Source of the DNA: Candidatus Zambryskibacteria bacterium CG_4_9_14_3_um_filter_40_16
GTDB taxonomy: Bacteria; Patescibacteriota; Minisyncoccia; Phycocordibacterales; Zambryskibacteraceae
Direction: 5' to 3'
Length of the DNA stretch: 25,925 bases
Assembly (NCBI GenBank): GCA_002791475.1
Contig: PFXE01000015.1
Span: 1 to 25,925, forward strand
Of the stretch, positions 1 through 25,925 are shown piece after piece (position 1 is the first letter of the stretch; every line of letters begins with the position of its first letter). Position numbers and translations under genes: made by a program. Below the pieces are notes generated by a model. That model searched no databases, was not told the DNA's origin, and saw nothing but the letters and a program-made list of their open reading frames with translations.

Positions 1-2
1 TT

Positions 3-656
3 TTCAGACTTAGAGATACGGAAGGCATACCGTTTGGCAAGGCGCTTGAATTCGCGGAATTTGCTTCAAGCAAAACGGATGTTAGCCCAGCTCTTATTCT
101 CGCCATTCTTTCTCAAGAATCCGACCTTGGCAAAAACCAAGGGTCTTGCATACTCTCAAGTCTTGAAACCGGAAACGGGGTGGGTAAAAATACCGGCAGG
201 GTCTTTGAACAAGTTATGAAAGCACCGAGAGATACGGTGCCTTTTGAAAATATTACAAAGCGATTAGGGCTAGATTGGACACTGACTCCGGTTTCATGTC
301 CTCCAGGTACGGTGTATAAAGTGGGGCGTGGTTTCGGCGGAGGAATGGGTCCAGCACAATTCATACCATCCACTTGGGAGTTATTTAAAAATAGAATCGG
401 TTCGGCTGTGGGCGTATCCGGGGCTCAAGCAAATCCGTGGAATCCACAGCATGCGTTTGTAGCCACGGGAATTTTTCTATCAGACTTGGGCGCGAGTTCA
501 AATTCTTACACTTCCCAAAGAAATGCGGCTTGTAAATATTATTCCGGCGCTTCGTGTACGGCAGGAAGGCAACCTCCTAATGTATTCTATGGTGATTCGG
601 TACTGAAAAAAGCGGAAGAGATTCAAGCCAATATTGATTTTTTGAAGGGAGTTTAG
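3..656 (+). CDS. Lytic murein transglycosylase (SLT/MltB-like catalytic domain), 5'-partial; the frame is open to the window edge
   Basis: The frame of the 180..656 ORF has no stop back to position 3. It reads ...LILAILSQESDLGKNQGSC (putative catalytic Glu in SQES) and GGMGPAQFIPSTW (lysozyme-like GxxQF motif), then ANPWNPQHAF. Confidence 0.8.
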   Translation, partial: FRLRDTEGIPFGKALEFAEFASSKTDVSPALILAILSQESDLGKNQGSCILSSLETGNGVGKNTGRVFEQVMKAPRDTVPFENITKRLGLDWTLTPVSCPPGTVYKVGRGFGGGMGPAQFIPSTWELFKNRIGSAVGVSGAQANPWNPQHAFVATGIFLSDLGASSNSYTSQRNAACKYYSGASCTAGRQPPNVFYGDSVLKKAEEIQANIDFLKGV

Positions 657-706
657 GATAGTTTTCAGGTGTCAGTTACTAGCTTTCAGAAAAAACAGGA
701 GAGAAG

Positions 707-736
707 AAAAAACACCTTTATTTAAAGGTGTTTTTT
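707..736. terminator. Bidirectional intrinsic terminator-like hairpin
   Basis: AAAAAACACCTTT-ATTT-AAAGGTGTTTTTT: perfect inverted repeat with A and T tracts, 50 nt after the transglycosylase stop. Confidence 0.75.
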
Positions 737-766
737 GATGCTTGGTACACGAAAATGTAAAAATAC

Positions 767-794
767 TTGACAAAATCTGTGAGTTTGCTATAAT
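767..794 (+). promoter_or_regulatory. Consensus sigma70 promoter with extended -10
   Basis: TTGACA (767-772), 16-bp spacer, TG-C-TATAAT (786-794). Predicted start ~801. Confidence 0.85.
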
Positions 795-800
795 GATAAT

Positions 801-963
801 TACATCGGGTAAGGGTCGACCGCAAGGAGGCCCTTCGCCACTAAGTGGTGTTTTGACCCCGATGTATATGTTTTGGTGGCACCCACCCACGGGTGCCACA
901 AACCAATGGCGCCTACGGGTGCCGCCAACCAAACCCCGGCCGCTAGCGCGTGTCGGGGTTTTT
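801..963 (+). ncRNA. Unassigned structured RNA (standalone sRNA or rpmE leader/attenuator)
   Basis: 61% G+C (98/160, hand count) in an AT-rich background. P1 801-809/858-866 closes a 3-way junction (811-835 with GCAA tetraloop; 836-850). Hairpins at 876-899 and 908-922 (UACG loop). Terminal hairpin 931-961 with U tract. Bounded by a promoter and a terminator. Confidence 0.65.
931..963 (+). terminator. Intrinsic terminator ending the structured RNA
   Basis: AAACCCCGGC-CGC-TAGC-GCG-T-GTCGGGGTTT followed by TT. Confidence 0.75.
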
Positions 964-974
964 CATATACAAAT

Positions 975-1002
975 TTGCAAAATTTAATATTCCTGTTATA
1001 TT
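975..1002 (+). promoter_or_regulatory. Putative rpmE promoter
   Basis: TTGCAA (975-980), 16 bp, TG-T-TATATT (994-1002), 9 nt before the ATG. Confidence 0.45.
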
Positions 1003-1011
1003 TATTGAACA

Positions 1012-1242
1012 ATGAAAAAAGAAATTCATCCTCAATATTTTGAAAATGCCAAAGTTACTTGCGCTTGTGGCAATATTTTTACTATAGGATCTACCAAAGA
1101 AAAGATTGAGGTGGAAATTTGTTCTGCTTGCCATCCATTCTATACGGGAAATGAAAAAATATTGGATTCAGCGGGAAGGGTAGAGAAATTTAAAACCAAG
1201 AGAGCAAAAGCCACCAAATCAAAAACCACCCCAAAGAAGTAG
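1012..1242 (+). CDS. rpmE: 50S ribosomal protein L31, zinc-binding (C+) type
   Basis: MKKEIHPQY...CACG...[12 protein letters not shown]...DSAGRVEKF. Confidence 0.97.
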
Positions 1243-1283
1243 ATTGGTTTCGGTCTCTTTCCTTTTTTCTTTGATGGTTTTTT

Positions 1284-2252
1284 ATGGAGGATTTAAACAA
1301 ATACAGAGAAAATCCAAAAACATCCTACTTATTTGGATTGTACGAAAACCTTCTCAAAGAAGAGGAGGCGGTTTCTGTCTTGAATGAAAATGATGCTTCT
1401 ATGAAAGAACTTGTAAACGAAGAGCTGGTAAAAATCAAAGAGCAAAAAGATGTTTTGAAAAAGCAAATGGATAATATTTTGAAATCCGAAGAAATTGAGA
1501 AAGAATTTCCAAACGAAATACTTCTTGAAATAAGGGCTGGTGTTGGAGGAGAAGAAGCGGCATTATTTGCCGAGAAATTGGCTCAAATGTACAAAAAATA
1601 TTCGGAAATTCAAGGTTGGCTGTGGAGTATGATCAACGAATCAAGAAGCGCCCTTGGCGGATATAAAGAAGCAACTTTTGAAATTCACGGTAAAGGGGTT
1701 TATGAAGATATGCGATTTGAGACGGGAGTACACAGAATTCAAAGAGTTCCTGAAACCGAAAAATCCGGCAGAGTGCATACCTCAACCGCGTCGGTTGCGA
1801 TTTTACCCATTAGAAAAAAAACAAAAATAGAAATTAACCCTGTAGATTTGCAGATTGAGTTTTCCAGATCCGGTGGCGCGGGCGGTCAAAATGTAAACAA
1901 GGTGGAAACCGCTGTCCGAATCCTCCACAAACCAAGCGGAATAGATGTCCGGTCAACTTCAGAAAGAAGCCAAGGAGCAAACAAAGAAAAAGCCATGATG
2001 ATATTGATGGCTAAACTGGAAGCGTTGAAAGAAGAAGAAGAGCACAAAAAATTTGCCGACAACAGAAAGAACCAAATAGGCACCGCAGACCGCTCTGAGA
2101 AAATAAGAACATACAATGTTTTGCAGGACAGAGTTACTGACCACAGAATAAAAGAATCGTGGCACAATATCCCGTCAATTTTTGGAGGTCAATTGGAAGA
2201 AATAATAAACGCCCTGAAGGAGGAATCCAAAAATGACTCTTCTATTGCGTGA
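1284..2252 (+). CDS. prfA: Peptide chain release factor 1 (short N-terminal domain)
   Basis: EIRAGVGGEEAALFA, ETGVHRIQRVPETE (PxT, RF1-type), SGGAGGQNVNK (GGQ), EKIRTYN, RVTDHRI. Confidence 0.93.
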   Translation: MEDLNKYRENPKTSYLFGLYENLLKEEEAVSVLNENDASMKELVNEELVKIKEQKDVLKKQMDNILKSEEIEKEFPNEILLEIRAGVGGEEAALFAEKLAQMYKKYSEIQGWLWSMINESRSALGGYKEATFEIHGKGVYEDMRFETGVHRIQRVPETEKSGRVHTSTASVAILPIRKKTKIEINPVDLQIEFSRSGGAGGQNVNKVETAVRILHKPSGIDVRSTSERSQGANKEKAMMILMAKLEALKEEEEHKKFADNRKNQIGTADRSEKIRTYNVLQDRVTDHRIKESWHNIPSIFGGQLEEIINALKEESKNDSSIA

Positions 2253-2294
2253 CCCGACTCTATTTGCTAGTATTCCCCTTACACATTTCAAAAT

Positions 2295-3029
2295 ATGAAT
2301 GCGAAAGAAAAGCAAAAAAATGACAAGATAGAAGGCCTCTTCAAAGTGGGGGCTCATTTTGGAATGATTAAATCTCGCCGTCACCCGTCAACAAAGGGTT
2401 ATATATTCGGCGCAAAAAACAAGGTTGAGATATTTGATCTTGGAAAAACGGTGGAAGCTCTAGAGAGGGCGAAAGAAGCTGTAAGGAGTGTGGCAGAAAA
2501 CAACGGAGCGATGCTTATCGTGGGTGGCAAAAATGAAGCCCAAAGAGCGGTGAGTAACGCTGGTGAATCTTTGCAGGCGCCATATGTTGCGGGAAGATGG
2601 CTTGGCGGAACTCTTACAAATTTTTCTGAAATAAGAAAAAGAATAAACAAATTAGAAGACCTTCTTTCTCAAAAGGAAAAAGGAGAGCTGGCAAAGTACA
2701 CAAAAAAAGAAAGGTTGCTTATAGACAGAGATATAGTTTATCTACAGAAATTTTTTTCAAGTCTAATAACTCTCAAAGGTTTACCGAAATTAATGTTCGT
2801 CATTGACCCCAAGAGAGAGCATATTGCGGTTGCGGAGGCATTAAACTTAAACATACCGATAGTTGCACTTGCAAGTTCAGATTGTAATGTACGAGAGATT
2901 GATTATCCCATTCCCGCCAATGATTCTTCGGCGGCGAGTATTGCATATTTTGTAAACGAGATAGCACAAGCTTACCAAAAAGGGAAACAAGACGCACCCA
3001 GCACCACAGAAAAAACAAAAGTGGATTAA
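2295..3029 (+). CDS. rpsB: 30S ribosomal protein S2
   Basis: GAHFG, RWLGGTLTNF, LPKLMFVIDP, EHIAVAEA, DYPIPANDSS. Extended -10 TG-C-TAGTAT at 2265-2273. Confidence 0.97.
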   Translation: MNAKEKQKNDKIEGLFKVGAHFGMIKSRRHPSTKGYIFGAKNKVEIFDLGKTVEALERAKEAVRSVAENNGAMLIVGGKNEAQRAVSNAGESLQAPYVAGRWLGGTLTNFSEIRKRINKLEDLLSQKEKGELAKYTKKERLLIDRDIVYLQKFFSSLITLKGLPKLMFVIDPKREHIAVAEALNLNIPIVALASSDCNVREIDYPIPANDSSAASIAYFVNEIAQAYQKGKQDAPSTTEKTKVD

Positions 3030-3077
3030 TAAATAATTGTAATTTATTCGGGAGGTATTTTGATTATTTAAAAAAAC

Positions 3078-3662
3078 ATGGCAACCACAGAACAGGTAAA
3101 AGAATTGAGAAAACGAACAGGGCTTTCAATCATGCAATGCCAAAACGCTCTTGATGAAGCGAATGGAGATATTGAGAAAGCGATAACAATATTACAGAAA
3201 AAGAGCGGAGAAATCGCAAGCAAAAAATCTACTAGAACACTGGGTTCGGGGACAATAGAATCTTATATTCATAACAATGGAACAGCGGGCGCTATTGTTG
3301 AACTGTCGTGCGAAACGGATTTTGTTGCCAAAAATGAGGAGTTTAAAAAAATTGCTTATGAAATCGCAATGCAGATTGTGGCAAGCGACCCGGAATTTCT
3401 AAATGCAGACGATGTAACCGATGAGGTGAAGAAATCCGCCGAAGAGGTATTTTCCAAAGAAACGGAAGGAAAGACGGAAGATATAAAAAAGAAAATAATG
3501 GAAGGAAAATTGTCTTCATATTTTGAAGAAAAGATTCTTATGGAACAGCCGTATATAAAGGACCCGTCTCTTAAGATAAAAGACCTGATTACTGGTGCTA
3601 CTCAAAAGTTTGGCGAAAGGGTAGAGATAAGAAGATTCGCTCGATTTTCCACCCAAAATTAA
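3078..3662 (+). CDS. tsf: Elongation factor Ts (short ~195 aa form)
   Basis: VKELRKRTGLSIMQCQNAL, ELSCETDFVAKN, LMEQPYIKD, VEIRRFARF; follows rpsB. Confidence 0.96.
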   Translation: MATTEQVKELRKRTGLSIMQCQNALDEANGDIEKAITILQKKSGEIASKKSTRTLGSGTIESYIHNNGTAGAIVELSCETDFVAKNEEFKKIAYEIAMQIVASDPEFLNADDVTDEVKKSAEEVFSKETEGKTEDIKKKIMEGKLSSYFEEKILMEQPYIKDPSLKIKDLITGATQKFGERVEIRRFARFSTQN

Positions 3663-3663
3663 A

Positions 3664-4071
3664 ATGATACCTGGATTAATTTTCTCTGTGTTTTTGATAT
3701 TGACGATTTTTTTTGTTGTCTTTAAAGTTGTCCGATCTAAAAGGGTGGGTGAAAAATTAACGGGTTTGAGGGAAGAAAAAGTATCTAAGTTGGATGAATG
3801 GGTGATAAGGGTTATTGGATTGGGAGGAAATTTATACCTTAAAATTTATAGCGGAACAAAAATGGTTGTTACAAAACATATTCCAAGAATACTTTTTGAC
3901 TTTCTATCAAAAGTAAAAAATAAAACAAAAAATAATTATTATGAAATTTTATCAATTAGAGGCGGTAGAGTTGTAAGCGCGAACAAAAGAAACTCCGAAT
4001 TTTTGAAAAAAATGGAAATTGTTAGGATGAATGGGAATAATCATGGTATTGAAAATAATACCAAAGTTTAA
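3664..4071 (+). CDS. Hypothetical protein with N-terminal transmembrane helix
   Basis: 135-aa ORF starting 1 nt after the tsf stop; hydrophobic LIFSVFLILTIFFVVF followed by a basic cytoplasmic region. Confidence 0.65.
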   Translation: MIPGLIFSVFLILTIFFVVFKVVRSKRVGEKLTGLREEKVSKLDEWVIRVIGLGGNLYLKIYSGTKMVVTKHIPRILFDFLSKVKNKTKNNYYEILSIRGGRVVSANKRNSEFLKKMEIVRMNGNNHGIENNTKV

Positions 4072-4088
4072 CAAACAGCTTCATTTTG

Positions 4089-4097
4089 TGATAAAAT
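4089..4097 (+). promoter_or_regulatory. Extended -10 promoter for the tRNA-Thr transcript
   Basis: TG-A-TAAAAT at 4089-4097, ~16 nt before the first copy of the tRNA 5' end. Confidence 0.5.
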
Positions 4098-4112
4098 CCC
4101 ATTGAGAAAGTG

Positions 4113-4244
4113 GCCGCCTTAGCTCACGCCTTCGCTCAAATTGCATTTGAGCTTCGGACGTACAAGTAGTAGAACTTTTCACTGCGAGCTTGTGCTTTGA
4201 AGCTTCGATGTAAAATCGGAGCGTAGTAGTGCCGCCTTAGCTCA
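4113..4244 (+). repeat. 14-bp direct repeat of the tRNA-Thr 5' end flanking a structured 104-nt spacer
   Basis: GCCGCCTTAGCTCA at 4113-4126 and 4231-4244; spacer hairpins at 4134-4152, 4160-4195 and 4202-4222. Confidence 0.85.
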
Positions 4245-4305
4245 GTGGTAGAGCAACGCTTTTGTAAAGCGAAGGTCCTCGGTTCAAATCCGAGAGGCGG
4301 CTCCA
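4231..4305 (+). tRNA. tRNA-Thr (anticodon TGT), CCA encoded
   Basis: Acceptor GCCGCCT/AGGCGGC; D arm GCTC/GAGC; anticodon loop TTTGTAA (TGT at 4263-4265); T arm CTCGG-TTCAAAT-CCGAG; ends TCCA. Confidence 0.97.
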
Positions 4306-4307
4306 TT

Positions 4308-4337
4308 AAAAATATCCCGTGGATACGGGGTATTTTT
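4308..4337. terminator. Intrinsic terminator after tRNA-Thr
   Basis: AAAAATATCCCGT-GGAT-ACGGGGTATTTTT. Confidence 0.8.
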
Positions 4338-4370
4338 AATGGAGCCTTCTCTGATATACTTGTTACAATT

Positions 4371-5600
4371 ATGGGTAAAGACACCGTATTAAAATTTCCA
4401 AAAGGGTTTTTTTGGGGCGCCTCAACCTCCTCATTCCAAGTTGAGGGTGGAATTACAGGTACGGATTGGGAAAGTGCCGCTGAAAAAGGTTTGGTTCCGA
4501 AAATTGGCAAAGCTGCTGACCACTACAATCGGTACGACCAAGATTTTGATATTGCTAAGTCGCTCGGACACAATGCACATCGTTTCTCTATTGAGTGGTC
4601 CAGGATCGAACCCGAAGAAGGTAAATTTAACCACAATGAGATTGAACACTACCGCAATGTCATTAAGGCTTTAAGAGCCCGCAACATTGAACCATTCATA
4701 ACTCTTTGGCACTTCACCTTGCCACTGTGGTTTTCAGAAACCGGTGGTTTTGAACGCAAGGACGCACCGGAGATTTTTGCCCGTTATTGTTCTTTTGTGG
4801 TAGATAGTCTAAGCAACATTTGTACTCATTTCTCGACCATTAATGAGCCCAATGTGTTTGCAAGTCATGGCTGGCTCTATGGCGCGTGGCCGCCGTTTAA
4901 ACGGGGCAAGTTTCTATGGATAAAATTTGGTAAACCAGATGGCACTTGGAAGTCGGCACAAACTCTCTCTTTTTCCAATACGCTTATGTACTTTAAGGTC
5001 ACAAATAATCTAGTCAGAGCACACAATGAATCATATGTAGCGATTAAGAAAACTTCGCCACAGGTTAATGTCAGTGTTGCAAAACATGTGCACGCATTTG
5101 ATTCCAACTGGAACCCTTTCAACAAAATACTAGCCAAAATAGCCGCGTATCTACAAAGTGGAAGGTTTATGAACGGCATTAGAGGCCACTTCGATTCTAT
5201 CGGGCTGAATTATTATCGGTACACCAAATTCGGGGATAGGGAAGTTTATCCAAAAAGTGACATGGGATGGAATGTTAATCCGGAAAAGATAGAACTTGCT
5301 CTTAAATATTTGGCACGCTATAAGAAACCTATCTTTATTTCTGAAGCCGGAGTGGCTGATGCTCTAGATAAAATCCGAGCAGAATACATAAAAAAACAAG
5401 TTGAAGGTACGTGGAGAGCCTTGCAAACTGGAGTGGATGTGCGTGGACATATGTACTGGTCACTCTTGGATAACTATGAGTTGGCTTTGGGATATGAAAA
5501 GAGATTTGGCTTGGTTGAAATTAATTATGAAACCCTTGAAAGAAAAATTCGCCCGTCCGCATTTGTATATAAACAGATAGCGGAAAATAATGGGCTATAA
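4371..5600 (+). CDS. Glycoside hydrolase family 1 (beta-glucosidase/galactosidase-like), no signal peptide
   Basis: FPKGFFWGASTSSFQVEG, HRFSIEWSRIEP, TLWHFTLP, TINEP (acid/base), FISEAG (nucleophile), YWSLLDNYE, RFGLV. Start moved to ATG 4371 because the longer ORF overlaps the tRNA; TG-A-TATACT at 4352-4360. Confidence 0.9.
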   Translation: MGKDTVLKFPKGFFWGASTSSFQVEGGITGTDWESAAEKGLVPKIGKAADHYNRYDQDFDIAKSLGHNAHRFSIEWSRIEPEEGKFNHNEIEHYRNVIKALRARNIEPFITLWHFTLPLWFSETGGFERKDAPEIFARYCSFVVDSLSNICTHFSTINEPNVFASHGWLYGAWPPFKRGKFLWIKFGKPDGTWKSAQTLSFSNTLMYFKVTNNLVRAHNESYVAIKKTSPQVNVSVAKHVHAFDSNWNPFNKILAKIAAYLQSGRFMNGIRGHFDSIGLNYYRYTKFGDREVYPKSDMGWNVNPEKIELALKYLARYKKPIFISEAGVADALDKIRAEYIKKQVEGTWRALQTGVDVRGHMYWSLLDNYELALGYEKRFGLVEINYETLERKIRPSAFVYKQIAENNGL

Positions 5601-5607
5601 TTGATTC

Positions 5608-6504
5608 ATGTCAACGGCGCTTCTCTCAATCTTTTTTGTGGTAATCGGGCAATTCCTAAATGCCTCCATTGTTTTAATAGACAAATACATAGTTACTAAG
5701 ACGACAGTTTCTAAGCCGGCCGTGTATGCTTTCTATGTTGGTATAATATCTGGAGTGGTTATTGCCCTTCTTCCTTTGGGCATTATTGAGTTTCCCAGTG
5801 CCACGGTTTTGGGTCTGTCCGTTCTTTTGGGATTAATATTCATTTTGTCTATCATACTGCTCTTCACGGCCTTAAAAGCCGCCAATGCCACCGATGTTGT
5901 TGCGTGGCTTACCGCATTTTCTACCATATCCACCTTTCTATTAAGTGGATTACTTTTAAATGAATCTTTGCCCGGCTCTTTTCCCTTCGCTCTCGTTTTT
6001 TTCATTATTGGCGCCGTAATGGTCGGCCATTTTCGCTTTAACAGAAAATCTTTTTTATTGGTGATTATATCGGGGATTTTGTTTGGTCTTTCTGCTGTTT
6101 TAATAAAAATTTTATTTCAACACACCACATTTTGGAATGGATTTTTTTGGTCAAGAATGGGAAATGTCTTTGGCGCGCTGATTCTTTTGAGCTTCTCACA
6201 AATTAGATTAGGATTAGTCAATACTTCAAAATCAGTGGGTCATAAAGCTTCATTTCTTATAATTCTAAACAGAGTTCTTGGTGGAGTGGCGTTTTTAAGT
6301 ATTCTTTACGCAATTCGACTGGGTTCGGTATCAATAGCCAACGCTCTTGGCTCTTTGCAATTCGTATTTGTATTTTTAATGGTGTTTTTGTTAAGGCACA
6401 AAATACCCGATTTGTTTCATCATGAATTTAGACCTGGACACATCGCTCATAAAATAGTCTCTATAGTATTTATTATCACGGGCTTTTTTGTTTTGTTCTT
6501 ATGA
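5608..6504 (+). CDS. EamA/DMT-family membrane transporter
   Basis: ~298 aa, about 10 hydrophobic helices in two repeats; ends GSVSIANALGSLQFVFVFL, typical of DMT/EamA. Confidence 0.7.
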   Translation: MSTALLSIFFVVIGQFLNASIVLIDKYIVTKTTVSKPAVYAFYVGIISGVVIALLPLGIIEFPSATVLGLSVLLGLIFILSIILLFTALKAANATDVVAWLTAFSTISTFLLSGLLLNESLPGSFPFALVFFIIGAVMVGHFRFNRKSFLLVIISGILFGLSAVLIKILFQHTTFWNGFFWSRMGNVFGALILLSFSQIRLGLVNTSKSVGHKASFLIILNRVLGGVAFLSILYAIRLGSVSIANALGSLQFVFVFLMVFLLRHKIPDLFHHEFRPGHIAHKIVSIVFIITGFFVLFL

Positions 6505-7508
6505 ACCATTTCAAAAAAATATTAAAAATAATAGCGATTATCGCTATCACTTTGGTGGTGATTTTTCTAGGGCTTTCCGCGAAAAAGGACCCTGACCAAA
6601 TTTTTTATGGCGTTTCATTTAGCAAATTTCATTCCGACGAACTAAAGCTGCCATGGAAAGATGTTTATAAAGCCATACTTGATGATTTGGGCGTGAGAAG
6701 ATTTCGCCTCTCGGCACATTGGCCGATAACAGAGCCCGAAAGAGGGAATTATAATTTTTCAGAATTGGATTACCAAGTTGAAGAAGCTCAAAAAAGGAAT
6801 GCCGAGGTTATTTTGGTAGTAGGAAGACGAGCTCCGGGATGGCCGGAATGCCATGAACCTCAATGGGCGACACAGCTACCATGGGAAGAGAGAAAAGAAG
6901 CAATTCTTTCTTACGTGGAGGCGACAGTTAATCATTATAAGGGCTATGAAAATATAAAGTATTGGCAAGTGGAGAATGAGCCGTTTCTTTCGGTTTTTGC
7001 AAAAGAGCAGTGCGGTGATTTTGATGAAGACTTTTTCAAAGAGGAAGTGTCTTTGGTAAAGAAACTGGACCCATCAAGAAATATTTTGGTAACTGATAGC
7101 GGAAACTTGGGTCTTTGGGCTAATCCATGGCGCTCTGGAGATATTTTTGGCACAAGTGTTTACATATACCTTTGGAATCCAACGATAGGACAAGTGAAGA
7201 CTGTATACCTGCCGTCTTTTTATAAAGCAAAGGCAAATTTAATGGAATTAATTTTTGGAAAAAAGAAAAGTATTTTGATTGAACTTTCTACCGAACCGTG
7301 GTTGTTGGCACCCATAGTTGACTCCCCCTTAGATGTTCAAATTTCCAGGATGGACATAGAAAAATTTAATAGCATAATTTCTTTCGCCGAAGGTACGGGT
7401 TTTGACGAGCAGTATCTTTGGGGGGCGGAATGGTGGTATTGGATGAAAGATAGGGGTCACCCGGAATATTGGGCTAGAGGAAAAGAGATTTTTTCAAATA
7501 GTAGGTAG
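6501..7508 (+). CDS. Membrane-anchored clan GH-A glycoside hydrolase (GH5/GH35/GH42-like TIM barrel)
   Basis: N-terminal signal anchor; YGVSFS, RFRLSAHW, WQVENEPF (acid/base NEP), IELSTEPW (likely nucleophile), YLWGAEWW. ATGA overlap with the EamA gene. Confidence 0.7.
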   Translation: MNHFKKILKIIAIIAITLVVIFLGLSAKKDPDQIFYGVSFSKFHSDELKLPWKDVYKAILDDLGVRRFRLSAHWPITEPERGNYNFSELDYQVEEAQKRNAEVILVVGRRAPGWPECHEPQWATQLPWEERKEAILSYVEATVNHYKGYENIKYWQVENEPFLSVFAKEQCGDFDEDFFKEEVSLVKKLDPSRNILVTDSGNLGLWANPWRSGDIFGTSVYIYLWNPTIGQVKTVYLPSFYKAKANLMELIFGKKKSILIELSTEPWLLAPIVDSPLDVQISRMDIEKFNSIISFAEGTGFDEQYLWGAEWWYWMKDRGHPEYWARGKEIFSNSR

Positions 7509-7572
7509 ACAGCCCTTCTAATCTAATTGGTGATAACAAGAATAGTTTGATAGAGTGGCTACTTTAAACACA

Positions 7573-9105
7573 ATGGACTATAAGGATACAGAATATTTTA
7601 AAGTTGGTAGGGCGTCGGATCTCCAAGGTGGGGACAGGTTCCTGTATCGGATGTTAGAAATAATGCCCGGATTTTTGTCTTGGTCCACCATTCTTGGCAC
7701 AATATTTTTGTCCGCCTTTTTCCCCACAGCCGCCGCATATTTCATTATCTCATTTGATTTGTACTGGCTTTTGAAGACCGCATATCTTTCTGTGCACCTA
7801 AGGCATAACTGGAAAAGAATCAAATATAATCTTTCTGTGGATTGGTCTCTGATGATATCAAAAATGAAATATGAACATATTTATCACATGGTTATATTGC
7901 CTTTCTATAAAGAACCGCAAGATGTTATAGAAGAAAGTATTAAGTCTCTTGTGGCGTCGCAGTACGATAAGAAAAAAATGATAATCATTCTTGCCAGAGA
8001 AGAGAGGGCGGGAGACCAATCCGAAAAAACCGCAGAAATAATAAGAAAAAAATATGGAAATGATTTCGGATATTTTTTGGTAACCGCGCATAAAGAAGGA
8101 GTGGCGGGTGAAATGGCAGGAAAGGGTTCCAACATTTCTTTTGCCGCTGAAATGGCGAGAACAGAAATTTTGGATAAGAGTGCTATTCCATATAAAGATG
8201 TAATAGTTTCAGCGTTTGATATAGATACAGTAGCATACAAACAATTTTTTCTTTGTTTAACTTGGCATTTTCTTACCTCTCCAAATCCACTCAAAACATC
8301 TTTTCAACCCGTTCCTTTTTACAACAACAATATCTGGGATGCGCCCGCATTGTCTAGAGTAGCCGCCGGTTCTAGTACTTTTTGGCAAATGATGCAACAG
8401 GAGAGACCCGAAAAATTGGCGACTTTCTCATCACACTCTGTCAGTTTCCAGACACTTTTTGAAGTTGGTTATTGGCAAAAAAATATTGTTTCGGAAGATT
8501 CCAGAATCTTTTGGAACCTTTTTATGGCTCAAAATGCCGATTACACGGTTACTCCACTTTCTTATCCGGTATCTATGGACGCCAATGTCAGTCACTCATG
8601 GTGGCAAACCGCTATAAATGTTTATAAACAGAATAGGAGGTGGTCATGGGGAGTTGAAAATGTTCCGTATTTAATTTTTGGGTCCATAAAAAACAAAAAA
8701 ATTCCTCTTTGGAAGAAAATCAAAGTGATTTTTGTTCAAACGGAAGGATTCTGGTCTCTCGCCACCAATCCCATATTAATTTTTATACTGGGGTGGTTGC
8801 CGGTTATTTTGGGTGGAGCAAGCTTTAATAAAACAGTTTTGTCTTATAATTTACCCTTTTTAACTCGCAATATAATGATAGTCGCAATGTTGGGCTTAAT
8901 CCTGTCTGGTATAATATTCATATCCTTTTTACCTGAAAGACCAAAACACAGAAGCAAATATTCAAGAATATTAATGGTTTTTCAATGGATTTTGGTGCCC
9001 ATAACCATAACAGTATTTGGCGCTATCCCCGGGTTGGAAGCGCAAACCCGATTACTTTTTGGGAAATATATGGGGTTTTGGGTTACCCCTAAACACAGAA
9101 CTTAA
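7573..9105 (+). CDS. Processive GT2 membrane glycosyltransferase (cellulose-synthase-like)
   Basis: N- and C-terminal TM helices; ILPFYKE, AGKGSN, AFDID (DxD), SED, QNRRW (QxxRW). ATG 7573 preferred over GTG 7555 because TG-A-TAGAGT at 7548-7556 overlaps the GTG. Confidence 0.8.
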   Translation: MDYKDTEYFKVGRASDLQGGDRFLYRMLEIMPGFLSWSTILGTIFLSAFFPTAAAYFIISFDLYWLLKTAYLSVHLRHNWKRIKYNLSVDWSLMISKMKYEHIYHMVILPFYKEPQDVIEESIKSLVASQYDKKKMIIILAREERAGDQSEKTAEIIRKKYGNDFGYFLVTAHKEGVAGEMAGKGSNISFAAEMARTEILDKSAIPYKDVIVSAFDIDTVAYKQFFLCLTWHFLTSPNPLKTSFQPVPFYNNNIWDAPALSRVAAGSSTFWQMMQQERPEKLATFSSHSVSFQTLFEVGYWQKNIVSEDSRIFWNLFMAQNADYTVTPLSYPVSMDANVSHSWWQTAINVYKQNRRWSWGVENVPYLIFGSIKNKKIPLWKKIKVIFVQTEGFWSLATNPILIFILGWLPVILGGASFNKTVLSYNLPFLTRNIMIVAMLGLILSGIIFISFLPERPKHRSKYSRILMVFQWILVPITITVFGAIPGLEAQTRLLFGKYMGFWVTPKHRT

Positions 9106-9161
9106 AAATGAATACCGCACGAAGCCGTAGTCGCGGTTTCAATAAATGATAAACTATAAAT

Positions 9162-9239
9162 ATGAAACTAAGTCGAAGAATTTACAAATATAGTTTTGCG
9201 CAGATATTACCAGACCGCAACCTTCTTCGTACGGCATGA
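9162..9239 (+). CDS. Putative 25-aa leaderless upstream ORF (MKLSRRIYKYSFAQILPDRNLLRTA)
   Basis: TG-A-TAAACT (9147-9155), 6 nt, ATG; its TGA overlaps the next ATG (ATGA at 9236-9239). Confidence 0.35.
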   Translation: MKLSRRIYKYSFAQILPDRNLLRTA

Positions 9240-10117
9240 AACCTCTTTCCAAAAGAAAAAGAACAGTATACTTGCTAGTTTCTTTCTTGGTTTTTATAAT
9301 ACTTGCTCCGTTTTTGATTCTTTATGCAAGGGGATATAGATTAAGCGAGGTGTTTAAACTTTTTCCAACAGGAGGTCTTTATGTTTCCGTGGGTCAATCT
9401 GGAGTTAATGTTTATCTTGATGATGAGCCGATTAAGAAAACGAATATTTTCCAAAAGACTGTTTTTGTCCAGAATCTAAAACCTTCTGAGTATAAGGTAA
9501 GTGTCTCAAAAGAAGGTTTTCAGGGGTGGGAAAAAATTCTTTCTGTTTATCCAGAAACGGTTACAGAAGTCAGGCCGTTTATATTACCAGAAGAACCCAT
9601 TCTAATAGAAGTTTTGCCGACAATCCCATCTTCTCAAAATTCCACATCAACATCAGCTTCTTCCAGTGTGGAAATAGTCAATCCAGAATATGAAAATGTG
9701 AGTGAGTTGTTTACAAAAAAAAGCGAAACGGCAACCACCACAAATAATATTTCAACATCAACAGATAAAATAAAGACGGTTCGCAAGTTTTCAATAGAAA
9801 GTATTGATGATTCTCTTTTTATCAAATGGACAGGAAACTTAGAAGATGTCCCTGCGTATTTTTGTCAAAGCAATATATGTAATGACGAAATTGTAATAAA
9901 AATGGCATATCCAATTAAAAAATTTGACTTTTTCCCAGGAAGAGACGATTTGATCATTGTTGGTCTGTTGGACGGTATATTTGTCACTGAATTAGATATT
10001 CGTTCAAAGCAAAACATCGCCACACTTGCTCTTGGTGACGGTCTTGATTTTAGAGTTGTTAACGGGGATAAGATTTACATAAGAAAAGGCAAGCAATTTT
10101 TCTTGGTTTCTTTATAG
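9236..10117 (+). CDS. Membrane-anchored PEGA/carboxypeptidase-regulatory-like domain protein with Ser/Thr-rich linker
   Basis: N-terminal TM then YARGYRL...TGGLYV...VYLDD...NLKPSEYKVSVSKEGFQGWEK (PEGA-like pattern); S/T-rich stretch at about 9625-9765. Confidence 0.6.
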   Translation: MKPLSKRKRTVYLLVSFLVFIILAPFLILYARGYRLSEVFKLFPTGGLYVSVGQSGVNVYLDDEPIKKTNIFQKTVFVQNLKPSEYKVSVSKEGFQGWEKILSVYPETVTEVRPFILPEEPILIEVLPTIPSSQNSTSTSASSSVEIVNPEYENVSELFTKKSETATTTNNISTSTDKIKTVRKFSIESIDDSLFIKWTGNLEDVPAYFCQSNICNDEIVIKMAYPIKKFDFFPGRDDLIIVGLLDGIFVTELDIRSKQNIATLALGDGLDFRVVNGDKIYIRKGKQFFLVSL

Positions 10118-10177
10118 TTTGCAAATTTATTCATAAAGATTTGGTTCTTTAGATTATCGGGTTATAATTACCCCACT

Positions 10178-10912
10178 ATGTCAGAAGAGGGTCATATTCA
10201 TCCAATTAGTCAAATAATAAGTAACACCGAAGCCATTTTTAGAGAAATGGGCTTTGCCGTTGCAAGCGGTCCAGAGATGGAAACCGAGTATTACAATTTT
10301 GATGCGCTTAATATACCCACGCATCATCCAGCAAGAGATATGTGGGATACATTTTGGATAAAACCGGAGAATGCCAGAAAGTTACTAAGAACGCACACCT
10401 CACCCGTTCAGGTTAGATATGCGGAAACACACAAACCGCCAATAAGGATAATTGTTCCAGGAAAAACTTTTAGACATGAAGCAACTGATGCCACCCACGA
10501 AGCTCAATTTTTTCAACTAGAAGGGTTAATGATAGAAGAAGATGTAACGCTTGCTAATCTTAAATTTGTGTTGACAAACTATTTTGAAAAATTATTTGAT
10601 ACCCAAACAAACATTAGATTTCGCCCTAGTTTTTTCCCATTTGTTGAGCCGGGAGTTGAAATTGATATGTCTTGTTTTAAGTGTGATGGTTCAGGTAAGG
10701 ACTGCAATACTTGCAGAGGGACGGGGTGGATTGAAATTATGGGGGCCGGAATGGTACACCCAAAGGTTTTGCAAGCAATGAAAATTGACCCCAACAAATA
10801 TAAGGGTTTCGCCTTCGGAGGAGGGGTAGATCGTATTGCTATGATTAAATACGGCATAGACGATATCCGATCTTTTTATTCCGGAGATCTTCGGGTGATA
10901 AATCAATTCTAA
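10178..10912 (+). CDS. pheS: Phenylalanine-tRNA ligase alpha subunit (catalytic core only)
   Basis: HPARDMWDTF, LLRTHTSPVQ, GKTFRHE..DATH..QFFQLEG, FRPSFFPFVEPG, CxxC..CxxC insert, GWIEIMGAGMVHP, GFAFGGGVDR. TATAAT at 10163-10168. Confidence 0.97.
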   Translation: MSEEGHIHPISQIISNTEAIFREMGFAVASGPEMETEYYNFDALNIPTHHPARDMWDTFWIKPENARKLLRTHTSPVQVRYAETHKPPIRIIVPGKTFRHEATDATHEAQFFQLEGLMIEEDVTLANLKFVLTNYFEKLFDTQTNIRFRPSFFPFVEPGVEIDMSCFKCDGSGKDCNTCRGTGWIEIMGAGMVHPKVLQAMKIDPNKYKGFAFGGGVDRIAMIKYGIDDIRSFYSGDLRVINQF

Positions 10913-10915
10913 ATT

Positions 10916-13339
10916 ATGCGCGTATCTTATAATTGGTTAAAAACATATTTTGAATCAGAAATCCCATCTCCGGAAAAAATCGGTAATCTTTTGACACAGC
11001 ATTCTTTTGAGGTTGAATCAATTACACAATTTGAAGAAGATTTTGTTCTTGATATAAAAGTTTTACCGGACCGTTCCCATGACTGCCTCTCACATTTTGG
11101 TATAGCGAAAGAAGTTTCTCTGCTTACTTTTGTGCCAATCAAGAAAGAGTTTGTTAATATTGTTCCAATAAGCGCGCCGGAATCAAACATTCTCCAGGTT
11201 GAAATTGAAGACCCCAAACTCTGCCCAAGATTCACCGCTGTCGTTATTGAAAATGTTGAATTGAGGGAAAGCCCTGGGTGGCTCAAGGGGGCTTTAAAAA
11301 GTTTGGGACAAAAATCCATCAATAACATAGTGGATGCCACCAATTACATAATGTATTCATTGGGCCAGCCTCTACACGCATATGATATGGCCAAACTTAA
11401 AGATGAAAGCGGTAACTATCTATTGAGAGCCAGGGTGGCTAGAAAATCAGAAAAAGTAAAAACATTGGATGGGAAGGAGTATGAAATGGATGAAAATATG
11501 CAAGTCATTTCTGACGGTATGACGGGAGATAGCGCTTTAGGTATAGCCGGCATAAAAGGGGGGGAAGCAACTAAAATTGATAAAAATACAAAAAGTATAA
11601 TTATAGAATCCGCCAACTTTCATCCGGTGAATATTAGAAAGACCGCCACAAAGTTAGGACTTCGCACAGACGCATCCATAAGATTTGGAAACGAAATATC
11701 CCCAGAGCTGACCCTGCCCGCGATATTTGAAGCTTCTCGTCTTGTTGTAAAGATTGCAGGGACTGAAAAGACCGCGATAGAAGGAATTTGTGATAAATAT
11801 CCCAGACGAACGTCATTATACAAGGTTGGTTTTTCTTTGTCAGAAGTTCAATCAACTTTGGGTATTGATATTTCCCAAAACGAGATTCAATCAATACTAA
11901 ACAGGAGGGGGTATGAGTGGGAGGAGGTTTTTCCCAGAGAGAAGATTATGAACACCGCCGAGGGGTTGGTGGGTGTCCCGTATAAATACGGCTCAAGCAT
12001 TCTTTCTGACGCGCCTACATCGTTTGATTGTTCGTCTCTATCTTCTTATTTGTATATTCAATCAGGCATTTCTTTGCCTAGAATATCCGTGGACCAATAT
12101 GTTTTTACCGACGAAGTAAAAGAACAAGACGCTCGCCCCGGAGATTTGGTTTTTGCCAATACGGGTAAGGTGGTTAACACTAGCGGTTTGTATTACTCAA
12201 AAGTTCTAGATAAAAACATAGAGGAGGTTCCAATAAGGAGCAAATCAGTAGAATTTATTCCCGGTACGGAAGTAGAGGGTGGAATTGACCATGTTGGGAT
12301 TTATTTTGGAAACGGAGAAGTTTTACACAGTACAAAAGACGAAGGGGGCGTGATAAAAGAAAATTTATTAGATTCAAAAAATTTTAAAAACTTTAGAGGA
12401 TTCAGGGCTATAAAATCTTTAGATGAAAAACGTTTTGTTGTTACCATTCCGCCAGAGAGGCTTGATTTAAGAATAAAAGAAGACCTGATTGAGGAAGTTG
12501 GAAGAATATACGGATATGAAAACATTCCAACCAAAAAAATAAAAAACAATCAAATAAAACCCGAAGTGAACAAGGACGAGTATTATGGCAATATAATAAG
12601 AGGTATTCTGATTTCAAAAGGTTTTTCTGAAATCATTTCATATACTTTTGTGAAAAAAGGAGAGATAGAACTTATAAATCCATTGGCGGGAGACAAGAAG
12701 TTTTTGCGAAACAATTTAACTGATGGTATTAAGGAATCTTTGGATTTTAATATTGGAAATGCTCTTCTCTTGGGTTTAGAACAAATTAAGGTATTTGAAA
12801 TAGGAAATGTTTTCCCAAAATCCGGAGAAGTCAAACACCTTGCTTTTGGAATAAAGAATCCGAAAGGCTCTAAAAAGGAAAAATCTGAGGATAAAGATAT
12901 TGAAGAAACCGTCAATTTGTTAGAAAAAGAATTGGCCATAAAAACCGATTTTAAAATTAATAACTCAATTGCTGAATGCGATTGGAGCAGTATTCTCGCT
13001 CAATTAGAAGATGTTGAAATCGCCCATATTCCCAAAAAATTAAGTCAAGCAAGATACAAAAAACCGTCAACATACCCCTTTGTTTTAAGAGATATCGCCA
13101 TACTTCACAACAAAGAATTGTTAAAAGAAAAATTAACGGAAGTAATTAAAGATGCGGGTGGCGATACTTTAAAGATAGTTAAATTATTTGATGAGTTTTC
13201 TCCGGATAAGGAAAATATTTCAAGCGCTTTTCACCTTGTTTTCGTTTCAGACACCAAAACGTTAACAGACGATGAGGTAAACGAAACAATGGCGTTGATA
13301 GAAGAACAGATAAGGAATAATGGTTGGAAAGTAAGATGA
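10916..13339 (+). CDS. pheT: Phenylalanine-tRNA ligase beta subunit with an internal NlpC/P60 domain and no B2 OB-fold
   Basis: B1 MRVSYNWL...PDRSHDCLSHFGIAKE; B3/4 INNIVDATNY..GQPLHAYD, ESANF, RTDASIRF; B5 IPPERLDL..EDLIEEVGRIYGY; B8 YPFVLRDIA...TLTDDEV. Confidence 0.95.
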   Translation: MRVSYNWLKTYFESEIPSPEKIGNLLTQHSFEVESITQFEEDFVLDIKVLPDRSHDCLSHFGIAKEVSLLTFVPIKKEFVNIVPISAPESNILQVEIEDPKLCPRFTAVVIENVELRESPGWLKGALKSLGQKSINNIVDATNYIMYSLGQPLHAYDMAKLKDESGNYLLRARVARKSEKVKTLDGKEYEMDENMQVISDGMTGDSALGIAGIKGGEATKIDKNTKSIIIESANFHPVNIRKTATKLGLRTDASIRFGNEISPELTLPAIFEASRLVVKIAGTEKTAIEGICDKYPRRTSLYKVGFSLSEVQSTLGIDISQNEIQSILNRRGYEWEEVFPREKIMNTAEGLVGVPYKYGSSILSDAPTSFDCSSLSSYLYIQSGISLPRISVDQYVFTDEVKEQDARPGDLVFANTGKVVNTSGLYYSKVLDKNIEEVPIRSKSVEFIPGTEVEGGIDHVGIYFGNGEVLHSTKDEGGVIKENLLDSKNFKNFRGFRAIKSLDEKRFVVTIPPERLDLRIKEDLIEEVGRIYGYENIPTKKIKNNQIKPEVNKDEYYGNIIRGILISKGFSEIISYTFVKKGEIELINPLAGDKKFLRNNLTDGIKESLDFNIGNALLLGLEQIKVFEIGNVFPKSGEVKHLAFGIKNPKGSKKEKSEDKDIEETVNLLEKELAIKTDFKINNSIAECDWSSILAQLEDVEIAHIPKKLSQARYKKPSTYPFVLRDIAILHNKELLKEKLTEVIKDAGGDTLKIVKLFDEFSPDKENISSAFHLVFVSDTKTLTDDEVNETMALIEEQIRNNGWKVR
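11930..12424 (+). other. NlpC/P60 (C40) cysteine peptidase domain inserted in PheT (aa ~339-503)
   Basis: LVGVPYKYG, FDCSSL (Cys372, nt 12029), SLPRISVDQ, RPGDLVF, DHVGIYFGNGEVLHS (His459 nt 12290, His471 nt 12326). Confidence 0.9.
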
Positions 13340-13959
13340 AAATGCAAGTACCATATTATTCGCAATATAAAGATGTGGAGAAAGAAGAATGGAAGATTCT
13401 TGGAAAAGCGCGCGCGTGTACGGCCGCGTGTCTTAAGATGGTCTTTGAATATTTCAAAGTTGATAATTGTCCAACGGTTGATGAAATTTTTGAAGAGAGC
13501 TTAATTATCACTCAAGATATGCTGGAAAAAAAATTAATTACCGAATTAACAATTACTCATGGCATTACACACGACGTAATTACACTGGTGTCGCACAATC
13601 ACGGCGTGCCATCTTTTAAAGAAGAATTTAAGTCCGTTAAGATTGATACTGCAAATAAAACATTTTCTCCAAGCAAATATTCACAAAAGATTTTTGACTT
13701 TGGTATCAAAGAAATTTTTAATACATTAAAGGGTGGGGGATTAGTTTTGACATCTGTTCTCCCCGGCTTATCAAATGGGCAATCTTTCCATACGGTACTT
13801 TTGGTCGGTTTTGAAGAAGCAGATGGAAAAATAAAGGGATTTTACTACCATGACCCAGATTCTATTGACGGCACTCTTTCCAATCAATACTTAGACCTAA
13901 AGATGTTTGATAAATATTGGAGAAAACAAGCTATTTTTTTCCCTTTTTTGGGTAAATAA
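13336..13959 (+). CDS. C39-like (papain-fold) cysteine peptidase, no signal peptide
   Basis: VPYYSQ (oxyanion Gln), ACTAACLKMV (Cys), SFHTVLLVGF (His), YYHDP (Asp). ATG 13336 overlaps the pheT TGA (ATGA). Confidence 0.75.
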   Translation: MKMQVPYYSQYKDVEKEEWKILGKARACTAACLKMVFEYFKVDNCPTVDEIFEESLIITQDMLEKKLITELTITHGITHDVITLVSHNHGVPSFKEEFKSVKIDTANKTFSPSKYSQKIFDFGIKEIFNTLKGGGLVLTSVLPGLSNGQSFHTVLLVGFEEADGKIKGFYYHDPDSIDGTLSNQYLDLKMFDKYWRKQAIFFPFLGK

Positions 13960-13984
13960 CAGCCTTCCATTTTATACCCCAATT

Positions 13985-13993
13985 TGCTATAAT
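13985..13993 (+). promoter_or_regulatory. gyrB extended -10 promoter
   Basis: TG-C-TATAAT at 13985-13993; implies a ~95-nt leader. Confidence 0.65.
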
Positions 13994-14092
13994 ATCCTTG
14001 TAAAGAAAGGGTATTTTAAGTTTCGTATCCGCCCAAAGCGGGTGCGATGTTTGTTTAAAAGCCCAATTCGTATATTTTAAAGAATCTCATAA

Positions 14093-16195
<2,103 letters not shown>

Positions 16196-16241
16196 TCGCT
16201 CGGATTGTTGATTAAAAATCCTTAGCTTCTCCTTATTGAAT

Positions 16242-18062
16242 TTATTTTTTATTCTTGATTTCATCTAAAAGTTTTGAGAGAAGTTCGTTTGGTGTGATTT
16301 GTCCGACGTTTCCGTCATTCCTGGATTCTAAAGTAATCTTATCTACCTCAACTTCTTTATCCCCAATTATGACCGCATATGGGGTTTTTTCCAATTTCCA
16401 GTTTCTAATTTTTTTGCCCAAAGTTTCATTATTTTCATCAACCTCAACTCTTATACCTTCGTTTTTTAAATGTTCAAAAATTTTATTGGCATAGTTTAAA
16501 TGAAGCTCGCTTATCGGAATAATTTTAACCTGAACGGGGGAAAGCCAAAGAGGAAAAACACCCCCATATTTTTCTATAAGAAATGCGATTATTCTTTCAA
16601 TCGCTCCGATTGATGAGCGGTGTATTACTATTGCTCTTTTTTCCTTTCCGTCTTTGTCCGTAAAATTTAGATCAAATCTTTCGGGCATAACAAAGTCGTA
16701 CTGCACCGTAAATGCGGTTTCTTCCTTACCCCTAATATTTTTCATTTGTATATCAATTTTGGGACCATAGAAAGCGGCTTCTCCAGGGGCCTCTATAAAA
16801 TCGGTCTTTCTTTTCTTTAGTACATTGCGTAGTTTATCCTCCGCCTCATCCCAGGAGGCATCATTTTTGTAGTATTTTTCTTCATTCCCCCTATCACCCA
16901 AAGATAGTCTATAAGAGTAATCCTCTCCTTTTTTGAGACCAAGGACATCCGTTATGTATTCAATTAAATCAAGTGCGCCGTTAACTTCTTCCGCGGCTTG
17001 CGTACTGTCTTTACAAATAATATGAGCGTCAGATAGACAAAAACTTCGTACTCTCATTAAGCCGGAGAGTTCTCCCGATTGTTCGTAGCGATATAGCTTT
17101 GCCATTTCGGCAATTCTCATTGGCAACTCTTTATAGCTCCTTGGTTTTGAAAGGTAGAGCTCAAAATGGTGCGGGCAAGTCATTGGCCTTAACATAAATT
17201 CTTCATCATCAATCTTAATCGGCGCATACATAGAATCTTTGTAATATGGGTAGTGTCCGGACTTTTTATATAGATTTAAATTTGCTATGTCGGGACTATA
17301 AACGTGTTTGTAACCTCTCTTTATCTCTTCATCCACAATAAACCTTTCCAGCTCCCTTCTTATCGTGGCGCCTTTTTCCGTCCAAAGGGGCAAACCCTTG
17401 CCTACCAAGTCTGAAAAAACAAAAAGCCCCATATCTTTTCCCACCTTTCTATGGTCTCTTTTGTCTGCTTCTTCTTGTTGAGCTAGATATTTATCCAACT
17501 CTTTTTTTGTTTCAAAAGCCAATCCATATATTCTGGTAAGCATTTTGTTTTTTTCGTTTCCTCTCCAGTAAGCGCCGGCGATGTGGGTTAATTTGAATAC
17601 ATTTGGATTTATCTTTCCTATATTTTCAATATGCCCCCCTCTACACAAATCAATAAAACCAGATTTCAGAATATAGCCTCCAGCTTTTAGTAGAAATTCT
17701 TTTGAGGGAATACTATTTTTGGGTCCAGAATAGAAGATGGTAATATTTTCTCCCGCCTTCGAGTGTTCATTGATTAATTCAATTTTATATGGATTTTGGG
17801 AAAAAATCTCTCGTGCCTCATCAGGCGTTACTTCAATTTTTTCAAAAACTTCCCAAGTAGGAAGAAATTCTCTCATCTTCTCCTCTATTTTTGGTAAATC
17901 GTCGTTTCCAATGGGCGTATTTAGCTCAAAATCATAATAAAAACCGTTTTCAATAGCGGGTCCCAGGGTTGGTAGGGCATTTTTGTCAAAACTTAAAACA
18001 GCCGCAGCCAAAAGATGCGATAGGGAATGGCGTAATTTTTCTATATTCTCGCCAGATTTCAT
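16242..18062 (-). CDS. thrS: Threonine-tRNA ligase (lacks the N-terminal TGS domain)
   Basis: Starts at LRHSLSHLLA (editing HxxxH), DLCRGGH, GAYWRG, RDHRKVG, LRPMTCPHH, YRYEQSGELSGLMRVR, AFYGPKID, HRSSIGAIER, WLSPVQV. Confidence 0.97.
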   Translation of the reverse strand: MKSGENIEKLRHSLSHLLAAAVLSFDKNALPTLGPAIENGFYYDFELNTPIGNDDLPKIEEKMREFLPTWEVFEKIEVTPDEAREIFSQNPYKIELINEHSKAGENITIFYSGPKNSIPSKEFLLKAGGYILKSGFIDLCRGGHIENIGKINPNVFKLTHIAGAYWRGNEKNKMLTRIYGLAFETKKELDKYLAQQEEADKRDHRKVGKDMGLFVFSDLVGKGLPLWTEKGATIRRELERFIVDEEIKRGYKHVYSPDIANLNLYKKSGHYPYYKDSMYAPIKIDDEEFMLRPMTCPHHFELYLSKPRSYKELPMRIAEMAKLYRYEQSGELSGLMRVRSFCLSDAHIICKDSTQAAEEVNGALDLIEYITDVLGLKKGEDYSYRLSLGDRGNEEKYYKNDASWDEAEDKLRNVLKKRKTDFIEAPGEAAFYGPKIDIQMKNIRGKEETAFTVQYDFVMPERFDLNFTDKDGKEKRAIVIHRSSIGAIERIIAFLIEKYGGVFPLWLSPVQVKIIPISELHLNYANKIFEHLKNEGIRVEVDENNETLGKKIRNWKLEKTPYAVIIGDKEVEVDKITLESRNDGNVGQITPNELLSKLLDEIKNKK

Positions 18063-18077
18063 AGGACAATATTAGCA
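18063..18077 (-). promoter_or_regulatory. Leaderless thrS promoter
   Basis: Minus strand reads TG-C-TAATAT-TGTCCT-ATG (6-nt spacing). Confidence 0.6.
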
Positions 18078-18161
18078 TAATTTACCTTTTTAAAAAGTAA
18101 GAATATGGATTTTTGAGTAATACCTGAAACTTAACCATAGATAATGATAAATCTCGGTTTT

Positions 18162-21100
18162 TTATAAAGCAATTGCTTTCTCAACTATTAGGCCCACCTG
18201 GCCGTTTCTTTTGGAAATATTTCCTATGATTTGTAAGCATTTTCCAGAAACCAGAACTTCTCTGAATTCATTTAGGGTTTTTGGGAAAACTACAACCTCA
18301 AACGAATCGGTTTTGTCTGATATTTTTGCAAATGCCATTTTTTGATTTTGTTTGGTAATTATTTCTTTTAAATCTTCAACGATTCCAAATACCGCCACCC
18401 TCCGTCCTTCACTGGCGGATTGTTTTAATTTCGCCACCCCACCATTTCCTTTGTTAAGTTTATCTTCGTATTCATCAAGAGGGTGGCCAGAAATATAAAG
18501 TCCCAGAAGCTCTTTTTCCCACCTCAACTTATCTTTACTATTTATTTTTTCTGCCGGTTCTAACAAGATATCCGATTTCGTTTCTGGCAATGAATTAAAA
18601 AGTGAATCTTGAGAGGAATTGCTTACCATGCTGTCTTTGTGAAATGAAAGAATCTTTTCTAGATTTGATAGAAGTATTCCACGATCACCAAATTCGTCCA
18701 TAGCTCCGCCCATAATGAGAGATTCCATTGATTTTTTGTTTAGATTACGGTCTTTTATCCTTGTAAGGAAATCACCAAGGGTTTTGTATTTACCATTGGT
18801 TTTCCTCTCTTTCACAATTACATCTGCTATTCCAGCCCCAAAGTTTTTTATGGTAGTTAGCCCAAAGCGAATTGTGTCTGGTGACCCAGCTTTTTTAATC
18901 ACCGAAAATCCTTGGTAACTCTCGTTGACTGAAGGAGGAAACACCGGAATACCCATTCTTTTGCATTCAGAAATCATAACTCCAATTTTTTCCACGTCCC
19001 CGGAATCAGCCGTAAGAACCGCGGACATATATATTGCCGGATAATTGGCTTTTAGATAAGCGGTTTGGTAGGCCACTCGTCCGTAGGAAGCTGCATGCGC
19101 TTTATTAAATCCATATGATTGAAATGGTTCAAAAAGTTTCCATAGTTTGTCAGCAAAATCCGCAGTTTGACCGTTTTTTATTATTCCAGCCAAAAATTTT
19201 TCTTTCTGTGCGGCCATTTCCGCTGGAATTTTTTTACCAACCGCTTTTCTAAATTTATCGGCCTCAAGCCAAGAGTATCCTGCAAGATCTATTGCGCAAA
19301 ACAAAAGATCGTCTTGGTAAACAATCAGACCATACGATTCGGTCAGGAATTTCTTCATTCTGGGGTCAAGATAGGAAGCAAGAGCGGGGTTGTTTTTGCG
19401 ACGGATATATTCCGGAATGACTTCCATCGGTCCTGGACGATAGAGGGCCAACATGGCATTTATGTCATGTATTGATGTTGGCTTCAGATCAATAAGAAAC
19501 TTTGTCATAGCCGTACCGTTTAGTTGAAACAATCCCTCCGTTTCTCCTTTGGACAAAAGTTCAAATGTCTTAATGTCGTCTAGTGGTATTTTTTCAATAT
19601 CTAATTTTTTTCTTTCTATCGCCTCAATACGATTTATCGTGTCGGCAATAATTGAAAGGTTTCTTATTCCGAGGAAATCAAATTTTAGCAAACCAACATC
19701 TTCTATCGCATGCATATCATATTGGGTAATTATTTTCTCCTCTCCCTTTGAGTCAAACTGCAAAGGCACCATTTCTGTCAGAGGCTCCGGGGAAATTATC
19801 ACTCCTGCGGCGTGGACTGAAATATGTCTTGCGCACCCCTCGATTTTTTTTGCCATATCCACAACATCTTTCACTTCACTATCCTTTTTGTATAAATCTC
19901 TAAGTTCTCCCACAATTTTTAGAGCTTTTTCAAGAGTCATTGGGAAACCTTGCGCGCCAAGGGGAATAAGTTTCGCTATCCTGTCTCCGGTGGCGTATGG
20001 GTATCCTAATGCGCGCGTCACATCACGCACCGCTCCTCGCGCCATCATTGTTCCAAATGTTCCAATTTGAGCAACCTTGTCTTCTCCGTATTTTTTCTTA
20101 ACATACTCAATCACTTCATCCCTTCTGTCATCCGCAAAATCCATATCAATATCTGGAGCAGAGGGGCGTTCAGGATTAAGAAATCTTTCAAACGGAAGTT
20201 TGTATTCAATTGGATCAATGCTGGTAATACCTAAAAGGTATGTGACCATAGAGCCAGCTACTGACCCTCTGATATTCGTTAAAATATTGTTTTTGTGGGC
20301 AAAACGAATAATATCCTCAACAACCAAAAAGTAAGGCGAATAACCCTTATCTTTTATTATTTTAAGCTCATATTCTATCCTTTCTTTGGTTTCTTTTGTC
20401 GGCTTTGTGTAGTTCTTTTCCAAACCTTCGTATACCAAATCTCTTAATTCTTCATCATGGGACTTACCACTGTTTGTATCAAAATGAGGAAATAACCAAG
20501 AGCCGAACTGTAATTCTAAATTGCAAATTCTGGCGATTTTTTCAGTATTTTCCAACGCCTCCGGTGTTTTTTTAAAAAAATTTTCAGCTTCTTTGGTATC
20601 TATAAACGAAAAACTACCTTCTCCATTACCAAGATTGTATTTTCCATCACCGTTTGTTTGGATTGAAAGCAGTGTATCACGGGCCCTTTTATCTTCAGCA
20701 TCAATATAATAGACGTCATGCGCAGCTACAATTTGCGAACCGGTCTTTTTTGATAGTTTAATCAATTCTTCCATCTTATCTTCATGTCCGGCAATTTCAG
20801 GATGGTGTGTTATTTCTATAAAAAAATTATCATCTCCAAATATTTTTTTATACCAGTTGATTAATAGCTCCGCCTTTTCCAAATCTTTTCCGGCAACCGC
20901 AAGTGCCACATCTCCACCAAACGAAGGATTAATGCAAATTAAATCCTCACAATATTTTTCTATAAGCTCTTTATCAATTCTGGGTTTATAGTAAAAACCC
21001 TCCATATTTGCTTTTGTTACCAACTGTACTAAATTTTTGTATCCGTTTTTGTTTTTGGCAAGAAGCACCAAGCGTGTTCTGGAGTTATCTATTCCGGATT

Positions 21101-21401
21101 GCTTGTCGAATCTTTTTCGGATAGCAACATATGCGTCAATGCCGATTATCGGTTTGATACCTTGCTTTTTGCATTCTTTGTAAAAATCAATTGCTCCGTA
21201 CAGGTTGGCATTGTCTGTTAGCGCCAGAGAAGTCATACCCTCTTCTTTGGCTTTTTTAACCAAGTCAGTGATTTTGGGTAGAGCATTAAGAAGAGAGTAG
21301 TGGCTGTGAGTATGCAGATGTACGAATTTATTTTTATTGAAAGTTGTTGGAGTCGGGGCTGTAGAATCGCGTTTTGTTTTTTCAGTGGCATTTTGTTTCA
21401 T
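18162..21401 (-). CDS. dnaE: DNA polymerase III alpha subunit (DnaE type)
   Basis: HLHTHSHYSLL, GFYYKPRID, RGSVAGS, FERFLNPERPSAPDIDMDF, GLLKFDFLG, GLFQL, YGFNKAHAASY, EKELLGLYISGHPL. Start placed at ATG 21401. Confidence 0.97.
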   Translation of the reverse strand: MKQNATEKTKRDSTAPTPTTFNKNKFVHLHTHSHYSLLNALPKITDLVKKAKEEGMTSLALTDNANLYGAIDFYKECKKQGIKPIIGIDAYVAIRKRFDKQSGIDNSRTRLVLLAKNKNGYKNLVQLVTKANMEGFYYKPRIDKELIEKYCEDLICINPSFGGDVALAVAGKDLEKAELLINWYKKIFGDDNFFIEITHHPEIAGHEDKMEELIKLSKKTGSQIVAAHDVYYIDAEDKRARDTLLSIQTNGDGKYNLGNGEGSFSFIDTKEAENFFKKTPEALENTEKIARICNLELQFGSWLFPHFDTNSGKSHDEELRDLVYEGLEKNYTKPTKETKERIEYELKIIKDKGYSPYFLVVEDIIRFAHKNNILTNIRGSVAGSMVTYLLGITSIDPIEYKLPFERFLNPERPSAPDIDMDFADDRRDEVIEYVKKKYGEDKVAQIGTFGTMMARGAVRDVTRALGYPYATGDRIAKLIPLGAQGFPMTLEKALKIVGELRDLYKKDSEVKDVVDMAKKIEGCARHISVHAAGVIISPEPLTEMVPLQFDSKGEEKIITQYDMHAIEDVGLLKFDFLGIRNLSIIADTINRIEAIERKKLDIEKIPLDDIKTFELLSKGETEGLFQLNGTAMTKFLIDLKPTSIHDINAMLALYRPGPMEVIPEYIRRKNNPALASYLDPRMKKFLTESYGLIVYQDDLLFCAIDLAGYSWLEADKFRKAVGKKIPAEMAAQKEKFLAGIIKNGQTADFADKLWKLFEPFQSYGFNKAHAASYGRVAYQTAYLKANYPAIYMSAVLTADSGDVEKIGVMISECKRMGIPVFPPSVNESYQGFSVIKKAGSPDTIRFGLTTIKNFGAGIADVIVKERKTNGKYKTLGDFLTRIKDRNLNKKSMESLIMGGAMDEFGDRGILLSNLEKILSFHKDSMVSNSSQDSLFNSLPETKSDILLEPAEKINSKDKLRWEKELLGLYISGHPLDEYEDKLNKGNGGVAKLKQSASEGRRVAVFGIVEDLKEIITKQNQKMAFAKISDKTDSFEVVVFPKTLNEFREVLVSGKCLQIIGNISKRNGQVGLIVEKAIAL

Positions 21402-21416
21402 AAGGAAATTATAACA
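21402..21416 (-). promoter_or_regulatory. Leaderless dnaE promoter
   Basis: Minus strand reads TG-T-TATAAT-TTCCTT-ATG (6-nt spacing). Confidence 0.65.
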
Positions 21417-21456
21417 AGACGGAGAACTTTGAGGGCGGGACATCCAAGCTCTACTG

Positions 21457-21468
21457 TATAATTATATG
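21457..21468 (+). promoter_or_regulatory. Leaderless rnhB promoter
   Basis: TATAAT (21457-21462), 6 nt, ATG 21469. Confidence 0.55.
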
Positions 21469-22068
21469 ATGTCAAGAAAATGGCATTATCACATAGGTGT
21501 TGACGAAGCCGGTAGAGGCCCTCTTGCCGGACCCGTTGCTGTTGCGGCGATTATGATGAGGCCCGGAATTTTACGAAAGTTTAGAGGGGTAAAGGATTCA
21601 AAAAAATTGAGTAGTTTACAAAGAGAACGGTGGTTCGCAATGATACTTCAAGAAAAAAATAAGGGTAATCTTGATTTCAAGGTATCTCTTGTCGGAAATG
21701 GCATAATAGACAAAAGAGGCATTTCAAAAGCGATAGAAATAGGAATAATGAGAATATTTCACAGGATAGACGCAAACCCACAAAAGTCCACCGTGCTCCT
21801 TGACGGGTTGTTGAGGGCGCCAAAAAAATTTATGTATCAAAAAACCCATATTAAAGGAGATGAAAATTTCAGAATAATTTCTCTTGCCTCAATTATTGCC
21901 AAAGTAACTAGAGATAAAAAAATGAAAAAACTTTCTATAATTTATCCTCAATACCGCTTTTATTTGCACAAAGGCTATGGCACAAGTCTTCACATAAAAA
22001 TAATAAAAAAATATCGTCCAAGCGCGATACATCGTATTTCTTTTCTAAACAAAATATTGACAATCTAG
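21469..22068 (+). CDS. rnhB: Ribonuclease HII
   Basis: IGVDEAGRGPLAGPV, VKDSKKL, LLDG, IKGD, ASIIAKVTRD, HKGYGT..H, HRISFL. The start could be 21466 instead. Confidence 0.95.
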   Translation: MSRKWHYHIGVDEAGRGPLAGPVAVAAIMMRPGILRKFRGVKDSKKLSSLQRERWFAMILQEKNKGNLDFKVSLVGNGIIDKRGISKAIEIGIMRIFHRIDANPQKSTVLLDGLLRAPKKFMYQKTHIKGDENFRIISLASIIAKVTRDKKMKKLSIIYPQYRFYLHKGYGTSLHIKIIKKYRPSAIHRISFLNKILTI

Positions 22069-22085
22069 TTTTAAGAGAATAAGGT
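22057..22085 (+). promoter_or_regulatory. Putative sigma70 promoter for a small downstream transcript
   Basis: TTGACA (22057-22062), 17 bp, TAAGGT (22080-22085). Confidence 0.5.
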
Positions 22086-22114
22086 TTGTGCGGACCCGAA
22101 CAATGGAGGGTGGT

Positions 22115-22309
22115 ATGAAATTTTGTGTCTGGGAAGAAGGCAGAGCGGAAGAAGAAAGTCGGACCCCTGGAAAAAAGGAAGATCTGGTGGCAGAAGACCG
22201 CCTCCCCATCGCCTGCAGGACATACCTGCCGGCACTCTCTATTTTTGACCAGTATAACCAAGCGGTGAAGTTGAATTACCCGTTTGGTGAATTGGGAAGG
22301 GGACAATAG
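22115..22309 (+). CDS. Possible 64-aa small protein (or part of an ncRNA)
   Basis: GGAGG (22105-22109) 5 nt before ATG 22115; lies inside a promoter-terminator unit; no recognisable domain. Confidence 0.3.
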   Translation: MKFCVWEEGRAEEESRTPGKKEDLVAEDRLPIACRTYLPALSIFDQYNQAVKLNYPFGELGRGQ

Positions 22310-22343
22310 TCGCGAGTTACACCCCCACCCAAAACCTGAATCC

Positions 22344-22384
22344 GGAGCCCGCGCATATTGGTTTGCGCGGGCTTCTTTATATTT
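22344..22384 (+). terminator. Intrinsic terminator
   Basis: GGAGCCCGCGCA-TATTGGTT-TGCGCGGGCTTC (12 bp, one G-U) then TTTATATTT. Confidence 0.8.
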
Positions 22385-22403
22385 ATCTTTGAGCTCCTAA
22401 CTC

Positions 22404-22431
22404 TTGTCAAATTGGATAAATAATATATACT
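22404..22431 (+). promoter_or_regulatory. rpmF promoter
   Basis: TTGTCA (22404-22409), 16 bp, TATACT (22426-22431), 8 nt before ATG 22440. Confidence 0.55.
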
Positions 22432-22439
22432 TTCAGATC

Positions 22440-22688
22440 ATGGTAGTAAGAATGCGACACACCAGAGCCCATACCAAGAATCGCCGTTCTCATCACAAGC
22501 TTGAGAATGGTTCTTTTGTTGTTTGTTCGCATTGCAAGGTTAGTAAGCCAAAGCATGTGGTTTGCTATAATTGTGGCACCTATAGAGGAAGAAATGTTGT
22601 AGATATGGTGGGCGTGGTTGCCAAGAAAGAGGCAAAACGCAAAGAGAAACAAAAAGCCCTCGGCAAAGACTCTGAAAAAGGAAATTAA
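22440..22688 (+). CDS. rpmF: 50S ribosomal protein L32 (Zn-binding, basic C-terminal tail)
   Basis: MVVRMRHTRAHTKNRRSH...CSHC...KHVVCYNCGTYRGR. Confidence 0.93.
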   Translation: MVVRMRHTRAHTKNRRSHHKLENGSFVVCSHCKVSKPKHVVCYNCGTYRGRNVVDMVGVVAKKEAKRKEKQKALGKDSEKGN

Positions 22689-22722
22689 TTCTTATTCATG
22701 GTTCTCTTAGTAAAGTTCTTTT

Positions 22723-23622
22723 ATGGCAAATCGGCATCTTGCACGATCAATAGTTTTACAATCACTCTTTGAATGGGACTTTGGAAACAAGTCCTATACT
22801 GACGCTCTGGAAATATTCAAAAGAAACATTGAGGAATTCGCCCCGGGTATTTCCAGCACTTCTTTTATGGAAGAACTTATTGAAAATACTTTGAAAAAAA
22901 GAAGTGATTTAGATAGTTTAATTACCAAAGCAGCTCCCGATTGGCCGATAGAAAAAATATCAATTGTGGACAGAAATGTTTTAAGGATAGGTCTTTATGA
23001 GCTTCTTTTTTCTGACCGTGATCAGGTTCCACCTAAGGTGGCAATAAATGAGGCAATTGAACTTGCTAAAACTTTTGGTGGGGAGACAAGCGGCAGGTTT
23101 GTCAACGGTGTCCTGGGGGCAATATACAAGGAGATGGGTGAGCCGGGGAAAAACGATAAAGGAAATCAAAAAAAATTATCAACGCACAACGAAAAGTTAA
23201 CCATTGAAGACCTGGGTGGCGCTTTGGTTTATGCCGTAAACGATAGTCAAATTCAAATTGCTTTGGTTCACGATGTTTTTGGTCACTGGACACTGTCTAA
23301 GGGGAAATTGGAAAAGGATGAGGACATAAAAGACGGTGTGATGAGAGCGATAAAAGAAGAAATGGGTCTTGAAATAGAAATTGAAGAAAATATCGGAGCA
23401 AATGAATATATCACATACCACCCAGAAAAAGGAAAGTTAAAAAAAAGAGTTAATTATTTTTTGGCCAAATCAAAGTTTTTGCCAGTTAAACTTGGTTCTA
23501 GTGGAGGTCTTGATAATACCAAATGGTTTGCGTTGACGGAAATTGATGAATTAAATTTTTATGATGATATTTTACCAATAGTTATAAATGGAGTGAAAAT
23601 CATCGCAGATAAAAAACTATGA
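22723..23622 (+). CDS. nusB: NusB antitermination factor fused to a C-terminal NUDIX domain
   Basis: NRHLARSIVLQSLF, DRNVLRIGLYEL, PPKVAINEAIELAKTF, FVNGVLG; then WTLSKGKLEKDEDIKDGVMRAIKEEMGL (Nudix box, nt 23302-23370). Confidence 0.9.
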   Translation: MANRHLARSIVLQSLFEWDFGNKSYTDALEIFKRNIEEFAPGISSTSFMEELIENTLKKRSDLDSLITKAAPDWPIEKISIVDRNVLRIGLYELLFSDRDQVPPKVAINEAIELAKTFGGETSGRFVNGVLGAIYKEMGEPGKNDKGNQKKLSTHNEKLTIEDLGGALVYAVNDSQIQIALVHDVFGHWTLSKGKLEKDEDIKDGVMRAIKEEMGLEIEIEENIGANEYITYHPEKGKLKKRVNYFLAKSKFLPVKLGSSGGLDNTKWFALTEIDELNFYDDILPIVINGVKIIADKKL

Positions 23623-24317
23623 ATAGTGAACAAAACATGGAACAGTTTGAAAAGAAAGTTAATATTTTTTTTGCTGATAAAAACATTCTCAAACAAGCTT
23701 TTGTTCATCGTTCTTACCTGAATGAGAATAAGGATTTTAATATTGGACACAACGAAAGATTGGAATTTTTGGGAGATGCGGTATTGGAGTTGGTCATAAC
23801 GGACTATTTATATAGAAAATACCCTGAAAAAAATGAGGGGGAAATGACCAGTTTGCGATCCGCTCTTGTTAATTCAAACACTCTTTATGTGGTGGGGGTA
23901 GATTTGGGCATTAACGATTATCTTCTTCTCTCAAAGGGAGAGAAGAAAGACACGGGCAGAGCTAGGCAATATATTCTTGCAAATACGATGGAAGCCATTA
24001 TAGGTGCGATATACATAGACCAAGGATATGAAAAAGTTAAAGATTTTATCTATAGACACATAACCCCACTAGTTGAAAAGATAATATCAGAAAGGTCGTG
24101 GATTGACTCAAAAAGTTTTTTTCAAGAAAGAGCGCAGGAAATAGAAGGAGTAACCCCACTATACAAGACAGAAAAAGAAACCGGACCAGACCACAACAAA
24201 CATTTCACCGTTGGCGTCTATCTTAAAGAAGAACTCATAGCGACAGGAGAAGGAGATTCAAAACAGAATGGAGAACAAGAGGCCGCTCGAAAGGCGTTAG
24301 AGAAAAAGAGCTGGTAG
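23619..24317 (+). CDS. rnc: Ribonuclease III
   Basis: QAFVHRSY, HNERLEFLGDAVLEL, ANTMEAIIGAIYID, dsRBD DSKSFFQE...GPDHNKHF...GEGDSKQNGEQEAA. ATGA overlap with nusB. Confidence 0.97.
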   Translation: MNSEQNMEQFEKKVNIFFADKNILKQAFVHRSYLNENKDFNIGHNERLEFLGDAVLELVITDYLYRKYPEKNEGEMTSLRSALVNSNTLYVVGVDLGINDYLLLSKGEKKDTGRARQYILANTMEAIIGAIYIDQGYEKVKDFIYRHITPLVEKIISERSWIDSKSFFQERAQEIEGVTPLYKTEKETGPDHNKHFTVGVYLKEELIATGEGDSKQNGEQEAARKALEKKSW

Positions 24318-24419
24318 TATTTTGTTGTGTTATATGTGTTTCAAACAGAAAAAAAGCAAAATGATGATAAAATAACAATCAGCACTTATGTTGTTTCACT
24401 CAACTCTTAATTTTTGCAT

Positions 24420-25925
24420 ATGCTTCTCAAATCAATAGAACTTTCCGGATTCAAATCCTTTCAAAAGAAAAGTTTGTTTAATTTTTCTTCTCCCATTTCA
24501 TCCGTTGTCGGGCCGAACGGTAGCGGTAAGTCTAATGTTGCCGAAGCGTTTCGTTTTGTATTGGGTGAACAGTCTATCAAGTCGCTTAGAGGTAAAAAGG
24601 GTGAAGACCTAATTTGGAACGGAGGGGCGGATGCTCCCAGATCAAATATGGCGATTGTTAAAGTGGTCTTTGACAATACAAGTAAATTTCTAAACATTGA
24701 TTTCCCTGAAATAACAATAGAAAGAATAGTCCACAGAGACGGAGAAAATGAATATTTAATAAACGGCAGTCAAGTAAGACTGAAAGACGTGGTTGAACTT
24801 TTAGCCACCGCTCATATTGGTGCTTCCGGCCACCACATAATCTCCCAAGGAGAAGCGGACAGAATTCTCAACGCCAATATGAAAGAAAGAAGAGAGATGA
24901 TAGAAGATGCGCTCGGACTTAAAATATATCAATACAAGAGGCAAGAAAGTGAAAGAAAACTCAAAAAAACCGTAGAAAATATTGAACAAGTGGAAGCTCT
25001 TAGGAAAGAAATAGCTCCTCATTTACGATTTCTAAAAAAACAAGTTGAAAAATTAGAAAAGGCCAGCCAATTGAAAGAAAGTCTTATCACTCTGTCTAAG
25101 GAATATCTAAAAAGAGAATCTCTTTACATTAGCGCATCTCGCAAAATATTAAACCAAAAAACCACCCCCCTAGAAGTACGAAAAAAAGAATTAGAAGAAG
25201 AGTTGAGTCGTGCTAAAAAAACATTAGAAGGTTCTAAACAAAAAGATGAAAAAAGAGATAAACTCATAAACCTTGAAGCAAATATTCAAAAAATCAGAAA
25301 AGATAAAGATTTCGAACTGCAAAATTTAGGAAAAATTCAAGGCGAGGTAAATTCAGAGGAAAGGCTGAACAAAAGACAAAGAGAAATATTATCTTCCAAT
25401 GAACACAAAATCGTTACCCTAGGTGATGTGGAAGAGCTTTCAAATAACATTGAAAATATTGTTTCCTCCACAGAAAAAAGTACAGATACTCTGTTTATAA
25501 AGAAGATCCTGAAAGATATTGTCTTTTTGATAAGGGGGTTTATAAAAAGCAAAAAAGAAGAAACAAACACAGACCAAGTCATAGAGTTGGAGAAATCTCT
25601 TTCGCGGTTAAAAGATGAAATGGGGGTTGTTGAGGGTAAATTAAAGCAAATAGAGAAAGAAGAAAATAATCTTCAAAATCAATATATAGAACTGCGAAAG
25701 GAAATAGAAAAAGAGAAGGATTCAAACCGTGACGCGGAGAAAACTCTATTTAGGGTTATGTCGGAAGAGAATAAGGTTGTTGGCGAACTTAATACATTGA
25801 AATCTGAAGTAAATAGACTCAAGGCGGTAGAAGAAGATTTTAATAGGGAGAAGGAAGAAAATATTGTTTTGGCGGGAAAAGAGATATTGGAATATGAATC
25901 TTTGTCTGTGGGCAGAGACGGTTTG
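24420..25925 (+). CDS. smc: SMC-family chromosome segregation ATPase, 3'-partial (missing from the ORF track because it runs off the window)
   Basis: My translation from ATG 24420 is open to the end: MLLKSIELSGFKSF...VVGPNGSGKSNVAEAFRFVLGEQSIKSLRG (Walker A), HIISQGEAD (Q-loop), then coiled coil. TG-A-TAAAAT at 24365-24373. Confidence 0.9.
   Translation, partial: MLLKSIELSGFKSFQKKSLFNFSSPISSVVGPNGSGKSNVAEAFRFVLGEQSIKSLRGKKGEDLIWNGGADAPRSNMAIVKVVFDNTSKFLNIDFPEITIERIVHRDGENEYLINGSQVRLKDVVELLATAHIGASGHHIISQGEADRILNANMKERREMIEDALGLKIYQYKRQESERKLKKTVENIEQVEALRKEIAPHLRFLKKQVEKLEKASQLKESLITLSKEYLKRESLYISASRKILNQKTTPLEVRKKELEEELSRAKKTLEGSKQKDEKRDKLINLEANIQKIRKDKDFELQNLGKIQGEVNSEERLNKRQREILSSNEHKIVTLGDVEELSNNIENIVSSTEKSTDTLFIKKILKDIVFLIRGFIKSKKEETNTDQVIELEKSLSRLKDEMGVVEGKLKQIEKEENNLQNQYIELRKEIEKEKDSNRDAEKTLFRVMSEENKVVGELNTLKSEVNRLKAVEEDFNREKEENIVLAGKEILEYESLSVGRDGL

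Follow-up and report, generated by a model that had tools for sequence, protein, structure and literature searches.

A predicted stand-alone noncoding RNA gene beside rpmE in a Zambryskibacteria genome, with a 5′ three-way junction found in two larger RNAs

The rpmE locus and the RNA unit

The window, meaning the entire 25,925-nucleotide stretch of DNA analysed here, comes from a groundwater bacterium and belongs to a 388-kb assembly (G000) that is 65.65% complete and has a G+C content of 0.396; the genomes of its relatives span 0.4–1.1 Mb. It opens on the plus strand with the 3′ part of a gene cut by the contig start (3–656). We take this gene to code for a putative lytic-transglycosylase-like protein, a name read from a motif of the GGxMGPAQFIPSTW type. 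A hairpin with A/T-rich flanks (707–736, plus strand) probably serves as its terminator, and sub-threshold Rfam matches align it with hairpins of the terminator type; it is absent from the output of a simple terminator pattern scan. The next annotated gene on the same strand is rpmE (1012–1242), which codes for ribosomal protein L31 in its four-cysteine form and is present in all 41 family genomes examined. Between the stop of the transglycosylase-like gene at 656 and rpmE, also on the plus strand, sits the RNA unit that is the subject of this report.

The promoter of the unit (767–794) consists of a −35 box, TTGACA, at 767–772, a 16-nucleotide spacer carrying TG at 786–787, and a −10 box, TATAAT, at 789–794. 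Thus, all 12 box positions agree with the consensus, and the perfect promoter given in the preliminary description of this DNA is confirmed. Six promoter-like sites occur in positions 400–1600, compared with 2.3 ± 1.3 in shuffled sequences, and this is the only one to score 12 of 12. Among the 27 near-consensus promoters of the 388-kb assembly (no more than one mismatch), it has the highest G+C content in the 120 nucleotides downstream (0.57). The unit closes with an intrinsic terminator (931–963, plus strand), whose stem spans 931–961 around a G/C core at 934–958 and is followed by five U nucleotides at 959–963. The stem has the 13 base pairs counted earlier plus one bulge, and the pattern scan skipped this terminator because of that bulge. 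The predicted transcript therefore runs from about 801 to 963 and measures about 160 nucleotides.

The unit has a G+C content of 0.62, against 0.396 for the genome and 0.28–0.36 for its flanks, in agreement with the 61% in an AT-rich background that had been reported. Open reading frames of 56–86 codons overlap the region, and the longest of those on the plus strand begins at 742, upstream of the promoter. Four overlapping frames gave no Pfam match at E ≤ 1, and reading of the sequence found no start codon at a usable distance after the internal AAGGAGG. A small-protein reading was rejected because the overlapping frames lack a Pfam match at this threshold, and the earlier view that the unit holds no credible reading frame is borne out. 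Elsewhere in the assembly, the stretch G000:C1:3090–3290 is likewise G+C-rich, noncoding and dense in hairpins, with a terminator-like hairpin at its end; it comes after a gene that reads like that for ribosomal protein L7/L12.

A second promoter-like site on the plus strand (975–1002) lies between the terminator and the rpmE start codon. It is composed of TTGCAA, 16 nucleotides that include the TG, and TATATT, and it scores 9 of 12. Its −10 box ends 9 nucleotides before the ATG (997–1014), and the spacing is equal in relatives. A site of the form TTGC..-TGnTATAnT stands just before the rpmE ATG in relatives whether the RNA unit is present or absent, so rpmE appears to be transcribed on its own and to be nearly leaderless. 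A proximal promoter-like site was counted in 33 of the 37 gaps of at least 38 nucleotides, at a lax threshold that makes this count weak by itself. Because the −10 box is so near the ATG, the rpmE mRNA is probably leaderless or nearly so, without a Shine-Dalgarno sequence. The separate rpmE promoter proposed in the preliminary description is thus in place, and the same layout recurs in relatives.

In two metagenome loci, L041 and L073, the sequence agrees with the window at every base through 767 and then passes into an insertion sequence (from L041:3265 and L073:214). This insertion at 767/768 carries two ORFs for transposases of the integrase-core type, 289 and 354 amino acids long. Loose ends at 762 and 767 in sequencing run X8 suggest an insertion with a 6-bp target duplication (762–767) just upstream of the −35 box that leaves TTGACA intact, and an alternative in which the insertion disrupts the −35 box was rejected on the fit of these ends to such a duplication. 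The promoter would remain intact in the insertion variants, and these therefore say nothing on whether the RNA is dispensable; the insertion sequence does explain the breakage of contigs at 767. The far side of L073 enters a gene whose N-terminus reads like that of NusA, which may indicate a rearrangement or a chimeric contig. In contigs from three of four further DNA runs the RNA stretch is without differences, and it thus yields no covariation at the population level. A search for sequencing runs that contain window positions 500–1500 turned up no RNA run.

Fold of the RNA and searches against known families

The stretch 798–965 folds on the plus strand at −88.8 kcal/mol (z = −7.0), and none of 200 shuffled sequences folds as well; the minus strand reaches −75.5 kcal/mol (z = −3.0). 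A 9-bp helix, P1 (801–809/858–866), begins at the predicted transcription start and closes a three-way junction on the plus strand (801–866). Within it, P2 (811–835) has a 2×1 internal loop and a GCAA tetraloop at 822–825, and P3 (836–850) is followed by a seven-nucleotide strand, J3/1 (851–857). Pair probabilities in P1–P3 are 0.73–1.0, and the junction domain folded alone has a z-score of −3.9. Folding thus reproduces each element that had been drawn for this domain, namely a start near 801 at the first base of a 9-bp helix, the GNRA-capped arm and the second arm.

Between the junction and the terminator lies a lineage-specific body (873–928, plus strand) with two competing folds 3.3 kcal/mol apart. 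One is a long nested hairpin (−35.3 kcal/mol) and the other a pair of hairpins at 876–899 and 907–924 (−32.0 kcal/mol). The UNCG hairpin that had been described corresponds to 907–924, which does present a UACG loop at 914–917, but it forms only in the second-best of these folds.

Searching the window with Rfam 15 at gathering score gave no match over the RNA. The sole match in the window is an ordinary tRNA gene (4231–4302, 70.9 bits). When the threshold was relaxed to E ≤ 10 over 650–1100, 13 sub-threshold matches appeared, the best being to P15 (23.3 bits against a cut-off of 70), which covers the hairpins and terminator only. No L31-leader or riboswitch model matched in 650–1100 even at this threshold. 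The covariance-model search that had been proposed therefore returned no family at gathering score, and the earlier failure to match the RNA by eye to SRP RNA, 6S, tmRNA, RNase P RNA or riboswitches holds at the same level. A full-text word search of a limited literature collection met no description of such RNAs in CPR bacteria (Patescibacteria).

The signal recognition particle deserves separate treatment. The SRP RNA model RF00169 matched neither the window's own genome (0/1) nor any of the 41 family genomes, with 12 of 14 control genomes positive, and the large SRP RNA model RF01854 was silent in five genomes, with seven of 14 controls positive. The protein partners appear to be missing as well. 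The M domain of Ffh (PF02978) was found in 0 of the 41 family genomes, and neither ffh (TIGR00959) nor ftsY in five genomes that are at least 99% complete. Across 151 genomes of the order there was no full-length match to an SRP54-type GTPase, only P-loop fragments in 30 of them, and a strong match occurred in one of 201 genomes of the phylum. Searches in all frames for such a GTPase and for the DT[AS]GR motif found neither in a complete 622,806-bp genome of the order nor in the window's own 65.65%-complete assembly. Because Ffh and FtsY were not found, an SRP RNA is not expected in this lineage. One paper states that many CPR bacteria are without two SRP subunits (PMC8080830), and the loss of SRP in CPR is, to that extent, already known in outline.

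Other universal RNAs were sought in the same way. An RNase P RNA candidate of full model length lies on another contig of the same genome (G000:C14:735–1082), scoring 49.2 bits, below the Rfam cut-off of 100 bits for the bacterial type-A model. In relatives the RNase P RNA scores 54–87 bits, with no match in two of five genomes; on its sequence, the RNase P RNA of the family is unusually divergent. The tmRNA gene was found elsewhere in the genome in each of five relatives, and ARAGORN predicted no tmRNA gene at 16 loci. The 6S model RF00013 found no match in the window, in its own genome or in five relatives, and this silence is weak evidence because the model was positive in only five of 14 control genomes. 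The fold itself is more informative, in that the 5′ end pairs with 858–866 and the 3′ part forms a separate hairpin and the terminator, instead of a rod with a central bubble. A 6S identity of the RNA thus appears unlikely.

The 5′ domain in relatives and the variable slot beside rpmE

A BLAST search with the RNA found it in none of 60 relatives, leaving its own genome as the only match (1/61). A covariance model built from the single sequence 801–880 was more productive. It matched a metagenome locus, L050, with 28.1 bits (E = 1.7e-4 over 232 kb) and, among 86 family genomes, the locus L076 of genome G028 with 26.5 bits. Model R2, rebuilt with these sequences, gives G028 80.4 bits by construction. 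With R2 the domain is found in two of 86 family genomes including the window's own, that is, in one of 85 others, and in none of 150 other genomes of the order. A third locus (L077, genome G088), matched by model R1 with 23.5 bits, was dropped since it consists only of a P2-like hairpin, located in a 5′ UTR, and lacks P1, and R2 misses it. A pattern scan of 185,579 species genomes returned 33 stretches, mostly from G+C-rich organisms. Only one of these (L089) passes R2, and it repeats the L076 sequence over the aligned 75 nucleotides, so it adds no new instance. The same scan of viral contigs gave no match.

In both relatives the three-way junction heads a much larger G+C-rich RNA that ends in a terminator, one of about 630 nucleotides (L050:3337–3966) and one of about 640 (L076:~1501–2135). 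In the window, L050 and L076 alike, P1 begins 5–7 nucleotides past the TGnTATAAT box. The three domain sequences each fold alone into the same three helices, with z-scores of −3.9 (window), −2.8 and −3.7. In their alignment 92.6% of cells are paired, and 10 of 23 base pairs have changed on both sides (four in P1, three in P2 and three in P3), values reached by none of 500 shuffles, with 0–2 such pairs in slid controls; the alignment holds three sequences only and was fitted to model and structure, which inflates the pair counts. The covariation check in relatives that had been suggested is therefore positive in that compensatory changes are present, but it rests on three sequences and a model-fitted alignment.

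Conservation within the domain is concentrated at the tip of P2, which is nearly invariant (C-G/C-A-C-C-G-N-A-A-G-G-A-G-G-C, columns 17–32 of alignment A4). The junction strands behave differently. J3/1 measures 7, 8 and 2 nucleotides in the three sequences, which have no letter of it in common, and a single U makes up J1/2. With junction strands so poorly conserved, no ligand pocket or fixed tertiary core of the kind expected of a riboswitch is evident. Because the P2 tip is invariant and the junction strands vary, the domain is more suggestive of a contact surface on P2 than of a ligand pocket in the junction. Mimicry of rRNA by P2 was also considered. Three primer-type motifs find no rRNA in the assembly, and in the complete genome of the order the P2-like word is absent from the rRNA region.

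Behind the junction the three RNAs part company. Local alignment of the window body with the bodies of L050 and L076 gives scores within the shuffle range, and the latter two give no nhmmer match to each other at E ≤ 0.01. In both L050 and L076 the junction is followed not by an expression platform but by about 570 nucleotides of structured RNA. The G028 copy of the junction stands ahead of the transglycosylase-like gene, at a distance of about 3 kb from rpmE.

The gap that holds the RNA unit is itself variable. Of 30 family loci, 26 have the transglycosylase-like gene ahead of rpmE, and the distance between the two genes ranges from 25 to 1384 nucleotides. We pooled these 26 with 18 metagenome loci, which are those of an initial 35 that hold both genes after L048 and L053 were dropped as duplicates of L047 and L045. 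Half of the 44 gaps are short (no more than 145 nucleotides) and have no strong promoter. The other 22 measure at least 204 nucleotides, and in 15 of them a promoter with no more than two mismatches lies more than 60 nucleotides upstream of rpmE. In most such gaps this promoter leads into a G+C-rich stretch (0.46–0.62) and a hairpin with a T-run. Thus, relatives carry in this slot other promoter-bounded and mostly terminator-bounded G+C-rich units, or nothing. Even members of one genus differ in whether they have a unit and in its type.

No Rfam match was found among the slot RNAs of relatives that were scanned. They do fall into groups of related sequences. The body of the G028 RNA and the slot RNA of G002 are homologous (E = 1e-40), and so are the slot RNAs of G002 and G014 (E = 7e-11); those of G002 and G014 have other 5′ ends. 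BLAST of the 641-nucleotide G028 RNA against 86 family genomes found G028 and G002 only, with no match in the window's own genome. Further groups in other genera comprise L004, L045 and L008, L023–L026, and L009 with L015. The large slot RNAs are not RNase P RNA, because G014 and G023 have that RNA elsewhere. The G028 RNA contains an internal repeat of about 58 nucleotides (about 1583–1640 and 1743–1800 of L076), and a similar module can be read in the slot RNAs of L005, L004 and L008. In addition, the roughly 250 nucleotides before rpmE in L005, L019 and L050 contain a MITE-like element whose terminal inverted repeats are long. It lies between the RNA unit and rpmE, and the L005 and L050 copies match each other with an nhmmer E of 5e-31.

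Readings of the RNA and comparison with known systems

What the analysis establishes is a unit that runs from promoter to terminator, lacks a coding frame and bears, in the sequence of its 5′ domain, the marks of structural constraint. We consider it likely that positions ~801–963 are a stand-alone ncRNA gene of about 160 nucleotides with its own promoter and terminator, whose predicted product would be stable and probably abundant. We are also fairly confident that it is a real gene of this kind and belongs to a fast-evolving, modular set. The proposal of an unassigned stand-alone sRNA made in the preliminary description thus gains support from the promoter, the fold, the terminator, the missing Rfam match and the separate rpmE promoter. 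To it are now added a covarying 5′ module common to two large RNAs and a documented variable slot. The strong selection that the earlier account took to be implied is not demonstrated, as the RNA occurs in very few lineages and the turnover of the slot is quick. This narrow distribution and quick turnover also fit weak constraint.

Several other readings were weighed. A cis-acting rpmE leader, either a riboswitch or an L31-binding attenuator with the three-way junction as its sensor and 931–963 as a regulated terminator, would account for a unit that immediately precedes rpmE on the same strand, for the usual attenuator layout of a structured domain followed by a terminator, and for a middle region whose two folds are so close in energy. 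However, the promoter at 975–1002 intervenes and its counterparts recur with and without the RNA unit, the L31-leader and riboswitch models are silent at E ≤ 10, and the G028 junction lies about 3 kb away, beyond the upstream gene. Moreover, about 570 nucleotides of RNA, and no expression platform, follow the junction in G028 and L050, the junction strands are not conserved, and by eye the middle region was not seen to pair with the 5′ arm of the terminator. We regard this explanation as improbable and reject it on the intervening promoter and the non-adjacent G028 junction. A better, if still rather unlikely, alternative is that the unit is the transcribed remnant of an RNA of the ~630-nucleotide L050/L076 type that has lost its body and retains little or no function. 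The window RNA is four times shorter than the 630–640-nucleotide RNAs of relatives with the same junction, its body has no detectable relative, and the region is prone to rearrangement, as the insertion sequence at 767/768 and the MITE-like inserts of L005, L019 and L050 indicate. Against decay stand the perfect promoter and intact terminator, P1–P3 preserved with pair probabilities of 0.73–1.0, and a G+C content of 62% in a 39.6% genome, where a decaying sequence would be expected to drift under the usual A/T mutation pressure.

The same variation of unit type and presence within genera, together with the use of this gap by the insertion sequence and the MITE-like inserts, might instead point to the cargo or scar of a mobile element that targets the gap. 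We think this very improbable, given that the unit is single-copy in the assembly, with only chance words of 12–13 nucleotides elsewhere, that comparison with empty sites revealed no flanking direct repeats by eye, that viral contigs gave no matches, and that in the window the unit has neither an integrase nor a transposase attached to it. The least probable reading of all is a very divergent SRP, 6S, RNase P or tmRNA. Consensus promoter, high G+C content and a size typical of stable RNAs would suit it, and both SRP RNA (0/41 family genomes) and 6S (own genome and five relatives) are unaccounted for. Yet no Ffh or FtsY partner was found that would lead one to expect an SRP RNA, the RNase P RNA candidate is on another contig (C14:735–1082), tmRNA was located elsewhere in all five relatives with none predicted by ARAGORN at the locus, and the ends do not form a 6S rod, even if the silence of the 6S model (five of 14 controls positive) counts for little.

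If the unit is a stand-alone RNA gene, as we favor, its product would be expected to act in trans and not on rpmE. The three-way junction may be a portable 5′ module whose terminal helix P1 shields the 5′ end of the RNA, while the terminator hairpin would close the 3′ end. Helices that close both ends of an RNA are a usual protection against exonucleases. If a protein or another RNA binds, the tip of P2 would be the likeliest point of contact. The whole molecule, whose body is specific to the lineage, might then serve as a decoy or as the RNA component of a small ribonucleoprotein. That the P2 tip serves as a handle for a protein is, however, a doubtful proposition that we advance tentatively. 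More speculative still, the 66-nucleotide junction might be a portable 5′ handle on unrelated bodies (about 95 nucleotides here, about 570 in L050 and G028). It would then be the hallmark of a class of RNAs, modular, highly expressed and as yet undescribed, in Patescibacteria that lack SRP. These RNAs would occupy the syntenic rpmE slot and evolve by the swapping and resizing of modules, with the P2 tip recruiting a common partner. On that view, their quick turnover could reflect an arms-race role, for example in contact with a host cell or with phages.

The genomes of Patescibacteria (CPR) measure about 0.4–1 Mb and leave little room for non-essential DNA. Despite this small size, the family keeps a slot beside rpmE with consensus promoters and G+C-rich RNAs that have no described match and vary between genera. 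The concrete element to emerge from it is a small three-way junction module with compensatory changes, common to a 160-nucleotide RNA and two of about 630 nucleotides. If this module binds a defined partner, it would offer a handle on RNAs predicted to be abundant in a large and mostly uncultured branch of bacteria. If it binds none, the RNA is one more orphan sRNA candidate.

Several known systems share features with the RNA. Like the SRP (4.5S) RNA, it is small, G+C-rich and presumably stable, with a GNRA-capped hairpin that bears a small internal loop, but it matches neither RF00169 nor RF01854 and its lineage shows no Ffh or FtsY. Small size, transcription from its own promoter, predicted abundance and quick sequence evolution are traits shared with 6S RNA. 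In contrast to 6S, it has a 5′ three-way junction and a hairpin in place of an end-to-end rod with a central bubble, it lacks a match to RF00013, and the homologues of its 5′ domain belong to RNAs of about 630 nucleotides. Rfam also holds leader families for ribosomal protein L31 (rpmE), and these resemble the present case in that rpmE is immediately preceded by a structured RNA on its own strand. They differ in that the unit has no match to them at E ≤ 10, ends in a terminator followed by a separate rpmE promoter, and has a relative of its junction in G028 that is not adjacent to rpmE.

The nearest parallels are the orphan structured ncRNAs that appear in bacterial genomes as G+C-rich intergenic islands, such as raiA, OLE, ROOL, GOLLD and a number of unnamed candidates. 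The identification of orphan structured ncRNAs from G+C-rich intergenic islands is the subject of a method paper (PMC8632094). As in raiA, OLE, ROOL and GOLLD, a dedicated promoter and terminator, a G+C content far above that of the genome, dense conserved pairing and the lack of a reading frame are found together at this locus, and at 630–640 nucleotides the L050 and L076 RNAs are within the size range of the large ‘ornate’ RNAs. Unlike those four, the RNA in the window has no Rfam match, is only about 160 nucleotides long and has been found in a handful of genomes. A further difference is the apparent exchange of modules, by which the same 5′ three-way junction stands at the head of bodies that are otherwise unrelated.

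Follow-up and report, generated by a model that had tools for sequence, protein, structure and literature searches.

The beta subunit of phenylalanyl-tRNA synthetase (PheT) encoded by Candidatus Zambryskibacteria bacterium CG_4_9_14_3_um_filter_40_16 carries an NlpC/P60 (C40) cysteine peptidase domain inside the beta-hairpin of its B5 domain (residues 339-505; positions 11930..12430, + strand, of the window, the whole 25,925-nucleotide stretch of contig PFXE01000015.1 that was analysed). Database matches suggest that thousands of Patescibacteria PheT proteins share this nested architecture. Few enzymes have been studied as well as the aminoacyl-tRNA synthetases, whose known hydrolytic inserts are editing sites; here a small domain of an essential enzyme of this kind holds a papain-clan peptidase of the cell-wall type, its triad under selection, in what would be thousands of uncultured bacteria. 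The preliminary description knew of no characterised example, and a full-text literature search likewise found no description of a P60 domain in PheT.

The pheT gene (10916..13339, +) is one unbroken open frame encoding 807 aa, and the TAA stop codon of pheS (10178..10912, +) lies 3 nt ahead of its ATG. The 244-aa PheS matches Pfam tRNA-synt_2d over the whole protein (E 2e-97) and consists of the catalytic core only, the N-terminal coiled-coil being absent. PheT scores 418.2 bits against TIGR00472 pheT_bact (cut-off 402.65) and contains all of the B3_4, B5, catalytic-like (CLM) and FDX-ACB modules. The source genome has one B3_4 match, making this the sole PheT found in the assembly, and the possibility that it is a “PheT-related” paralog beside a normal PheT was rejected on that ground. 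The B3_4 editing domain (11222..11761, +; residues 103-282; Pfam E 7.5e-55) retains, by alignment, the equivalents of Thermus thermophilus T249, N250, H261 and E334, which we take from the literature to form the editing site; P60 as a replacement for a decayed editing site was discarded, the editing residues being intact. Downstream of B5 lie the catalytic-like module B6/B7 (12524..12955, +; residues 537-680; Pfam tRNA_synthFbeta E 2.4e-11) and the anticodon-binding domain B8, or FDX-ACB (13067..13324, +; residues 718-803; Pfam E 2.3e-15). The B2 domain (tRNA_bind/EMAP-like) gave no PF01588 match in PheT; residue 39 is aligned with residue 150 of the T. thermophilus protein, leaving residues ~37-149 of the latter without a counterpart. 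The idea that P60 makes up for the loss of B2 or of the PheS coiled-coil was rejected: the same deletion occurs in insert-free PheTs of the order, and a second class of PheT, in which the same B5 hairpin holds the insert, has B2 and full-size PheS and PheT.

The assignment of the insert to NlpC/P60 is secure on profile, triad and fold. Within the full PheT, NLPC_P60 (PF00877) scores 68.5 bits (cut-off 23; E 5.5e-19) with a B5 stretch on each side, the excised piece scores 74.8 bits (E 6e-21), and the NCBIfam models that match the insert are of the p60/RipB/MepS type. The motifs quoted in the preliminary description were all found in the single frame 10916-13339: ILNRRGYEWEEV at residue 327, GVPYKYG at 353, FDCSS at 370, LPRISVDQ at 387 and PGDLVF at 408, followed on the C-terminal side by HVGIYFGNGEVLH at 459, RFVVTIPPERLDL at 506 and DLIEEVGRIYGY at 523. 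The stretch 11930-12424, described there as continuous, translates to residues 339-503 with zero stops, and the proposed triad with its H-x11-H spacing reads C, H and H at residues 372, 459 and 471. Cys372 in FDCSS (codon 12029..12031, +) and His459 in DHVGIY (12290..12292, +) are conserved in 118/118 nested orthologs each, and the third triad residue, His471 (12326..12328, +), in 112/118. Y356, R389, D393, Q394 and G409-D410 are also conserved among the 118, and mean conservation of the insert (0.65) compares with 0.62 for B3_4. The insert would seem to be catalytically competent and is apparently active, and hydrolysis of gamma-D-Glu-diamino-acid bonds is its predicted reaction.

An AF2 model of B5 plus P60 (pLDDT 94, pTM 0.89) shows B5 strands directly bordering a papain-like P60 fold on each side, with a helix starting near Cys372 (model residues 90-100). 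The N-terminal half of B5 (11813..11929, +; residues ~300-338) ends in the strand YEWEEV and folds as strand, two helices and strand (model residues 20-56) at pLDDT 96-98; the C-terminal half (12431..12523, +; residues 506-536) carries the acidic motif D517, D523, E526 and E527, and positions 32-67 of the Pfam B5 profile align to PheT residues 498-534. The four acidic residues, 95-100% conserved in nested forms, match T. thermophilus D452, D458, E461 and E462 in the alignment and are presumably the Mg2+ ligands that face PheS. The earlier reading of two intact B5 halves with their metal-binding motif, joined at a hairpin turn, holds: Pfam B5 stretches flank P60, DLIEEVGRIYGY is in place, and insert-free PheTs of the same order align cleanly over the gap. 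The internal insert that it noted within P60 is also real: a beta-rich sub-insert (12161..12283, +; residues 416-456; strands at pLDDT 82-90 in the model) differs in length between lineages, the spacer from D410 to H459 being 29-33 aa in 76/118 nested forms and 43-48 aa in 39/118 (48 in the source PheT).

Foldseek placed the model closest to 7cfl (probability 1.00, TMt 0.89, rmsd 1.7 A), and the best matches were all peptidoglycan DL-endopeptidases: 7cfl (Clostridium difficile Acd24020), then 9ubf (Acd33800), Bacillus subtilis LytE, Escherichia coli MepS (Spr) and B. subtilis CwlO. With these P60-type enzymes (MEROPS C40) the nested domain shares its fold (TMt 0.82-0.89), the motif set, the Cys-His-His triad and H-x11-H (E 1e-12 to 1e-20); outside PheT, the proteins nearest to it are wall hydrolases that carry SH3b or SLH domains. 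It differs from known DL-endopeptidases in an extra hairpin of 17-35 aa, beside the active-site strands and ahead of the catalytic His, which is present in every nested copy and could change P60 specificity. It also differs in location, in that known DL-endopeptidases are exported and bear a signal peptide, a lipobox or a wall-binding domain, while PheT is cytoplasmic, with no transmembrane segment or signal-like N-terminus (maximum KD over 19 residues 1.26) and, in the Pfam output, no LysM, SH3b or SLH domain. The suggestion of a moonlighting surface autolysin fits poorly because PheT has no export signal or transmembrane segment.

The architecture recurs widely. All of the best 120 of 3021 database matches (NCBI, JGI, ENA and Logan assemblies) have the nested arrangement, and the B3_4 + B5 + NLPC_P60 + FDX-ACB combination proposed as a search is confirmed by Pfam in the source PheT. 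In a sample of 301 genomes of the order, of ~0.5-1.3 Mb, P60 is nested in PheT with the same junctions in 73 and is present in some form in 85, or ~28%. Together with the HMM matches, the triad and the high-confidence fold, this breadth bears out the view of a tolerated, intact domain in a working PheT, as opposed to debris. The chance that a P60 gene was joined into pheT by assembly chimera or frameshift is negligible: the same junctions appear in many independent assemblies, G+C content shows no break at them, and in the AF2 model B5 still folds, with the insert in place, at pLDDT 94. The distribution is patchy even within genera, and PheTs with and without the insert occur in one genus at backbone identities of 57% and 59%; because of this equal divergence, and because the editing residues are intact, the insert is not needed for PheRS. 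Distances among inserts correlate with those among PheT backbones (Mantel r 0.56, reached by 0/999 permutations), so cassette-like horizontal swapping within the order is not supported.

Immediately downstream, and overlapping the pheT stop codon with its ATG as ATGA, lies a gene for a second cytoplasmic cysteine peptidase (13336..13959, +; 207 aa). It matches Peptidase_C39_2 (PF13529, 30.3 bits; cut-off 24), and none of 77 homologs departs from Q10, C28 or H152, while D173 shows conservation of at least 90%. Its AF2 model (pLDDT 94) is papain-like, with the C39-like peptidase 3erv as top match and leader-peptide proteases, staphopain and phytochelatin synthase as fold neighbours; the protein shows no transmembrane segment or signal-like N-terminus. 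The two genes are linked beyond this locus: 52 of 59 C39-positive genomes are also P60-positive (odds ratio 47, a raw value that ignores kinship), and in ~45 of these 52 the C39 gene follows on the same strand at a distance of no more than 2 kb. A detectable C39 gene is absent from 33 of the 85 P60-positive genomes.

The module also outlives the protein that carries it. Monomeric mitochondrial PheRS consists of the PheS core joined to B8 (review PMC3275996). Relatives at family and order level have the same chimera in bacterial form, a tRNA-synt_2d + FDX-ACB protein of 381-391 aa, and in those relatives, unlike mitochondria, B5-P60 is left over as a gene of its own (196-241 aa; 8 contigs, 86 protein clusters). 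Stand-alone copies keep Cys in 86/86, His in 86/86 and the third His in 81/86, while they have lost two of the four Mg2+ ligands that face PheS (D523 to N/K, E526 to K). In one further genome, G506, normal PheS and PheT lack the insert and B5-P60 is encoded elsewhere, fused to C39_2 and next to genes for an MraY-like protein (Glycos_transf_4), a D-Ala-D-Ala carboxypeptidase (S11) and DUF218. The B5-P60 module is thus dispensable for PheRS and persists after PheT loss, a natural example of domain-in-domain insertion and later excision. It is likewise a marker of PheRS plasticity, heterotetrameric, truncated and monomeric forms occurring in closely related genomes. That it outlasts the rest of PheT points to a cytoplasmic activity worth keeping in genomes of ~0.5-1.3 Mb.

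Our leading explanation, which we hold tentatively and with slightly less than even confidence, is that B5-P60 works as an independent amidase module in the cytoplasm, that its substrates are gamma-D-Glu peptides of the murein type and that PheT is its carrier. The two B5 halves and P60 would form one rigid unit projecting from PheT, a self-contained enzyme outside the aminoacylation and editing machinery that would usually work with the neighboring C39_2 peptidase; PheT would serve as a constitutively expressed scaffold. The likeliest substrates would be small gamma-D-glutamyl peptides, such as the stem peptides of murein or precursors of these, which the cell would salvage or trim in its cytoplasm; this assignment draws on homology and one gene neighborhood. 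The favored functional analogy is with YkfC (B. subtilis/B. cereus, 3h41) and dipeptidyl-peptidase VI (3npf, 4r0k), which are among the fold matches. These enzymes cleave gamma-D-Glu-diamino-acid bonds in recycled stem peptides inside the cell. The sequence match of the insert to 3h41 is weak (E 9e-4), and the partner gene differs, being C39_2 for the PheT domain and the ykfABCD set for YkfC. YkfC-type amidases recognize a free L-Ala N-terminus through a pair of N-terminal SH3b domains; PheT has no Pfam match to SH3b, so the module does not qualify as YkfC type, and the absence of the domains that confer this specificity speaks against the favored reading, as do the extra hairpin of the nested copies and the P60-positive genomes in which no C39 gene was detected. 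If the substrate is a murein peptide, the module bears on the supply of D-Glu and diamino acid in wall-building, biosynthetically poor episymbionts; the source organism is an ultra-small bacterium. A predicted role as a substitute for glutamate racemase, replacing D-Glu synthesis, was rejected, a failed prediction that also weighs against this explanation: there is no association with a MurI-like gene (detectable in 8/85 P60-positive and 27/216 P60-negative genomes, p 0.55).

Across deeply diverged lineages the module is either nested in PheT or encoded directly 3' of the gene for PheRS, which it overlaps by 4 nt. This retained adjacency and translational coupling after PheT loss runs against the carrier idea and could reflect a real functional tie to PheRS that the carrier idea leaves unexplained. 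One such tie, distinctly unlikely in our estimate, is that P60 attacks the activated ester of aminoacyl- or peptidyl-tRNA, either deacylating D- or non-cognate aminoacyl-tRNA(Phe) or forming a Phe-thioester from which Phe is passed to an amine acceptor. Ester chemistry is known within the NlpC/P60 superfamily, LRAT and PLAAT acting in this manner on lipid esters, and the use of the same B5 hairpin in the second class, with its full-size PheS and PheT, is compatible with such a role. None of the 301 genomes of the order gave a match to the canonical D-aminoacyl-tRNA deacylase (PF02580), so that a deacylase function is perhaps unfilled. However, a module confined to ~28% of the order is no general replacement for a deacylase missing from all 301 genomes; the intact B3_4 leaves nothing obvious to replace, stand-alone copies have lost PheS-interface ligands, the module of G506 lies far from PheRS among cell-wall genes, and sequence and fold are those of a canonical P60-type DL-endopeptidase and not of the permuted LRAT type. 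The CP1 domain of Leu/Ile/ValRS, INS of ProRS and B3/4 of PheT are likewise hydrolytic domains in or on synthetases, but they edit mis-acylated tRNA and are near-universal in their lineages, whereas the P60 domain is a papain-clan peptidase, patchy in occurrence, that survives without the synthetase. More doubtful still is the narrower proposal that P60 acts on the product of PheRS itself, clearing D- or otherwise aberrant aminoacyl-tRNA, or taking Phe from Phe-tRNA as a thioester and then, with C39_2, transferring or trimming it on a murein-type peptide; if either is true, P60 would connect translation directly, through its own catalysis, to the metabolism of cell-wall peptides.

The link to C39_2 admits another reading, unlikely but deserving of weight, in which the two enzymes are a general cytoplasmic pair for peptide or protein processing with no special relation to murein, breaking down imported oligopeptides for amino-acid scavenging in an auxotroph or processing a specific protein. 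Two papain-clan peptidases without export signals, genetically linked and once fused, would suit such a role; C39 fold neighbors hydrolyze peptides and proteins, not walls, and the sub-insert could have reshaped P60 specificity. Against this, the DL-endopeptidase motifs (PY..G, FDCSS, PR.S..Q, GD and H.G.Y) are near-invariant, the closest relatives outside PheT are hydrolases of the wall, and in the one case found of a module away from PheRS its surroundings are a cluster of cell-wall genes. It is improbable that the domain is no working enzyme but an appendage with a ligand-binding, structural or regulatory role (sensing muropeptides, for instance, or adding a contact to tRNA or a partner) or a passenger, neutral in a loop that tolerates it. 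Its dispensability, with close relatives lacking the insert, would allow this, and NlpC/P60 domains without catalysis are known, one of them, RipD (4jxb), being among the Foldseek matches. RipD has lost its nucleophile, and the same would be expected of a domain that is a passenger or only binds; yet across 204 sequences the catalytic Cys and His never vary, even in stand-alone copies where their B5 neighbors decay, and so count against it. Taken together, the comparative data point to an autonomous peptide amidase of the murein-peptide type more than to self-processing or a new function in editing, and Cys372 offers a defined biochemical target.

Inteins carry a nucleophile at the N-terminal junction, His-Asn followed by Cys, Ser or Thr at the C-terminal junction, and a HINT fold. 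The junctions of the insert, EEV|FPRE and LDEK|RFVV, have none of these motifs and its fold is papain-like, so self-splicing was rejected; anti-phage defense was set aside as well, PADLOC giving no match for PheT, the insert or C39. Farther downstream, gyrB (14096..16195, +) is the conserved anchor of the pheT locus, and the gene order PEGA - PheRS - (P60) - (C39) - gyrB is seen again in relatives.

The pheT gene of the window (10916-13339) encodes an 807-aa protein that scores above the cut-off of the bacterial PheT equivalog model and is the sole PheT found in its assembly (388 kb, ~66% complete). On the + strand, pheT is preceded by pheS (10178-10912), whose 244-aa product comprises the catalytic core alone, and before that by a gene for a PEGA-domain membrane protein. 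It is followed on the same strand by a gene for a 207-aa Peptidase_C39_2 member (13336-13959), the start codon of which shares the sequence ATGA with the stop of pheT, and by gyrB. Pfam matches within PheT are B3_4 (residues 103-282), NLPC_P60 (E 5.5e-19; split into 353-428 and another segment), B5 (also split, its C-terminal segment at 498-534 covering profile positions 32-67), a catalytic-like module (537-680), and FDX-ACB (718-803). The motifs quoted in the preliminary description all lie where it placed them, and residues 372, 459, and 471, its proposed peptidase triad, read as Cys, His, and His. Aligned to Thermus thermophilus PheT, the protein retains the equivalents of editing-site residues T249, N250, H261, and E334; B2 is absent, residue 39 aligning to T. 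thermophilus residue 150. The PheS coiled-coil and PheT B2 both contact tRNA in classical bacterial PheRS; PheS (10178-10912) lacks the N-terminal coiled-coil and PheT, at 10916-11029, lacks B2, losses that are the rule in the order regardless of the P60 insert. Farther upstream, a 516-aa open reading frame with no Pfam match (7555-9105) separates glycoside-hydrolase-like genes (4245-7508) from the PEGA-domain gene.

The NlpC/P60 domain (residues 339-505) falls between the equivalents of T. thermophilus residues ~430 and 441. Three insert-free PheTs of the same order (602-645 aa) align cleanly on both flanks and have just a short turn where the insert would sit, and in an AlphaFold2 model of residues 283-540 (111 homologs; mean pLDDT 94, pTM 0.89) B5 strands abut the P60 domain directly before and after it, bearing out the earlier placement of the insert at a hairpin turn. 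The high pTM suggests that B5 and P60 pack as one rigid unit. The top Foldseek matches in the PDB were exclusively peptidoglycan DL-endopeptidases, led by Acd24020 (7cfl; TMt 0.89, rmsd 1.7 Å) and followed by Acd33800, LytE, MepS, CwlO, and SagA. The additional insert reported within P60 corresponds to residues 416-456, a segment specific to nested P60 domains; among 118 nested homologs the spacer from D410 to H459 is short (29-33 aa) in 76 and long (43-48 aa) in 39, the window protein having the long form.

A search with PheT residues 300-540 retrieved 3021 proteins, the best 120 of which all combine B3_4, P60, B5, and FDX-ACB, nearly all with a CLM domain as well; those with named sources are mostly Patescibacteria, Paceibacterota, Zambryskibacteria, or Yonathbacteria. 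Across 118 of these 120, Cys and the first His are invariant and the third His is present in 112, and the P60-type motifs PY..G, FDCSS, PR.S..Q, GD, and H.G.Y are near-invariant. Mean column conservation in this set is 0.65 for the insert, versus 0.62 for B3_4 and 0.49 for the catalytic-like module. Distances in insert and backbone are correlated (Mantel r 0.56; 0 of 999 permutations as high), the insert diverging slightly more slowly.

The order was sampled evenly at 301 genomes: a PheT with B3_4 is encoded by 231 of them, and the insert has a homolog in 85, lying within a PheT-length frame in 73. Presence of the insert differs within genera: in genus g339, insert-free and insert-bearing PheTs share 57% identity and two insert-bearing PheTs share 59%. 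It follows from these similar identities that the insert was gained or lost precisely, within a pheT passed on vertically. Phylum-wide sampling added about a dozen genomes with P60 in PheTs of 922-970 aa. The three aligned (922-935 aa) retain B2, have a full-length PheS partner, and carry P60 in the same hairpin, so the insert does not depend on the reduced PheS and PheT of the order.

PheT was absent from all four other sampled genomes of the window genome's family. At the same locus (PEGA to gyrB) these encode a 382-aa monomeric PheRS composed of the PheS core and FDX-ACB, the architecture of mitochondrial PheRS, which a review assigns to mitochondria only (PMC3275996). Overlapping this gene by 4 nt is a B5-P60 gene of ~200-240 aa, 42-50% identical to window residues 317-532. 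Four more assemblies share the arrangement, three with C39_2 next. The protein database holds 86 clusters of stand-alone B5-P60, which keep the triad (Cys 86/86, His 86/86, His 81/86). Four acidic residues, which we take to be Mg2+ ligands shared with PheS in T. thermophilus PheT, are 95-100% conserved at the aligned positions of nested forms; two are replaced in stand-alone forms (D523 by N, K, or A; E526 by K). Retention of the triad alongside loss of these positions indicates that selection acts on P60 catalysis rather than on the Mg2+/PheS contact. Monomeric PheRSs of 381-391 aa occur in many relatives (L013:3279-4427, L014:4738-5886, L034:2856-4004, L035:2829-4004) and have no window counterpart; B3_4 PheT is missing from 70 of the 301 genomes, and from 63 of the 270 that are at least 90% complete. 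A further PheRS architecture occurs in genome G660, with a 408-aa PheT lacking B3/4 and most of B5 (L033:2993-4219) beside a 241-aa PheS, and a separate 222-aa P60 gene on another contig.

The stand-alone forms, and the relocated form of genome G506 described below, also argue against dependence of the module on PheRS, and hence against a tRNA-linked role. Such a role could be entertained because canonical D-aminoacyl-tRNA deacylase (DTD, PF02580) was found in 0 of the 301 genomes, whereas a control search over 14 reference genomes recovered it in 8; the module, however, occurs in only ~28% of the 301, and the PheT editing site is intact, and we consider a tRNA-linked role improbable.

In 77 homologs of the C39_2 protein, Gln10, Cys28, and His152 are invariant, and Asp173 is kept in at least 90%. 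All named homologs are from Parcubacteria/Paceibacteria. Its model (pLDDT 94) is nearest to a Bacillus anthracis C39-like peptidase, double-glycine leader peptidases, staphopain, and phytochelatin synthase. No hydrophobic segment was found in either PheT or C39_2, the neighboring PEGA protein serving as positive control. P60 is present in 52 of 59 C39-positive genomes of the order (odds ratio 47, uncorrected for shared ancestry), C39 probably being undercounted by a single-sequence search of a fast-evolving family (G337 reached only E 1e-4); in one of the seven exceptions, G420, the contig breaks at the C39 gene. Judging from the coordinates, about 45 of the 52 have their C39 gene downstream of the P60 module, on its strand and no more than 2 kb away. 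At its gyrB locus, genome G506 encodes a PheS/PheT pair of the usual kind, free of the insert; it also has a separate 393-aa B5-P60-C39 fusion, confined to one lineage and one database cluster (P0289), with both nucleophiles present; its gene run includes Glycos_transf_4 (MraY-like), a D-Ala-D-Ala carboxypeptidase, DUF218, and a CAP protein.

We tentatively propose, at slightly less than even confidence, that P60 is a self-contained cytoplasmic cysteine-amidase module for which PheT would be the carrier, usually working together with C39_2, and that its most likely substrates, going by homology and by the one context in which the module stands free, are murein-type gamma-D-Glu peptides. Our caution reflects in part the sub-insert (416-456), which could give the module another specificity, its continued coupling with the PheRS gene, for which the proposal does not account, and a failed prediction regarding MurI: a MurI-like gene was found in 8 of 85 P60-positive versus 27 of 216 P60-negative genomes. 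Only ~35 of the 301 genomes had a full-length glutamate racemase (TIGR00067-like) that could be detected.

The portions of the literature reached by full-text searches, and of a recent Patescibacteria review, contain no description of a P60-bearing PheT, in line with the preliminary statement that no characterized example was known. Public annotation names these proteins "PheT-related," "C40 family peptidase," or hypothetical. A second NlpC/P60 protein of the window's own genome (contig C33, L011:1309-2316; open end, >336 aa) lacks an obvious signal peptide and carries in its C-terminal region what resembles an M23 peptidase motif (HxH).
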